Both the position numbers and the translations under genes were made by a program. A stretch of DNA of 64,000 bases, taken from positions 512,330-576,329 of the forward strand of contig QZIT01000005.1 in NCBI GenBank assembly GCA_003599145.1, given 5' to 3'. The notes beneath the pieces are model-generated. The model was given only the letters and a program-made list of their open reading frames with translations. It ran no database searches and was not told the origin of the DNA. Each line of letters opens with the position of its first letter. Position 1 is the first letter of the stretch. Of this stretch, positions 1 through 64,000 are shown piece after piece. Source of the DNA: Candidatus Woesearchaeota archaeon (GTDB taxonomy: Archaea > Nanobdellota > Nanobdellia > Woesearchaeales > UBA9642).

Positions 1-2214
1 AGGGTCGACGCTTAGCGCTAAAGCAGGCAGTCCATCAGTTATCAGATTCAACCATAAAAGCATGACTGCCGTTAAGGGCAAATTTTGGACTCCGAATAAA
101 AGCAACGCAAAAAAGATGATGAATACCTCTCCTAAATTGCAGGATAATAAGTAATTGACAAATTTCTTGATGTTTTCAAAAATGCCTCGGCCCTCTTCAA
201 CCGCATGAACAATGCTTGCAAAATTATCATCAGTTAAAACCATTTGGCTTGATTCTTTGGCAACATCGGTTCCTGTTATGCCCATAGCAATTCCCAAATC
301 CGCTTTTTTCAATGCAGGAGCATCATTGACGCCATCGCCTGTCATGGCAACGATTTCTCCCTTGCTCTGCAACAATTCAACAATCAGCATTTTATGACTA
401 GGCTCGACTCTTGAAAAAATAGATGTTGTTTCTAAAAACTTTAATTGTTGTTCTTTAGGCAGTTGCGCAAAAGTCAATCCTTCCATGGCATCCCCAAAAA
501 TGCCAACTTCTTTTGCAATGGCCTCTGCAGTCAATTTATTATCTCCTGTAATCATGATGACCCTGATACCTGCTTTCCTACAGGTAGCTATAGCTTCTTT
601 TACTTCAGGATGAGGCGGGTCTATCATTGCTTGCAATCCGACAAAAATCAAATTTTCTTCAAGAGCTTTCTTATCCTGCTCCTTGTAGGCGAATGCCAAC
701 ACTCTTAAAGCGCCTTTTGCAAATTCATTATTTTTTTCAAGAATGCTCTTTTTTACTGCAGGAGTCATTTTGATAATTTTTCCGTTAATCAATATTCTTG
801 TGCAATGCTCTATGACTTTTTCAGGAGCTCCTTTGGTAAAAATAAGCTTTTTCTTTGTTTTAGGATCTATATTTACCGTAGTCATCATTTTTCTGATAGC
901 ATCAAAAGGCTCTTCAGAAACTCTTTTCCAGGTTTTTTGCAGTACGTCATGCTTGACGCCTGCTTTTTCTGCGCTTACCAGCAAAGCAGCTTCTGTTGGG
1001 TCTCCTGAAACTTTCAGTTGGTTATTTTCAACATACAGCGTTGCGTCATTGCACAATACACCAATCTGAAATAACAGATTGTCTGCTTTTCCCAGTATCT
1101 GGCCTTGTATAGCATAGCCCTCTCCGGTAACAGCACATTCTTTATTGCTTGAAAAAACTTTTCTTACCGTCATCTCATTTTTCGTTAATGTTCCTGTTTT
1201 ATCAGAACAAATAACGGTTGTTTCTCCGAGTGTTTCAACAGAGGGAAGATTTCTCATCAGTGCATTTCTTCTGATCATCTTTTTTACGCCGATAGCCAAA
1301 GCTATGGTAACAATGGCAGGCAATCCCTCGGGAACAGCGGCAACAGCAAGAGCAACCGATAACAACAGCCAATGTTCCGCGCCTTTGATAAACGCAGCAG
1401 TATCTGAAAAAAGAATGTTCCACAGTCCTGTTGAAAACAGCCCTACAAGCAAAACAACAATGCAGATAGCAATAGTGCCCATGCCTATTTTTTTTCCCAA
1501 GTCATCGAGTTTTTTCTGCAACGGCGTTAACTGTTCTTCAACTTTTGAAAGCAAGTCTGCTATTTTTCCTATTTCAGCATGCATGCCTGTAGCAGTAACA
1601 ACAACTTTTGCCCTTCCTTTGGTTACGACAGTACCTGAAAATACCATATTTTTTTGGTCTGCCAAAGGCAGTTCTCCCTGCAACAGTTCTGCTGTTTTTT
1701 CAACAGGAACACTTTCTCCTGTAAGCGATGCTTCAGAAACGTGAAAAACCGCAGCTTCGATAATTCTTCCATCGGCAGGAATTTTATTGCCTTCTTCTAA
1801 AAAAAGAATGTCCCCTGGAACAATCTCCTTTGTTTCTATCATAACGAGATTGCCGTTTCTTAAAACTTTAGCCTTTAACCCTGAAAGTTTCTTCAGTGCA
1901 GCAATGGCCTTTTCTGCTCTATACTCTTGAACAAAACCAATAATGGCATTCAACAGCAAAATAAAAAGAATGATGATGGCATCAACGTATTCTTTTTGTA
2001 TCAGCGATAGAATAATGGCAAAAAAAAGAATGTAGATGATGAAGCTTCTAAACTGGCTTATGAAGATAATAAACGCGCTTTTTTTCTTTTTTTCCTGCAG
2101 TTCATTCCAGCCGTATTTTTTTCTGCTTTCGTCTATTTGAGATTCTTTTAAACCTAAAATAGGATCAACAGAAAAAGACTGCATAATCTCTTGGCTGGAT
2201 TGATTATAAAACAT
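1..2214 (-). CDS. P-type cation-transporting ATPase (P2, Ca2+-ATPase-like), 3' end truncated by window edge
   Basis: Minus-strand translation shows DKTGTLT phosphorylation motif (~1150-1200) and GDGVNDAPAL hinge motif (~320-360); N-terminus MFYNQSSQEIMQSFSV starts at ATG 2214; C-terminal ~250 aa lie beyond position 1. ORF-track + frames here (212..397, 1145..1744) are antisense artefacts. Confidence 0.85.
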   Translation of the reverse strand, partial: MFYNQSSQEIMQSFSVDPILGLKESQIDESRKKYGWNELQEKKKKSAFIIFISQFRSFIIYILFFAIILSLIQKEYVDAIIILFILLLNAIIGFVQEYRAEKAIAALKKLSGLKAKVLRNGNLVMIETKEIVPGDILFLEEGNKIPADGRIIEAAVFHVSEASLTGESVPVEKTAELLQGELPLADQKNMVFSGTVVTKGRAKVVVTATGMHAEIGKIADLLSKVEEQLTPLQKKLDDLGKKIGMGTIAICIVVLLVGLFSTGLWNILFSDTAAFIKGAEHWLLLSVALAVAAVPEGLPAIVTIALAIGVKKMIRRNALMRNLPSVETLGETTVICSDKTGTLTKNEMTVRKVFSSNKECAVTGEGYAIQGQILGKADNLLFQIGVLCNDATLYVENNQLKVSGDPTEAALLVSAEKAGVKHDVLQKTWKRVSEEPFDAIRKMMTTVNIDPKTKKKLIFTKGAPEKVIEHCTRILINGKIIKMTPAVKKSILEKNNEFAKGALRVLAFAYKEQDKKALEENLIFVGLQAMIDPPHPEVKEAIATCRKAGIRVIMITGDNKLTAEAIAKEVGIFGDAMEGLTFAQLPKEQQLKFLETTSIFSRVEPSHKMLIVELLQSKGEIVAMTGDGVNDAPALKKADLGIAMGITGTDVAKESSQMVLTDDNFASIVHAVEEGRGIFENIKKFVNYLLSCNLGEVFIIFFALLLFGVQNLPLTAVMLLWLNLITDGLPALALSVDP

Positions 2215-2265
2215 GCACACCCCTTTTTAATTATAGGGCAGAAAACAGTATATAAAGATTTCGAA

Positions 2266-2745
2266 TTATGCCAAAGCAGATTGCCGTTCTACAATGATTT
2301 TTTTATCCTGATGCCAAAAAGCAATCCTTGTCTTTGTTCGTTCATCAACCACCTTATGCACTTCAACAGAAAATCCTAGTCTTTGCAAAAGAGCAATGCA
2401 CTTTTTTTGCTTCTTGCTCAGGGATTCATAAACTAGTTTGCATTCGACAAAGAGGAATTTATTGTTTCTCATGCAGATAAAATCAGGCAGTCCATGATGC
2501 ACTGCGTTGATATAATGAAGCTGTTCAAGGTGACGAGGGCAATATTTTTTTAACAGCAAGTGCAGTTGTTGATATTTTTTGGCTACTGCAGGATACTCTG
2601 GATAAGGATTTTCCATGCCTATTAATCCTGCTCTCCAAACACTCCATCCATTTTTTTCAAGCCTTTTTTTCAATGCTTTTTCTGCAAAACCTCTTCTGTT
2701 TTTAGGAATAGCTAAAGGAACAAAAACATATTTCACCTTGTGCAC
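2266..2745 (-). CDS. VRR-NUC domain PD-(D/E)xK nuclease; start uncertain (no in-frame ATG covers the whole domain; GTG at 2745 proposed)
   Basis: C-terminal part GLPDFICMR...FLFVECKLVYESLSKKQKKCIALLQRLGFSVEV matches VRR-NUC motifs (G-x-PD, E-x-K, S..Q). Upstream segment EKALKKRLEKNGWSVWR also resembles the VRR-NUC N-terminal element, so the first ATG (2616) would truncate the domain; the long ORF to 2955 has an implausible hydrophobic N-terminus. Confidence 0.5.
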   Translation of the reverse strand: MHKVKYVFVPLAIPKNRRGFAEKALKKRLEKNGWSVWRAGLIGMENPYPEYPAVAKKYQQLHLLLKKYCPRHLEQLHYINAVHHGLPDFICMRNNKFLFVECKLVYESLSKKQKKCIALLQRLGFSVEVHKVVDERTKTRIAFWHQDKKIIVERQSALA

Positions 2746-2867
2746 GAATTCCAAAAGAGTCGTCTGTCTCACCAAAACAGGAAAAAAGAACTCGTTAAAA
2801 TAGACTTTGCGAGAATGTCCAGTGCTTAATGAAAAACATTTATAAAGAACGAAAAGAAAAATAAAGC

Positions 2868-3803
2868 ATGTATCTGGCCAGAAAAGAAAAATTCGGAAAA
2901 GGAGAAAAAATAACCCTGCTGAATGAAGCGACAAGAGAATCTGCAACGTTTGCACTTTGGGGCGCTACGCTATTGGATCTTGTACTGAAGAAGGGAAAGA
3001 ACAATCACCGCATCATCGATGGCTATAAGCATCCTGAAGAACTGCTCAAGCATCATCTTTCTAAAAATATAAAACTCATTCCCTTCCCCAACAGAATCAA
3101 GGATGGAAAGTATCTCTTTGAAAAAAAAGAGTACCAACTGCCCATCAATTTTCCTGCTCAGCATCACGCCATTCACGGATTGCTGTTCCAGAGAAAATTT
3201 TTTGTGCAAAAAATGAGTGCAGATAAAAATCATGCAGCGGCAGTTCTGCATTATCACTATAGACGGGAGAATGCGGGCTATCCCTTTCTTATGGACGTAA
3301 ATCTAGAGTATAGTTTAGACAAGAAGGGATTTTCCTGCACAACCACCATAGAAAACAAGGACAGCAAAAATATACCTATAGCCGATGGATGGCACCCTTA
3401 TTTCACATTGGGAAAAAGAGCAGATGACTGGTTATTGCTGATTCCCTCTCACAAAAAAATCGAAGTCGATGAACGAATGATTCCCACCGGAAAAAAAATC
3501 ACGCTCAGCAAATTCCAAAAGCTTGAAAAGATCAATAACGAACAGTTTGACACTGGATTCATCATTAAAAAAAAAGGAACAGCCATAACCAAACTGAAAC
3601 ACAAAGAATTAACCATTAATCTCTGGCAAGAAACAGGGAAAAGCAAATACAACTATCTACAGGTCTTTATTCCGCCTTTAAGAAACGCCATCGCCCTAGA
3701 GCCGATGACCTGCAGCACTGATGCGTTTAACAATAAAGAAGGGCTGATTGTTTTAAAACCAAAGCAAAAATTCACTGCAAGTTACGGCGTGTTTCTTTCT
3801 TAA
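2868..3803 (+). CDS. aldose 1-epimerase (galactose mutarotase-like) family protein
   Basis: 311 aa; motifs GWHPYF and EPMTCSTDAFN typical of the aldose 1-epimerase fold. Confidence 0.7.
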   Translation: MYLARKEKFGKGEKITLLNEATRESATFALWGATLLDLVLKKGKNNHRIIDGYKHPEELLKHHLSKNIKLIPFPNRIKDGKYLFEKKEYQLPINFPAQHHAIHGLLFQRKFFVQKMSADKNHAAAVLHYHYRRENAGYPFLMDVNLEYSLDKKGFSCTTTIENKDSKNIPIADGWHPYFTLGKRADDWLLLIPSHKKIEVDERMIPTGKKITLSKFQKLEKINNEQFDTGFIIKKKGTAITKLKHKELTINLWQETGKSKYNYLQVFIPPLRNAIALEPMTCSTDAFNNKEGLIVLKPKQKFTASYGVFLS

Positions 3804-3811
3804 GCGAGTTC

Positions 3812-5236
3812 TTAACGCTGCTTTTTGTCATGCGCAAAAAACGCTTTTGCATCATCAGAAACCATAACAGGATAACTTCCGGTTAAACAAGCAGTGCATA
3901 AATTCTTTCTTATTGCTTTTTCCAAATCCTCAACAGTTGCATAAATAAGCTTATCTGCACCAATAAACTCTCTGATTTCTTCAAGGGATTTATCGTTTGC
4001 AATGAGCTCTCGCGCCGTTGGCATGTCAATGCCATAAAAACAGGGATGTTTAATAGGAGGGCAGGAAGAAACAAAAATTATTTTTTTAGCGCCCGCATCC
4101 CTTAACAGCTTGATGATCCTTTTTGAAGTTGTTGCTCTGACAATGCTGTCATCGACTACGGCAACAATTTTATCTTTAACGGCGCTGATGATGACATTCA
4201 ACTTGATGTTGACAGAGTCTTTTCTTGAATCCTGAGAGGGCATGATGAAGGTTCTTGCAATGTATCTGTTTTTAATCAGCCCCTCTCTGTATTTTACTCC
4301 CAAGACTTCTGCAAGTTTCGCTGCAGAGGCTCTTGCGGTGTCAGGAACAGGGATAACTACATCGATAAGGTCATCTCTTAAATGCTCAGCGAGCGTTGCT
4401 CCTAAAGCCAATCTTGCCTTATACACGGCACGCTCTTCAATCATAGACTCAGGCCTGGCAAAATACACCCACTCAAACATGCAGTGGGCTCTGTGTTTTT
4501 CCAAAAGCACTTTGCTCTGCACGCGGAATTGTTCGTCAATAAACATCGCCTCTCCTGGAGCAATATCCCTCACAAATTCATACCCCAAGGTTTGCAAGGC
4601 TACAGACTCTGAAGCAAAAACATAGCTGCTATTTTTTTTGCCCAATACCAGAGGCCTTATGCCATGAGGGTCCCGAATGGCAAACATCCCTTTATCGCTG
4701 ATAAATCCAACAATAGAATAAGAGCCTTCAAGAGTTTGCAAAACATGTTTCGCTGATGCAAAGAAATCCTTTGTTTTTTCATACTTGGCTGCAAAAAGGT
4801 GCAGTGCTGGTTCAATATCGATAGTGGTAGTCAAAAAAACTCCTTTTTCTGATAAGTTCGCTTTTAATTCGAGGTAATTCGTGATATTTCCATTGTGCGC
4901 CATGGCTATCTTATTGGTTGCATTAACAAAGAGCGGTTGTGCATTGATTGATGAAGCATGGCCTATGGTAGAATATCTTGTTTGGGCAATACCCATAGTT
5001 CCCTGCAATTTTTGAAGTTCCTGTTCAGGAAATATTTGCTGTACAAGCCCTGTCGATTTTTTCACAAAAACAGTGTTGTCATTGCTGGTAATGATGCCGG
5101 CAGCATCCTGGCCTCTGTGCTGTAAAGCCATTAATCCACAGAACAATTGAAAGCTTACCTGTTCGCTATCAACAATTCCAATAACCCCGCACATAGTTGC
5201 AGGATTGTTTAAGATTATATAAAAATTGCTTTTCAT
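3812..5236 (-). CDS. purF: amidophosphoribosyltransferase (glutamine PRPP amidotransferase)
   Basis: 474 aa; MCGVIGI N-terminal nucleophile Cys (possible 14-aa propeptide or alternative start at 5194), class-II glutamine amidotransferase domain, PRTase motif VVDDSIVRATT. Confidence 0.9.
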   Translation of the reverse strand: MKSNFYIILNNPATMCGVIGIVDSEQVSFQLFCGLMALQHRGQDAAGIITSNDNTVFVKKSTGLVQQIFPEQELQKLQGTMGIAQTRYSTIGHASSINAQPLFVNATNKIAMAHNGNITNYLELKANLSEKGVFLTTTIDIEPALHLFAAKYEKTKDFFASAKHVLQTLEGSYSIVGFISDKGMFAIRDPHGIRPLVLGKKNSSYVFASESVALQTLGYEFVRDIAPGEAMFIDEQFRVQSKVLLEKHRAHCMFEWVYFARPESMIEERAVYKARLALGATLAEHLRDDLIDVVIPVPDTARASAAKLAEVLGVKYREGLIKNRYIARTFIMPSQDSRKDSVNIKLNVIISAVKDKIVAVVDDSIVRATTSKRIIKLLRDAGAKKIIFVSSCPPIKHPCFYGIDMPTARELIANDKSLEEIREFIGADKLIYATVEDLEKAIRKNLCTACLTGSYPVMVSDDAKAFFAHDKKQR

Positions 5237-5248
5237 TGCTCAAAAACA

Positions 5249-5258
5249 GTTTATAAAC
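5249..5258. promoter_or_regulatory. palindromic TATA-like element GTTTATAAAC upstream of purF (minus); identical element at 20179..20188 upstream of TrmB gene (minus)
   Basis: two exact copies, each 12-30 nt upstream of a minus-strand ATG. Confidence 0.4.
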
Positions 5259-5357
5259 GGTCTCGAACATGAATTCTTGTGTTATAGCCTTTTTCAGATG
5301 TTATTTTTCAGGGAATGGTATTTATAACAAGGCATCTTTCTTAAAGCAGGTGAAAAC

Positions 5358-5558
5358 ATGAAAACACTTACCTTAAAAGTAAAGGGAATGCATTGCAAAA
5401 GCTGTGAAATGCTAATAGCAGATACTGTTGGAGAAATTGAAGGCGTAAAAAAAGTGCAAAGCTCCTTTAAAGATGGAAAAGTAACGGTTATTGCAGAAGA
5501 CTCTACAAGTGAAAATGCTATAAAACAAGCAATAGAAAAAGAAGGTTACAAACTTTGA
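5358..5558 (+). CDS. copZ: heavy-metal-associated (HMA) copper chaperone, CopZ-like
   Basis: 66 aa; GMHCKSCE metal-binding CxxC in ferredoxin-like HMA fold; AGGTGA Shine-Dalgarno 8 nt upstream. Confidence 0.85.
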   Translation: MKTLTLKVKGMHCKSCEMLIADTVGEIEGVKKVQSSFKDGKVTVIAEDSTSENAIKQAIEKEGYKL

Positions 5559-6469
5559 AAACCACGATTTACGTTCCGGATATCGAATGTGAAAGCTGTT
5601 CTAAGTTAATCAGCAGAAAATTAAAGCATAAGGAAGGCATCAACCAGATTTCAATAAAGCCAGATAGTGTGGATATTGATTATGATGAAAGCAAAATAAA
5701 GCCAGAGCAGCTAGTGCAAACGATAAAAGATGCTGAGTTTAGAGCAGGGCTAGAGCCGTTTGAAAGAAAAACATTCAAAGAGCGATGGAGAGATTTTAAA
5801 GAAAATAAAAAAAAATATCATCTGGAATTAAAAGGAATAGAATATGCAGCATTCATCTTTTTAATACTCACTGCCTTGGAAGCAATTGCTTACTTTGGCT
5901 TTCTCAAAACACCCACGTTCTTAACCAACTATGGCTGGTGGTTTTTTTACCTCAATATTTCCATTACAGCCATAAGTTTTGGTTTATGGCACATTTTTGC
6001 GTATAAAACAAAAATTACCTGCATGGTAGGCATGATGATAGGAATGACTCTAGGCATGCAAACAGGCATGATGATAGGTGCTATTTTGGGAGCAACAAAC
6101 GGCTTCTTTATAGGCGCAATGACTGGCATGATTTTAGGGGTAACCGTTGGCATCATTGCGGGAAAATGCTGCGGCATTATGGGCATTATGGAAGGCATGA
6201 TGGCAGGCCTTATGGGCGGTACGATGGGCCCGATGATATCGCTCATGATGTTTTCAGACCACTTGCTCTGGTTTATGCCGGCATATATGATCATTAACCT
6301 GCTGATTATTGCTGGATTGTCATATATGATGTACGAAGAAGTGGTTGAGTATAAAGAAGTAAGAAAACAACCGCTTGACTTTTTAACCATTGCATCGCTT
6401 TGCATTATCGTTGCATTTGTATTAATTATGATTATATTATACGGGCCAAAGGCGGCATTTTTGAGGTGA
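5555..6469 (+). CDS. HMA domain fused to Met-rich polytopic membrane domain (candidate copper permease)
   Basis: 304 aa; N-terminal HMA with CESC; TTG start overlapping copZ stop (tTTGA); TM region with period-4 Met/Gly repeats GMMIGMTLGMQTGMMIGAILG...GIMGIMEGMMAGLMGGTMGPMISLMM plus a CC pair. Confidence 0.65.
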   Translation: MKTTIYVPDIECESCSKLISRKLKHKEGINQISIKPDSVDIDYDESKIKPEQLVQTIKDAEFRAGLEPFERKTFKERWRDFKENKKKYHLELKGIEYAAFIFLILTALEAIAYFGFLKTPTFLTNYGWWFFYLNISITAISFGLWHIFAYKTKITCMVGMMIGMTLGMQTGMMIGAILGATNGFFIGAMTGMILGVTVGIIAGKCCGIMGIMEGMMAGLMGGTMGPMISLMMFSDHLLWFMPAYMIINLLIIAGLSYMMYEEVVEYKEVRKQPLDFLTIASLCIIVAFVLIMIILYGPKAAFLR

Positions 6470-6473
6470 TACA

Positions 6474-6977
6474 ATGAAAGGAAAAAAAATGATTTTATTT
6501 GGAGCAATTGCTATAGTGCTTTTTGTATTGGCGTTTTCATTAAAAAGCTATGTTATTGCAACACCATATTCTGCATATGCTGAGAACACAGAAAATCTGC
6601 AAAACACCGTGAGCAATGGAGAAGTGCAGACAGTTAAGCTAAGCTTCGATAATTACGGTTACGTGATGGAGCCATCTACCTTGAAAAAAGGAATTCCTGT
6701 AAGAATGGAAGTCGATTTAAGCACCGTTACTGGATGCATGAGGGATGTTGTTATTTCTGCATTTAATGTGAGAAGATATGTAAGCTCCGGAAACAATATC
6801 ATAGAATTTACGCCTGATAAGACAGGAACATTCAACATCATGTGTTCCATGGGCATGGGACGAGGAAAGTTTACGGTTGCTGAAGCTGATGGAACAGCAT
6901 CAAGCTACATCGAACAGGCTCCTCTTGGAGGAAGCTGTGCTGCTGCTGGCGGTGGATGCGGATGCGGAGCAAGGTAA
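6474..6977 (+). CDS. secreted cupredoxin-like beta-sandwich protein with C-terminal Cys/Gly-rich tail
   Basis: 167 aa; signal/TM anchor; EPSTLKKGIPVRMEV...FTPDKTGTFNIMCSMGMGRGKFTV resembles cupredoxin strands and Cys/Met loop; tail [16 protein letters not shown]; GAGGTGAT SD upstream. Confidence 0.5.
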   Translation: MKGKKMILFGAIAIVLFVLAFSLKSYVIATPYSAYAENTENLQNTVSNGEVQTVKLSFDNYGYVMEPSTLKKGIPVRMEVDLSTVTGCMRDVVISAFNVRRYVSSGNNIIEFTPDKTGTFNIMCSMGMGRGKFTVAEADGTASSYIEQAPLGGSCAAAGGGCGCGAR

Positions 6978-7294
6978 AGTATTTTGTTATTTTGATTATT
7001 TTACTCACAGCACTCCAAGCCTGTGAAAATAACCTCGATGAAAAAACAGTGCAAAGAGTGGATGTATTGTATGAGCACACCGTCTTGATGAAACAGTTGG
7101 GAACACCAAAACAACTAGAACGAATAGGTTTAAATGCAGACTACATATTGGACAGTTCTGGATTGGCACCTGAAGACAAAATAAATGCACTAGAAAACGC
7201 GTATAATATGCCTTCAAGCGGAAACTATAAAGAAAGGATAATAAAATTAGAAGAAAAAATGAGCATCATGATGCAAAATTGGGGTGTAGAATGA
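6956..7294 (+). CDS. small lipoprotein (lipobox LQAC)
   Basis: 112 aa; hydrophobic signal ending in Cys; overlaps neighbours by 22 and 16 nt, consistent with operon. Confidence 0.45.
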
Positions 7295-9444
7295 AAAAGG
7301 AATTTGCAATAACAGGAATGCATTGCGCAAGCTGCTCAACATTAGTTTCTAGAGCTTTAGAAAAAACACCCGGAGTGCAAAGCGCAAATGTTAATTTGAC
7401 AACAGCAAAAGCAACAGTAGAGTATGATGAAAAAACAGTTTCTGAAAAAGAACTCATTGCAGCTGTTGAAAGAAAAGGGTATGGAGCGCTTCCTTATAGC
7501 AAAGAAGGCCATGAAAAAAAACAAAAAAGAGACTTGCAAAAATTAAAAACAAAATTTTTGATAAGCTTAACCTTTGCAATACCTGCATTTTTGATAGGTA
7601 TGGTGTTTATGTGGCTTGGAATTATGATCCCCTTTCAAGAGTATATTCTCTGGTTTTTGGCAACGCCTGTACAATTTTTTGTAGGCTGGGAATTTTATAA
7701 AGGAACATTCACGGCAATAAAAAACAAAAGTGCAAATATGGATTCCTTAATAGCCATAGGGACAACTGCTGCATACGCATTCAGCGTCTATGCTGTTCTG
7801 TTCAATCCTGAACTCGGACAGTATTTTGAAATATCTGCCATTTTAATTACGCTTGTATTGATGGGCAAGCTTTTGGAAGCAAACGCAAAAGGAAAAACAT
7901 CTGATGCTATAAAAAAGCTCATGGCATTGTCTCCCAAAACAGCAACCGTTATCAGAAAAGGAAAAGAAATAGTTATTCCTGCAGAGCAAGTTATTGTTGG
8001 CGATATTATTATTGTAAAACCAGGAGAAAAAATTCCTGTAGACGGCATTGTTGTCGAGGGAAATTCTGCTGTTGATGAAAGCATGATAACAGGGGAAAGC
8101 ATTCCTGTGGAAAAGAAAAAAGGAGATAAGATTATAGGCGCAACTGTGAACAAGCATGGAAGCTTTATGTTTAAAGCTACATCCGTAGGAGAACACACTG
8201 CGCTTGCACAGATTATTAAATTAATAGAAGATGCCCAAGGAAAAAAAGCACCCATACAAAGATTTGCAGACACTATTTCTGCTTATTTTGTTCCTATGGT
8301 TATAGGCATAGCAGTTATTGTTTTTTTTAGCTGGCTTGCTCTTGGAAAAGAATTTTCTTTTGCATTGATAACTGCAGTAGCTGTTTTAGTTATTGCATGC
8401 CCTTGTGCATTAGGATTAGCTACACCTACTGCCATCATGGTAGGCACAGGAAAAGGCGCTAAAAAAGGCATTCTCATTAAAGGCGGTGATGCTCTGGAAA
8501 CAGCGCATAAACTAAAATACATTATTTTTGACAAAACAGGAACCATCACGCACGGAAAGCCTGAAGTTACTGAAATTTTAGGAAGCAAAACATTGCAGAT
8601 AGCTGCATCTATAGAAAAAAATTCAGAGCATCCTCTCGCTGAAGCCATAGTAAAAAAAGCAATGGATGAAAAAGTAGTGCTTACCAAAGTAAAACAGTTC
8701 AAGGCAATTCCTGGTTATGGAGTGCAGGGAATGCTAGGAAAGCAGTATTTTCTAGGCAATCAAAAACTCATGCAGATGAAAAAAATCAGCATTGAAAAAT
8801 TTCAGAAAAATATTGATGAGCTTGAAGAGCAGGGAAAAACAGTCATGATTCTTGCTGATAGCAAAAATGTTTTAGGAATTATTGCTGTTGCAGACACCAT
8901 AAAAGAAACATCACGAGAAGCAATAAGAAGATTGCAGGAAATAGGCTTGCAGGTGTATATGATAACAGGCGACAATCAAAAAACAGCAGCGGCAATTGCA
9001 AAACAGGCAGGAATAAACAATGTTTTTGCAGAAGTTTTGCCTGAGGATAAGGCAAAGTATGTAAAACAACTGCAACAAAAAGGAAAAGTTGCCATGGTTG
9101 GAGATGGCATCAACGATGCTCCTGCTCTTGCCCAGGCAGATATAGGCATAGCCATGGGCTCTGGAACAGATGTTGCCATGGAATCAGGCAATATTGTTTT
9201 GATGAGGAATGATTTACTCGATGTTCCTCGTGCAATAACGTTAAGCAGGCAAACCATGAAAAAAATAAAACAGAATATGTTCTGGGCATTGTTTTACAAT
9301 GTGTTAGGCATACCTATTGCAGCAGGATTATTATATCCATTTACCGGTTGGCTATTGTCGCCTATTATTGCAGGAGGAGCAATGGCATTGAGCAGTGTAA
9401 GCGTTGTTTCAAATTCCCTGTTATTGCAGCATAAAAGATTATAA
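7279..9444 (+). CDS. copA: Cu+-exporting P1B-type ATPase
   Basis: 721 aa; N-terminal [14 protein letters not shown] motif in TM6, [15 protein letters not shown]; likely true start ATG 7291 (MKKEFAITG). Confidence 0.92.
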
Positions 9445-9483
9445 TACCATAAACTTTTTGAATAAACACACGTTTTAAACAGC

Positions 9484-10023
9484 ATGAACCAAAAACAGAT
9501 AGGCATGATTGTTATTTTGCTTGGTATTCTCTTGGGCATTTTTGTATACGCTGCAAAAGTACGCTCTGACAACGCAGCAGAGGCATTGACAGCAGCAACA
9601 GGAAGCTGTTTTTTAGAAGATGGCACTTGCCTGCACGAATCAGGAAGCACCTTTTTTCTTTTAGGGGGTATCATTGCAGCGGCATTGCTGATTTTAGGAG
9701 TGTATCTGTTCTTTTTTGACAAAACTCAGACACTATTGGTAAAACAACATGCCATGGTATCGACTGCATTAAAAGAAGCGAAAAAACATGAAAAAGCAAA
9801 GGATGAATTTAAGGCATTTTTATCAGGATTTACAGACGAAGAACAAAAGATTATTTTAGCGATTCATGAACAGGAAGGCGTACAGCAGTCAACCTTGCGG
9901 TATAGATTGGGAATGTCAAAGGCAACGTTGTCTTTGTTACTGCAATCACTAGAGAAAAAGGACATCATTTCTAAAAAAGCAGAAGGAAAAACCAATAAAC
10001 TGTATTTAAGGAAGAAATTTTAG
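9484..10023 (+). CDS. membrane-tethered winged-helix transcriptional regulator with extracytoplasmic Cys-x6-Cys-x-His loop (candidate metal sensor)
   Basis: 179 aa; two TM helices flanking GSCFLEDGTCLHESGS; C-terminal MarR/TrmB-like wHTH (QQSTLRYRLGMSKATLSLLLQSLEKKDII). Confidence 0.55.
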   Translation: MNQKQIGMIVILLGILLGIFVYAAKVRSDNAAEALTAATGSCFLEDGTCLHESGSTFFLLGGIIAAALLILGVYLFFFDKTQTLLVKQHAMVSTALKEAKKHEKAKDEFKAFLSGFTDEEQKIILAIHEQEGVQQSTLRYRLGMSKATLSLLLQSLEKKDIISKKAEGKTNKLYLRKKF

Positions 10024-10973
10024 TCTGCAATGACATGCAATGCAGGAAATCCCGTATATCCAAAATATTCATAGTACCTTAAAACATCTTTGAATAATTT
10101 TGCAATTTTTTCCAACTCATCAAGCAAATGCACCAAATTTTCAACAATAATTTCTGTTTCAAAATCTGCTCCGCCTATGGAATCATTTATTTGATAAAAA
10201 TAGCGGTGATTTTTCAGATATTCAAAAAGCTCCTTGTTTCTTTTTGTAGAACGCAGATAAAAATCAACTCTATATCCCTGATAGCCTAATTTAGTAAGGT
10301 TCATATCTGTTTTATAGCCTACAATGACCTGTTCAACCTCTAATTTTTTTATTCTTTTTCTCACGGTTTCAACAGAAACACCGACTGCTTTTGCAACTTC
10401 ATGCAAGGGCTGCCGTACATCTTTTCCGTAAGCATGAATTATTTTTTCATCAATGTCGTCGTGGTGTATCTCCTGATTATCCCCAGAAGTTCTTTGAATT
10501 TTATAATTAAAATTATCGAGAAGAAACGTTTTATTGAAATTGTGGACAGGAGAGTAAATGGCAATTTTGTATTCTGCTATTTGTTCTTTGTAGAGTGCTT
10601 CTATCTGATCCCAAATAGGAGGAAATTCTTTCGTGTGCTTTATTCCTACAAAAAATGCCAAATCCCATTTTCCGTGCAATTTGGCAATAGTCCATATTTG
10701 TGGTATTTGCAAAAGATACGTGTAAAAATCATTTTTTTCTTTAAGCGTCATGTACTGCCATTTGATATACACTCTAAAGGTCATATAGCCAAATTTGGAC
10801 ATATCTGCTATTAAGTGCGTTTTTCTTAGAATATCCTGCTGCTGAAGTCTTTGAATTCTGTAAGACGTTGTTTCAGGGCTCTTGCCTATTCGCTTTGCTA
10901 GCTTATTCAAAGGTATGGCTGAATTCAATTCCAATTCTGTCAAAATCTTCTTATCTATCAAGTCTACAGACAT
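10020..10973 (-). CDS. tandem-duplicated Lrp/AsnC-family transcriptional regulator
   Basis: 317 aa; two HTH_AsnC-like segments (IDKKILTELELNSAIPLNKLAKRIGKSPETTSYRIQRLQQQDIL and IDEKIIHAYGKDVRQPLHEVAKAVGVSVETVRKRIKKLEVEQVI), each followed by a RAM-like domain. Confidence 0.7.
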   Translation of the reverse strand: MSVDLIDKKILTELELNSAIPLNKLAKRIGKSPETTSYRIQRLQQQDILRKTHLIADMSKFGYMTFRVYIKWQYMTLKEKNDFYTYLLQIPQIWTIAKLHGKWDLAFFVGIKHTKEFPPIWDQIEALYKEQIAEYKIAIYSPVHNFNKTFLLDNFNYKIQRTSGDNQEIHHDDIDEKIIHAYGKDVRQPLHEVAKAVGVSVETVRKRIKKLEVEQVIVGYKTDMNLTKLGYQGYRVDFYLRSTKRNKELFEYLKNHRYFYQINDSIGGADFETEIIVENLVHLLDELEKIAKLFKDVLRYYEYFGYTGFPALHVIAD

Positions 10974-11130
10974 AATACTAGAAATATACTAAGTTATTTA
11001 TTAAATTTTCTGTTTTTTTCTTAAATTTAGCTTTTTTTCTCTTAATATGTAATTTTAAAGTTCTTTATTTTAAAATATCCATAAATATAGCTAAAATTCT
11101 TGAAAAAACAAAATAAAACAATCAAAAGTT

Positions 11131-11179
11131 TAATATAGTAATAATCACAACTATATAGTAATAACAAAGAAGAGGTGAT
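11131..11179 (+). promoter_or_regulatory. duplicated TATA-like element (TAATATAGTAATAA / CTATATAGTAATAA) and GAGGTGAT SD
   Basis: direct 12-nt repeat ATATAGTAATAA at 11134 and 11154; SD 11172..11179. Confidence 0.45.
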
Positions 11180-11184
11180 ATCAA

Positions 11185-11472
11185 ATGAGCAAAACTCCAA
11201 TAAGCAAAACTCTCGAAGTAATGGTTTATAGTGGTGCGTCAGGCTTCTACGGAGCAGTGGCTGTAGGCGAGCTATTAAGCCACTATTTCCAAAAAGCAAC
11301 AAGTGTTTATGCAGAATTAGCAAAAGAACCCATAATTACAGAAAAAGTGTACCAAACAGCAATGGAAGCATCAAAAGTTGCTGCCGGAGACTACTATTTT
11401 GCTATTGCCACGGGAGCAGTGGCAGGACTATTTGCAGGATTAGCACTCTTGCGTGCACATTACAAAGACTAA
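11185..11472 (+). CDS. small hypothetical protein with hydrophobic Gly/Ala-rich N- and C-terminal segments
   Basis: 95 aa; preceded by GAGGTGAT SD and duplicated TATA-like element; paralogous N-terminus to 20265..20660. Confidence 0.45.
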   Translation: MSKTPISKTLEVMVYSGASGFYGAVAVGELLSHYFQKATSVYAELAKEPIITEKVYQTAMEASKVAAGDYYFAIATGAVAGLFAGLALLRAHYKD

Positions 11473-11501
11473 AAATAAATTTCAAAAAAGGGGGGAGAAA
11501 A

Positions 11502-12539
11502 ATGAGATACTCGAACAATCAAAAAGGCAAAGAAGCATATTTAGGATGGAAGGGAGCGGTTAGTTTCAACCACACGCCAAACAGCGTAATAACGTGTGGT
11601 GAAACACAAGAAGTTATCAATGAAGACAGAGAAGCAATTCATGCCAAGAGGCGCAAGCTGGAAGAAGGCGTAAGAAATGGAATCATTACGCATCAAGATC
11701 TAGAAGAGTTCATTGAGAAGAATAGCGGCTCGCTGGAAGCAGGCCTTGCCAGTACGGTGAGATACACTACTGCAACAGATTTTAAAGACATGGCCAGAGC
11801 AACAGAAATTGCGCTAGACCAGTATCATGGATTTCTTGGCTGTATAGGCGAGATCAGCGGCTTATCAGAAAGGCAAGGCTGGTACGCACAACTAGACTAT
11901 GCTGAGAACGCGCAAGGAAATTCATTGCGATATGCCGTAGTGAAAGAGGCTGTTGATTTTTCTGAGTCTGCAGGGTATGAAATGACAGCAGATATTGCGC
12001 ATGGTTTTAAAGATTATGCGGGGTCTGACATGAAAGCAACGTATGCAGTAGCATTTAAAGGAAAAGCTGGGCATGGCATGCAAGCAGAATACGCTGCAAA
12101 TTTTGGTGATCGTGCAGGACAAAACATGACGGTAAAAGTCGCCCAAGGATTTTCAGACATGGCAGGAAAAGAAATGATAGCAGAATACGCAACGCATTTT
12201 TTTGACCACGCAGGATTGGCAATGATTGCGGATACTGCAAACCGATTTCAAGACGATGCAGGAGCGCGCATGATTGCCAGAGTCGCAACTTCCTTCAGAG
12301 CGTATGCAGGACAGTACATGCAAGCATTTTCCTGTCAGGATTTTTATGAGCCTGCAGGACAGGGAAGAACATTGCCTACCGTAAAAAGCTTAAGACGAGA
12401 AGATTACTGGCTTGAACGTCTTAGAGAGGAAATCTTAAGACGAGAATACGAACGTTTAGAAGCGCCGGAAACACCATCTTCCATTAGCCAGCCTGAAAGT
12501 TCACAACGCCAACCAAAAAAATGGTGGCAGATTTTTTAA
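11502..12539 (+). CDS. hypothetical protein with eight tandem 16-aa repeats (AGxxMxAxYAxxFxDx)
   Basis: 345 aa; repeats AGYEMTADIAHGFKDY/AGSDMKATYAVAFKGK/AGHGMQAEYAANFGDR/AGQNMTVKVAQGFSDM/AGKEMIAEYATHFFDH/AGLAMIADTANRFQDD/AGARMIARVATSFRAY/AGQYMQAF...; SD GGGGGGAGAAAA upstream. Confidence 0.5.
   Translation: MRYSNNQKGKEAYLGWKGAVSFNHTPNSVITCGETQEVINEDREAIHAKRRKLEEGVRNGIITHQDLEEFIEKNSGSLEAGLASTVRYTTATDFKDMARATEIALDQYHGFLGCIGEISGLSERQGWYAQLDYAENAQGNSLRYAVVKEAVDFSESAGYEMTADIAHGFKDYAGSDMKATYAVAFKGKAGHGMQAEYAANFGDRAGQNMTVKVAQGFSDMAGKEMIAEYATHFFDHAGLAMIADTANRFQDDAGARMIARVATSFRAYAGQYMQAFSCQDFYEPAGQGRTLPTVKSLRREDYWLERLREEILRREYERLEAPETPSSISQPESSQRQPKKWWQIF
11970..12330 (+). repeat. eight in-frame ~48-nt repeats encoding the 16-aa units of CDS 11502..12539
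   Basis: periodicity visible at protein level; nucleotide copies are diverged. Confidence 0.5.
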
Positions 12540-12563
12540 TTTTTTCCTTTTCTTTGGAAAACA

Positions 12564-12580
12564 AAACTATATAAAATAAG
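12564..12580 (+). promoter_or_regulatory. TATA box AAAACTATATAAAATAA ~30 nt upstream of ATG 12597
   Basis: same AAAACTATATA core as the other two modules. Confidence 0.45.
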
Positions 12581-12596
12581 AAATATTCACAAAGGC

Positions 12597-12941
12597 ATGA
12601 TCATCCAGGACCTAACCATTATACAGATATTCATCATTGCCTTTGCAGTCTTTGCCTTAAGCAGGGTTTTCATTATGTATAAAGGCAAAAGAATAACCAT
12701 TTATGAACTGTTATTGTGGTGTGTTGTCTGGATTGCACTGATTGTTTTGTCAGTGATACCTGTTATCAGCGGTTTTCTTTCTAAATTAGTGGGCGTTGAG
12801 CGAGGAACAGATTTGATTGTCTATTTAAGCATCATTGCCCTATTCTATCTTGTTTACCGAATACACATGAAAGCAGAAAAGCTCGATGCTCAGATAACCA
12901 AACTCGTAAGACAAATAGCTATTGATAAAAAAAAGAAATAG
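12597..12941 (+). CDS. small 3-TM membrane protein (DUF2304-like, commonly adjacent to glycosyltransferases)
   Basis: 114 aa; three hydrophobic helices, K-rich C-terminus; TATA AAAACTATATAAAATAA ~30 nt upstream of ATG. Confidence 0.45.
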   Translation: MIIQDLTIIQIFIIAFAVFALSRVFIMYKGKRITIYELLLWCVVWIALIVLSVIPVISGFLSKLVGVERGTDLIVYLSIIALFYLVYRIHMKAEKLDAQITKLVRQIAIDKKKK

Positions 12942-12992
12942 GACATTCTTAAAAATCAAAAACTTTAAAAAAAAACAGTTCTGTACAGTAAA

Positions 12993-14201
12993 GTGATACC
13001 TAAACTTGAACAATACGCTACTTATGTCGGAAAGGCGCAGATAAGAAAGCTCAAAGAAGAAGCAAAGCCGCTCAAAGGCAGGCATATTTCTCACATCAAC
13101 TCTGTAGCCACAGGAGGAGGTGTAGCAGAGATTCTTAACTCTCTCGTGCTGTTGATGAATACTGCAGGCATAAAAACAGGATGGAGACTGTTCAAAGCGT
13201 CAGAATCATTTTTTCAGGTAACCAAAAAGTTTCACAATGCGCTTCAGGGAGAAAAAATAAACTTTTCTGCAAGGAAAAAAAGAATTTATCTCGAAGAAAT
13301 TGAAAAAAACAGCATCATGAACCATTTTGATGATCACGATCTTATCGTCGTTCATGATCCCCAGCCTCTTGCAATGATCAAGCATCTGAAAAAAAAGCAG
13401 ACATGGCTCTGGCGGTGCCACATAGATATTAAGCACGCTTACCCTCCTGTTTGGAACTTTATTTCCCGATATATAAGACAGTATGACGGCATGCTTATAT
13501 CCATGGAAAAATACAAGCACAGCAATATCAGCATACCCAACTTCATCGTGCAGCCATCTATTGACCCTTTATCGTTTAAGAATAGAGACTTATCACAGAA
13601 AGAGATTTCAAGACTGCTTTGGAAGCAAAACATCGACAGTGATAAGCCCATAGTGTGCATGATTAGCAGGTTTGACAAGTGGAAAAACCATGATGGAGTT
13701 CTCAAAACGTATGCAAAAGTCAGAAAAAAGGCAAAATGCCAGCTGGTGTTGATGGGCAGCAGCGCAAGTGACGACCCTGAATCCCTGCAAATCTTTGCAG
13801 ACGTCAATCACAAAGTGAAAAAAATGAAAGATGTAACCTTAATAACGCATCATGATGATTTTTTAGTAAACGCCCTGCAGAGAGAAGCAAAGCTGGTTTA
13901 TCAAATGTCCTTGCGCGAAGGCTTTGGGTTAACCGTATCAGAAGCGCTGTGGAAAAAGACGCCTGTTATTGCAACGAACAGAGGAGGAATCCCTCTGCAG
14001 GTTATTGACGGAAAGACAGGCTTCATAGTGCACAGCCCTGGTCAGGCAGCGGATGCAACCTTGAAGCTTCTCAAAAATCCAAAACTACAAGAAGACATGG
14101 GAGCTGCAGGCAGGGAACATGTCAAAAATAATTTCTTGATAACGAGACACTTACATGATTATTTAAGGATCTTTAACCAGTATCTTCCTGCTGAAAAATA
14201 G
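12993..14201 (+). CDS. treT: trehalose glycosyltransferring synthase-like GT4 glycosyltransferase
   Basis: 402 aa; N-terminal LKGRHISHINSVATGGGVAEILNSLV and TKKFHNALQG closely recall Thermococcus/Pyrococcus TreT; C-terminal GT4 E-x7-E region (REGFGLTVSEALWKKTPVIAT). Confidence 0.75.
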   Translation: MIPKLEQYATYVGKAQIRKLKEEAKPLKGRHISHINSVATGGGVAEILNSLVLLMNTAGIKTGWRLFKASESFFQVTKKFHNALQGEKINFSARKKRIYLEEIEKNSIMNHFDDHDLIVVHDPQPLAMIKHLKKKQTWLWRCHIDIKHAYPPVWNFISRYIRQYDGMLISMEKYKHSNISIPNFIVQPSIDPLSFKNRDLSQKEISRLLWKQNIDSDKPIVCMISRFDKWKNHDGVLKTYAKVRKKAKCQLVLMGSSASDDPESLQIFADVNHKVKKMKDVTLITHHDDFLVNALQREAKLVYQMSLREGFGLTVSEALWKKTPVIATNRGGIPLQVIDGKTGFIVHSPGQAADATLKLLKNPKLQEDMGAAGREHVKNNFLITRHLHDYLRIFNQYLPAEK

Positions 14202-14235
14202 CAATTTTTATAATAGGCGTTAGTATTCTGCCCTC

Positions 14236-15327
14236 ATGTTTCACCTAAGCCCTATTGTCGTATTCCCCCACAGCAATTTGTTATTGCATGATGCTGGATT
14301 AGAGGAAATGATAAAAAGAGGAAAAATAAAGATAGTTCCTAAACCAGGCGATGTTCAGCGGCAGCCTGCTTCTCTTGATATACGCATAGGCATGACCCGA
14401 GTCTATGATGCAGAAGCTCAAGCGCAAACAGCAAGGCATTGGAATAAACATCATTTGGCAAAGCCCTCTGTTCATTTTGCAAAAATATTTCCTGACGAAA
14501 AAGACATTCCTATAGATATACCTCCCAAAAGCTTTACAGAGCTATTTTTTCATGAGCAACCTTATTTTGAAAGCAGTCGTTTTGATTTGGGTGTTGATTT
14601 ACGGAGCAGCAGAGGAAGATTAGGATTAAGTCTTGCCTCTCAAGAAACAGAAAAAGGAAACCGCCAGTATGTTTCTTTCTGGAACATGAATCCAAACACC
14701 ATTAGACTCTATGGACAGGATCCATTTACACAATTATTTTTCTATCCCAAAAGAGGATATGCCAATGGTCATATTGTTCAGGACCCCGATGAAGCAAAAG
14801 AGCTTGTTCAAGGAATAGCAGATGCTCAGATGTATGGCGCCTATATTATGTTTTTTGTCGGCGATCATGTAAGAAAATTCAGAGAAGATATTGGAATAAT
14901 CGATACCAGAGAAAAATATGCTGATGAAGTTTTATATAGGCAATTTTCAGCAGAAGAAGGCTGTCCTGTATTTGCCGAAGACGCGGTGATCATGCAATTG
15001 CATCCAAGAGTAAAGCTTCCTCCCAATCTAGGAATAAGAATACTACATTGCCTACCCTATGCACAGATTTCTGGATTGACAAAGCCTTCTCCTGAATATT
15101 TTTTTCTAGAATCCCACGTGGCAAATGCGGGATGGGTTGATCCTGGCTATGAAGGATTTGTTACTGCACACCCTATACGGAGAAAGTTTCCTGCAGTGTA
15201 CACCAAGGGAGATTTTATTGCACTGGGTGCATTATATCACTATGACACTCCTGTCAAAAGGCCTTATGGAAGTTCTACATTAAATAGTCATTATCAAAAA
15301 TCAGACGGTGTTGGAGCGAGAAGCTAA
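14236..15327 (+). CDS. long-form dCTP deaminase/dUTPase-superfamily protein (DCD-like, ~360 aa)
   Basis: 363 aa; motifs GKIKIVP...QPASLDIRIG, RSSRGRLGLSL, later AGWVDPGYEG and FIALGALYHY; trimeric-dUTPase-fold motifs spread over two halves. Confidence 0.55.
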   Translation: MFHLSPIVVFPHSNLLLHDAGLEEMIKRGKIKIVPKPGDVQRQPASLDIRIGMTRVYDAEAQAQTARHWNKHHLAKPSVHFAKIFPDEKDIPIDIPPKSFTELFFHEQPYFESSRFDLGVDLRSSRGRLGLSLASQETEKGNRQYVSFWNMNPNTIRLYGQDPFTQLFFYPKRGYANGHIVQDPDEAKELVQGIADAQMYGAYIMFFVGDHVRKFREDIGIIDTREKYADEVLYRQFSAEEGCPVFAEDAVIMQLHPRVKLPPNLGIRILHCLPYAQISGLTKPSPEYFFLESHVANAGWVDPGYEGFVTAHPIRRKFPAVYTKGDFIALGALYHYDTPVKRPYGSSTLNSHYQKSDGVGARS

Positions 15328-16040
15328 TTTTTATCTATCATGTTCTTATAAAAAACAGAAAAAGCCTTTACAGCATCTTTTGAATTTATTTCCAAAAATA
15401 AATGCTGAGACTGCCATAGATCCAAGATGACACTTTGAGAGGTTACGATAATATTGATGCCTTCAGCATCGTCCAGAAAAGTTGCCTTCTTACAGATTTT
15501 TGCAAATTGACGTAATTCTGCAGTATTTGCAAGGATGAAGTGATGTTTTTTCTTCATGACTCCCTTCAGAAAATGTTCAAACCTGTAGCTCAAGCAGGTT
15601 TTTACGTTTAAATTGATAAAATAAATATAAAAAAATTTTGAGTTCGCCAACGCTCTAATAAAAAGTTCCTTGAGCGCTTCTTTACTCGTAAAAAAGTTGA
15701 TGTTTGGAAATCCTGGTTTTGTGGGATTATCATAGAGACTGTTAAAGTATCTTGAAAGTTGCTGCAAGTCATAAATCTTTGAAGGAAAAACAGTCTTTGG
15801 GTCTATGGCAACAAATTTTTGAGTAACTCCCTTGGTAGGCATGGGAGGAACTTTCATCACATAACCTTTTTTTCTTAGCCGAGTAATCACTTCATAGGTT
15901 TTGGATCTAGCAACTTTTGACAATCTGCTTAACTCAACTGCGCTTTGAGGTCCATACGTTATGAGAATCATATATGCCGTTATTTCCCACTCGGATAATC
16001 CAAAATTCCGCAGGATTGCCTCTGCATGCTCCCTTTCCAT
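15324..16040 (-). CDS. TrmB-family transcriptional regulator
   Basis: 238 aa; N-terminal wHTH FGLSEWEITAYMILITYGPQSAVELSRLSKVARSKTYEVITRLRKKGYV; 4-nt overlap with upstream-strand gene end. Confidence 0.75.
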   Translation of the reverse strand: MEREHAEAILRNFGLSEWEITAYMILITYGPQSAVELSRLSKVARSKTYEVITRLRKKGYVMKVPPMPTKGVTQKFVAIDPKTVFPSKIYDLQQLSRYFNSLYDNPTKPGFPNINFFTSKEALKELFIRALANSKFFYIYFINLNVKTCLSYRFEHFLKGVMKKKHHFILANTAELRQFAKICKKATFLDDAEGINIIVTSQSVILDLWQSQHLFLEINSKDAVKAFSVFYKNMIDKN

Positions 16041-16124
16041 AAACCCCGAAATGCAGGAAAGTATATAAGTGTTACTATTACGGTGACAACTTACCTATAC
16101 ATAGCGCTGGACACATCCAAGAGT

Positions 16125-16997
16125 ATGACCTGGAAAACCATTGCAAGGCCTGGATACTTTGGAAAAACACGCGACGAAAAACTCAAGATGTACGATGAGG
16201 AATTTGGATTAGGAAACTGGAGAATTGCATGGATGTGGAACGAAGCAAGCATAGACTATCACGTTGCCTGCACGCTTTATGAAGATGCCTATTATGCGGA
16301 TTCATTTCAAAGGCAAGCAATATGGATGGAACTCACTCATCAAGCAAAAGATGTTTTTGATATTCATGAGTCCGACATACAATCAACGTTAGATTACACA
16401 ATACAAACAGGAACTGCAACCCATCTTCAAGACATAGCGATACGAAGAGTTGTTCTCAGAAGAGGATGGACATTTTCAGGAAGAGAGTATGTTCAAATAA
16501 GAGGACATAAAACCTATTGGGGGTTGCAGTTAAGTCCTGGAAAAATCCCATTTCAAGTATCGCGAAACATACAAAAACCAAACCTGCAAGGCTGGTGGGA
16601 TGAAAACAGCGTTGAAGATTTTTACCAGAGCAATAAAGTATTGCAAGTAAGGGACTGGGATGATTTTCATCATGCAGCATACGAACTGACTGGCTATAGA
16701 CGACAACAGACTGATGCTGAAAAAAGAGCAAACGCACTTGAATCTGCCTTGGAAAAACAAATCAATCAGCTCTGTAAAAAAATGATTCCTGCCATCAACA
16801 AGAAATTAAAAGGAAAAGCTCCTCAAATCATTAGCTATCGCGTGCGTTTTCCCTTTATAGGAATTGAGCTTGATTGCTATGACGAAGATTTGATGGAGGA
16901 AGGAAGGATTATTCAAGAAATTGCACAAGCTGAACTAGATAGCCATGGCTTAAACATGATGAAAGTCTCTATTCCTGCAAAGTATTATGCAAAGTGA
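16125..16997 (+). CDS. hypothetical protein (Trp/Tyr-rich), divergent from TrmB gene
   Basis: ORF 16026..16997; first plausible Met at 16125 (MTWKTIARPGYFGK); no recognisable motif. Confidence 0.45.
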   Translation: MTWKTIARPGYFGKTRDEKLKMYDEEFGLGNWRIAWMWNEASIDYHVACTLYEDAYYADSFQRQAIWMELTHQAKDVFDIHESDIQSTLDYTIQTGTATHLQDIAIRRVVLRRGWTFSGREYVQIRGHKTYWGLQLSPGKIPFQVSRNIQKPNLQGWWDENSVEDFYQSNKVLQVRDWDDFHHAAYELTGYRRQQTDAEKRANALESALEKQINQLCKKMIPAINKKLKGKAPQIISYRVRFPFIGIELDCYDEDLMEEGRIIQEIAQAELDSHGLNMMKVSIPAKYYAK

Positions 16998-17007
16998 ACG
17001 AACCAAA

Positions 17008-17574
17008 TCACTCTTTCTGGTTCAACCAAATAGCTAAATTTCGATGTCCTGTGGAATATCTCGTGACGGTTATCGGATAATCAATTTCTTTACCATCTTC
17101 TCCAAAAATGTGCACACCCGAGTTAGAATCAATAGAGCTTATTACTCTTTCTTCTAATAGTTCTTCTTTGCTTGCCTTCACGAGTCTTTGAAATAAATTC
17201 TGTGCGAACTTCTCATCGAGAAATATTGACTCCTCGTTCATATCAGTCCAATCAATCATGTTTATGTGAGAATTCTTGTACAAGTCAGGGTTCATTAAGT
17301 ACTTTCCTCTTCCATCAGGAGAAAGATATACAGAAACATCATCCATGACACCATCTTCGTTTTTGTCATAGAATCTGTATTCATCTAAACAAAATTGTAC
17401 TCGAGCTCCTGGTTTCTGCTCCCACTCGTAACGTTCAAGTATTGTTGCTGTTGGTTTCACAGAATAATCAATAGGAACAAGCCCTGCATTCACATATTGC
17501 GCAAAGCTGAGAGTTGCGATGGCGCAGATAACTGCATTTTTGATGCTTTTTAATTGTATCATTTTTATCACCAA
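17008..17574 (-). CDS. secreted hypothetical protein (N-terminal signal peptide)
   Basis: 188 aa; hydrophobic leader AVICAIATLSFAQYVNA. Confidence 0.45.
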   Translation of the reverse strand: MVIKMIQLKSIKNAVICAIATLSFAQYVNAGLVPIDYSVKPTATILERYEWEQKPGARVQFCLDEYRFYDKNEDGVMDDVSVYLSPDGRGKYLMNPDLYKNSHINMIDWTDMNEESIFLDEKFAQNLFQRLVKASKEELLEERVISSIDSNSGVHIFGEDGKEIDYPITVTRYSTGHRNLAIWLNQKE

Positions 17575-17667
17575 ATAGTAAATAGTAGTTTAATATTATA
17601 AACTTTTGGAGTTAAATTTTGTCTTTTTCATCAATAAATTTAAATATATTGACATTATTGTAATATT

Positions 17668-18642
17668 ATGCCTCTTGACTTACTTGACAGAAAGCTTTTG
17701 TATGAACTTGACTCAAATAGCAGAAAGCCAATCAACCAAATTGCCAAGAAACTGAGGATAAATCGGACAGTCGCAGCATATAGGATAGATAGACTAAAAA
17801 AAGAAGGAATCATCAAGGGAACGTACACGCAAATCAATAATTTCTCACTCAAATATTACAGCTTCAGGATGTTCATCAAACTTGGCAATTTTACAGAAGA
17901 TAAGGAAAGCTCGCTCATCAACAACCTCGTAAAAGAAAAAAAATTGTTATGGCTTGCACGAGTGTTAGGAAAGTGGGACATTGATCTTATCTACATGACA
18001 AAAAGCATTTTTGAATTTGATACTTTTCAAAAGAATTTGTTGCTCAAATATAACGACATCATTGAAGAATATCAAACTGCACTCTTAACAAAAATAAATG
18101 ATTATCCGAAAGATTATTTGATTAACAAAGAACGCACACCTTTGAGCTTGAAGAAATCAATTAAGGAATCTTCATTTGAGCCAGACGGACTACATGAAAA
18201 GATTCTATTCTATCTCTCAGAAAATGCAAGCATGAATATCATTCATCTTGGGCAGAAAGTCGGAGCAAGCACAAATACTGTTAAGAAAAAGATGAAGGAA
18301 TTAATTCGTAACAAGATAATACTAGCATTTCGCCTTTTTATAGACACCAATAAGCTAGGTTATCAGTATTACAAACTCCACCTCACTTTGAGACATTATC
18401 GAGAAAAAGATTTGTATGAATTAACATCGTTTTTGGAATCAAAAAACTTCATGATAAGCACAGATCATTATCTTGGAGGGGAACATTTCGAGATAGAACT
18501 CCATATCGCAACAGAAAAGGAATATATAGACTTCATCTCTGAATTAATGAAAAGATATGGAAAGATAATCAAAGACCATTACGTAATAAAGTTTTACAAA
18601 GAACTGACCTATCGATATCTTCCTGTTATCGATACTGCTTAG
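17668..18642 (+). CDS. tandem-duplicated Lrp/AsnC-family transcriptional regulator (paralog of 10020..10973)
   Basis: 324 aa; LDRKLLYELDSNSRKPINQIAKKLRINRTVAAYRIDRLKKEGII HTH; second HTH/RAM module in C-terminal half. Confidence 0.65.
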   Translation: MPLDLLDRKLLYELDSNSRKPINQIAKKLRINRTVAAYRIDRLKKEGIIKGTYTQINNFSLKYYSFRMFIKLGNFTEDKESSLINNLVKEKKLLWLARVLGKWDIDLIYMTKSIFEFDTFQKNLLLKYNDIIEEYQTALLTKINDYPKDYLINKERTPLSLKKSIKESSFEPDGLHEKILFYLSENASMNIIHLGQKVGASTNTVKKKMKELIRNKIILAFRLFIDTNKLGYQYYKLHLTLRHYREKDLYELTSFLESKNFMISTDHYLGGEHFEIELHIATEKEYIDFISELMKRYGKIIKDHYVIKFYKELTYRYLPVIDTA

Positions 18643-19376
18643 TCATTCTCAACTCTAGGCGCTAGAATAAAGCTTAGTTGAACTCTGTCAACAACAAAAT
18701 AATCCAATCGCAGAGGATAATCCTTGCTGAAATGGATTCTTACCGTATCAGAAATTTTAGAACCCTGAATCATTTTTTTTAGATATTCAATCGAATACTT
18801 GCTTTTTACTTTTTCCTTTACTGCAATTTTGGTTTCTGTACTAGGAACAAGTTCAATGGTTGCCTTATTCAAATCTCCTGCAGCAGAAATAGTGAATTTT
18901 TTATCATCGCCTATAAAGCTGACGCTTTCTCCCACAACATCAACATCGTCAATAGCATCATTTAATGAAGATGAGGGCATAGTGATGTCAGCTTTAAACT
19001 GCAAATCAGGGACTTTCTGGTCTTTTTCTTCCAAATCAATAATGGGAAGGTAAAAGGTTCGTACAGAATTGCTTTTCAGAGTTATTTTAAACTGGCTGTC
19101 CTCAACTTCTAAACTTAGCGTATCATTTGCCTTTATTCTTCTTAAAACCTGCTTTAAATTGCTTAAGTTGATGGCAATCACTTCTGTTTCATCAACAGCA
19201 TACTCAGTAAAGGTGGTATTGAACAATTTGAAGATAATCATGGCCACATTAGCAGGATCCATGGCAACTAATTCAACATACTCTTTGGTTATGATAAATC
19301 TTGATTCTGTAACTAAGTCTGAAATGATGCTGACTGGTTCCTTAAAGAATTTTGTATCAACAAGCGAAAGTTTCAT
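18639..19376 (-). CDS. pcn: DNA polymerase sliding clamp PCNA
   Basis: 245 aa from MKLSLVDTKFFKEPVSIISDLVTE; PCNA two-domain pattern and C-terminal acidic tail. Confidence 0.88.
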   Translation of the reverse strand: MKLSLVDTKFFKEPVSIISDLVTESRFIITKEYVELVAMDPANVAMIIFKLFNTTFTEYAVDETEVIAINLSNLKQVLRRIKANDTLSLEVEDSQFKITLKSNSVRTFYLPIIDLEEKDQKVPDLQFKADITMPSSSLNDAIDDVDVVGESVSFIGDDKKFTISAAGDLNKATIELVPSTETKIAVKEKVKSKYSIEYLKKMIQGSKISDTVRIHFSKDYPLRLDYFVVDRVQLSFILAPRVEND

Positions 19377-19408
19377 GTTACCCCCTTCAAGCATGAATGT
19401 TCAAAGAT

Positions 19409-20158
19409 TTATAAAAGTTTTGATTTAAACTTAGCAGGGGTTGCCTTATTCCAATACACATTGAAAATAAGCTTCATGGCTTCTGCAAAGTCTTTGTTTT
19501 TTATGATAAATCCAATCAAATCTGTTTTATGGGTAAACATCGATACTTTATCTCCATAAATGAAAATCATAACAGGAAAATCCTTCATGGCATCATGAAA
19601 TCTTAACTCGCTTACTTTTTGATACTCCTTAGTGTGCAGAATAGGCTCATCAGTGTAATCATACACCATTTTTGCAGGTATCTGTTTTTCTATCCTTACT
19701 TTTCTCACATAATTAGGAAGGTGTTTCAGCACTTTTAACGAATTCTGATAACCTCCAAAATAGTACACCTGCTGTTTTACTCTCACTAAATCTGAAAGAA
19801 TAGTATGAACGCCTTTAAATCCTTCATACATGACGATGCTTGAAGATGATTTTACTGATTTTGCCAAAGTATTGAGCTCAGGAAGAGCCTCTGCAATAAT
19901 CTGCTGTTTTTCAACAAGCTGGTCTCTCAGGGTTTCAGGCTCTGTTGTAGAATAATAGGTAACTTTTTCTTTGATGATGCTGGCAACCAATCCTTTATTC
20001 TTCAAGTATTCAAGAGTATGATAAACTGTCGAACGAGGATAGCTTAATCGCTTGGAAATATCGTGCAAAGTTACACTCCCTAAAGGAAGCAATTCCAAAT
20101 AGACTGCAATTTCTTTTTCGTTAAGGCCAAAGGCTTCAAGAGCATAGCGAATATCCAT
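19409..20158 (-). CDS. TrmB-family transcriptional regulator
   Basis: 249 aa; EAFGLNEKEIAVYLELLPLGSVTLHDISKRLSYPRSTVYHTLEYLKNKGLV wHTH; TATA GTTTATAAAC 21-30 nt upstream. Confidence 0.75.
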   Translation of the reverse strand: MDIRYALEAFGLNEKEIAVYLELLPLGSVTLHDISKRLSYPRSTVYHTLEYLKNKGLVASIIKEKVTYYSTTEPETLRDQLVEKQQIIAEALPELNTLAKSVKSSSSIVMYEGFKGVHTILSDLVRVKQQVYYFGGYQNSLKVLKHLPNYVRKVRIEKQIPAKMVYDYTDEPILHTKEYQKVSELRFHDAMKDFPVMIFIYGDKVSMFTHKTDLIGFIIKNKDFAEAMKLIFNVYWNKATPAKFKSKLL

Positions 20159-20210
20159 AGCGGAACAAAGTTATACATGTTTATAAACTTTGCCGTTCAT
20201 TTTGGACAGC

Positions 20211-20259
20211 AAAACTATATATATTTTAACCACTATTAAATAATAACAAAAGAGGTGAT
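20211..20259 (+). promoter_or_regulatory. TATA element AAAACTATATATATTTT plus 5'UTR with GAGGTGAT Shine-Dalgarno
   Basis: read directly; near-identical module at 11131..11179. Confidence 0.5.
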
Positions 20260-20264
20260 ACACA

Positions 20265-20660
20265 ATGAAAAACATAAAAAACAAGGTGAAAACAGGCATA
20301 GTATATGTATTATCCGCATTAGCAATAGGAGCATCTGCGTATCATGCAGGAAAAACAGTGCAAAAACAAGAAATAGCAGACAGACTTCATGAGGCATCAA
20401 GACAGGAATTGAATTGCGTAAGAAAAGAAGGACCTTATGCATTTATAGAAAGCTTTATCATATTGTCTGATCCTCAGTATGACACCCTTCCAAGATTGCC
20501 CTCAAGCCTTAAAGCATTAAACCTGCAGAACATCCCTACAGATATTGTTGAGACACTTGAAAGCGGAAAAAGCATTCCGGAAGGCGTTTATGCAACAAAG
20601 GAAGCTGGATACATTCAACAGGCGGCAAACTTAGAATTGCTTGCAAGAAACCTAGAATAA
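20265..20660 (+). CDS. small hypothetical protein, N-terminal paralog of 11185..11472
   Basis: 131 aa; same upstream module (AAAACTATATA...AATAACAAAAGAGGTGATACACA-ATG); hydrophobic N-terminal segment. Confidence 0.45.
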   Translation: MKNIKNKVKTGIVYVLSALAIGASAYHAGKTVQKQEIADRLHEASRQELNCVRKEGPYAFIESFIILSDPQYDTLPRLPSSLKALNLQNIPTDIVETLESGKSIPEGVYATKEAGYIQQAANLELLARNLE

Positions 20661-21365
20661 TTTTTTAAAATACTCCTCTGCTTTTTGCCTTAAAACAGGC
20701 TTTCCAATATCTGCCCAAAAACCCTTAGGAAGCCATGCGTGGAAGTCTTTAAACCACTCTCTGGCAAGCTGTTCTATAGGCGGAGCGTTGGGTCCTTTAT
20801 ACCTTACGAATCCAGGAATATGCTGTTTGTGCACACCGTAAATGTCTAAGATTACAAAAGGATGTTCTGTTCCTGGGTTAGCAAAGGAATAGCTTCCATC
20901 AATAAGTCTCCCTCCTTGAAGATTGCAGGTTGCAAAATTAAATTTTCCTGAAGGAAATCCTGAAAAATGACGAACAGCTACGGCATTTGACTGCACTCGT
21001 TCCATTTCCTTCAACAATCCTGCAAGAGAAAAATCAAACAAATTGTCATCTGCCAAAATCAAGGCATGTTCATCAATTCCCAATTGGCTTAAACCGCTGA
21101 CGTACATATTTACAGGGTCTGTAGGGCCAGAGGGAACTTGGATGTCTACAGGAACAGGTGTCTGGGAAAGCATTGCCCTATAAGACTGTTCATGCTCTTT
21201 ATTAACATAAACGAGCACAGGAGGAGTTATGTTTATATCTGCCAACCGTTCAAGCGTATGCTGTATAACCGGTTTACCTCCAAAATGCAATAACCCTCTA
21301 ATTTCAGAAACCCTGTCATTTCCTAGAGAATCTTTTGCTCCATACGCATTGATAAACGCCCTCAT
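20652..21365 (-). CDS. sugar-phosphate nucleotidyltransferase-fold protein
   Basis: 237 aa; NTP_transferase-like N-terminal signature LLHFGGKPVIQHTLERL, ILADDNLF. Confidence 0.55.
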   Translation of the reverse strand: MRAFINAYGAKDSLGNDRVSEIRGLLHFGGKPVIQHTLERLADINITPPVLVYVNKEHEQSYRAMLSQTPVPVDIQVPSGPTDPVNMYVSGLSQLGIDEHALILADDNLFDFSLAGLLKEMERVQSNAVAVRHFSGFPSGKFNFATCNLQGGRLIDGSYSFANPGTEHPFVILDIYGVHKQHIPGFVRYKGPNAPPIEQLAREWFKDFHAWLPKGFWADIGKPVLRQKAEEYFKKLF

Positions 21366-21397
21366 GGGCTGCAGAAGTATTTTTCAATTTATAAAAC

Positions 21398-22705
21398 TTA
21401 AGGAATCTTTACTCGTTCATTATTGCCTAAAATATACACATCGCTTTCCTTATAGCCTATTTCCAATGCAAGCTGTTTTAATGCAAGCAATTTGGGAAGC
21501 TCTGCATGGGCAGGAATAATTTTTTCAGGTTTTACCAATTGCAATAAGTCCCTTAAATCTTCCCTTGAACCATGGCCGCTGACATGAATATCTTTAAAGA
21601 TTCTGACCTTTCTTTTTCTCAATTCTTCTTCCAAAGACTCTCTGTTTTTGATACTGATGGGTGTTGGAATAATCTTGCAGGAAAAGATGACAACATCATC
21701 TGGTTTAAAGTTAAAAAATTTGAGCATTTTTGATAGCGTTGCTTTAGGCTCTCCCTGATGTCCTGTAACGACAAAGAGGTAATCTTGAGGGCGTTTTACG
21801 GTTTTAATGAACTTCTGTATTTTTTCTCCATATTTTACCATTTCAACTTCCTTGCTGAATTTGACCAATCCAACTTTTTCTGCAGCTTCAACATATTTTG
21901 ACAGAGACCTGCCTAAAAAAACAATTTTCCTGTTCAGTTGATTGCCAAAATCGATGATGGATTTCAATCGTTCAATATGAGAGGAAAAAGTGGTAACAAC
22001 AACGGCGTTGTTTTTTGCATTGGTTGAAATAAAAACATCTCGTAACATTTCTTTTGCAACTCGTTCACTGGGAGTTTTCATGGCTGCATCAGCGTATAAA
22101 GAATCAATAACCATGATTCTTGGCTTTAATGAACGCAATTTGTTAAATGATGGTGTTTTTCCAAGCACAGGAAACAAGTCTAACTTGAAATCGTTTGCAT
22201 AAAGCACCGTGCCGTATTTTGTATAAATGGCTATCAAGGCTGTTTGTGGTGTTGAATGCGTCATGCTGATTAATTCTACCGTAATGTTTTGAGACAGTTT
22301 GAAAGGCGTATCTAGCTTCTCTGTTTTTAACTGATTTCGCATGTAGGTTTTTTTATCATCCAGCATTGCTCTCAATACTTCAATAGTAAACGGAGAACCG
22401 TGAATGTCTGCCTTGAACTTATTAGCTAGAAAGGGAACTGCTCCTATATGGTCTAAATGAGCATGCCCTAAAATGATGCCTACAACCTTATCTTTCCAGT
22501 CTCCCATGACAAAAACATCAGGAGCTGCGTTATGCTCTATTAATTTTTTCCCTGAAATCTCAACAACATCCTCATCTTGGGTATAGGCAACATATTCTTC
22601 CATTTTCAATCCTAAATCCAGAATAACAACTTCATTATCCACTCTGACTGCAGTGCAGTTCCTTCCAACTTCCTTAAAACCGCCAAGGGTTAAAACTTCA
22701 ATCAT
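21398..22705 (-). CDS. rnj: archaeal RNase J (beta-CASP metallo-beta-lactamase ribonuclease)
   Basis: 435 aa; HAHLDHIGAVP (HxHxDH), beta-CASP region, C-terminal H motif HVSGHGS. Confidence 0.85.
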   Translation of the reverse strand: MIEVLTLGGFKEVGRNCTAVRVDNEVVILDLGLKMEEYVAYTQDEDVVEISGKKLIEHNAAPDVFVMGDWKDKVVGIILGHAHLDHIGAVPFLANKFKADIHGSPFTIEVLRAMLDDKKTYMRNQLKTEKLDTPFKLSQNITVELISMTHSTPQTALIAIYTKYGTVLYANDFKLDLFPVLGKTPSFNKLRSLKPRIMVIDSLYADAAMKTPSERVAKEMLRDVFISTNAKNNAVVVTTFSSHIERLKSIIDFGNQLNRKIVFLGRSLSKYVEAAEKVGLVKFSKEVEMVKYGEKIQKFIKTVKRPQDYLFVVTGHQGEPKATLSKMLKFFNFKPDDVVIFSCKIIPTPISIKNRESLEEELRKRKVRIFKDIHVSGHGSREDLRDLLQLVKPEKIIPAHAELPKLLALKQLALEIGYKESDVYILGNNERVKIP

Positions 22706-22744
22706 GCATGGATTGTTTCAGTGCAAGTATAAAAAGGTTTGGAA

Positions 22745-23329
22745 TTAACAAACTCCGTAGATTTCCTGGCATTTTGCTGTGTAATTATAGCCGGTATCTG
22801 CAAATGCAGTTTCTAAATTAGGACAAATTCCTGCAGTTTGAGCAACCTCGCAAAACCTTCTTGAAGGAGGAACTATGACAACGGTTTTAGTTTCCTTTCC
22901 TTTCAGTATTAACGTAAATACTGATGCATCTTCCAGGCAAAAAAAGTAAGGATAAGGAAGCTCCATGTCCTTAACAAAAAAAGAAGTAAATTCTTCATCG
23001 CTAAATAAAAATAAGTTTTCAGTCACATTTGCCCTTATCAAATTTCCAATAACAGGATAATTTCTCATCAAACCAGGATCAACATGCACGGTATCTGCAA
23101 AACAGATAGTGTTGTAAGATGAGGGAATGCTGTAGGTTTTTTCATCCAAAGCTCCAAATCCTAAATTCAAATTTTGTTCAAACGTTGTTTTAAACTGCAA
23201 TGCCTGCACTTCTTTATTGCGCTGGGAAAGCTTCTTAAAAGCGCTAAATCCTAAAAGCAAAATAACACCAACAACAATAATGACAAAAATGTAAATAATC
23301 AGATGACCCGTAACTTGTGATTTGCGCAT
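22745..23329 (-). CDS. membrane-anchored hypothetical protein
   Basis: 194 aa; single N-terminal TM helix. Confidence 0.4.
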   Translation of the reverse strand: MRKSQVTGHLIIYIFVIIVVGVILLLGFSAFKKLSQRNKEVQALQFKTTFEQNLNLGFGALDEKTYSIPSSYNTICFADTVHVDPGLMRNYPVIGNLIRANVTENLFLFSDEEFTSFFVKDMELPYPYFFCLEDASVFTLILKGKETKTVVIVPPSRRFCEVAQTAGICPNLETAFADTGYNYTAKCQEIYGVC

Positions 23330-23400
23330 AATAGATTTGTATGAAGAGTATTATTAAAGGTTTCGATAACTATTTATAACATGCTGAAAACAGATGCTCT

Positions 23401-23742
23401 ATGAGAATACCCAAGCAATACGGTTACAGTCATGTAGACAGATGCCCTTTTTGTTCTATGCAGGCAACAACGAAAAATAACCAAGGAATACCCGTATGCT
23501 CAAAGCATAAAAATGCGTCATTACAGGACATGAGATGTCTTTGCGGAGAATTGCTTGAATTAAAAGAAGGCAAATTCGGCATTTATTTCAGATGCGAACG
23601 CTGCGGCAATGTCAATGCAAAAAGAGTGTTTGAAACAAACAACATTAAGAATGATGTGGAAGATATATCGAGAGAAGCACCTAAAACCAGCAAAAGAGCA
23701 GAAATCACAACTACTTCTGATGATCCCTTGTATTTTGATTAA
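23401..23742 (+). CDS. zinc-ribbon protein (two CxxC pairs plus CxC)
   Basis: 113 aa; CPFC...CSKH...CLCGE...CERCGN. Confidence 0.45.
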   Translation: MRIPKQYGYSHVDRCPFCSMQATTKNNQGIPVCSKHKNASLQDMRCLCGELLELKEGKFGIYFRCERCGNVNAKRVFETNNIKNDVEDISREAPKTSKRAEITTTSDDPLYFD

Positions 23743-24041
23743 GGGATTGCCACTTGGCACTCCATAACTATTCCACTCTTCACGCATTCGCACGAAGAAG
23801 CAGTATTTGCATTTGAAAAACCGCTGAAGAGCATTCTTTTAAAGTATTCCTGAGAATATTTATAATCAGTATTCCTGCAGTCACCTATTTCTTTGTAGTA
23901 AACACAGGGTTTTGATTCACAAGAATCATGACACCCATCAACGCCACAAGCACCATCAAAAATAAAGAAGTAAAGAAAGAGTAAGAATCCTAATATCACA
24001 AGTCCTAGAATGACGAACAGAGTTAGCTTCCAAAGCTTCAT
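23739..24041 (-). CDS. small Cys-rich membrane protein
   Basis: 100 aa; N-terminal TM helix then CGVDGCHDSCESKPC...CECVKSG. Confidence 0.35.
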   Translation of the reverse strand: MKLWKLTLFVILGLVILGFLLFLYFFIFDGACGVDGCHDSCESKPCVYYKEIGDCRNTDYKYSQEYFKRMLFSGFSNANTASSCECVKSGIVMECQVAIP

Positions 24042-24098
24042 CTTGTTTATTATGACAGAATATCCTTATAAAAGTATTGTTTTAACCAGAAAATAGGT

Positions 24099-24199
24099 GC
24101 GGGGGAGAGGATTTGAACCCCTGAACCCACTAAGGGACTAGATTCCTCATCAGTGGAACTTGAGTCTAGCGCATTTGACCAGACTTTGCATACCCCCGC
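24099..24199 (-). tRNA. tRNA-Leu (anticodon CAA) with 15-nt intron between positions 37/38
   Basis: Reverse complement folds as GCGGGGG acceptor stem/CCCCCGC, 3-bp D-stem with UGG D-loop, anticodon stem CUAGA/UCUAG, loop CUCAAG + intron UUCCACUGAUGAGGA (plus coords 24144..24158), long variable stem-loop CCCUUAGUGGG, T-loop GGGGUUCAAAUCCUC; mature length 86 nt, no encoded CCA. Confidence 0.8.
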
Positions 24200-24233
24200 T
24201 TAGTTTTGAGAAATAGATGTTTGTTTTTAAAGC

Positions 24234-24617
24234 TTACGCAAGTTTTTTTAGCTTCCCTTTTACATTTTGCAAGGCGCTTTTTACATCGACGCTTTTAGAA
24301 GATCCTGTTTTTTTCTCTTGAACTTTCTTTTGAACTGTTTTTTTCTTTGGTTCTAGTTTAACTTGCTTTCCGTCCTTAGGAGCAAAGTGATAGTCAGGCA
24401 AATGCTCTGCAAGTTTGGATGCTAACAAATTAATTTCTCCTACCTGCACTTTTAATTTGTTCATCAGTTCGACTTTTTGCTTTCTTACCTGCTGTATTTT
24501 ATCTAGATTTTGCATGCTGGTTAAAACATCCTGGGAGCATTCCAAGATATTCCTTCGTAGTTCAGAAGGTTTCTTGACATGCACATACAATTCTTGTTCT
24601 GGTTTTTTCTCGTTCAT
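24234..24617 (-). CDS. coiled-coil K/Q-rich hypothetical protein (3rd gene of coupled operon)
   Basis: 127 aa; ATGA overlap with upstream gene. Confidence 0.45.
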   Translation of the reverse strand: MNEKKPEQELYVHVKKPSELRRNILECSQDVLTSMQNLDKIQQVRKQKVELMNKLKVQVGEINLLASKLAEHLPDYHFAPKDGKQVKLEPKKKTVQKKVQEKKTGSSKSVDVKSALQNVKGKLKKLA

Positions 24618-24853
24618 ACGTTTGGCTCGAAAAGAGATTTATTAATGTACTCTATTTTTGCAGTTATCTGGTCTAAATGAGCAGACCAATCCTCTAATTC
24701 TCTGTCCTCTTCATCCTTTAAATCATTTATTCTATTCAATGTTTCCTGGGCATCCTTGACCTTTTTTTTAATAACGTCAACAATGTCTAGAATGTCCTTA
24801 TAGTCATTGATTTTTACAAATACCGGTGCAAATTCTTCATCCATTAGTCTCAC
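24614..24853 (-). CDS. small acidic coiled-coil hypothetical protein (2nd gene of coupled operon)
   Basis: 79 aa; overlaps both neighbours by 4 nt. Confidence 0.45.
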   Translation of the reverse strand: MRLMDEEFAPVFVKINDYKDILDIVDVIKKKVKDAQETLNRINDLKDEEDRELEDWSAHLDQITAKIEYINKSLFEPNV

Positions 24854-25437
24854 CTTTCAAAAAGCGTTGTATCCATATAGGTTAATCGATCGTTGATAAA
24901 AGCCAAATCGTCATGGTATTTTTGGTAAAGCTTATTCATGTTTCCCGAGATATCTTTAATGCGCAATACGGTTGTAAAGCTTTTTTGCGTCAATGCGTTG
25001 ATGTTTTTAATATCTCTGAAGACCTTGCCATAATCCCTGATGTCAATGAACATGTTAAACTCATTCATCTCCTTTTTTGGCTGCGCAGTAATAGGAACAG
25101 TGTCAAATTCAGGAAGCTGGTCTAAGTCAGGCTCTGCTGGTTGTTCGAATGATTGCTCAGGCTGTTGAACCGCCAAATCTGAAAGAGCAAACTGTTCATT
25201 TTTTTCTGGTTCAGGCGTTAAAAACCCCTCTTTTTGCTTTTCCGGCTCTCCAATTTGCTCAATCGCGTGCTCAATGGCATTCAGTTCAGGGTCATCAGAA
25301 AGATAAACTTCTTTTTGCTCCTGCAAACCTTCAACATGATCCGGGATATCCCAAGATAAATTCTGGTCTTTGGGAGGTTTGGGAGGCATAGGCATCTCTA
25401 CATCAAGCGTGGTCTTTTTTTTAAATAAGTCAAACAT
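24850..25437 (-). CDS. acidic Pro/Glu-rich hypothetical protein with conserved-looking C-terminal domain (1st gene of coupled operon)
   Basis: ORF to 25464; likely start MFDLFKKK at 25437. Confidence 0.45.
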   Translation of the reverse strand: MFDLFKKKTTLDVEMPMPPKPPKDQNLSWDIPDHVEGLQEQKEVYLSDDPELNAIEHAIEQIGEPEKQKEGFLTPEPEKNEQFALSDLAVQQPEQSFEQPAEPDLDQLPEFDTVPITAQPKKEMNEFNMFIDIRDYGKVFRDIKNINALTQKSFTTVLRIKDISGNMNKLYQKYHDDLAFINDRLTYMDTTLFER

Positions 25438-25582
25438 AGCTCTACCTCTGCTGAATACTAACAAAGAGACTATTAAAAGTTTTCTTATTATTTGAAAATG
25501 GTAAAAACACGTAAGCGTTACTCAACCATGCGTAAAATCTTCAGTTTTTCTGCCAAAACACATAATAAAGAGAAAAGCAACA

Positions 25583-27226
25583 TTGGTTTTCATGAAAAAA
25601 AGCATTTTCCTGTTGCTCTTGTTGATAATGCCTGTAGCAATGGCAGCACACATCAATGAAGTCATGTACAACCCATCAGGGGACGATAATAATAATGAAT
25701 TTGTAGAGATATTTGGAACAGACAATCTTTCAGGGTTCACTATAGGCGATAGCAATGCAAATGACAGTTTCGTGCTTTTGCAGCATGCTGATGGAAATTT
25801 CAGCTTGGTTGTTGAAGATGGCTTTAATTTTACAGGACTCAACTGCAGCATTTACAGCACTGGAGCAACTATAGGCGATAATCTAAACAACAATAATGAC
25901 GGCGTATTTCTTTATGAGCAGGAATTGATGGTGGACACTTTTTCTTACGACGGAAGCCTTGCAAACGGCAACGGAAAAAGCCTGAGTTTTATAGAAAATG
26001 AATGGAAAGAATCCTTGGCAATAGGAGGAACCCCTTGCAAAGAGAATACACTTGAAAACAGCCACATCAACAACACGAATCAGACCGCAAATGGCACGAT
26101 GAACAGTACCATCAATGATAGCATTAACCAATCCATAAATATCAGCTTGAATGTTACACTGAATGAAACCTTCAACAATACTGCAAACACAACCATCAAC
26201 AACACACAAAACATAACTATCAACATCACCATAAACACCACCCAAAATAACACGATGCATTCGTGCAACATCTCTATCTGGATAGAAACAGAAAAAAACA
26301 TCTATGAAAACAAAGAGACCGTTGCTTTTTACAACAAGCTTTCCAACAAATCAATAGACTTTGAAATAGAGTACTGGATTGAAGATGCCTTTGGGAATGT
26401 CATCAAGAAAAAAACAGTAACGCAAAACACAGACAAGAAGAGCTACACTCCAGATATCGAAGAGCACGATCTCGGACTCGTCATCAAAAGCAGATTGAAC
26501 GCGACGTCGTGCAGCAACGTTCAGCAAAATGACGCTGAAAAAGCAATCATAGTGCGCAAACCCGATTATCAACCCATTGTGTGTAATGCAACCCCCCATG
26601 TCACCTGCCCCATTTGCCCTACGGGTGAAAGGCAACAAAGATACATCACGTCCTTTTACACGAGGGCAAAGAAAGCAGGAATGATAAATATCTATGCTAA
26701 CATACAAGCAAACGGCAATGTTGATGTCGTTTTGTATACGGGGAATGAAAGCAGAAAGTTTGAAAAGCTCTTTAACGGTTCAGAAACACTGGACTTTTCA
26801 GTAAATAGCAAAGCGGGAAAAAATTATTATTTTCTTGAAGTGCAAAAGGACAACCAGACGCTTGACTTCAAGCAATTAATAGTATCCTTTCCTGAAAACA
26901 ATGCCAGTGCTCTTATCGAGCGTGCACCTATGGGCATATCAGAAAACAGGCAAAACAACCAATCTCATCTTATTACGGGAAGCGTTATCTATAGCTCAAG
27001 CAACGCAAAATTAAGAAACTATTTAAAATACGGGCTAATTGTCATAGGTATTGCAGGCGTGATTGTCTATGCCAAACATAAACATCAAAGAAAAGATAGA
27101 AAATGGATGGGTAAGAAGCAATATCATCTTCGAGGTAGTTGGCAATCCAAAAGAACACGTGGCAAAAACCCTGCAAGGGTATATCGAAAATTTGAAGAAA
27201 AACAAGGGCATCATTGTCCTGCATGA
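25583..27226 (+). CDS. secreted lamin-tail-domain (LTD) surface glycoprotein with C-terminal TM anchor
   Basis: 547 aa; signal peptide, INEVMYNPSGDDNNNEFVEIFGT LTD signature, long N-x-S/T sequon-rich low-complexity segment, C-terminal helix YGLIVIGIAGVIVY then basic tail. Confidence 0.65.
   Translation: MVFMKKSIFLLLLLIMPVAMAAHINEVMYNPSGDDNNNEFVEIFGTDNLSGFTIGDSNANDSFVLLQHADGNFSLVVEDGFNFTGLNCSIYSTGATIGDNLNNNNDGVFLYEQELMVDTFSYDGSLANGNGKSLSFIENEWKESLAIGGTPCKENTLENSHINNTNQTANGTMNSTINDSINQSINISLNVTLNETFNNTANTTINNTQNITINITINTTQNNTMHSCNISIWIETEKNIYENKETVAFYNKLSNKSIDFEIEYWIEDAFGNVIKKKTVTQNTDKKSYTPDIEEHDLGLVIKSRLNATSCSNVQQNDAEKAIIVRKPDYQPIVCNATPHVTCPICPTGERQQRYITSFYTRAKKAGMINIYANIQANGNVDVVLYTGNESRKFEKLFNGSETLDFSVNSKAGKNYYFLEVQKDNQTLDFKQLIVSFPENNASALIERAPMGISENRQNNQSHLITGSVIYSSSNAKLRNYLKYGLIVIGIAGVIVYAKHKHQRKDRKWMGKKQYHLRGSWQSKRTRGKNPARVYRKFEEKQGHHCPA
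26030..26260 (+). repeat. low-complexity Asn/Thr/Ile-rich (N-glycosylation sequon) coding segment
   Basis: NNTNQTANGTMNSTINDSINQSINISLNVTLNETFNNTANTTINNTQNITINITINTTQNNT. Confidence 0.6.
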
Positions 27227-27656
27227 AGAGTTTGGAAAGCCAGAAGAAAACAACAAGCTGTGGAGTACGTTTGCAGAGCTTGAATTGCTTGTTGAGGGTA
27301 TAGAAAAATTCGTCTACATCTGCGTCAACTTCACGCCATCATCGATAGAAATTCTCGAACCAAAAGAATTGACGTTTACTGATAAAAACATGACCGACTG
27401 GCTCAATGAGCTTCTTTCGTTAATGCATGAGATAGGTATGAATTACAAGGAAACGAAAATAAACAACGAGCTTTACTTGAAAAGCATGAATGCGCTAGTA
27501 AGAAACTGCGTCCTGCTTGCACTCGAGAAGCCCTTAGCCGCAAGAGACTTAAGCAAAAAAACAGGCGTGGACGAAAAAACGCTCACTCCTTTTTTGGAAG
27601 CAATGGAAAAAGAAAAAAGAATACATAAACAGGGAGCGCTGTATGCAAAAAAATGA
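27063..27656 (+). CDS. hypothetical protein upstream of and coupled to scpB (candidate kleisin-like partner, unproven)
   Basis: 197 aa; 14-nt overlap with scpB start; overlaps upstream gene tail by 164 nt. Confidence 0.4.
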   Translation: MSMPNINIKEKIENGWVRSNIIFEVVGNPKEHVAKTLQGYIENLKKNKGIIVLHEEFGKPEENNKLWSTFAELELLVEGIEKFVYICVNFTPSSIEILEPKELTFTDKNMTDWLNELLSLMHEIGMNYKETKINNELYLKSMNALVRNCVLLALEKPLAARDLSKKTGVDEKTLTPFLEAMEKEKRIHKQGALYAKK

Positions 27657-28755
27657 TTTAAAAAATAAAATTGAAGCACTACTGTTCAGCTCTGGAAAAT
27701 TCATGACAGAGGAAAATTTATCATTACTCATAGGAGCAGATATCCGAGAAGTCAAAAAAACAGTGAGAGATCTAGAAAAAGAGTATGCTGAAAGAGACCA
27801 CAGCTTGATGCTTGTACAGGAAGGTGACAGCTGGAAAATCAACGTCAGAGAACTTTATCTTGATTTAGTGAGAAAAATAGTTGCAGACACTGAACTGCCA
27901 AAGGGAGTTTTGGAAACCCTTGCAGTCATTGCATGGAAGAGTCCCATACTGCAGAGTGAAGTGGTGAGAATCAGGAGTAATAAAGCCTATGAGCACATTG
28001 CGCAACTGGAAGAAATGGGCTTCGTCATCAAAGATAAATTCGGCAGGAGCTTTAAGATAAAAGTAACGGAGAAGTTCTTTGAATATTTTGATGTTTCGGG
28101 AAAGAATTTAAAAGAAGTTTTTAAGGACGCAAAAATGCCTGAAAAACAGGCAACGTTAGATGGACAGCCAGAAGAAGTCACACCTTCTGATACTGAACAA
28201 CCAGAACCAACAGTTGAACCTGAAAAAGAATTTGCAGACGAAGTTGAAAAAATGCAGGAAGAAGAAATTGAAGCAGAAGAAACTCCTGCTCAAGAAAAGG
28301 AACCTGTGAAAGAAAGAACTAAACCAGTAAAAAATCGAGAAGAAGCTGAGGACGAGGAAAAAGAGACAGAAGGAAGCGAAGAAGAAACAGAAGTTGAAAT
28401 TCCTAAACAAAGAGAAAAAATGCCTGAAAAAAAAGAAAGTTTCAAGGAAGCAACGAGAAGAGCACCTCCAAAAATGGAGGGAAAAATCATCAAAACTGCA
28501 AAACAGAAAGTTCCTAAAAAAAGTATAAGGGAAGTAGAAAAATCAGGAAAAGATAAAAGAGAGGAAGAAAAGATAAAAAAAGGCGATAAGACAAAAGAAA
28601 AAAAGATTAGACTTCAGGAGAAAACATTGCCTTTAAAAAAAGCAAAAAAAAATTCAAAATCACCTAAAAAAATAATAAAAAATGCTAAAAGTAAGCTGCC
28701 CAAAGTGCAAAAACGCAATGTTATACCAGCCAAAAAAAGGAAGCTTAGGCGATAA
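27643..28755 (+). CDS. scpB: segregation and condensation protein B-like with long Lys/Glu-rich C-terminal tail
   Basis: 370 aa; N-terminal IEALLFSSGKFMTEENLSLL...VLETLAVIAWKSPILQSEV winged helices typical of ScpB; residues ~170-370 low-complexity K/E. Confidence 0.65.
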   Translation: MQKNDLKNKIEALLFSSGKFMTEENLSLLIGADIREVKKTVRDLEKEYAERDHSLMLVQEGDSWKINVRELYLDLVRKIVADTELPKGVLETLAVIAWKSPILQSEVVRIRSNKAYEHIAQLEEMGFVIKDKFGRSFKIKVTEKFFEYFDVSGKNLKEVFKDAKMPEKQATLDGQPEEVTPSDTEQPEPTVEPEKEFADEVEKMQEEEIEAEETPAQEKEPVKERTKPVKNREEAEDEEKETEGSEEETEVEIPKQREKMPEKKESFKEATRRAPPKMEGKIIKTAKQKVPKKSIREVEKSGKDKREEEKIKKGDKTKEKKIRLQEKTLPLKKAKKNSKSPKKIIKNAKSKLPKVQKRNVIPAKKRKLRR

Positions 28756-28840
28756 AGTAAAAAAATGCGTTTATTGCGGCCATTCCTTTAAAGTGCATAG
28801 CAATTTAGAAAAAAGCAGAATTGTTAAGATAATGCGATAG
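28682..28840 (+). CDS. small zinc-ribbon protein (52 aa; CPKC...CVYCGH)
   Basis: MLKVSCPKCKNAMLYQPKKGSLGDKVKKCVYCGHSFKVHSNLEKSRIVKIMR in alternate frame over end of scpB; not in ORF track (<60 aa). Confidence 0.3.
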   Translation: MLKVSCPKCKNAMLYQPKKGSLGDKVKKCVYCGHSFKVHSNLEKSRIVKIMR

Positions 28841-29405
28841 ACAATAATTTCTTCTTGCACGTGCAACCGCTTCCTAAATGAAAGACGGCAAGTTCCTTGC
28901 AGCGCTGTTTCTCAGGAAAGCGTTCCGCTTCAGCTTCACAACACTGCAGAGTTATGTGCGGCCAGTAGTTTTCAAAAGCATAGTCATCAGCGTAGCGTTC
29001 AACGACACTCAATGCATGTTCACTTACCGGCTCTAAAAACATCTCTTGCACAGGACGAATGAACAAAGGCTTGAGACCCGTCACGAGAAACTCATGAAGT
29101 CTTTGAAGTTCAGGAGAGTTTTGTATGCATAAGGATGATTCTTTTTTTTCTCGCTGGTACTTGAATTTGTCGACAGAAACCAAAATGCTTCCTGTACTGC
29201 GCGCTGCTTGGCCTATGAGGTCCTGGACGGCAGAAAGGTCTTTTTCATCAATACTTCCTAAAGCGAGCGAGATGTGAGGCAGGTTTTCCTGCATGTTTAA
29301 ATGTCGTATGCCTTTCCCGTTTTTCCACGCTAGTTCATTTAATGAAATGCTGAAGTCTCTCAATGCGTCAGGGGGGATCAAAACAACGCCTATTGCAAGA
29401 GCCAT
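28824..29405 (-). CDS. 2H phosphoesterase superfamily protein (LigT/2'-5' RNA ligase-like)
   Basis: 193 aa; two H-x-T/S-x motifs PHISLA and PHITLQ. Confidence 0.6.
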   Translation of the reverse strand: MALAIGVVLIPPDALRDFSISLNELAWKNGKGIRHLNMQENLPHISLALGSIDEKDLSAVQDLIGQAARSTGSILVSVDKFKYQREKKESSLCIQNSPELQRLHEFLVTGLKPLFIRPVQEMFLEPVSEHALSVVERYADDYAFENYWPHITLQCCEAEAERFPEKQRCKELAVFHLGSGCTCKKKLLSIALS

Positions 29406-29435
29406 AGTTCGCAGAAAGAGACAATGTTTAAAAAG

Positions 29436-30512
29436 CTATCTTCCATAGATCTGCTGCATAAATGATGTAACCATGTCTATTTTTTTCTCAACCAAAGAGT
29501 CGCTATCAGCGTAATGATGCTCACCAAGAATATATGCAAACGTTTCCGCAAGGTCTTCCTTGACGCTGGACTCCTCTGATGAAGGATGAGGGTTTTCCAA
29601 TCCAAAGGTTACGGTCAAAATAGTCTGATCAATAATCTGGTAACGTTCGAGGGTATATTTGCGAAGGTGAACGTCTTTTCCAAACTCGCGCCCCAATATG
29701 AAAATGCTGTCCCGTTCGACAGCCGTTATTCCTCCTGCGAGCGAAGCTTGCATGTAGGGCAATACCGAGGGAATCACTAAAGAACTGTCCTGCAGAGATT
29801 GCAAAAACTGAGCATAATCCAGCACACTAAACGTGTTGTTTAAAGACTGAATAAAGCAATCATTAACCTCTCGCAGCTCTGCAAGTTTCGCAAAAGCCTG
29901 TTGATAGTAGACTTCTTTTTGATCGTAAAGCAAATCGCCGTAATACTGCATATACCTTCCATTGTCAGCGTAACTGCTGACGAATCCAATCTGCCTTTCT
30001 CGCAAAGCAGGGTCATACAAAGGAACTTGTTTATTGAGTTCGGCAAAAGAGGATTTTAATCGCTGAACATGGGCAAATTCTGCAGATGCGCTGTCAAACC
30101 GGTCAAGAAAATAATGAGCGCACTCATGGGCAATCACATCGTCGTAATTTCTGATGACTTCTGTAGGGTCTCGTCCTCGAAAATAGTCTATGGTTTCAGA
30201 AGGGACTAGTTTAATAAGAAAATCTGCAGGGCCTCGCTTTATTTTCAGACCAGAGGCAAAGCGAGATTCCGCAATAGTATCAACTTTTTCGATGGTAAGC
30301 TCGCCTGGAGTGAATGCTTTAGGATAAGCGTCAGAAATAGTTTCCACAACACACTCTAGCAAGGACGTTTCATGAGAAGTAAATTCGCCAACAAGATCAA
30401 TGCCGTGCCTCAGTTCAAAAGAAGTGGTCTTTCCTACTTCATAAGGAGCTGCCGCCATGTTGAGCGCTGCAATGAAAGGCAGCGCCAATTTGGCTAAAAC
30501 AGTGCTTTTCAT
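29436..30512 (-). CDS. secreted putative zinc metallopeptidase (HExxH)
   Basis: 358 aa; signal peptide ALPFIAALNMAAAP; IAHECAHYFLD zincin motif. Confidence 0.5.
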   Translation of the reverse strand: MKSTVLAKLALPFIAALNMAAAPYEVGKTTSFELRHGIDLVGEFTSHETSLLECVVETISDAYPKAFTPGELTIEKVDTIAESRFASGLKIKRGPADFLIKLVPSETIDYFRGRDPTEVIRNYDDVIAHECAHYFLDRFDSASAEFAHVQRLKSSFAELNKQVPLYDPALRERQIGFVSSYADNGRYMQYYGDLLYDQKEVYYQQAFAKLAELREVNDCFIQSLNNTFSVLDYAQFLQSLQDSSLVIPSVLPYMQASLAGGITAVERDSIFILGREFGKDVHLRKYTLERYQIIDQTILTVTFGLENPHPSSEESSVKEDLAETFAYILGEHHYADSDSLVEKKIDMVTSFMQQIYGR

Positions 30513-30702
30513 AAGCTTGAGAAATAACAGAAACTATAAATATATTACTGTAAAGTGATTATCTTTAAGCGAAAAGACACGGCAAAACCGTAACCTTTAA
30601 AAGTGCAGAATTCTGCATTTATAGCGCCTATAAAGCCATTTCAATAATCAAAAAACTTATAAATAACCGCCTATTCTGAAACAGAGAGGAGATTCTAAAA
30701 AA

Positions 30703-33147
30703 ATGGATGATAATGCAAAGCATAGTGCGAAAAATCACGAGCAAAATAGCAGGATTATTCCCCAAGTTATTGAAGATGAGATGAAAAAGGCATATCTAGA
30801 TTATGCCATGTCTGTTATTGTGGGAAGGGCATTGCCTGATGTGAGAGACGGATTAAAACCAGTCCATAGAAGGATTCTTTACGGCATGAGCGATTTGGGA
30901 TTGCAAAGCTCTAAAACATTTAAAAAATGCGCAAGAATAGTAGGAGAAATCTTAGGAAAATATCATCCGCATGGTGATGTCGCTGTTTATGATTCCTTGG
31001 TCAGAATGGCGCAGGATTTTTCTCTGCGATATCCTCTAGTGCACGGTCAGGGAAATTTTGGTTCTATAGATGGAGACCCTCCTGCAGCAATGAGGTATAC
31101 CGAAGCAAAGTTAACCAAATTGAGTGAAGAAATTTTGGAAGACTTAGAAAAAGAAACAGTAGACTTTGTTCCTAATTTTGATGATTCCTTAAAAGAACCA
31201 ACAGTCTTACCATCGAAGATTCCTAATCTTTTGATTAACGGAAGCTCGGGCATTGCCGTAGGCATGGCAACCAATATACCACCCCATAACATGACAGAAG
31301 TCTGCAGTGCAGTTATTGCATTGATCCGCAATCCAGATATGTCACTATCAGAATTATTAACCTACGTTAAAGGCCCTGATTTTCCTACTGGGGCAGAAAT
31401 TGCAGGCAGAAGCGGCATCATAAAAGCGTATGGAACAGGACACGGCATTATCACGGTAAAAGCAAAGATGCACGTAGAGGATAAAAAAGGAAGAAAAGTC
31501 ATCATCGTTACAGAAATTCCCTATCAGCTCAATAAATCTTTATTAATAGAGCAAATTGCAGAGCTTGTAAAAGATAAAAAAATTCCGGACATCAGCGATT
31601 TAAGAGATGAAAGCGCGAAAAAAGGAGTACGCATTGTTATAGAATTAAAAAAAGACGCAAATGCAGAAGTAGTCCAGAATTTACTGTACACCCATTCAAA
31701 ACTGCAATCAAACTTTAGCATCATTTTTCTCGCCTTAGTCAACAACGAGCCGAAAGTGCTCCCTTTGAAAGATTGCTTGGTACATTTCCTGCATCACCGG
31801 CAATCTGTTGTAAGAAAAAGAACAGAATATGATTTGAAAAAGGCAAAAGAAAGAGCACATCTTCTCGAAGGGTTATTAATTGCCCTTCACCATATCGATC
31901 CTGTTATTGCATTGATTAAAAAATCTGCAAACGCCGACGAAGCAAAAACAGGATTGATAAAAGTATATGCGCTGACAGAAATTCAAAGCCAGGCAATTTT
32001 AGATATGAGACTGCAAAGGCTTGCTGTTTTAGAGCAGGAAAAAATCAAAACAGAGCATACAGATTTACTCGTCCAGATAAAAAGCTATCAGGAAATCTTG
32101 GCAGATGAACAGAAAATACTGGGCATTATCAAATCAGAATTAGAAGAAATACGGCAAAAATATGGAGACAACAGACTCACCAGCATCTCTGACAGCGAAG
32201 AACTCTTAGATATGGAAGATTTAATTGCTGATGAACCTGTTGTAGTTACCGTTACTCGCTCAGGATATATCAAAAGAATGCTCTTGGAAACCTATAAAGT
32301 GCAGAAGAGAGGTGGAAAGGGAGTAACAGGAGCTGAAACAAAAGAAGAAGACCAAGTTGAGCAGTTATTTGTAAGCAACAATCATGCGTATTTACTCGTG
32401 TTTACCAATACAGGACAGATGCATTGGCTGAAGGTTTATCAAATTCCAGAAGCAGGAAGATATGCCATGGGAAAAGCCATTGTGAATCTGTTAGCATTAA
32501 AAGATGAAAAAATAAAAACAATTATTCCTGTTAAAGAATTTGATGACAAACATTTTTTGGTGTTAGTAACCAAAAAAGGACTGATTAAGAAAACAAATTT
32601 GTCTTCCTATGCAAGACCAAGAAAAGGAGGCATTATTGGCATCGATATTCAGGAAAATGATGCGCTGGTTAATGCATTATTAACGGATGGCACTAAACAA
32701 ATTTTAATTGCCACTAAAAATGGACTCGCAGTGAAGTTTGAAGAATCTGATGTTAGAGCAGTGGGAAGAAATGCAAAAGGAGTTACAGGAGTAAGGTTAA
32801 AAGATCACGATGAAGTTATGGGAATGGTTATTGCAGATGACCAGAAAAAATTATTGACCATTACAGAGAACGGCTACGGAAAACGAACCATGATTTCAGA
32901 ATACCGCCTGATTAATAGAGGAGGAACTGGAGTTATTAACATTCAGTGCACCGAAAGAAACGGAAAAGTAGCTGCAATCAAAGAAGTCAATGATGTCGAT
33001 GAACTGATGTTTATCAGCAAAAAAGGCATTATTATCAGAACGCTTGCAAGCCACATTTCTGTTATTGGAAGAAACACGCAAGGAGTTAGGTTGATGAAGT
33101 TACAAGCAGACGATAAAGTTGTTGCTGCTGCAAAGATTGTCAACTAA
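30703..33147 (+). CDS. gyrA: DNA gyrase subunit A
   Basis: 814 aa; [28 protein letters not shown] active-site region, C-terminal beta-pinwheel repeats; GAGGAG SD. Confidence 0.92.
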
Positions 33148-34370
33148 GCGCATAACTGAGAAACCCACTCACTGTATTTCGAATAGTACATTCTCACAAG
33201 CGCTTGCTTTTCTGCATCAGAAGTTATTTGCGATGGCTTTGGCCTATTTAATGCCCATCGGTGCAAATCCGCCCCCCAAATAAAGCCTGCGCCAAAAGCA
33301 ACTTTTGCAAGCAATCTTCCGGGATAAAGATGACCGCCCACATGTAACTCATCTTGAGCAACCATATAGGTTCCCAAAGAATTGTTGCCGTATTTCTTTA
33401 TTCCTTCTGCATAGACTTGTTCAGGGGCAAAAGGCGTTCTTTTTCTTACTGCGTCAACAATTCTCCAATTTGCCTGATGAGGGTCTATCATCATTTGCGA
33501 GTATTCAGGACTTGATTTGTCAATATGTTCTTGCTCTACAATCTTTTCAAAAGCTTCTGTCATCATTCTCACTGCTGGTTTAAAGACAACCTGTCCATCC
33601 ATGTGAAAATCAGGCCTCTTTACCTGTGCTTCATGCCCGCCATAAGTCAAGTTTCCATCGACGCTAGAAAACTGAGGTCCTACTCCTGATTTCCACCAAA
33701 GATTAGGTCCTAAAGAACCGTCTGCATTAAGGTAACATCCCAAGAATCCGTATTTTTTTTCTAAAACCGTTTGGTCAAGTGAAAATTGCAATACTGCAGC
33801 GCCAACACCATCAGACAAGAGAATGCATGTTGCCCTGTCTTTATAATTTAAAACATGTGATAAAGTATCTCCTGCAAGAACCAGCACTTTAAAGTTTAAA
33901 ACATCGTGAGGAATTTCCTCTTCAGGATTTCTCATTAGGTGTGCATAAAGTTTTCCTGCGAGCGCATTATAACCTGCGCTTTCTGCAATAATGCCTCCTG
34001 TACAACCTCCGTTTTGGTCGTGTGCAGGACATTCTGCTCCCAATAAATACTGGACAATGGTTGCGTTATCAGGAACTGCAAATGTGCCTGATTTATGATT
34101 TGCAAAAATAATCAACCCTATATCTTTGGCAGTGAGACCTGCACTCTTTAATGCCACATGGCCTGCTACAGCTCCTAAAACAGGCAGAGGTTCATACTGA
34201 GTGCTTATAGCTCGCTCGCTAATTCCTGTTCGTTCAATGATCCAATCATTACTGGTATCGACCATTTTTTCTAAATCAGGATTAGAAAGTCTATGGGGTG
34301 GAACCGCGCTTCCTGTGCCAGAAATAATAATTCTAGGTAGTTGTTGAGTGTACACCATAGCAAACCTCAA
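33144..34370 (-). CDS. 3-oxoacyl-ACP synthase III (FabH)-like thiolase-fold condensing enzyme, extended form
   Basis: 408 aa; [14 protein letters not shown] (FabH HQAN-RI motif), active-site Cys region, GxGF C-terminus; 4-nt overlap with gyrA stop. Confidence 0.7.
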
Positions 34371-34433
34371 AAAGTTGGAAAGTATTCTGTTTATATAAAT
34401 ATAATGGAAGAATAAAGGAAGAAGAGTGAATAT

Positions 34434-34459
34434 CCCTAGCCCTTTTCAGGGCTAAGGGG
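34434..34459. other. GC-rich hairpin CCCTAGCCC-TTTTCA-GGGCTAAGGGG in 284-nt intergenic spacer
   Basis: near-perfect 9-10 bp stem read directly; no flanking oligo-T run. Confidence 0.4.
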
Positions 34460-34654
34460 TGGAATTAATGAGGTTCTTCTGGAATCACTTTTCCAGTGGT
34501 TGTTTCTTCGCCTCTTTTTCCGCGGGCTTTTCTTCTGATTCCAGAGTGTGAAAGTATGTTAGTATACATAATTATATACTAATTGGCATTTGACTAATAT
34601 CATAAGTTATATATAAACCTTTCGAAAATGAATTTTTTTCCATATAGAAATAAT

Positions 34655-35542
34655 TTATAAAATTGGATAGAATTTCCTTTTTTTTCCTCTTCCATGGCTT
34701 AAATTCCAGTATTTTCTAAATTCGCAGAGTGCATGTTCAATATTTCGGAGAGATAAAAAAGGCCTGTTTGAAAGCGCTTCTTTAAAGGAAATATGCGCCC
34801 AAGCATACTGGTGAGAAAGCGCAGGAAGGACCTCTTTTTGTTTTTTGTGGAGATAAGCAATCTTTTCCATTTGTTTCTTTCTCGAAAGTTTTTCCTGAAA
34901 AATAATTTCCAAGCCCCAGACAGCTCCGGGGCCTATGTTCACAAAATCATCATCGGTCCACTTTTGCTTGAAAAATGCAAAATAGGTAAGATCTGTCCAG
35001 ATTTCATACGCTAAAAAATTGCCCACCAGAGGAATCTTTTTTATGGCTTGCAGACTCTCATAAGGAATTCGTGCATGATCTAGTTCACAGATAATCCTAT
35101 CACCATGTGCACCAACAAAAAAAACGCTCTGCAATACAGAAAGATACTTTGGTTCGCCCTGTTTTCCTGCAATTAAATAGGCGTCATTGAAAAGCGTTTT
35201 GCCTTGCTTTTGCAAAGCGATCATTTTTTTCCGCAGTGCTTCTTCGAGAGCAGTATCAAAAACAGAGAATGGCTTTATGTTCAAGGCTTCATAAAGAAGA
35301 TGTTTATTAAAGAACCTATAAAAAACCACATTAAGCAATATTTTTTTTCTGTTTCGTATATGTCTGAGCGTATCAATAATATACGCTGTGCCTTTATCTA
35401 ACTCACGATAAACGTTGCAAAACTTGTACTTTTGCAATACATCATCTTTTGTCCAAGGAGGCTTTTCCTTTAAAAAAAATCGCCTATACCAAACAACCTG
35501 TCTTCGGTAAATAAATTCAAAAAAATCACGTTCTAAAGCCAT
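34655..35542 (-). CDS. conserved hypothetical protein; N-terminal motif PPWT...YKFCNVYRELDKGT (possibly thymidine-hypermodification aGPT-Pplase-like, unverified)
   Basis: 295 aa, no TM; motif recollection only. Confidence 0.45.
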   Translation of the reverse strand: MALERDFFEFIYRRQVVWYRRFFLKEKPPWTKDDVLQKYKFCNVYRELDKGTAYIIDTLRHIRNRKKILLNVVFYRFFNKHLLYEALNIKPFSVFDTALEEALRKKMIALQKQGKTLFNDAYLIAGKQGEPKYLSVLQSVFFVGAHGDRIICELDHARIPYESLQAIKKIPLVGNFLAYEIWTDLTYFAFFKQKWTDDDFVNIGPGAVWGLEIIFQEKLSRKKQMEKIAYLHKKQKEVLPALSHQYAWAHISFKEALSNRPFLSLRNIEHALCEFRKYWNLSHGRGKKRKFYPIL

Positions 35543-35576
35543 GACAAGAGAAAGGCAATACTTTTATAAATAACCT

Positions 35577-36071
35577 TTGTTCAAAATCAGCATGCACATC
35601 AACCCATATACCCTGAAAGAAAAAGGCTGGTCTGCAAAAGAAATAGATCACGCAGCGGGCATTGTCGAAAAACACAAAAAGAAATGGGATCAGGCAGCCT
35701 ATTGGGTTTTGCTCATAGTTACGATCGTAGGAAATTTCCTGCTTTCAACAGCACTGTTGCCCATGATGCTCCTTATGAATGACTTGAGTTTTCTAGCACT
35801 GATTGGTGTTCTTGGCATTATTCTGGGAGTTTTAATAACAGGCGTCATTAAAGGAATGGACCTGCATTTTCATCATCATACCGCAATCCTCTTCATTGTT
35901 CCGCTCATAGCGTTTATCAGTTTTTTTTTCATAACCGGCACTGCCAACTTGATAGCACTGCAAACCAATATTGCTTATTATCATAATCCAGGCATTGTTG
36001 GCCTGGTGTACATTGTAGCATACTTATTGCCCTACATCCAGTTTTTGATAACAAGACACCTGACAAAATGA
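35577..36071 (+). CDS. polytopic membrane protein (4 TM), hypothetical
   Basis: 164 aa; 4-nt overlap with next gene. Confidence 0.45.
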   Translation: MFKISMHINPYTLKEKGWSAKEIDHAAGIVEKHKKKWDQAAYWVLLIVTIVGNFLLSTALLPMMLLMNDLSFLALIGVLGIILGVLITGVIKGMDLHFHHHTAILFIVPLIAFISFFFITGTANLIALQTNIAYYHNPGIVGLVYIVAYLLPYIQFLITRHLTK

Positions 36072-36457
36072 ACCTTCTTGAATGGACGAAAATATTTGTA
36101 GAGCAGAAAGACTTACTGCACCGAAAGCTTTTGAGTTCCCAAGTAAAAGAACGAACTATTTCATTTGTTTTTAAAGATAGAACGCACGAATATTTCATCG
36201 AGGAAATTCTTGATGAGCAGATACTGAAAAAAATAGAACCGCATGAATATAAAACAATAGTATGCCTGTACAAAAAAGAAAACTTGAATTTCTTGATAAA
36301 ACACTGGAAAGCAATAGCTGCCATACTCAATCTCAGTTTTATTTTTGTTGATATCGCGCAGGATAGAAAATGGATTATTAATCCTCACACACACAATAGC
36401 ATAGCAGACAACGCATCTCTAGAACTAGGCTTAAAGACGATGTTTGAGAATGCCTAA
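36068..36457 (+). CDS. hypothetical protein translationally coupled to membrane protein
   Basis: 129 aa. Confidence 0.4.
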   Translation: MNLLEWTKIFVEQKDLLHRKLLSSQVKERTISFVFKDRTHEYFIEEILDEQILKKIEPHEYKTIVCLYKKENLNFLIKHWKAIAAILNLSFIFVDIAQDRKWIINPHTHNSIADNASLELGLKTMFENA

Positions 36458-37147
36458 TTTCCATAAAAATTCAAAGTGATTTCTGTAGCTTTCTGCAACC
36501 AGTCTGTTTTTAATCACGACTGCGAAAGGATTTGCAGCCCAAAGGATAATGGCAACTTTATCGCCATAAATATTCGTGGCAACATCTGAACGATAGCTTG
36601 AGGGAAAGTATTTTATTTCTGATAAAGGTATAGCATAATCAAGCGCTTCGTGGAAAATTGCTTTGATGGCGATGTTATTTTTTTTTCTCAAAGCATCATA
36701 TTTGGGGAAGTAATACTGAACAATGTCCTTCGCTCCTTTTGCAGCCCCGAAAATATAGATTGTTTTCTTTGTTGCAATCTGGTCATCAAAAACAGATTTT
36801 AATCCCTGTTTGCCTTTGAAAAAAACAGTTTCCTGTTTTTCCTTGTTCAAGGAAAAAAGCAAAGACAACTCGGGGAGTATGTTTTTCACTGATTGTTGGG
36901 TTTCATCAATAATCTCCAACATTCTCTTTGGATCAACAGGCTGATAGTGTTTCCTATTATTTTCTGTCATATAGGAAACAAGCCCTTTTGAAATAAGTCT
37001 TTCTAATGCATCATAAACACTTCTTCTGTGCAAGCCTGATTTTTGCGCTATTTTTCCTGCAAGAGACGTTCCTAATTCCAAAAGAGCAAGATACACTTTA
37101 GATTCATTTGCAGTCATTCCTGTTCTTACCAATGCTTCAGTGTTCAT
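36431..37147 (-). CDS. TrmB-family transcriptional regulator
   Basis: ORF to 37225; plausible start MNTEALVRTGMTANESKVYLALLELGTSLAGKIAQKSGLHRRSVYDALERLISKGLV at 37147. Confidence 0.7.
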   Translation of the reverse strand: MNTEALVRTGMTANESKVYLALLELGTSLAGKIAQKSGLHRRSVYDALERLISKGLVSYMTENNRKHYQPVDPKRMLEIIDETQQSVKNILPELSLLFSLNKEKQETVFFKGKQGLKSVFDDQIATKKTIYIFGAAKGAKDIVQYYFPKYDALRKKNNIAIKAIFHEALDYAIPLSEIKYFPSSYRSDVATNIYGDKVAIILWAANPFAVVIKNRLVAESYRNHFEFLWKLGILKHRL

Positions 37148-37245
37148 AGTGTAAAAGAGCAACACCTCTATAAAAATATTGTGGTAAAATATATCACCAC
37201 AAAAATATAAATAGCTTGCGTACATTATCTATGCTAGGTGAAAAA

Positions 37246-38226
37246 ATGAAAACACAATACTTATTGCAAAGGTTTTTTCAAGAAAAGAAACCTGGTGAAA
37301 TAAGAGATTCCTATAAAAAAGTAGAGGTTTCTCCAAGAGCAGGAGAAAATACCATCAGGAGAGAAGATATCGTTGATGCTGTAAGGCATCTTTGGAAAGA
37401 CCAATACATACGTTTAACGGCTCCTGCAGATATACTTCCTGAAGATGTCCCTAATTTTAAAAAAAGAGGCTCTTTTCTCAATTTGCGAGTTCCCACAACA
37501 AGAAGGGAATTGCTGGAAGATAGAGTAACCATTCAAGAAAGAGCTGCAGAACGTTTAGAATCCATTGACGAACAAGCCCACCCTGGTGCATATTACTGGG
37601 GCATCAGAGCAAGACATAGAAAATTATGGTCTTTAGTAACGATTATCGATGGATTGACTGCGTATGCACTCATCAGAAGCAAGGCAGTTATTGGGCAGGC
37701 TGTCCCAGAAGTTGTGGCTCTAAGAGACTACGGCGATGATATTGCGTTTCATACAGAATCATTTACTGATTTGGGAGTAACCTATAAAGGGTATATTAAA
37801 CATCTTGCAATGGACCAAAAAACAATGCACGCAGACGCCGTTGAAATATCGGGAAGATGCAGTTGCGACGATGATTTATGGAGCACCATGGCAAATCCGA
37901 GAATTGTTGATGATTACCGATTCTGCAAGCATGAAGTTGCCGCTTTACTGCTGGCTGCAGATATGAAACGAAAAATGAAAAAGTCTATTGCATTAAACCC
38001 TTTGCCGTTTACACCAACAGTTGCATTAGTGCAGGACAGGGAAAAAACTAAAAGGATACTGACTAAAGAAGGCAAATTGCTCTCGGGCATAAGGCAGGAA
38101 GTATTGCTTTGGGATTTAGTAAGAATAAACGAGGGAAGAAACCTGCATTATGATACAAACTTCACCAGCGCAAGAGAGGTTGCAGGGTATATTGCAATGA
38201 AAGCTTATTCCTCTTCTCCAGAATAA
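37246..38226 (+). CDS. SWIM zinc-finger protein
   Basis: CSCDDDLWSTMANPRIVDDYRFCKHEVAALLLA = CxCx(n)CxH SWIM motif; AGGTGA SD before ATG 37246 (ORF opens 37216). Confidence 0.55.
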   Translation: MKTQYLLQRFFQEKKPGEIRDSYKKVEVSPRAGENTIRREDIVDAVRHLWKDQYIRLTAPADILPEDVPNFKKRGSFLNLRVPTTRRELLEDRVTIQERAAERLESIDEQAHPGAYYWGIRARHRKLWSLVTIIDGLTAYALIRSKAVIGQAVPEVVALRDYGDDIAFHTESFTDLGVTYKGYIKHLAMDQKTMHADAVEISGRCSCDDDLWSTMANPRIVDDYRFCKHEVAALLLAADMKRKMKKSIALNPLPFTPTVALVQDREKTKRILTKEGKLLSGIRQEVLLWDLVRINEGRNLHYDTNFTSAREVAGYIAMKAYSSSPE

Positions 38227-38480
38227 GAAGGGACAGCCTGCTTGCTAATCAGCATAACATCGCCGATGCTTTTTACCAATTGATGGGGCACAATAACTCC
38301 TTTTGCGCTTCCCAAAACTTTATTCAAGAAAGAATTTTTCGTTGCCTTGACTCTCCATCCGAAAATTTTGCTTTGGGCAATGATTGCTTCTTCAACATCT
38401 CCAAAGTATTCACCGCTGTCAGTAAAAACTCTCATATCGTAGACTTCGCTTACTTTTTTCATTTTTAGCATGAAGATCAC
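38205..38480 (-). CDS. PRC-barrel domain protein
   Basis: 91 aa; MKKVSEVYDMRVFTDSGEYFGDVEEAII...KGVIVPHQLVKSIGDVMLI. Confidence 0.55.
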   Translation of the reverse strand: MIFMLKMKKVSEVYDMRVFTDSGEYFGDVEEAIIAQSKIFGWRVKATKNSFLNKVLGSAKGVIVPHQLVKSIGDVMLISKQAVPSYSGEEE

Positions 38481-38589
38481 CTGTGTATTTTTAAAAAAAA
38501 ATAAGGTGTTACTAATTTAAATATGTTTCGTTTTAGTAAAGAAACCTGTTTGTTATTACAAAGTAACTAAACTGAGAAGATTTATAAAT

Positions 38590-39006
38590 ATGAGTGCACT
38601 TAAAGGTAAAATGGTTGCAGCGCTTGAAGTTCAAGTGTATGAATCAGGGAAAAAAGGACAGCCACTGGCACAGTACCACACCAATACGGTCTATGTTATA
38701 GAACTGAAAGGAACTTTAAGAGACGTAACCAGTCCTGTTCTCATCGAAGAAACAGCAATGCTTTCTGCACTGAAACCGTTATGGCATCAAATTATCTTTG
38801 ATGTCTCTCAAGTTATCAATATGAGCACAGGAGGATTAGGGGGATTATTGCAGCTCTACCATAAATCAGACAAAACTGCGGAAAAAGCCAGGCTTGCAGG
38901 CGCAAATGAAAAAATACTCACCGTCCTTAGCACCACCAAGCTAAAGACAGAACTATTTGACACCTATGCAACGTTAGAAGATGCTATTGCTTCTTACCAA
39001 AGATAA
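38590..39006 (+). CDS. STAS-domain protein (anti-sigma-factor-antagonist fold)
   Basis: 138 aa; IIFDVSQVINMSTGGLGGLLQL...ARLAGANEKILTVLSTTKL...TLEDAIAS. Confidence 0.6.
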   Translation: MSALKGKMVAALEVQVYESGKKGQPLAQYHTNTVYVIELKGTLRDVTSPVLIEETAMLSALKPLWHQIIFDVSQVINMSTGGLGGLLQLYHKSDKTAEKARLAGANEKILTVLSTTKLKTELFDTYATLEDAIASYQR

Positions 39007-39400
39007 TCAGTTCTTTCTCAAGTTTTTTCAACAAGTCACTGATAGATCTATAATAAATTACCTTTTTTACGTTGGGAATTCCTAAAATCATGATAGAAAC
39101 AGAAATTCCCTCTTTTGCAATGGCAATAACAGGTATTTTCTTTTCATAAGCCATCTGAAATTCCATGCCCACTCCGTGAGATGGACTGCTCACTTCCCCA
39201 ATAAACAAATCGCATTTGGTAATGGTTTTAAGCGTCCTTTCGTAAAATTCCTTGGGCTTTTCCTTTGTTTTCCAAAAGTCAGGATATGTGCCCAGAACCT
39301 TGTCAAAGTATTTTTCACAAAGAGCCATCAACTTCTTATAAACAGGAAGATAGTCCTGTCCAAAAAGATGGATGGGTCCAAACACATAAGCGCTCTTCAT
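38984..39400 (-). CDS. nucleoside 2-deoxyribosyltransferase-like (flavodoxin-like fold) protein
   Basis: 138 aa; CDLFIGEVSSPSHGVGMEFQMAYEKKIPVIAI. Confidence 0.45.
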   Translation of the reverse strand: MKSAYVFGPIHLFGQDYLPVYKKLMALCEKYFDKVLGTYPDFWKTKEKPKEFYERTLKTITKCDLFIGEVSSPSHGVGMEFQMAYEKKIPVIAIAKEGISVSIMILGIPNVKKVIYYRSISDLLKKLEKELIIFGKKQ

Positions 39401-39497
39401 ACGTCTAAGGAAGCTGTTGAGAATAAAAATCTTGCCTTTATAAATCGAAAAGTATATAAATCAAAAACAGCACTATTCCTTAAAAAGAGGTGTTACC

Positions 39498-39704
39498 ATG
39501 GCATTTGATACGGTTATACTGGCGATTATCATAGGAACCTTAGCAGCAATAGTGTACAGCCTGCGCATTCTTGTTTTGCTTGAACGAAGAATTGCAAGGA
39601 TGGATTATAATATTGAAAGAATAACAGAAAGAGTCGCCAAAGAGGAAAGGCAGATTCTTGCAGAAGAAAAAAAGATTGAGATGCAGTTTAAGAGAAAAAA
39701 ATAA
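39498..39704 (+). CDS. small single-TM protein with charged coiled tail
   Basis: 68 aa; GAGGTG SD. Confidence 0.35.
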   Translation: MAFDTVILAIIIGTLAAIVYSLRILVLLERRIARMDYNIERITERVAKEERQILAEEKKIEMQFKRKK

Positions 39705-39710
39705 ATTTTT

Positions 39711-40097
39711 TTATTTTACTATTTCTTCAAAGGAGAATCCTTTTAAAGTAGCATCTTCAAAAGAAATCATGTAGCTTTTTTCAGTCAACTTTAAATCTTC
39801 GATACCTACAAATAACCAATGATGCCCTTTGAATTTTATGGCAACCCATGGCTCCGCTCCAAAGGTTTTTCCAAACAAAACCAGCTCGTCAACTTCTTTT
39901 TGAGTAAAATACTTGGCACTGCCTCTCGTGGTTTTGCACTCAATAACCATTCTTTTGAGGTTATTGCCTGCGATGACATCAGGACTGGGATATTTTGAAG
40001 AACCAGACCCTGCTATTCTTGCGCTTACCCAGCCGACTGCGTTGAATTTATGCACTAAATCTCTTTCTGCCGTGATGCCTATAGATTTTCTTGACAT
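39711..40097 (-). CDS. hjc: Holliday junction resolvase Hjc
   Basis: SIGITAERDLVHKFNAVGWVSARIAGSGSSKYPSPDVIAGNNLKRMVIECKTT: archaeal Hjc catalytic motifs (E, SG, PD, ExK). Confidence 0.85.
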   Translation of the reverse strand: MSRKSIGITAERDLVHKFNAVGWVSARIAGSGSSKYPSPDVIAGNNLKRMVIECKTTRGSAKYFTQKEVDELVLFGKTFGAEPWVAIKFKGHHWLFVGIEDLKLTEKSYMISFEDATLKGFSFEEIVK

Positions 40098-40186
40098 GGT
40101 TTTGTTAAGGAAAGGGTGTTTATAAGCATTATGCTTCATGATAAACTTTATAAAAACAGCTTCTTTTCCCAGAAAAAGGTGATATT

Positions 40187-40396
40187 ATGAAAAAATCCAT
40201 TCCTTTGGCTGCAATTGAGCGCCTTATTAAAAACAGCGGTGCGAAAAGGGTTGCAGATGATGCAAAAGCTGAAATGAGAGACGTTTTAGAGGAAATAGCT
40301 GCAGAGCTGTCAAAAAGCGCGATCAATTTTGCAAAACACGCAGGAAGAACGACCATAAAAGCAGAAGATGTCAAATTAGCTGCAAAACAGCTATAG
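40187..40396 (+). CDS. archaeal histone (HMf-like histone fold)
   Basis: 69 aa; IPLAAIERLIKNSGAKRVADDAKAEMRDVLEEIAAELSKSAINFAKHAGRTTIKAEDVKLA; AGGTGAT SD. Confidence 0.9.
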   Translation: MKKSIPLAAIERLIKNSGAKRVADDAKAEMRDVLEEIAAELSKSAINFAKHAGRTTIKAEDVKLAAKQL

Positions 40397-41290
40397 CTTA
40401 ATTTTCATAAAGTCAAAGGCAACTTCGACATTGGGAAAAACTGCCCGTGCATCTTCAAGCACTTCTTCATTGGTTTTATATCTCTGAGAAAGATGGGTTA
40501 AAATCAATTTTTTTACATTTGCCTTATTTGCTATAATGCCTGCCTGCTGGCTAGTCATATGCTTATATTGCGTTGCCTTTTCTTCAAGGCTTGAGCTATA
40601 GGTTGATTCTGAAATAAAAACATCTGCATCCTTTGCAAGCTCATAGCAATTATTGCAAAGCAAGGTATCAAAGACAAATGCTATTTTTTTTCCTTTCGTC
40701 ATGGTGCTTACGTCATCAGGAGTTACTGTTTTGCCCTTAACAGCGACAGATTTTCCTTTTTGCAATTGTCCTATCAAATGTCCCGTTACCCCCAGAGCTT
40801 TTAATTTCTGAGGAAGCATAGTTCTTCTATCTTTTTCAATGAACGAATATCCTAAACAGGGAATGCTATGTTTTAAAGGAGCGCATTGCAATGCAAAATT
40901 TTCTGTTTCAAAAAATGTTTTTAATTTTTGATAAGGTAATTCTTTTATCTGCAAGTCAACTTTATTTTCAAAAGAACAGCTTTGCAGCAAGTGCTTCATT
41001 TTTGTCTTCGTGCCTTTTGGACCGTACAAATACAATGTTTTTTGTTCAGGGTTATTTCCCAACGTTTGTATTAGCCCTATCAAGCCTGAAACATGGTCTC
41101 CATGCCAGTGGCTTATCAAAATTCTGGTTATTCTATTTCTGTTAATGCCTAAAATATTCATCTGCCTTTGAGTTCCCTCACCACAATCAATTAAAATGCC
41201 TTCATTCTGGTAACTAAGAAAAATGCCCTGAACGTTTCTCTCCTTGGTGGGAACCATGGATGAGGTTCCTAAAAAACACACTTCTATCAT
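40391..41290 (-). CDS. rnz: ribonuclease Z (tRNA 3'-processing endonuclease)
   Basis: start MIEVCFLGTSSMVP; ILISHWHGDHVSGL HxHxDH; C-terminal THLSQRY. Confidence 0.85.
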   Translation of the reverse strand: MIEVCFLGTSSMVPTKERNVQGIFLSYQNEGILIDCGEGTQRQMNILGINRNRITRILISHWHGDHVSGLIGLIQTLGNNPEQKTLYLYGPKGTKTKMKHLLQSCSFENKVDLQIKELPYQKLKTFFETENFALQCAPLKHSIPCLGYSFIEKDRRTMLPQKLKALGVTGHLIGQLQKGKSVAVKGKTVTPDDVSTMTKGKKIAFVFDTLLCNNCYELAKDADVFISESTYSSSLEEKATQYKHMTSQQAGIIANKANVKKLILTHLSQRYKTNEEVLEDARAVFPNVEVAFDFMKIKL

Positions 41291-41370
41291 AGGAATATGG
41301 AAAAAAGGGCAGTTTATAATTATTGTGGAAATATGACAAAAAATATAAACAAACAAAAACAACAAGGACT

Positions 41371-41883
41371 ATGAAACTCATAGTCTATATGGCAATGTCT
41401 GTCAACGGCTACATCGCAAGAACAGACAATGCAACAGACTTTGTTTCTAAGACAGAATGGAAAAGCTTTAAAAAAATGATAGGTAAAACAGGAAACATGG
41501 TTGTAGGAAGAAAGACCTATGGGATAATGAAAGCAGGAAAAGAATTTAAAGGATTACAAAACATAAGAGTTGTTGTTGTTTCTAAAACAGGCAACGTGAT
41601 GTTGGCAAATAAAAAACATGCAACCGTAACTACACCTAACGATGCAATAGCGTTGCTCAAAAAGGAAAAATTCAAGACAGCCTTAATTGCAGGAGGAGGC
41701 AAACTCAACGCCTCGTTTATGAAACAAAACCTTGTTGATGAAATGTATCTGGATATTGAGTCTGTTGCTTTAGGAAAAGGCGTTCCGTTATTTTCAGATG
41801 AAGATTTTTTTATGCAGTTGAAGCTCGAAGGAGTCAAAAAGCTCTCTGCAAACGAAGTGCAACTGCACTATAAAAAGCGGTAA
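41371..41883 (+). CDS. dihydrofolate reductase-like / RibD C-terminal domain reductase
   Basis: MKLIVYMAMSVNGYIA...VVGRKTY...LIAGGGKLNASFM. Confidence 0.6.
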   Translation: MKLIVYMAMSVNGYIARTDNATDFVSKTEWKSFKKMIGKTGNMVVGRKTYGIMKAGKEFKGLQNIRVVVVSKTGNVMLANKKHATVTTPNDAIALLKKEKFKTALIAGGGKLNASFMKQNLVDEMYLDIESVALGKGVPLFSDEDFFMQLKLEGVKKLSANEVQLHYKKR

Positions 41884-41914
41884 GTATTTAAAAAGACCTT
41901 TTGTTCTTTATACC

Positions 41915-42598
41915 ATGGCAAAAAAAGCTGTAAAGAAAAAAACTGAACAGAAAAAGCAGGTAAAAATAGAAAAGATTGAAGTGAAAAAAGTAGTTGAAAA
42001 AGCGGATATAAAAAAAGAAGAGAAAAAAGAAACAGAACAAAAGAAAAAGACAGAAGTAAAAGAAGACAAGCCAAAAAAGAAAGTAAAGTCTTTTTTAGTT
42101 GATGAACTTGTCTTAACCGATAGCTCTGATGAAGCAAAGGAACTTTATAATCAAAGCAGGTATGGAGTTTTATTAGAAGAAGGAAAAGTGCAGTTATCTC
42201 TTCTTGAAGCCTTGTTCTTAATAGAAAAAAACAAGCTTGATGTCTATGATAACAAGAAAATCTTAAATTTTGAAGAATTTTTAAAAAAAGCAACGCTCAA
42301 AGAGCCTAATTTCTGGATACGATACTCTGTATTTAAAGACATGCGTAACAGGGGCTACATTATTAAAACAGCGCTGAAGTTTGGTGCAGATTTTCGTGTT
42401 TATGACCGAGGGGTAAAACCAGGAGAAGACCATGCAAAATGGGTTGTTTTTCCTGTCAATGAAGCATCTACCTTGACCTGGTACGAGTTCAGTGCAAAAA
42501 ACAGGGTTGCGCACAGCACGAAAAAAAGGCTTCTCTTGGGAATCGTCGATGCAGAAGGCGATGTAACCTATTACGAATGCAAGTGGATGCGACCATAA
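41915..42598 (+). CDS. endA: tRNA-splicing endonuclease subunit with K/E-rich N-terminal extension
   Basis: 227 aa; C-terminal catalytic domain ALKFGADFRVYDRG...HAKWVVFPV...AHSTKKRLLLGIVD (conserved Tyr, His, Lys). Confidence 0.7.
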   Translation: MAKKAVKKKTEQKKQVKIEKIEVKKVVEKADIKKEEKKETEQKKKTEVKEDKPKKKVKSFLVDELVLTDSSDEAKELYNQSRYGVLLEEGKVQLSLLEALFLIEKNKLDVYDNKKILNFEEFLKKATLKEPNFWIRYSVFKDMRNRGYIIKTALKFGADFRVYDRGVKPGEDHAKWVVFPVNEASTLTWYEFSAKNRVAHSTKKRLLLGIVDAEGDVTYYECKWMRP

Positions 42599-42630
42599 GG
42601 TATATAAACGCATTTTCCTTTCTGCAGTCC

Positions 42631-43671
42631 ATGCTGAAAAACATTCCCAAAGAAGATGTTTTGAAAGTGGTAAGGCAAATAGGACCCACTATCCCCAATA
42701 AAATTGTTAAGCAGCTAGGCGGAGACACGTTTCTCATCGGTGCAATTCTTTCAGATTTAGCTAACAGCAAATTAGTCAAAATCACCAACGTCAAGCTTGG
42801 CGGAAGCCCTTTTTACTATGCAGAAGGCCAGGAATCAAAATTACAGGAGCTCTATCCTCATCTCAATAGCAAAGACAAAGAAACCTATGACCTTCTGAAA
42901 AAAGAGAAAGTTCTCAAAGACACTGAACAGAGCCCTTTAATACGGGTAAGCTTAAGGCAGATAAAAGATTTTGCAAAGCCTGTTGAAGTTACTATAAGAG
43001 AAAAGCAGGAATTGTTCTGGAAATTCTATTTGGTTTCCAGCGATGAAGTCAAGGACATTCTTAAGAAACAGTACTTGCAAAAGCCTGAAGCAAAAATAGA
43101 AAAAAAGGAAGCTACGAAACAAGAACCTGACAAAATAATACAGCGAGTTGACGACAGAAAAGAAGAAAAAATTGAGAAAACGGCTGAAGAAAAAAGCGAG
43201 GAGAAAAAACCAAAAATCGAAGAAAAGAAAAGATCAGTTGAAAAAGCAGAGATAAAAGAAGAACAAGTAAAAATAGAGCAAAAGAAAAAAATAGAGCAAA
43301 AAGAAGTGCAGGAAGTCATTTATGAAGTTAAGAAAGCAAAAAAAGAATCTCCAAAAGAAGAAAAGGGCAGCTTTACGGAAAAGCTGCAGCAGTATTTCGG
43401 CAAGAAGAATATAGAGATTGCAGAAAAAACCGTTGCAAAAAAAGGAGAAATTGATTTCATTTTAAAAGTACCCAGCGCCGTCGGCTTTGTCCAGTATTAC
43501 TGCAAGGCAAAAGACAAGAAAAAATGCAATGAGGGCGATTTGGCAACAGCTTTTGTACAGGGTCAGAACAAAAAGCTTCCCGTATTATTTTTAACAACAG
43601 GAGAAATCAGCAAAAAGGCAAAGGAAATGCTTGAGCAAGAGTTTAAGGGCATGATTGCAAATAGCATTTAA
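42631..43671 (+). CDS. hypothetical protein: N-terminal wHTH-like domain, K/E low-complexity linker, C-terminal Cys-containing domain
   Basis: ORF opens 42577; Met at 42631. Confidence 0.4.
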   Translation: MLKNIPKEDVLKVVRQIGPTIPNKIVKQLGGDTFLIGAILSDLANSKLVKITNVKLGGSPFYYAEGQESKLQELYPHLNSKDKETYDLLKKEKVLKDTEQSPLIRVSLRQIKDFAKPVEVTIREKQELFWKFYLVSSDEVKDILKKQYLQKPEAKIEKKEATKQEPDKIIQRVDDRKEEKIEKTAEEKSEEKKPKIEEKKRSVEKAEIKEEQVKIEQKKKIEQKEVQEVIYEVKKAKKESPKEEKGSFTEKLQQYFGKKNIEIAEKTVAKKGEIDFILKVPSAVGFVQYYCKAKDKKKCNEGDLATAFVQGQNKKLPVLFLTTGEISKKAKEMLEQEFKGMIANSI

Positions 43672-43710
43672 AATCAACAACTTTATTAATTGTTCTTCAT
43701 CTTAAAAAGC

Positions 43711-44742
43711 ATGGGAAATAAAATCAACGAGCTGTTTAAAGCAACTCCTATTAAAATAGATGACTTGCAAAACAAAACGCTCGTTGTTGATTCCTACAAC
43801 CAATTGTACATGTTTCTGAGTTCCATACGGCAAAGCGATGGAGGTTTGTTAACGGACAGCAGGGGAAATGTCACCAGCCATTTGAGCGGCTTATTCAACA
43901 GGTTTACCCGGTTAATGAAGCATGGTGTAAACTTTATTTTTGTGTTCGACGGAAAGGCTCCTGCACTAAAACAAAAAGAACGAGAAAGAAGAAAATCAAT
44001 AAAATTACAAGCAGAGAAACAGTACGAAGCTGCAAAAGAAAAAGAAAACCTGAAGGAAATGAAAAAGTACGCTGCCAGAACGTCGGTGTTAACAAAAGAA
44101 ATGATTGACGAAGCAAAAAAACTGATTATCGCATTAGGATTTCCTGTTGTTCAGGCAAAAGGTGAAGGAGAAGCCCAAGCAGCATTCCTGCTGAAACAGG
44201 GAAAAGGCTATGCTCTTTTAAGCCAGGATGCAGACGCTTTTTTATTCGGGGCTCCTTTAGTCATAAAAAACCTGACCATAACGGGAAAAAGAAAACAACC
44301 AGGAGTTTATAGCTACAGCATAGTCACTCCTGAAAAGATCTCTCTAACAGAAAACTTAAGTCTACTCAATATTGATCAAGATCAGTTAATAGCGGCTGCA
44401 TTGCTGACAGGAACCGATTACGATATAGGAGGTATTAAGGGCATAGGCCCAAAAAAAGCATTAGCCCTTATCAAGCAACATGGAAAGGATTTTGATACAC
44501 TGTTTAACAGCGTAAAATGGAATGATTACTTTGAACAGCCCTGGAAAGAAGTCTTTAATGCCATCAAGCAATGCGAAGTTAATGAACAGTATGAACTTTC
44601 AGTCTCTAAACTAGACAAGAATGCAATACTGGAACTGCTCGTGCAGGAGCATGACTTTAATAAAGAACGCGTTGAAAAAACGCTTGATGAACTTAATAGC
44701 GTACAGCAAAAACCTAAAGAGGATTTGACAAAATGGTTTTAA
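43711..44742 (+). CDS. fen: flap endonuclease 1
   Basis: MGNKINELFKATPIKIDDLQNKTLVVDSYNQLYMFL...FVFDGKAP; XPG N/I domains, C-terminal PIP-like box. Confidence 0.9.
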   Translation: MGNKINELFKATPIKIDDLQNKTLVVDSYNQLYMFLSSIRQSDGGLLTDSRGNVTSHLSGLFNRFTRLMKHGVNFIFVFDGKAPALKQKERERRKSIKLQAEKQYEAAKEKENLKEMKKYAARTSVLTKEMIDEAKKLIIALGFPVVQAKGEGEAQAAFLLKQGKGYALLSQDADAFLFGAPLVIKNLTITGKRKQPGVYSYSIVTPEKISLTENLSLLNIDQDQLIAAALLTGTDYDIGGIKGIGPKKALALIKQHGKDFDTLFNSVKWNDYFEQPWKEVFNAIKQCEVNEQYELSVSKLDKNAILELLVQEHDFNKERVEKTLDELNSVQQKPKEDLTKWF

Positions 44743-45608
44743 GTTGGCTATTCTTTGCATTTGCAAGCGCAGCGCTTATTTCTATTTTCACCATTGTTGA
44801 AAAGAAAAGCCTGTTGAAAGAACACGCGATGAAGTTTGCGACAGTTCTTGCTTTATTCAATGCACTGCTGTCCTTTTTTTATATCAGCAAAGTAGATTTT
44901 TCTATTTCACCAAAGTTTATTTTCATTATTTTTCTGCTGGCAATTATCAACGCTGTAGCGTTTCTGCTCATGGCAAAGGCAATCAGGCATATGGAAATTT
45001 CAGTATCTACGCCCATACTCAATTTCGGCCCAGCAATAACAGCAATGTTTGCGTTTCTTTTTTTAGGAGAAAGCATTGGCCTTTCGCAGATTGGAGGGAT
45101 TCTTTTGCTTATTGCAGGGGTGTATATTGTTGAGGTTGACCATGACTGGACGAATTTAAAAAATCCATTGGTCAAGATGCTGCATTCAAAGTATATCCAT
45201 TTTTTGTTTTTTTCCATGGCCTTATATGCAATAGGGACAGTTGCAGATAAATATGTATTGAACCAAGGCGTTGACAAATTCACGCTTCTGTTTTTTGCAC
45301 ACATTTTCATAGCCATTATTTACATCATCTTCATCAGTGCGTATTACAACGGAGCAAGCGACATCGTTTCAGGGATACGGGAAAGTGGAAAATACATTTT
45401 TGTTATTGCCGTCCTGATGAGCTTGTCAAGAATATTCTACCTTGAAGCGATTTCACTGGCAATGGTGTCCTTGGTTATCCCTATCAGGAGATTATCGACG
45501 TTGTTCGTGACCTTTTTTGGGGGAAATTTCTTCCATGAAAACGGACTAAAAATAAAAATCATCGGCTGTTGCATAACGCTCTTAGGAGTTGCCCTTATAG
45601 TACTATGA
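44733..45608 (+). CDS. EamA/DMT-superfamily membrane transporter
   Basis: 291 aa; ~10 TM helices. Confidence 0.6.
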   Translation: MVLSWLFFAFASAALISIFTIVEKKSLLKEHAMKFATVLALFNALLSFFYISKVDFSISPKFIFIIFLLAIINAVAFLLMAKAIRHMEISVSTPILNFGPAITAMFAFLFLGESIGLSQIGGILLLIAGVYIVEVDHDWTNLKNPLVKMLHSKYIHFLFFSMALYAIGTVADKYVLNQGVDKFTLLFFAHIFIAIIYIIFISAYYNGASDIVSGIRESGKYIFVIAVLMSLSRIFYLEAISLAMVSLVIPIRRLSTLFVTFFGGNFFHENGLKIKIIGCCITLLGVALIVL

Positions 45609-46603
45609 AAACACTCAAAGTTCCTTTGAAGGAAGCGGAAAAAGCAAAGCAACAGTTCAAAGATAGTTTTGATAGAAAGTACACTGCAACTAAAGACGAG
45701 CAGTTCATTTATTTTCCTTTGCTGAAAGCTGTTAAAAGCAAATACGCCATCTGCAACAAAAGGCTGAAAAACAGAGAAAAAGAAACAACAGAAAGCTATT
45801 GGGCAAAACATCTAACGAAAAAAGAATTACGCCAGCTCAAAAAGGCCTATGATCTTGTGGGCACTATTGCCATCATAGAAATTCCTGCTGCGCTACTGCA
45901 GAAGGAAAAAACCATTGCCAAGGCAATGCTCCTGCATAGAAACATTAAAACTGTTTTAAAAAAAGGCTCTGCCCATGAGGGAGTCTTTAGAGCTCAAAAA
46001 ATGAAATACCTTGCAGGCATAAAAACAACAGAAGCACTGCACAAAGAAAATAAGACACGCATCAGTGTTGATGTTGAAAAAGTATACTTTTCGGTGAGGC
46101 TTGCAGAAGAAAGAAAAAGAATAGCTCAACTGGTGCAGCCTGGAGAATCTATTTTAGTCATGTTTTCAGGGTGCGGCGTTTATCCTGCGGTGCTTGCAAG
46201 AAACACCAATGCAAAAGAAATTATTGGCGTAGAAATCAATCCGGAAGGTCATGCATATGGATTAAAAAACATCAAACTCAACAGGCTAAGGAATGTGACG
46301 TTATACTGCGGCGATGCAAAAACAGCAACTCCTCAAAAAACATTTGACAGAATCATCATGCCTTTGCCTAAAACAGCAGAAACCTTTCTCGATGTTGCCC
46401 TTGCAAGAGCAAAAGAAGGCACCGCCATCCATCTTTATCAGTTTGAAAAAGAAGAAAATTTTGCAAAAGCTGCAGAAAACATAAAGAGCATTTGCAGAAA
46501 ACAAGGATGGACTGCAAATATTCTTCATATTCAAAAAGTAGGCCAACAATCGCCAAGGGTGTATAGAATTTGTATCGATATGACCTTAACCAAACATAGC
46601 TAA
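45605..46603 (+). CDS. Met-10/Trm5-family tRNA methyltransferase (tRNA m1G37 or wybutosine Taw2-type)
   Basis: class-I SAM fold with VMFSGCGVYPAVLA and NPEGHAYGLKN. Confidence 0.7.
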   Translation: MKTLKVPLKEAEKAKQQFKDSFDRKYTATKDEQFIYFPLLKAVKSKYAICNKRLKNREKETTESYWAKHLTKKELRQLKKAYDLVGTIAIIEIPAALLQKEKTIAKAMLLHRNIKTVLKKGSAHEGVFRAQKMKYLAGIKTTEALHKENKTRISVDVEKVYFSVRLAEERKRIAQLVQPGESILVMFSGCGVYPAVLARNTNAKEIIGVEINPEGHAYGLKNIKLNRLRNVTLYCGDAKTATPQKTFDRIIMPLPKTAETFLDVALARAKEGTAIHLYQFEKEENFAKAAENIKSICRKQGWTANILHIQKVGQQSPRVYRICIDMTLTKHS

Positions 46604-47728
46604 ATGTTCTCTATCATTGCCATTAGCTTTTCTAAGCTTGGTAACTGCCTCAAAGAAGTCCTGCTGCTGCACGACAGAGCGTCCTTTTCTTATGGCCACA
46701 TACCCTGCCTCAGTAACCACTGACTTTATTTCTGCGCCAGTAGAATTCTGCAACATGGTAATAATTTCTTTTTTATCTATTTTTTCCATAGTTAACTGTT
46801 TAGTATGAATGTCAAAAATTTCGGCAACGCCTCTTTGGTCAGGAACAGGAACATAAATCAATCTATCCAGCCTTCCGGGCCTTAAAATGGCAGGATCAAG
46901 AATGTCTATTCTGTTAGTGCATCCTATAATTTTAACCTCATCCAATTCCTGAAAGCCATCGATTTCAGAGAGCAGCTGCATAAACGTTCGTTGCACTTCT
47001 CGTTCTCCACTCGTGCCTATATCGACTCTTCTTGAACCTAATGCATCAAGTTCGTCAATAAAAACTACTGCAGGCGCCCTCTCACGGGCAAGGGCAAATA
47101 TTTCTTTTACTAATTTTGCTCCTTCTCCTATGAATTTTTGGACCAATTCAGAACCCACCACCTGAATAAACGTAGAATTTGTTGAATGCGCGACTGCCTT
47201 TCCCAAAAGAGTCTTTCCTGTTCCAGGAGGGCCATAAAGTAAAATTCCTTTAGGAGGCTTAATGCCTATCTGCTTGAACAGTTCAGGCTGCAGAAGGGGA
47301 AGTTCTATAACTTCTCTCACAAGCTCACACTGCTCTTTTAACCCTCCTATGTCATGCCATGAAGCGCGAGGCTTTTCCATAACTACAAAACGCTCAACTT
47401 CAAAATTCTTGAACTGATTGAGCTTTTTTACAATCGTAAGGTTTCTTTGCTCGACGGCAACGCAGTCTCCAGGTTTTAAGTCTGCAATGTGCTGAGAGAT
47501 ATTGACTAAAAATTTGTTTCCGTTAGGTATTCTAATAACGGCACTGTCATTATTGATTTCAAAAACTTCTGCAAGCATCAACGCAGGGCTTTTGTATCGC
47601 TCCATTTCTTCTTTTAATTTTGAAATAGTATGGCGCAAAACAGAATTTTCCTCTCGAGCAAAATCCTCATAGGAATCATAAGAGAACTCTTGGCTTTGGG
47701 GGTTCTTCACCTTGTTATTTGAAGCCAT
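46586..47728 (-). CDS. pan: proteasome-activating nucleotidase
   Basis: 380 aa; coiled-coil N-term, OB domain, GILLYGPPGTGKT Walker A, DELDA Walker B, SRH. Confidence 0.92.
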   Translation of the reverse strand: MASNNKVKNPQSQEFSYDSYEDFAREENSVLRHTISKLKEEMERYKSPALMLAEVFEINNDSAVIRIPNGNKFLVNISQHIADLKPGDCVAVEQRNLTIVKKLNQFKNFEVERFVVMEKPRASWHDIGGLKEQCELVREVIELPLLQPELFKQIGIKPPKGILLYGPPGTGKTLLGKAVAHSTNSTFIQVVGSELVQKFIGEGAKLVKEIFALARERAPAVVFIDELDALGSRRVDIGTSGEREVQRTFMQLLSEIDGFQELDEVKIIGCTNRIDILDPAILRPGRLDRLIYVPVPDQRGVAEIFDIHTKQLTMEKIDKKEIITMLQNSTGAEIKSVVTEAGYVAIRKGRSVVQQQDFFEAVTKLRKANGNDREHLAMFG

Positions 47729-47854
47729 GAAAACAGTAATACGAATGTTATTTATATACTTTACTTTTTTTTATTTCAGAATAAAATAAAAAAAGAAGAG
47801 ATTTAATGGAAAAAGAGAATTTTCAGGTAAAAAAACAGATGGAAGCAAAAAAGT

Positions 47855-48862
47855 TTACGATTTTTCTGCCTTCATGTGTTTTTTATAGAAACGGTTAAGG
47901 TACTGTTTAATGGCGTTGCGCTGATATCTGAATCTGGCCAGCACTTTTTTTAGGTCAAGGGCCTGCCATCGCTGAATAGCAAGATCTGCGTGTTTATTTT
48001 TTCCAAAAATGCTTATTCCTCCCGTGTCCAAGTTATAATTTTTTAGCGCCTTGAATGATTTTTTTTCTGAAAGAAGAAATTGTTTTTCCACGTTGTGTAT
48101 GAGTTGTTTGTATTCCTGCATTTCTTCATCTGAAGGCAATGTAGGATTCACCAGCGCTGCAGGAACAGGTTTCTTCAGTAAAATTAAAAAAAAATGAACA
48201 GGAGGCATCAGCACATGCCTCACCAGCCACTGCAAAGCTCGTAAAACAGCATGTTTTGAGGGCAAGAGTCCTAAAACAGAAAACCCGAACGGAAGTTTTC
48301 TCATCCAGGGCGCTGTTTTTTCTACCGCAGAAAAGTTTTTCGCGCTAACATGATAGCAATAAACAGTAAAAAATGCATGTTGAATAATGTTTCCGTGTTT
48401 ACTGACGCTTCTTGATGGAAAGAGAATGTTCATGTGCTTCATAAAATCGTCCTCATGCATAATGCGAATGTCAAAGCCATACTCCAATCGAGTGTGGACT
48501 AATTTCGGCCTAAAATGAAATAAGTCATAGTCGTCTGGTTTAAAATTTTTGACTTGCTCAGAAACCTTTCTATTAATGAACGGGTGGATGAGAACATCTC
48601 CGTAAATGTGCAATAACCAACCATAGGCAAATGCCTTTTCTTCATCTGTTTTTGCGTTGCTCAGCATGTTCATGACCAAATCTTTGGAACGAACATAGTG
48701 GCATAAGTCTGAGAGAAAGGAATCTGTATTCGGAAAATAGCCCATATCAGGCCCTAAAACACCTGCAAGAAAATAGGGCAGAACATCTTTTTTGAACCAT
48801 CTCGTATGATGAGCATGATAGACGTTGTTGGCCATATACAAATGAGAGATGAATCCTGGCAT
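47855..48862 (-). CDS. zinc-dependent phospholipase C-like metallo-hydrolase fold protein
   Basis: start MPGFISHLYMAN; His/Asp-rich motifs GPDMGYF, HIYGDVLIHPF. Confidence 0.4.
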   Translation of the reverse strand: MPGFISHLYMANNVYHAHHTRWFKKDVLPYFLAGVLGPDMGYFPNTDSFLSDLCHYVRSKDLVMNMLSNAKTDEEKAFAYGWLLHIYGDVLIHPFINRKVSEQVKNFKPDDYDLFHFRPKLVHTRLEYGFDIRIMHEDDFMKHMNILFPSRSVSKHGNIIQHAFFTVYCYHVSAKNFSAVEKTAPWMRKLPFGFSVLGLLPSKHAVLRALQWLVRHVLMPPVHFFLILLKKPVPAALVNPTLPSDEEMQEYKQLIHNVEKQFLLSEKKSFKALKNYNLDTGGISIFGKNKHADLAIQRWQALDLKKVLARFRYQRNAIKQYLNRFYKKHMKAEKS

Positions 48863-48863
48863 G

Positions 48864-49907
48864 TTACACCACAATGAGCTGCTTTGGGCTTTTCGTGAGC
48901 ACAACAGCATTCTTTTTCAGGACAACATCATCCTCAATACGAATTCCTAATTTATGGGGGATATAGATCCCTGGCTCTATGGTGATAACCGTGTTTGTTT
49001 TAAAAATCGTTGCTGTTCTGAAAAAAGGAGGTTCATGAACATCGATACCCAAACCATGACCCAAAGAATGGATGAAATACTTTGCATACTTGCCTAATTG
49101 CTGCTTGGCAAATGCGTTAATTTTTGAAACGTCACGAGTCTTTTCTAGAAAATCTATAGTTTTCTGCTGAGCTTGAAGAACAAGGTCATAGAATTTCTTT
49201 TCTTTTTCAGACGGTTTACCAATATAAACAGTTCTGGTCATATCACTGCAATAGCCTTTATACTGCAATCCAAAATCAATCACCAGAAAGCCTCTAGCAA
49301 AAGTTTTACTGATTTCTGCGTGAGGGCTTGCCGCATCTTTTCCTGATGCAAGAATAGGTTTAAAGGCGGGCTTTGCATCTGCATCAATAATTTTTTTTAG
49401 AATAAAGCGATACGCTTCCTGAGGACTATGAAGCTTTTCTTCTTGCAATTGCCGTAATAATTCTAAAAAAATGGTGTCCGTCAATTTGCATGCTTTTGCA
49501 ATAGTGTCTAGTTCGCTTTCTGTTTTTGTTTCACGAAGTTCTGAAAGAAGCGCAGCTATGTTTATCACTTCAGTTTTAGAAGTTCTTATTTTTTCATGCT
49601 CTGCAACCGAAACAAAATCCATGTTAAGTCCTGCTGTTTTTTTGCCTTTAAGCAACGGCGTCAGCGCTTGAAAGATATCTTGAACAGCAACTGCTTTTTT
49701 TATGCGGGATTTTCTAGCTCTCAGTAACTCCATAGGAGGCACGAGTAATATCGCGTCAGAAGGAGTTATAAACAGACCCCCATACGCAAAGGTCATGCCT
49801 GAAAAATAATTAAGGTTAGAATCCTGCTTTGAAAGGGACGTATTAAAAATAAAACAGCAATCGATGTGTTCATCGCGCAGCTTTTTTTGAAGTATGGCAA
49901 GTTTCAT
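48864..49907 (-). CDS. M24-family Xaa-Pro aminopeptidase/dipeptidase
   Basis: 347 aa; HSLGHGLGIDVHEPP and IEPGIYIP...GIRIEDDV pita-bread motifs. Confidence 0.85.
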   Translation of the reverse strand: MKLAILQKKLRDEHIDCCFIFNTSLSKQDSNLNYFSGMTFAYGGLFITPSDAILLVPPMELLRARKSRIKKAVAVQDIFQALTPLLKGKKTAGLNMDFVSVAEHEKIRTSKTEVINIAALLSELRETKTESELDTIAKACKLTDTIFLELLRQLQEEKLHSPQEAYRFILKKIIDADAKPAFKPILASGKDAASPHAEISKTFARGFLVIDFGLQYKGYCSDMTRTVYIGKPSEKEKKFYDLVLQAQQKTIDFLEKTRDVSKINAFAKQQLGKYAKYFIHSLGHGLGIDVHEPPFFRTATIFKTNTVITIEPGIYIPHKLGIRIEDDVVLKKNAVVLTKSPKQLIVV

Positions 49908-49993
49908 AGGCTATTTTGCAATAGTCTATGCTCTTTTATATGTTTTATGAAAATTTTAAAAAGATTTATAAAGATTTTAAGTTACAAAACAGC

Positions 49994-50605
49994 ATGAAAA
50001 AAGAGGTGCACCATAAAATAGAACTCTATATCCGAAAAAGCATTTCAAAAGGCATTCCTATTGAAAAGATAATCGGAAAGCTTTCAGAGCTGGGCGTTTC
50101 TCAAGAGACTACGAAAGAAATGCTGCACCACCTCGAATTGGAAAAATATTTTCTATTGCATACTGAAAAATTGACTGAAGAAAAAGCAAAGCTTGAACGC
50201 ATCCACCAAGAGCTGGGAAAAGGCCACGCACTCATGGTAAGAGATTTCATGAGCTCCCCTATCATCAGCATTGAAAAGCACCAGCCGCTGTCATCTGCAA
50301 TCAAGCTCATGGATGAAAGAGATATCGGTTCGCTCGTCATCACAGAGCATCAGATTCCTGTCGGAATTATAACAGAAAGAGATCTCTTAAAAAAAGTGCT
50401 TGCCCATAATCTCACTGCGCAGCAAATAGCGATAGCAGACATCATGAGCAGCCCTCTCATCACAGGAGAGGTCACTGAGAAACTTCTTGAGGTAGAGACC
50501 AAGATGAAACTCAACAACATCAGAAGAATGCCTTTATTGGAAAATGACAAACTCGTCGGCATCATAACCTCAAGCGATATTATCCGCATTATGGCCTTTA
50601 TGTAA
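49994..50605 (+). CDS. CBS-pair domain protein
   Basis: two CBS repeats (MVRDFMSSPIISI / DIGSLVI...GIITERDLL and IADIMSSPLITG...PLLEND.LVGIITSSDII). Confidence 0.6.
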   Translation: MKKEVHHKIELYIRKSISKGIPIEKIIGKLSELGVSQETTKEMLHHLELEKYFLLHTEKLTEEKAKLERIHQELGKGHALMVRDFMSSPIISIEKHQPLSSAIKLMDERDIGSLVITEHQIPVGIITERDLLKKVLAHNLTAQQIAIADIMSSPLITGEVTEKLLEVETKMKLNNIRRMPLLENDKLVGIITSSDIIRIMAFM

Positions 50606-50618
50606 GAGGAACATAGCT

Positions 50619-51461
50619 ATGGGAACGCTCATCAGAAGTTTTGATTTGGTAAGGACAACATTTGCTGTTTTGCAGAAAGATAAAGAACTCCTTGTTTTTC
50701 CTCTGTTTTCCTTTTTCTTTTCAGCGATTGCATTTTTAGTTTTTCTCCTACCTATTTTTTTGAGCATGAATAAACTGGAAGCCGCGAATCCATTAAATAC
50801 ACTCATAGGGTTCCACCTCTATTTTTTTGCATACTACGTTATTACGTATTTCATCACTTACTTTTTTACTGCAGGCGTCATTAGTTGCGCTTACATGAGA
50901 TTAGAAGGAAAAAATCCGAATGTTAAAGACGGGTTGCGCATAGCGTTTAAAAATACAGGAAAAATTTTTCTCTGGTCCTTGATTTCTGCAACAGTGGGAT
51001 TTATTTTAAAACAAATTGCTGAGCGTTCAAAGCTTATTGGAAAAATTATTGCTGCAGTGTTAGGATTGATGTGGAGCTTGCTTACTTTTTTTGTCATACC
51101 TGTTATGATTATAGAACAAAAAGGGGTTTTTTCTTCTATCAAGCGTTCAGCAGCATTGTTCAAAGACACGTGGGGAGAAAACATCGTCGGACAAATCTCC
51201 ATAGGTATTTTCTTTTTTGCTGTTGGCATTATAGGCATCATCGCAGGAGTTATTCTCGTCATACTTCTTTATCCAATCTTCGGAGGATACTTCACCATCG
51301 TCATGTGGATATTTTTAATGCTTTATATCACCTTTTTAAGCCTTGTCAGCACAACGCTACAGGGCATTTTTGTTGCTGCATTATATCGCTATGCTACAAC
51401 CAAAAAAATATCTCTTGATTTTGACACAGAACTTTTGCAGAGCGCATTTACTAAAAATTAA
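50619..51461 (+). CDS. polytopic membrane protein, hypothetical
   Basis: 280 aa; ~6 TM. Confidence 0.45.
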   Translation: MGTLIRSFDLVRTTFAVLQKDKELLVFPLFSFFFSAIAFLVFLLPIFLSMNKLEAANPLNTLIGFHLYFFAYYVITYFITYFFTAGVISCAYMRLEGKNPNVKDGLRIAFKNTGKIFLWSLISATVGFILKQIAERSKLIGKIIAAVLGLMWSLLTFFVIPVMIIEQKGVFSSIKRSAALFKDTWGENIVGQISIGIFFFAVGIIGIIAGVILVILLYPIFGGYFTIVMWIFLMLYITFLSLVSTTLQGIFVAALYRYATTKKISLDFDTELLQSAFTKN

Positions 51462-52477
51462 GGATACGCTCTTTTTATTAAATCTGCATGCTTTTCAAAT
51501 GTTTTTCTGACGGGGTTTAACAGAAGATTGATTTCTTGGGCAACAGCCTTTTTTAAATCCGCTGGGTGCAGTTTTTTTGCATCGAAATCTGCTTTCAATG
51601 CTGCTATAGAAGCATACTCTACTGTTCCTCCAAATTTTTCAGGCCTCTCCACGCGCAGTGATTTTCCATTGTCTGTTAAAAAGGGCAAAAGAACGTATTC
51701 GCAAAAAGCAACAACGCCGTTATTGCTGTCTCCTTCAACGCATTGAGCTTTATTTATTTTGGCAATGACTGTTTTTTCATCATCCAGAATATCTATTTTT
51801 GAGTTTGGATCTGATGCACTCATTTTTGCACCTGTAATTCCTGGAAGCAAAGGAGTGAAAACGCAGGAATATTTCTCCCTGCCGAAGGCGTCTAGCAATT
51901 CCCTTCCCAACATATAAATTCCTCTCTGGTCAATACCTCCAAACGTAACATCTGCCTGCAACGCCTTTGCGTCTTCTATCTGCAATAAGGGATAAATGAA
52001 TCCTCCTAGTTTGGGATCTTCCTTAAAACGCACAACTTCAGACGCTGCTCTCTTTGATCTATTCAAGGTGACATCACCAACCATTTTAAAAACATTGATG
52101 ATGTAATCTCTTTTGAACTGGAAATCTGTGCCTTTGACAAACTCTATTTTTGTAGTGTCGACATCGAATGATTTTAGAAGTGCAGTAATGGCAAGTTTGT
52201 AATATTCGTATCTTTGATCGAGCAATTCCCAGGGAGTTTTTTCATCATCTAAGTATGCATGCAAGTCTGCAATTAAAAAAGTAAATTTAAACCCTAATGC
52301 GATAAAATCTCTTATCTTATAGAGCGGAATCATATAGCCAATATGAATTCTGCCTGTCGGCGCAAATCCTATATACGCCCCCGGATTTTTCTTTTTCAGA
52401 ATTTCCTTTAGCTCGTCTTCTTTTACTAATTCCTGCGTGTTTCGTTTCAGCAACGCAAATTTCTCTTCAAGGTCCAT
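51458..52477 (-). CDS. tyrS: tyrosyl-tRNA synthetase (archaeal type)
   Basis: class I HIGH-like FAPTGRIHIGY and KMSASD (KMSKS). Confidence 0.85.
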   Translation of the reverse strand: MDLEEKFALLKRNTQELVKEDELKEILKKKNPGAYIGFAPTGRIHIGYMIPLYKIRDFIALGFKFTFLIADLHAYLDDEKTPWELLDQRYEYYKLAITALLKSFDVDTTKIEFVKGTDFQFKRDYIINVFKMVGDVTLNRSKRAASEVVRFKEDPKLGGFIYPLLQIEDAKALQADVTFGGIDQRGIYMLGRELLDAFGREKYSCVFTPLLPGITGAKMSASDPNSKIDILDDEKTVIAKINKAQCVEGDSNNGVVAFCEYVLLPFLTDNGKSLRVERPEKFGGTVEYASIAALKADFDAKKLHPADLKKAVAQEINLLLNPVRKTFEKHADLIKRAYP

Positions 52478-52585
52478 ACAAACAGTAAACAACACTTCTT
52501 TTTATAGGTTTTGGAAATAGGGGCTGTGAAGATGCACAGGACAAGAACACAAAACTGTTTTAAAGGACATCTGCTTTCAAACATC

Positions 52586-53428
52586 ATGCTCTCAGTAACC
52601 AACCTTGCAACAGCGTTGTACTGCAAAAGAAAGCTCTTTATCGAAAAAGTTCTTCGTTTAAAAAAGATACCAAAGGAATCTCTAGCCAAAGGCAAAGTTA
52701 GACATGCAGCTTACGAGCTGGTAAACAAAGAGGACGAGAGTATTGTCAGAACTATCAGAAAAAAAACAGAGTTTCCAGAATTATTGCTATTTTATAAGAA
52801 GAAACACCTGCAATGCCTGCAAAATGCACTCCTTCAACATAAAGGAGAGCTGAAGGAAGTCAACCTTGCACTTCCAGACGTTTTTAAGCAAAGCTGGCCA
52901 TCCCTCTATCGGGAAACGAAAGAGCGAGCATTCCATGTATTTTCGTTCATGGAAAAGCATCAAGTTTATGGTGAGGAGTTATGGCAATTACTGACTCCAA
53001 AAATAGATTCTGAAGTAAAAATAGTCTCTGAAGAGCTCCTGTTAACAGGAATTATAGATCAAGTATGGCACTATGAAGATGAAACCATTCCTTATGAGCT
53101 TAAAACAGGTAGTGCACCATTAAAAGGCGTTTGGCCAAGCCACAGTATTCAAATAGGAAGCTATATTTTAATGCTCCAAAACATCCAGGAAAACGCCAAA
53201 AAAGGCTATGTAAAGTATCTTGACATCCAGGAATCCCGAGAAGTATTTTTAAATCCTTTCTTAGAGGATAAAATTCTTGCAACAAGGGACGCCGTTGTTA
53301 CGATGATAGAGACCCGTGAATTGCCAGATCGCACTTCCAACAAAAAAAAGTGCGATTCCTGCGAATTCAAGGCGCAGTGCTACGATGAAAAAGTTATGGA
53401 TGCTGAGATGAAAAAGCTGCAGAATTAA
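52586..53428 (+). CDS. Cas4-like/RecB-family PD-(D/E)xK exonuclease with 4-Cys cluster (no CRISPR context)
   Basis: N-terminal Cys (ALYCKRK), GIIDQVW (D), ELKTG (ExK), C-terminal CDSCEFKAQC. Confidence 0.55.
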   Translation: MLSVTNLATALYCKRKLFIEKVLRLKKIPKESLAKGKVRHAAYELVNKEDESIVRTIRKKTEFPELLLFYKKKHLQCLQNALLQHKGELKEVNLALPDVFKQSWPSLYRETKERAFHVFSFMEKHQVYGEELWQLLTPKIDSEVKIVSEELLLTGIIDQVWHYEDETIPYELKTGSAPLKGVWPSHSIQIGSYILMLQNIQENAKKGYVKYLDIQESREVFLNPFLEDKILATRDAVVTMIETRELPDRTSNKKKCDSCEFKAQCYDEKVMDAEMKKLQN

Positions 53429-53499
53429 TTTCGAAAGCTTTTTATATAAGAAGGCTTTTAGAATTCATTATCTACTCATGAATAAGGAAAGGTGAAAGC

Positions 53500-53763
53500 A
53501 TGGCAGAAGACGAAAAAAAGTTTTCAAAACAACTGATGGGCAAGACTGTCGTTTCCAAAGCTGGTAAAAAATTCGGAGAAGTTGGAGACCTTATTTTTGA
53601 AACCAGAACAGGGGAATTAATTCACTTACTCTTGGTCAATCCAACAAGCTACACAGAAAAGCTTGAACTGGAAAAAACAAAGGAAGGAGACATCTTAATA
53701 CCGTTCAGCTCAGTCATTGCAATGGGAGACTTTCTCGTTGTGGCTGAAGAAGATATTATTTAA
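53500..53763 (+). CDS. PRC-barrel domain protein
   Basis: 87 aa; LMGKTVVSKAGKKFGEVGDLIFETRTGELIHLLL; AGGTGA SD. Confidence 0.55.
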   Translation: MAEDEKKFSKQLMGKTVVSKAGKKFGEVGDLIFETRTGELIHLLLVNPTSYTEKLELEKTKEGDILIPFSSVIAMGDFLVVAEEDII

Positions 53764-53816
53764 TTTTTTTCTACTTTCTACAAACCTTTTTAAACACAAA
53801 ATAGTTCCACTGTTGC

Positions 53817-54773
53817 ATGGATGAATCTGCCATTTGGACAGAAAAATACAGGCCGTCTACATTTGAAGAAATAGTAGGCCAAACTGAAATAGTAAAGAGA
53901 ACAAAGGCATTTGTCGAACAGAGGAACATGCCTCACTTGCTTTTCTCAGGTCCTGCAGGAGTTGGAAAAACCACGCTTTCACTGGTTATTGCAAGACAGT
54001 TATTTAAAGAGTCCTGGAAAGAAAACTTTCTTGAACTGAACGCCAGCGATGAAAGAGGCATTGATGTTGTCAGGGTCAAGGTAAAAGAGTTTGCGAGAAC
54101 AAGGGCAATAGGCGATGTTCCCTTTAAGATAATCTACTTGGATGAATGCGATGCCTTAACCAAAGAGGCGCAGCAGGCATTGCGAAGGACTATGGAAAAT
54201 TACACGCACACCTGCAGATTTATTCTAAGCTGCAACTACAGCAGCAAAATCATAGATCCTATTCAAAGCAGATGCACGATATTTAGGTTTAAGCTTTTAA
54301 CAGAAAAGGAAATGGAAAAGATTATCGAGACTATCGCGAAGAAAGAGCAATTAACCATAGATGAAAAGGCAAAGAAGGCGCTGTTTGTTATAAGTGAAGG
54401 GGATGTAAGAAGGGTTGAAAATATCCTGCAGAGCAGCGCCGCATCAAATCAGAATATAACAGAAGACACAATATATAGTATTGCATCTATGGCAAGACCA
54501 AAAGAAATCGTTCAAGTCTTAGAGTTTGCCATGAAAAGAGACTTCAAAAATGCAAAAGACTTGCTTTTAAAAACAATGCTTGAACACGGACTCTCCGGAA
54601 GCGATGTTATCAAGCAGATTCAAAAAGAAATCTGGCAGCTCAAGGCAGAAGATAAAAAAAAGCTTGAAATGGTCAAGGAGTGTGGTGAAATAGAATTTAG
54701 AATGGTTGAAGGCAGCGATGAGTTTATCCAGTTAGAAGCGTTGCTGGCCAAATTCTGCGTTCTACATTCGTAA
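53817..54773 (+). CDS. rfcS: replication factor C small subunit
   Basis: 318 aa; WTEKYRP, GPAGVGKTT, DECD, SRC motif. Confidence 0.92.
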   Translation: MDESAIWTEKYRPSTFEEIVGQTEIVKRTKAFVEQRNMPHLLFSGPAGVGKTTLSLVIARQLFKESWKENFLELNASDERGIDVVRVKVKEFARTRAIGDVPFKIIYLDECDALTKEAQQALRRTMENYTHTCRFILSCNYSSKIIDPIQSRCTIFRFKLLTEKEMEKIIETIAKKEQLTIDEKAKKALFVISEGDVRRVENILQSSAASNQNITEDTIYSIASMARPKEIVQVLEFAMKRDFKNAKDLLLKTMLEHGLSGSDVIKQIQKEIWQLKAEDKKKLEMVKECGEIEFRMVEGSDEFIQLEALLAKFCVLHS

Positions 54774-54805
54774 GTTTTCTAGAAAAAGGATAAAAAAAGA
54801 AAAAA

Positions 54806-55765
54806 TTAGCCTGCACTGACATCTTTAATAATGATGTCTTTCTCTATGTATTCTCCGTACAGGTAATCTAGCGTTACCAAGAATACAGGCTCATAGATCT
54901 TTCCTTCGTTTCCCATGGTTACCGTACAGGTAACTGTTCTTGGAGCGCCGTTGTATAAATTAACATAACCAGCAACTCCTCCTTCTGAAAGGGCAGGGCA
55001 GTTAACGGTTGCATCAGTATCTTCTGGCAAGCTCACCGTAACGTAAACAATGTTCTTATCGACATTCGTTACAGAATCGTCACAGAACCTCTGGCTGCCT
55101 TTCTTGTAGATTTGCCCTGTTCCGACGTGTGATATAACCAAAAGCAAAGATGCCTTATTTTGCCCCGCGGGATTTTGCGATAAGGAGGTTATTTGAACAG
55201 GGGCTCCTGAATTCTTAGGGCTTTTTACTTCATTGAGCTTGCAAATCTTATCTGCATCCTTTGAGGTTTCGATGACGTTTTCTTTAATGCATATTTTTGT
55301 CGACACCCTAGTCTGATAGTCGTAGCAGGCTTCAGCTCTTAATGTAAAGAAATCATTTCCAAAAATATCCTGCTGGTAATTGAAGTTTTCAAAGTTTATG
55401 CTGGTAATGTCTCCATCAATAATGGTTCCTTCGAAGTTTTTTCGCTTGCCCTTGACATCGACATCTATAGCCTTTGAGGTTTCAGGATTTCCAAAATACG
55501 CAGAATTCAGCCCTATAAGCGACACTTTTCCATAATCTCTTGAAGCAACAAAGTCATACTCTCCTTTGTTTTCAATAATGACACCTATGCCAAAAGGATA
55601 TTGACCTGCATCAAATATTTCTTCAGGCGGATTTCCTTCCTGAAAGGAAAGCGCTAATCCTGTATTGCCTCCTGCATACGGGTCAAAAGCACTTGTGACC
55701 TGTTTTTGACCACAGCTAACCACAAAAAAAGCAAGTAATAAGACTGCAAAGAGTATTTTTCTCAT
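54806..55765 (-). CDS. lipoprotein, paralog family member with shared Cys-rich C-terminal domain
   Basis: 319 aa; lipobox VVSCGQ; ACYDYQTRVSTKICI...CKLNEVKSPKNSGAPVQITSL. Confidence 0.55.
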   Translation of the reverse strand: MRKILFAVLLLAFFVVSCGQKQVTSAFDPYAGGNTGLALSFQEGNPPEEIFDAGQYPFGIGVIIENKGEYDFVASRDYGKVSLIGLNSAYFGNPETSKAIDVDVKGKRKNFEGTIIDGDITSINFENFNYQQDIFGNDFFTLRAEACYDYQTRVSTKICIKENVIETSKDADKICKLNEVKSPKNSGAPVQITSLSQNPAGQNKASLLLVISHVGTGQIYKKGSQRFCDDSVTNVDKNIVYVTVSLPEDTDATVNCPALSEGGVAGYVNLYNGAPRTVTCTVTMGNEGKIYEPVFLVTLDYLYGEYIEKDIIIKDVSAG

Positions 55766-55829
55766 TTTGAAACCTCCTGTTTTTCCATACGCTTATTAAC
55801 GGGATGAACCCCTTTATATTATTTTCCTT

Positions 55830-57164
55830 TTATGTCACTCTTTTAATCGTGACTGATTTCTGAACAGTTTGAGAGTAGCCATAGGCCATCTCGATAATCA
55901 AATTGTCGGGATATGCTGTATTTGGAGCATTATCTGGGATGTCGTACTCGCAGGTAACCATGCCCTGTCCGTTAGTCAATCTTACCAATCTATTAGGATT
56001 GCACTTCATGCTATAAGGGTCTCCTGTTCCCAGGTTGATATAATTTATCCAAACGAGGTTCAAGTCTTTCTCTGTTACCCTGTCAGGATTCCAAGGGTTG
56101 CATTTTTGCAATGCAAATGGACTATAGACAGTACCTTTGCCTACATTTCTAATGTAAATCTTAAAAAGTATTTTTCTAGGCGTATTTTCCTGCTCTATTC
56201 TGGTTATGGCAACAGGAGCTCCCTGGCTTTTCCATGATTGCGCTCTTACTGTGCAAACTTTTCTGCCTCCATCATAAGGATACTTGTCTATGCAAACAGA
56301 GGGAGTTGCGTGGGTAACATATGCATAACATGCTGTTGCAGTGATGGGCTGTATGGTTTCGTCTAAACCTTGAGGCCATTGCATGACCGTCGCCTTGAAG
56401 TTCAAATAATCTTTTTCTCCACCAGGATAATAATGATTATCGCCTAAAAGCAAAAAGGGAATCCCATATCTCTTATCTGGAAACTGTATTCCTACACCCT
56501 GATAAAACTGACTTAATTGGGTCATGGCCATTCTACCGTAATAGGCATTTTCAACACTCACTGCCTGCAGGTCAAGCGCAGAGTCAAAATTGCAGTGTAT
56601 CTTATTGACGTTTTGATCAAGATTTTCACAGTTAAGATTGAGAGTTCCAAAAAGCTGGGTGTCTTCATCAAACCAATCTTTTCCTGTAATGCTATCAAGC
56701 AGCTCTCCAAGGTTTCCATCGACATGAAGATTTCCAAATTCACCAAAAACTCCTCCTCCAACACCATAGCCTTGTCCAAAAAAGCAGTCAAAGGCAATAT
56801 TTTCATTGCCTGAAACGCTACCTGCAGCAATATCGCAGGAATTTATACCGTAGAGATTCTGCTCTTGCGCAAACGGAGGAATAGATAGAATGCTTGGATT
56901 ATATCCTGAAATGTAAACAGAGCCCATAGCATAATTCGCTCCTTGATTGTCTAATTTAACATTGATATCAAACGTATTATCATTAACATTGCCATCTGAA
57001 TAGAAATAGACTCTTGAAGGGGGCGTATTATCTTCAAAGGTCATCCTAACTCCTTCTGTGCCTACATAATACTTTTCTGTTTTTGGATTATTGGGATTGC
57101 TTACGAAACTGCAAGAAGCCAAAAAAAGCGATAAAAGAATAAAGACTGGTAATAATTTTCTCAT
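55830..57164 (-). CDS. lipoprotein, paralog family member
   Basis: 444 aa; lipobox LASCS; ACYAYVTHATPSVCIDK...CTVRAQSWKSQGAPVAITRIEQ. Confidence 0.55.
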   Translation of the reverse strand: MRKLLPVFILLSLFLASCSFVSNPNNPKTEKYYVGTEGVRMTFEDNTPPSRVYFYSDGNVNDNTFDINVKLDNQGANYAMGSVYISGYNPSILSIPPFAQEQNLYGINSCDIAAGSVSGNENIAFDCFFGQGYGVGGGVFGEFGNLHVDGNLGELLDSITGKDWFDEDTQLFGTLNLNCENLDQNVNKIHCNFDSALDLQAVSVENAYYGRMAMTQLSQFYQGVGIQFPDKRYGIPFLLLGDNHYYPGGEKDYLNFKATVMQWPQGLDETIQPITATACYAYVTHATPSVCIDKYPYDGGRKVCTVRAQSWKSQGAPVAITRIEQENTPRKILFKIYIRNVGKGTVYSPFALQKCNPWNPDRVTEKDLNLVWINYINLGTGDPYSMKCNPNRLVRLTNGQGMVTCEYDIPDNAPNTAYPDNLIIEMAYGYSQTVQKSVTIKRVT

Positions 57165-57233
57165 GCTTCAATTTTTAGCTTTTGTATATATAAATATTAC
57201 TGTTTGCAGTATAGTTTGCAATACGCAAAACTG

Positions 57234-58154
57234 TCAGCGAACAATCTGAACATCTTTGCTGGAAGTCTGAAAGTACAAGTAATCTGTTTGGATGGTCAAA
57301 ATATCTGGTTGGCTGATGAACGTTAGCTCCAAAGGATCACCTATCAATTTGCAGTTCACGGTGCCTTCATTATTCATAAAATTCACAGGATTGGGATTAC
57401 AATCTAATGGTCTGTTGAAGAGACTTGCATTAATAATCAATTTACCCCATAGCTGAGTTGGAGACTCTTTAAGCACACACTGTTGCTGTATAGATTGCTC
57501 TGTTTTCTGAATCATAGTTCCCCCACCTACATTTTTAAGCGTGATGGCAAAAGAAGGCGTCACTCTATTATCTGAAACAGTCATTCTTGGCTCTACTCTC
57601 GTTATGGCAACAGGAGCTCCCTGATTTGCAAAGGTAAGCAGTTTTGCGCTGCAACTTTTTTTTCTTGCATCAAGATTAAAAGGATCTTTGTCTATGCAGA
57701 CATCTGCTGTTAATTTTGTTGTATAAGGATAGCAAACATTCATCAGTATTTTAGAAGACGGACTTTCCCTTTGACCTTCTATGGTCCTAGCATGGAACAA
57801 GTAACTATACGTTTCTAAAGAACCTTCTTGATTAAAGTAATGCTTACCAGGTAGCTCAATTTCTGTTGGTTCTTCAGAACCATTCAAGGTGAAGTAATAG
57901 CTATCATAGATGAAATAGAGATAGCCCTCTGTTTTTTCATCTTTGGATATATTAAAAGCCCCTGCATTTTGAACTTTGACAATAACATTAAAATCTTCTT
58001 CTTGAAATATTTTTGCAGGAGGCGCATTTTTCATAAACTCTGTTTTTAATCCATAAGGCCCTTTGTAAGGATTAAAAGACGATGGCTGCTTGGTTGTTGA
58101 AGTGCAAGCAGTAAGCAGCAACAAGGCAACCATGGCGATGAATACATATTTCAT
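57234..58154 (-). CDS. lipoprotein, paralog family member
   Basis: 306 aa; lipobox LTACTS; VCYPYTTKLTADVCIDK...CSAKLLTFANQGAPVAITRVEP. Confidence 0.55.
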   Translation of the reverse strand: MKYVFIAMVALLLLTACTSTTKQPSSFNPYKGPYGLKTEFMKNAPPAKIFQEEDFNVIVKVQNAGAFNISKDEKTEGYLYFIYDSYYFTLNGSEEPTEIELPGKHYFNQEGSLETYSYLFHARTIEGQRESPSSKILMNVCYPYTTKLTADVCIDKDPFNLDARKKSCSAKLLTFANQGAPVAITRVEPRMTVSDNRVTPSFAITLKNVGGGTMIQKTEQSIQQQCVLKESPTQLWGKLIINASLFNRPLDCNPNPVNFMNNEGTVNCKLIGDPLELTFISQPDILTIQTDYLYFQTSSKDVQIVR

Positions 58155-60682
58155 CTTGGAGCACCTATCTGTACAGATTTTGTTTTCGAAAGTTCATAAT
58201 CATAAGACGCTATAACGATAAACGTATTTACAGATATTCCTCCATCCCCAAGTAAATCATCTGCATAGGCTGTTTTATTTTCAGGATTAAGAACATACTC
58301 AGAAACAGCACAGGAGTAATATTCGTTAAGGAAGGCATTTTTATCAAAAACTTCAACGCCTGAAGGATTATAACTAAAGCGATAGATGCTGTGAATAGGT
58401 TTAGAGCCTCCTGGCAAATAGTGCGAGGGTATTGGCCCTTTTTTCAACCCCTGACCGGTAACAGACTCCATAATCATGCCATTGCCTGTGTAAAGGGCAA
58501 CATGACCAACACCATCTCCTTGAGGATTGGTAAAAACAATATCGCCTGGTTTTGCATTTGCATTTATTTCTGTTAAAGAACAATCTGGACTGGAAGGAGT
58601 TATCTGTTTATCTCCGCATATAAGTTTTGCATTCATGCTTCTCGCCAATCTTAAATAACCTGAAGCAGACAGCCGTTCTGAGAATCCAGGAACGCCTGCA
58701 TGACTCATAACCCAATAGGTCCATCCAGAGCAATCAAAACCTTCTTCCGGGCTTTCCCCTCCATATTGATAACAAGTATCTTCTCCTGTAGGACCGTATT
58801 TTTCATAATAGTAATTTGCAATGCCCATAACACATTGCGAGGTTTTGCAAGGAACTATGGGTTCTTCCGGCGTAATGCAAAATGTTGGTGTCTTTTGAAT
58901 AATAAACGTATCTGATGTATTTTCCATTTTTAATCTGCATCTGACGGTTAAATACTCTGAGTTCACATTTGCAGGTATATCAACAAACGTGTAATTGGTG
59001 TACTTTCCATCTTCTGCAACGTGAACATTCTGAAGGTTTTTAGGATCTTTGGTATTGCAGGTTGTTAAATCAAGCTGCAAAGGTTTGGGAATTCTAAACG
59101 TCAACTGGTTAATTTTAACAACTTTTCCCAAAGGATCACTGTTTTGAATGGTTATGCCAAAAACGGGCAGGATAGGATTTTCTTTGCTCACTGCCATTGG
59201 CTGTTCAGGAGGATTTCTGATATCAACTAATCCTAATTTTACAGGTCCATTGGTATAGACTGCTTCGGGATATCTTGCTATTTGATATAAGCTTACAGGG
59301 TCTTTATTTTCAGAGCGCAAATTTCTCAATAAATCTCTATCCATAAACGTGTAGGTAACATAGCCCCATGTCTGAAAGTTAAAGGTTGACTTGAATGTAA
59401 ACTGATGGCTTTGTTTAGTAAAATCAATAGTTGTTGGACCTAAAGCAGGTCCGATGTTGCATTGCAAATAATAAGTTTCTAACTCAGAAATGCCGAATCC
59501 TGCAGGGTCAACTAACCCTTCATAATCATCCAGAAAACACTTATTCGTTACTTTTGCTTCATCAACAAATGTTCTTCCTGTTACTGTAATATACCCCCCT
59601 ATAGGGTCTCCGTATTCAAAATAAGTATAATAAGGCTCTATCTCTCCAAACGTAACTCCTAACTGTACACCTTTATTTTTCTCAACTTCTGCTGCGTAAT
59701 AGGGATCTGCTGCAACTCTTATTTGATAGGTTACGTTTCCTGGTATTCCTAAAGCCACATTCATCATTCTTTTTGCAGCTTCCTTGATGACACTCCACAC
59801 TTTCTGCAAAGGAGACATGACATTTCCATCAGGTCCTGCTGCTGTTATCTGCCCAAAGTCAATAAAGCCAACAACTAAAAAGGAAACAAGAATAACGACC
59901 CAAATTGCTTTGATCGTTCCAAAGAAATAATCGAAGTGTTTTGCAGTATAAACAGGCCATGCAGGAACCAATACTAAAAACAGATTGAACAAATCTCCGT
60001 AGCTTAATCCTCCAAATGCATCTCCTGTAGGAATAACGGTTCTCAGTAAAGGAATGAAAATGCTTGCTGCAGAAATTGCAAAATATCCGAAAATGTGCCA
60101 TGCTCCGCCAAAATTTCCAGGCTGCCTAAAAACAAAAAACCAAGCAAGGATTGCAAAAATCAGATAAACAATATATGCATGATCATACAAGGCACCTGTT
60201 CTTTGAAATCCATAGCCAAAAGCATCAATCAAATGCCAAATTAACGTTAACCAAAAAAACCATTTGTACGCATTGTTTGTCCCTTGATTTTTTAACCAGC
60301 TTGCTGTTCCTCCAATACCTTGAGCTGTTTTTTGCACTGCACCTTTGCCCATTTGATAACCAACAGCTCCAACTGTTGCTCCTACTGCTGCAGTTGCCAA
60401 GGTTCCTCTACCCATAGCTTTTGTTCCTTTCCAAAGTCCTTTTCCTGTTGCCTTCATTCCTTTTTTAGTGTAATTACCATATCTTGCAAATCGTTCACGC
60501 ATACTTTCCTTTAACTGTTCTTCCACTTGCTCTTCTGACGGTTGCTGAGTTTGTTGAATAGGCTGTTCTATCCTGCTTTGCTTAGCAGGTTCTTCGTCCA
60601 TCTGAGAACTCGCCCTTCTATCTTTAATTTTAATCCGCGAGGCGTCTCTTTCCTGCTCATTGTAAGGGCTAACGTTAACCAT
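58151..60682 (-). CDS. large polytopic membrane protein with extracellular NlpC/P60-family cysteine peptidase domain
   Basis: 843 aa; cytoplasmic Gln/Gly-rich N-terminus, ~6 TM helices, extracellular region, FDCSGWTYWV (catalytic Cys) ... GHVALYTGNG (His) approx. 58376..58780; 4-nt overlap with downstream lipoprotein gene. Confidence 0.6.
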   Translation of the reverse strand: MVNVSPYNEQERDASRIKIKDRRASSQMDEEPAKQSRIEQPIQQTQQPSEEQVEEQLKESMRERFARYGNYTKKGMKATGKGLWKGTKAMGRGTLATAAVGATVGAVGYQMGKGAVQKTAQGIGGTASWLKNQGTNNAYKWFFWLTLIWHLIDAFGYGFQRTGALYDHAYIVYLIFAILAWFFVFRQPGNFGGAWHIFGYFAISAASIFIPLLRTVIPTGDAFGGLSYGDLFNLFLVLVPAWPVYTAKHFDYFFGTIKAIWVVILVSFLVVGFIDFGQITAAGPDGNVMSPLQKVWSVIKEAAKRMMNVALGIPGNVTYQIRVAADPYYAAEVEKNKGVQLGVTFGEIEPYYTYFEYGDPIGGYITVTGRTFVDEAKVTNKCFLDDYEGLVDPAGFGISELETYYLQCNIGPALGPTTIDFTKQSHQFTFKSTFNFQTWGYVTYTFMDRDLLRNLRSENKDPVSLYQIARYPEAVYTNGPVKLGLVDIRNPPEQPMAVSKENPILPVFGITIQNSDPLGKVVKINQLTFRIPKPLQLDLTTCNTKDPKNLQNVHVAEDGKYTNYTFVDIPANVNSEYLTVRCRLKMENTSDTFIIQKTPTFCITPEEPIVPCKTSQCVMGIANYYYEKYGPTGEDTCYQYGGESPEEGFDCSGWTYWVMSHAGVPGFSERLSASGYLRLARSMNAKLICGDKQITPSSPDCSLTEINANAKPGDIVFTNPQGDGVGHVALYTGNGMIMESVTGQGLKKGPIPSHYLPGGSKPIHSIYRFSYNPSGVEVFDKNAFLNEYYSCAVSEYVLNPENKTAYADDLLGDGGISVNTFIVIASYDYELSKTKSVQIGAPR

Positions 60683-60722
60683 TGCTTACTTTGAAGCTTG
60701 GTGGTATATAAATATTTAGAAA

Positions 60723-61919
60723 TTAGTCGTTCTCTTCAATGAAAACTTTTAAATCAACAATATCCAGCGTTGTTCTTGGCTCTAACTCGATGGCGTTGGT
60801 GCCGTGCCTTAGATAATTGTCAACGTTCTTCTCGTACTGTATTTTATCGGTGTCAAAGGTGAAGGAAATGCCGTTAAAGGTTATAGTTCCCTGCTTGTTA
60901 TCCCTGTCATTGACAAACCGCAGGCGTATGGTTGCATTATACTTGCTTTCCAAAACATCATCATCAGGGTCATCTTCATCAATAGTCTGAAAAAACTCAT
61001 CATCGACTTCAAAATAGTAAATAGGATATAACTGCTCCTTCATGCTCGTCCTCACTCTCAAATTATCAACCAAGTAAGAACCCCTGTCTGTCTTGAATTG
61101 CAAAATGTTGTCTCCTTGATAAATATCGTCAGGATTAAGCAAAACATCATTTTTTACGCCGCAATCTGCGATGGCCGAGTACACAATCTTATGGTTGAGC
61201 CATATCAGCAAGGTTCCTACTGCTTTGCTATCGCAGCGAGGGAAAAAAGTGAGGCTTCCTCTTTCGAGGTTTTGTTTTTCCACATCAGAAACAAAAAAGT
61301 GTTGTTCGCTTGCACTGGTCGTTACATCTTTAAAGTTCGCCGTTACCTTAATATTTTCAAAAGAATATTCGTTAATTCTCCAAAATGCCCATCCTGGACT
61401 GGAAACTCTAAACTCTAACGTATTTTTTCCCTTAATAAGGTCTGAAGGCAAAGGTATCGGTTCAGGGCTTCCTTTTTCCACTTCTCCATTAAAAATCTCG
61501 TTTCCATTCAAAAACAAGATAAGTCTTCCATCTGCAGCCTCGAGATTAAAGGACAATAAAAAGTCATTTAAGTTTTCCCCGGAGTCAAAAGACATGGTTG
61601 CGAAGGATTTTTCAAAAACACCATTTCTTGAATAGAGAGACTTCACTTCCTTCAGCACTTCTCCAGACTCTGTTGAGTACATCCTGAAGGATGGCAATTC
61701 ATGGCTTCGTTCGTCAAATTTCAAATAGTCAATTCTTCCAGGATGCTCCAGTAAAAGAGTCTTATTCAAGTTTGCATCACTGTTTCCATCGTCGTCAGTG
61801 CTGTTTTCACCTAACAAATCAGTCCTCACATCAGGAGGGAGGAACAGAATGTAAAGAATAATAGCGAGTGTTATTAAAGCAACCATAATTGCTGCATTCG
61901 AACCAGACTGTGCTTTCAT
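60723..61919 (-). CDS. membrane-anchored (N-terminal signal-anchor) secreted acidic protein, first gene of surface cluster
   Basis: 398 aa; MKAQSGSNAAIMVALITLAIILYILF, Asp-rich extracellular domain. Confidence 0.45.
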   Translation of the reverse strand: MKAQSGSNAAIMVALITLAIILYILFLPPDVRTDLLGENSTDDDGNSDANLNKTLLLEHPGRIDYLKFDERSHELPSFRMYSTESGEVLKEVKSLYSRNGVFEKSFATMSFDSGENLNDFLLSFNLEAADGRLILFLNGNEIFNGEVEKGSPEPIPLPSDLIKGKNTLEFRVSSPGWAFWRINEYSFENIKVTANFKDVTTSASEQHFFVSDVEKQNLERGSLTFFPRCDSKAVGTLLIWLNHKIVYSAIADCGVKNDVLLNPDDIYQGDNILQFKTDRGSYLVDNLRVRTSMKEQLYPIYYFEVDDEFFQTIDEDDPDDDVLESKYNATIRLRFVNDRDNKQGTITFNGISFTFDTDKIQYEKNVDNYLRHGTNAIELEPRTTLDIVDLKVFIEEND

Positions 61920-61967
61920 ATCGTTACATTAATAAGCTTTATATATATAAATTTTGTTGTTACTGTT

Positions 61968-62984
61968 ATGAGGATTCTTTCAAAGGACTTAAAAAAAGGA
62001 TATATCAAGCTTCAGGCTCAAACCAATGAAGATTTATGGTATTTAAGCCAGATCATTGAACAAGGAGACTTAGTTAAAGGAGAGGCTGAAAGAAAAATCA
62101 AGTTAGGGGGAAGCGAGGAAAAAACAACCGTTGTTAAAAAGAAGGTATTTGTGGAGATTCAAGCTGAAAAGATAGAGTACGATGTTGTTTTGAGGGTTTT
62201 AGGCACTATTGTAGAATGTCCTGATGATTTGCCAAAAGGAAGCCATCAAAATATAACCGTAGAACCCCATTCAGTCATTGCCATAACCAAAGAATGGCTG
62301 TCCATTCACTTAGAAAAATTAAAGCAGGCGCAGGAGCAAAAGATAAACATGCTCTTGGTTCTTTTTGACAGAGAGCATGCGTTGTTTGTTGTCTTGGATA
62401 ATACAGGAACAAAGATGCTTGCAGAGGTTTCAGGAAACGTGAACAAAAAAAACTATGAAAATTCTGGAAATGATTTTTTCAAAGAACTCGCAAAAGAAAT
62501 CGAGGCATATCAGAAAAGATTTGCAACGATTATTGCAGCAAGCCCTTCTTTTTGGAATGATTATTTGCTTAAAGAGCTGAAAAACAAGGAGGGCATCATT
62601 TTTGCCAGTTGTTCAGAAGTAAGCGAAAGCGCAGTGCGGGAAGTGCTCAAAAGACCTGAATTGAAAAATGCACTCGAGCAAAGCAGAATTGCAAGCGATG
62701 AAACGCTTATGCAACGGCTTCTTGGAGAGGTTGCAAAAAACAACGCATTTTATGGAGTCAAAGAAGCAGAAGAAAAAATCTCTTCAGGTAACGTTACTGT
62801 GCTGATGGTTAGCGAGCATTTCTTGAAAGAAGCTAGAGAAAAAAAAAACTACAAAGATATTGAACAGCTCATGAAAACTGCAGAAAAAATGCATGCAGAG
62901 CTTCACATTTTAGAAAGCAAACAGCTTGATGGCTTGGGAGGCATTGCAGGAATATTACGATGGAAAGACTACAAGAGCTCATAG
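61968..62984 (+). CDS. pelA: Pelota/Dom34 mRNA-surveillance factor
   Basis: 338 aa; N-terminal DLWYLSQIIEQGDLV, central and eRF1-like C-terminal domains. Confidence 0.8.
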   Translation: MRILSKDLKKGYIKLQAQTNEDLWYLSQIIEQGDLVKGEAERKIKLGGSEEKTTVVKKKVFVEIQAEKIEYDVVLRVLGTIVECPDDLPKGSHQNITVEPHSVIAITKEWLSIHLEKLKQAQEQKINMLLVLFDREHALFVVLDNTGTKMLAEVSGNVNKKNYENSGNDFFKELAKEIEAYQKRFATIIAASPSFWNDYLLKELKNKEGIIFASCSEVSESAVREVLKRPELKNALEQSRIASDETLMQRLLGEVAKNNAFYGVKEAEEKISSGNVTVLMVSEHFLKEAREKKNYKDIEQLMKTAEKMHAELHILESKQLDGLGGIAGILRWKDYKSS

Positions 62985-63805
62985 CGCTCATAAAGCAAAA
63001 AAGAGAATTGAAAAACCTCGATGATGATGTTGTTAGAGAAAAGATCATGCTCATCTTGAAAAAAAACAACAACACGAAAATAGAGTCTCTTGTTAAGAAG
63101 AAAGACATAAAAAAAATAATCAAGGAAACCAGGGCAGAATTAAGAAAAGTGTATGGCGTTTTTTTGCAGGACAAGTATGCGTCAAAAGATAAACTGCTAG
63201 AAGAGCTTGTTGCACTGTTGAAGGCAGAAAAAAGCCAGGAAAGAAAAAAAGAGATAGCCAAAACCTATTGCGATAAAATACTCCTGCTCCATCAATCAAC
63301 CAAAGAAAGGCTTCCTCACTATGAAGAGGTTTATAGCAGCATTTTCAAAATAACCAAAAAACCAAAAAGCATTTTAGATCTTGCCTGCGGTCTCAATCCT
63401 GCAAGCTATTTTTATTTGCACAGCACTCCGCATTATTTTGCGTCAGACCTAAACCAAGATGACAGCGATTTTCTGAATAGATTTTTTCAGGCTCTAAAAG
63501 TAAACGGCCATGCAGAAAAAAAAGATTTGTTGAAAGAGCAAACATATCAAAAAGCAGACGTCTGTTTTTTATTCAAGGCGCTTGATTCTTTAGAAAGAGT
63601 AAAAAGAAATGTCAGCAAAGAACTTTTGCAGAACATCCCCTCCAGCCACATCGTTGTTAGTTTTCCTAAAGCATCATTAAGCAGCAAAAAAACAATACGG
63701 TTGGAAAAAAGAAACTGGTTTTTTAGGTTGTTGAAAGAGCTTGCATGGGAATATCAAACTTTTGAAGTGCAAAATGAGCTTTTCTTCGTAGTGAAAAAGA
63801 AATAA
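62960..63805 (+). CDS. class I SAM-dependent methyltransferase (possibly rRNA methyltransferase)
   Basis: 281 aa; ILDLACGLNP motif I. Confidence 0.5.
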   Translation: MERLQELIALIKQKRELKNLDDDVVREKIMLILKKNNNTKIESLVKKKDIKKIIKETRAELRKVYGVFLQDKYASKDKLLEELVALLKAEKSQERKKEIAKTYCDKILLLHQSTKERLPHYEEVYSSIFKITKKPKSILDLACGLNPASYFYLHSTPHYFASDLNQDDSDFLNRFFQALKVNGHAEKKDLLKEQTYQKADVCFLFKALDSLERVKRNVSKELLQNIPSSHIVVSFPKASLSSKKTIRLEKRNWFFRLLKELAWEYQTFEVQNELFFVVKKK

Positions 63806-63926
63806 CACACCCCAATAGCAAAAACGTGAAACTATTGCAGGTGAGTGAAAAAACGTAACATATTTAAAGTAGTACACAATAAGTGGTTAAAAAGGGGTGA
63901 TTGACCCTAGAGGGGGGTTGAAGACT

Positions 63927-64000
63927 ATGATTGTAAAAGAAGAGTTTTTAAGTAAATTGAGAAGGTATTTTTCTTTGAACCTCTATGAGGTTAAGATTTG
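63927..64000 (+). CDS. 5' fragment of a fourth TrmB-like regulator gene (truncated by window end)
   Basis: MIVKEEFLSKLRRYFSLNLYEVKI matches TrmB N-terminal helix pattern seen in the three complete paralogs. Confidence 0.35.
   Translation, partial: MIVKEEFLSKLRRYFSLNLYEVKI

Follow-up and report, generated by a model that had tools for sequence, protein, structure and literature searches.

A five-gene module carrying an ancient lipoprotein triplet in Woesearchaeota, a candidate surface complex

In Gram-positive conjugative systems, the peptidoglycan hydrolases PrgK of pCF10, TraG of pIP501 and Orf14 of Tn916 join an N-terminal membrane anchor to interchangeable LytM, SLT or CHAP/NlpC-P60 domains. 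The variable families of Mycoplasma and Borrelia are familiar cases of surface lipoproteins that are encoded as tandem paralogs in small cells depending on a host. Woesearchaeota rank with the most widely distributed of the uncultured archaea and are thought to depend on other cells; to our knowledge, nothing is known of their envelope and attachment apparatus. Lipoproteins are predicted to be prevalent in DPANN archaea, and archaeal lipobox lipoproteins are exported by Sec or Tat and lipidated in an AliA/AliB-dependent manner (PMC12462473). Most of the characterised ones are solute-binding proteins of haloarchaea. For murein hydrolases of Woese- and Pacearchaeota, an action on bacterial hosts has been proposed (PMC8204110, PMC9723730, PMC12352652); these reports concern the hydrolase domain, and the five-gene module described here is absent from them. 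Our literature search found no description of this module or of its lipoprotein family.

How does the locus compare with these systems? In the window, the whole 64-kb stretch of DNA that we analysed, from a contig of a Candidatus Woesearchaeota archaeon, a five-gene operon runs in the order p398, p843, LP3, LP2, LP1, the last three genes occupying lipoprotein positions 1, 2 and 3. A sequence-only reading of the window had placed three adjacent lipoproteins of 319, 444 and 306 aa at 54806–58154, and the three minus-strand frames lie exactly there. LP3 (57234–58154, minus strand; 306 aa, lipobox LTAC17) comprises two beta-sandwich domains with six conserved Cys and bears the signature QGAPVAITRVEPRM / CIDKD. 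LP2 (55830–57164, minus strand; 444 aa, lipobox LASC18) has the LP3-type module and owes its extra length to an insertion of about 120 aa (56520–56873, minus strand; aa 98–215), which falls between positions 90 and 93 of the family HMM and holds four additional Cys (110, 127, 179 and 191). Position-2 orthologs in two other loci (L001 and L011) have similar insertions, as do several further members of the family. LP1 (54806–55765, minus strand; 319 aa, lipobox VVSC18) belongs to the most divergent subfamily, with the signature NSGAPVQITS, N.GE, CIKEN and YLY, and a GGAGGT stands 8 nt 5' of its ATG.

That the three products are lipoproteins, as the earlier reading had it, agrees with their N-termini, in which a K/R-containing n-region is followed by a hydrophobic core and the lipobox Cys. 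Judged by a charged n-region, an h-region and [LVI][ASTVI][GAS]C within about 15–35 residues, all three carry the signal (LP1, MRKILFAVLLLAFFVVSC18; LP2, MRKLLPVFILLSLFLASC18; LP3, MKYVFIAMVALLLLTAC17). The lipobox Cys is kept in 98% of 113 aligned family members, and the pattern is present in nearly all of the best 150 family matches. Like the archaeal lipobox lipoproteins described above, LP1–LP3 thus have a signal peptide with this motif and are predicted to be anchored at the outer face of the membrane; unlike them, they represent a Cys-rich fold of two beta-sandwiches, have no Pfam model and form a fixed triplet in a five-gene module.

The three proteins are paralogs (pairwise BLASTP E 2e-11, 9e-12 and 1e-19) and match a 113-member family HMM end to end (E 1e-94, 1.6e-69 and 4.6e-55), which rules out a chance or low-complexity resemblance. 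This HMM finds no further copy in the 64-kb window. Outside it the family is large, with 3037 clusters at 50% identity (1306 at E<=1e-30), and its named members are Woesearchaeota. It has no curated model: LP2 has no Pfam match at E<=1, LP1 and LP3 give sub-threshold noise only, NCBIfam offers no meaningful match, and a PDB sequence search with the family profile found none. Membership in CARDB (PF07705) is not indicated either, with a weak match (E 0.0059) in 1 of 64 family members. For all five proteins, Pfam, NCBIfam and PDB-sequence searches identified only the NlpC/P60 domain of p843.

Alignment of the family alters several details of the first description. The C-terminal half holds six conserved Cys (C141, C153, C168, C226, C252 and C268 in LP3), each in 99–100% of the 113 members, and not three; they probably form three disulfides. 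The motif QGAPVxITR, said to be invariant, reads SGAPVQITS in LP1, leaving GAPVxIT alone common to the three proteins, and in other genomes NSGAPVxVT is the signature that stably marks the third-position subfamily. The N-terminal halves had been called strongly diverged, and identities among the window paralogs agree with this (17–20% against 23–35% in the C-terminal half), but they are still homologous and bear conserved motifs (G..GL...F..N.PP ... N.G). Similarly, the C-terminal half is indeed the better kept, but homology spans the full length of the proteins and is not confined to a C-terminal block.

Structure prediction, which the earlier reading had suggested for the shared domain, gave an all-beta AF2 model of LP3 with two sandwich domains (pLDDT 79, pTM 0.75). 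Its best matches among PDB and viral folds are Ig-like ectodomains, including the integrin alpha leg, complement MG, DUF11, pilins and adhesins; these Foldseek matches (best E 1e-6 to 1e-4) are generic, with a TM-score of about 0.2–0.26 on query length. The family resembles CARDB/DUF11-type and other Ig-like domains (integrin alpha thigh/calf, complement MG, pilin, adhesin) in its all-beta sandwich and in a 'v.v.N.G' strand-turn motif. In contrast to a full correspondence, one domain alone of the lipoprotein model superposes on them (TM-score about 0.2), and the lipoprotein family alone has the conserved CYxYxT / CIDxD / QGAPVAIT / YGY motifs together with the six-Cys pattern.

The same five genes in the same order are found in eight genomes (L001, L002, L003, L007, L009, L010, L011 and the window) with GC contents of 35–62%. 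A narrow alignment used to find loci has patterns reaching close relatives only, and the 4 loci obtained with it therefore give no estimate of prevalence. Most copies sit between Pelota and RFC. L005/L006 show the same gene order in part, and L008 and L012 have the position-2 and position-3 types only, with no p398 or p843 nearby. A further candidate, L004 (Erysipelotrichaceae), proved to be a chance match lacking a family member. Leave-one-genome-out HMMs assign all of the lipoproteins (24/24) to the subfamily of their own operon position, and in a neighbour-joining tree from BLOSUM distances the paralogs likewise group by position. Bootstrapping on a crude Kimura distance ran into saturation and misplaced L007_2; the leave-one-out classification supersedes it. 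Between positions 1 and 2, paralogs within a genome are no more alike than paralogs from different genomes (N-domain 22.3 versus 21.5%, C-domain 32.6 versus 30.9%), and nothing in the eight-genome comparison points to gene conversion between the three genes or to their recent duplication. The N-domain is the less conserved also among orthologs (25–27% against 34–38% for the C-domain), which makes its divergence a general property of the fold and not a diversification specific to the paralogs. The closest orthologs found share 41–47% amino-acid identity, at which synonymous sites are saturated for dN/dS. The earlier proposal of local duplication with diversification is not supported, given this fixed order, positional orthology and lack of within-genome excess similarity, from which it follows that the triplication predates the divergence of these lineages. 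The three lipoproteins are an ancient, vertically inherited, fixed-order triplet in a five-gene operon kept across Woesearchaeota. Unlike the Mycoplasma and Borrelia families, the triplet keeps its copy number, its order and the subfamily identity of each member through deep lineages, with no trace of gene conversion or recent expansion.

The operon opens with p398 (60723–61919, minus strand; 398 aa), which begins MKAQSGSN and has one hydrophobic helix (aa 9–27). We took as a class III (prepilin-like) signal [KR][GA] and a small or polar residue, often Q, preceding a hydrophobic helix at the extreme N-terminus. The window protein has MKAQSGSNAAIMVALITLAIILYILFL and a single TM segment at aa 9–27, and four orthologs have KNRAQ, KRGQ, RKGQ and RKSQ; in all, [KR][GAS]Q is present in 5 of 6 aligned sequences, the L002 copy being without its N-terminus. 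Beyond the helix, three tandem repeats of about 100 aa each are predicted to be beta-rich from their sequence pattern. The protein has no Pfam, NCBIfam or PDB match, and comparison by hhalign (E 0.1–0.8) indicates no relation to the lipoprotein family or to the p843 ectodomain. Orthologs occupy the equivalent position in L001, L002, L003, L005, L007, L009, L010 and L011. Prepilin-peptidase families and the ATPase and platform families of type IV filaments are absent among the scanned module-adjacent genes and the Pfam-annotated loci.

Three promoter-like elements accompany these genes. The first, TTTATATATATAAAGCT (61935–61951, minus strand), combines a TATA box with AAGCT, lies in the 48-bp divergent spacer to Pelota and ends 15 nt upstream of the p398 ATG. 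The second, TTTATATACCACCAAGCT (60695–60712, minus strand), and the third, TTTATATATACAAAAGCT (57177–57194, minus strand), are each 12 nt upstream of an ATG, that of p843 and that of LP2, respectively. The pattern TTTATATA-N2-9-AAGCT occurs three times in 64 kb against 0.06 expected, and 3/3 copies are inside the operon. Coupling between cistrons is tight: the p843 stop overlaps the LP3 start (ATGA) in the window, and an overlap is also present in L007, L009 and L010. The 32-bp convergent spacer that separates LP1 from RFC holds, directly 3' of the LP1 stop, a T-rich tract (54781–54805, minus strand) that is probably the oligo-T terminator of the operon, of the archaeal type. A scan for sigma-70 promoters and intrinsic terminators gave background level, these models being inapplicable to archaea.

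The second gene encodes p843 (58151–60682, minus strand; 843 aa), a polytopic membrane protein with a K/R/G/A-rich N-terminal tail, three strong and two weaker TM segments (aa ~138–274), a beta-rich ectodomain (58853–59701, minus strand; aa 328–610) and a last strand at aa 808–837. Orthologs of the ectodomain (E 1e-69 to 1e-114) stand at the equivalent position in seven other loci. When this ectodomain is compared with the lipoprotein family by hhalign, an alignment of 7 sequences gives E 1.2e-5 (global) and 4.5e-4 (local), and one of 10 sequences 2.8e-4 and 2.9e-3, against 0.4–0.5 for a reversed-profile control; the hhalign probability is 10–60%. The motifs are collinear and the strand order is similar in the AF2 models, that of a p843 homolog, built from a 3-sequence alignment, being poor (pLDDT 51) and of no use for the TM domain. 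This is suggestive only; with the ectodomain, the lipoprotein module may possibly have a fourth copy, anchored by TM segments.

Immediately ahead of the final ectodomain strand, p843 carries a lineage-specific insertion (58262–58918, minus strand; aa 589–807), and the ortholog in L001 matches aa 30–588 and 808–837 only. The insertion contains PF00877 (NLPC_P60) above threshold (aa 637–752, E 6.9e-14, 52.1 bits against a cutoff of 23). The catalytic residues appear to be in place, with Cys651 in DCSGW, His727 in GHVALY and Glu739 12 residues past the His, a Cys-His-Glu arrangement that we take to be like that of RipA; the nearest matches of the domain among PDB sequences are Tn916-like cell-wall hydrolases. 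An M23 domain is present in the p843 homolog of L007, and the lipoprotein P0014 has an SLT domain inserted before its last strand, as NlpC/P60 is in p843. Such domains are found in only 2 of 10 p843 homologs examined (full sequence or recorded Pfam matches) and in 1 of 10 long lipoprotein-family members scanned (74 members in all), so the core function of the module does not need peptidoglycan cleavage. As in the reported DPANN murein hydrolases, bacterial-type domains thus stand on surface proteins of the same archaeal lineages for which contact with bacterial hosts has been proposed. The difference is that the module here is conserved and independent of hydrolases, with NlpC/P60, M23 or SLT as an optional insertion, and at least some of the hydrolases noted previously are insertions into this five-gene scaffold.

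What would such a module do? We give an even chance to the reading that the five genes specify a hetero-oligomeric, membrane-anchored surface complex able to face a bacterial cell wall. A Sec-type signal peptide would export each lipoprotein, lipid would be added to the lipobox Cys, and the module of two beta-sandwich domains and six Cys would be displayed on the outer face of the membrane. All three lipoproteins are probably surface-exposed, their N-terminal domain being the more variable half, and would act as orthologous subfamilies that cannot replace one another. The likeliest arrangement is a single hetero-oligomeric surface complex of these three, the p843 ectodomain and the pilin-like p398. 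Within the module, the loop that precedes the last beta-strand may be an exposed site at which different lineages have inserted peptidoglycan hydrolases, and these insertions suggest that the distal face of the complex can contact the bacterial cell wall at a host or prey interface. The fusion of peptidoglycan-hydrolase domains to module proteins gives indirect support to the cell-cell interface idea of the sequence-only reading.

The alternative that fares best, although we place it on the unlikely side, is that the module forms the cell coat itself, an S-layer-like or lipoprotein envelope lattice, anchored in the membrane by p843 and without a specific part in host contact, the hydrolases being opportunistic passengers on an abundant scaffold. 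Ig-like beta-sandwich domains in which Cys are conserved are common to many archaeal S-layer proteins and the module proteins. Conservation across the sampled Woesearchaeota genomes amid housekeeping genes, and the predominance of module proteins lacking a hydrolase domain, would be in keeping with a coat, and three pseudo-equivalent subunits would suit a lattice. However, S-layers are usually built of one or two proteins, and a Pacearchaeota metaproteome reports only unspecified hypothetical proteins (PMC11537232).

A trans-envelope conduit, with p843 as channel and the lipoproteins and p398 as outer collar, seems to us improbable. It would be an analog of Gram-positive conjugative type IV secretion, in which a membrane-anchored PrgK/TraG hydrolase (LytM, SLT or CHAP) opens the wall for transfer, here of DNA, protein or cytoplasm from symbiont to host or the reverse. 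In its favour, a polytopic membrane protein, which like PrgK, TraG and Orf14 has its anchor at the N-terminus, bears the same three classes of hydrolase (M23/LytM, SLT, NlpC-P60/CHAP), and a pilin-like partner is present. Against this, the bulk of p843 is unrelated to those proteins by sequence, and no secretion ATPase, coupling protein or relaxase lies near its locus. Pfam matches to VirB4/VirD4 and VirB6/VirB8 are absent from the module, the scanned window flanks and the annotated loci, as are relaxase matches from the loci examined, and the sole trace of type IV secretion is a non-significant TrwG match (E 0.87). Housekeeping synteny, moreover, marks this as a chromosomal core locus and speaks against a mobile element.

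We are just as doubtful that the three lipoproteins are independent adhesins or ligand-binders, for instance in nutrient capture, placed together for co-regulation beside unrelated p843 and p398. Archaeal lipoproteins are often solute-binding proteins (PMC12462473), and Ig-like folds are common in adhesins, but the predicted fold differs from the solute-binding type, and the neighbouring genes include neither ABC nor permease genes. The strict co-occurrence of five genes with overlapping stop and start codons also argues against independence, as does the insertion of a hydrolase at the same topological site in p843 and in a lipoprotein. Recent local tandem duplication, with later diversifying selection on an N-terminal part exposed at the surface, as in the variable surface lipoproteins of wall-less or host-associated bacteria, would account for tandem same-strand genes, lipoprotein signals and a less conserved N-domain, but we regard it as very improbable given the 24/24 positional orthology in fixed order, the equal identity within and between genomes, the mere 17–35% identity of the window paralogs, and a copy number constant at three with a stable signature for each position.

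For the biology of Woesearchaeota, the five-gene module, kept over a GC range of 35–62% among housekeeping neighbours and made of lipid-, helix- and pilin-anchored proteins, is a strong candidate for a core envelope or host-interface structure, and it supplies targets for cryo-ET, metaproteomics and heterologous expression. A bolder extension, which we put forward as unlikely, is a Woesearchaeota-wide machine in which four copies of the double-beta-sandwich module, three lipid-anchored and one on a polytopic protein, would join a pilin-like protein in an organelle for host contact or wall breaching. If this were true, the interchangeable NlpC/P60, M23 and SLT insertions would mark lineages with bacterial hosts, and the module would offer a first genetic entry point to the way in which this large group of uncultured archaea attaches to other cells and feeds on them.

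The three adjacent lipoprotein genes lie on the minus strand exactly where the sequence-only reading had placed them: LP1 (54806-55765, 319 aa, lipobox VVSC18), LP2 (55830-57164, 444 aa, LASC18) and LP3 (57234-58154, 306 aa, LTAC17), at operon positions 3, 2 and 1, respectively. Each N-terminus has a basic n-region, a hydrophobic core and the lipobox Cys. Pairwise BLASTP relates LP1 to LP3 (E 2e-11), LP1 to LP2 (E 9e-12) and LP2 to LP3 (E 1e-19), which rules out a chance or low-complexity similarity. The homology had been thought to be restricted to a C-terminal block. Instead, all three proteins match the family HMM end to end (positions 2-310), and the N-terminal domain has conserved motifs of its own (G..GL...F..N.PP ... 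N.G). The surplus length of LP2 is a ~120-aa insertion (aa 98-215) with four additional Cys. The C-terminal half contains six conserved Cys, each present in 99-100% of 113 members, rather than the three first counted, and the supposedly invariant QGAPVxITR is not invariant because LP1 carries SGAPVQITS. The N-terminal halves are indeed the more divergent, but this holds for the module in general, as orthologs are likewise less alike in the N-domain (25-27% identity) than in the C-domain (34-38%).

How old is the triplication? In an NJ tree (BLOSUM distance) the lipoproteins cluster by operon position, not by genome. Bootstrapping was uninformative, as the crude Kimura distance used for it was saturated, and we turned to a classification test in which position-specific HMMs from seven genomes were tested on the eighth. 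Every protein (24/24) scored best against the HMM of its own position, usually by a margin of 50-200 bits. Same-genome paralogs are no closer than cross-genome paralogs: positions 1 and 2 share 22.3% identity within and 21.5% between genomes in the N-domain, and 32.6% and 30.9% in the C-domain. Moreover, each position has a signature that is stable across genomes, namely QGAPVA.T.VEPRM, CIDTD and YGY for position 1, SQGAPVAIT and CIDP for position 2, and NSGAPV.VT, N.GE, CIK.N and YDY for position 3. Taken together, these observations show that the three lipoproteins are ancient, non-interchangeable orthologous subfamilies. The earlier proposal of local duplication with diversification is at odds with the complete positional orthology and with within-genome paralog identities no higher than those between genomes; as an evolutionary account it is wrong on both timing and mode.

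LP3 is identical to hypothetical protein C4573_04895, encoded on a contig of 576 kb from a Candidatus Woesearchaeota archaeon, and the window carries archaeal housekeeping genes for RFC small subunit, TyrRS, Pelota, a proteasome-type AAA ATPase and TYW2. Searches of Pfam, NCBIfam and PDB sequences gave no match for any of the three lipoproteins, nor did a Pfam family emerge when 64 family members were scanned individually. A word-indexed protein search returned few relatives. With a 7-sequence profile, an exhaustive HMMER search, counted as clusters at 50% identity, yielded 3037 clusters at E<=1e-3, 1306 of which reach E<=1e-30. Most matches are full-length (about 300-340 aa), and a signal peptide and lipobox Cys are found in nearly all of the best 150 of the 3037. 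In many members a C-terminal extension of 200-570 aa, without Pfam match, follows the complete module (P0026, P0031, P0044, P0057, P0097, P0125 with 765 aa, P0147, P0148 with 878 aa, and 8001-9572 of locus L011). All members with an organism name are called 'Candidatus Woesearchaeota archaeon' or 'archaeon', and the labels of genome records bearing the locus read Nanoarchaeota or Woesearchaeota, apart from a single Methanosarcinales. This last record (L003; CAYTWW010000002.1, 'uncultured Methanosarcinales archaeon') is a 220-kb contig of 49.5% GC with shikimate-pathway genes. Either its label is correct and the module reaches beyond Woesearchaeota, or the record was wrongly binned or labelled; the latter is probable, since the complete five-gene module lies there in the same Pelota/RFC synteny as in the Woesearchaeota loci. 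No description of the lipoprotein family or the five-gene module was found in the literature searched. The family may be among the unnamed families specific to Woese- and Pacearchaeota that are included in 'module 98' (PMC8204110).

The lipoprotein genes are preceded on the minus strand by p398 (60723-61919, 398 aa) and p843 (58151-60682, 843 aa), the latter directly upstream of LP3. The p398 protein begins with MKAQSGSN, followed by one hydrophobic helix and three ~100-aa repeats that are beta-rich judging from their sequence pattern. The archaeal class III (prepilin-like) signal motif, [KR][GAS]Q, occurs at the matching N-terminal position in four orthologs. p843 has an N-terminal tail rich in K/R/G/A, three strong and two weaker TM segments (aa ~138-274) and a beta-rich ectodomain. 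The order p398, p843 and three lipoproteins is found in seven other genomes (L001, L002, L003, L007, L009, L010 and L011) and in part in L005/L006; the GC content of the loci bearing it spans 35 to 62%. In most loci, as in the window, the module is flanked by Pelota, transcribed divergently, and by the convergent gene for the RFC small subunit. Two further loci, L008 (7988-9906) and L012 (6963-8948), have two family members each, classified by subfamily HMMs as position-2 and position-3 types, with p398 and p843 absent nearby; the module may have been reduced or moved elsewhere in these genomes. A composite element of TATA box and AAGCT, TTTATATA-N2-9-AAGCT, has 3 copies in the 64-kb window against 0.06 expected. 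They lie on the minus strand, at 61935-61951, 60695-60712 and 57177-57194, and precede the start codons of p398, p843 and LP2, respectively, by 12-15 nt. One such element lies upstream of the p398 ortholog of L002. The pattern is consistent with three TATA-box promoters giving leaderless or near-leaderless transcripts and suggests that they are co-regulated. The stop codon of p843 and the start codon of LP3 overlap in ATGA, and LP3 is translationally coupled to p843. GGAGGT stands 8 nt ahead of the LP1 ATG, and a T-rich tract lies downstream of LP1.

An AlphaFold2 model of LP3, computed with a 7-sequence alignment (pLDDT 79.3, pTM 0.75), is all-beta, with two sandwich domains connected by two very long strands, one holding CYPYxT...VCID (133-154) and the other Y.Y (281-305). 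Foldseek searches of PDB and BFVD returned solely generic Ig-like ectodomains (E 1e-6 to 1e-4), including integrin alpha legs, complement MG domains, pilins, adhesins and DUF11; the TM-scores are about 0.2, so a single domain superposes. The modelled fold points to an extracellular structural or adhesive module, with no finer assignment. Between the p843 ectodomain and the lipoprotein family, three sites align in collinear order (FNFxTWxY with CYxYxT, AVYTNGPV with QGAPVAIT, and FGITIQN..G.I with F.I.I.N.G.G.V), and a Y.Y strand closes both. In hhalign comparisons the global and local E-values were 1.2e-5 and 4.5e-4 with 7 sequences and 2.8e-4 and 2.9e-3 with 10, against 0.38 and 0.48 for a reversed-profile control; the probabilities were only 10-60%. 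In the model of the p843 homolog P0182, the ectodomain, a moderately confident part, has a strand order resembling that of LP3. Homology between the p843 ectodomain and the lipoprotein module is suggestive, and we lean slightly towards it.

In p843 an NlpC/P60 domain (aa 637-752, E 6.9e-14) keeps Cys651, His727 and Glu739. The L001 ortholog matches only residues 30-588 and 808-837, and therefore the NlpC/P60 segment is an insertion ahead of the last strand. The lipoprotein P0014 has an SLT domain at this same topological site, right before the last strand, as an insertion that falls between HMM positions 281 and 280. The positional equivalent of p843 in L007 (4120-7065, 981 aa), too divergent for detection by phmmer or the ectodomain HMM, bears Peptidase_M23; its C-terminus reads by eye as SLT-like ('E...GGASIGMMQI'), and if this reading holds, the protein would combine two hydrolase domains. 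No hydrolase-sized insertion is present in the p843 homologs of L001, L002, L003 and L005 or in P0182 and P0183, whose sequences were examined; those of L009-L011 have no Pfam match on record, and none of the other nine long lipoprotein family members scanned has a hydrolase domain. The core function of the module is thus not hydrolysis. Three unrelated murein-hydrolase families have been recruited independently to one scaffold in an archaeon that has no murein, an argument for an exposed scaffold able to face a bacterial cell wall. Interaction with bacteria, or predation on them, has been proposed for Woesearchaeota and Pacearchaeota in the literature (PMC8204110, PMC9723730, PMC12352652), and the recruitment accords with this.

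Other genes of the window deserve mention. A 351-aa protein (47855-48910, minus) has a Zn-dependent phospholipase C domain (E 1.7e-11), a membrane-attacking enzyme type that may bear on a lifestyle of host dependence or predation. An FmrO-type ribosomal RNA methyltransferase (62960-63805, plus, E 8.9e-35), of a family known chiefly from aminoglycoside-resistance 16S rRNA methylases, adjoins Pelota, as does its counterpart in L011 (2217-3038). Between the TyrRS and PRC-barrel genes lies a stand-alone Cas4-like PD-(D/E)XK nuclease (52511-53428, plus, E about 2e-14), with no cas genes among its scanned neighbours. A DUF6159 membrane protein (50619-51461, plus, E 1.4e-41) is weakly similar to the membrane domain of glycerophosphodiester phosphodiesterases. 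ARAGORN found no tRNA genes across the entire window (1-64000).

What do these five genes amount to? They comprise an ancient fixed-order triplet from a large, uncurated lipoprotein family, set in a conserved operon with optional hydrolase insertions, and the module falls among archaeal surface lipoproteins and envelope complexes, a known kind. Whether the five products constitute a single surface complex we consider evenly balanced. Such a hetero-oligomer would sit at the outer face of the membrane, held there by the three lipid anchors together with the polytopic protein and the pilin-like helix, and its distal side would be able to touch other cells; it may make up the cell coat itself, serve in attachment to a host or act as a conduit. 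The earlier intuition of a surface interface is plausible, and the module is a concrete candidate for envelope or host-interface machinery of Woesearchaeota.
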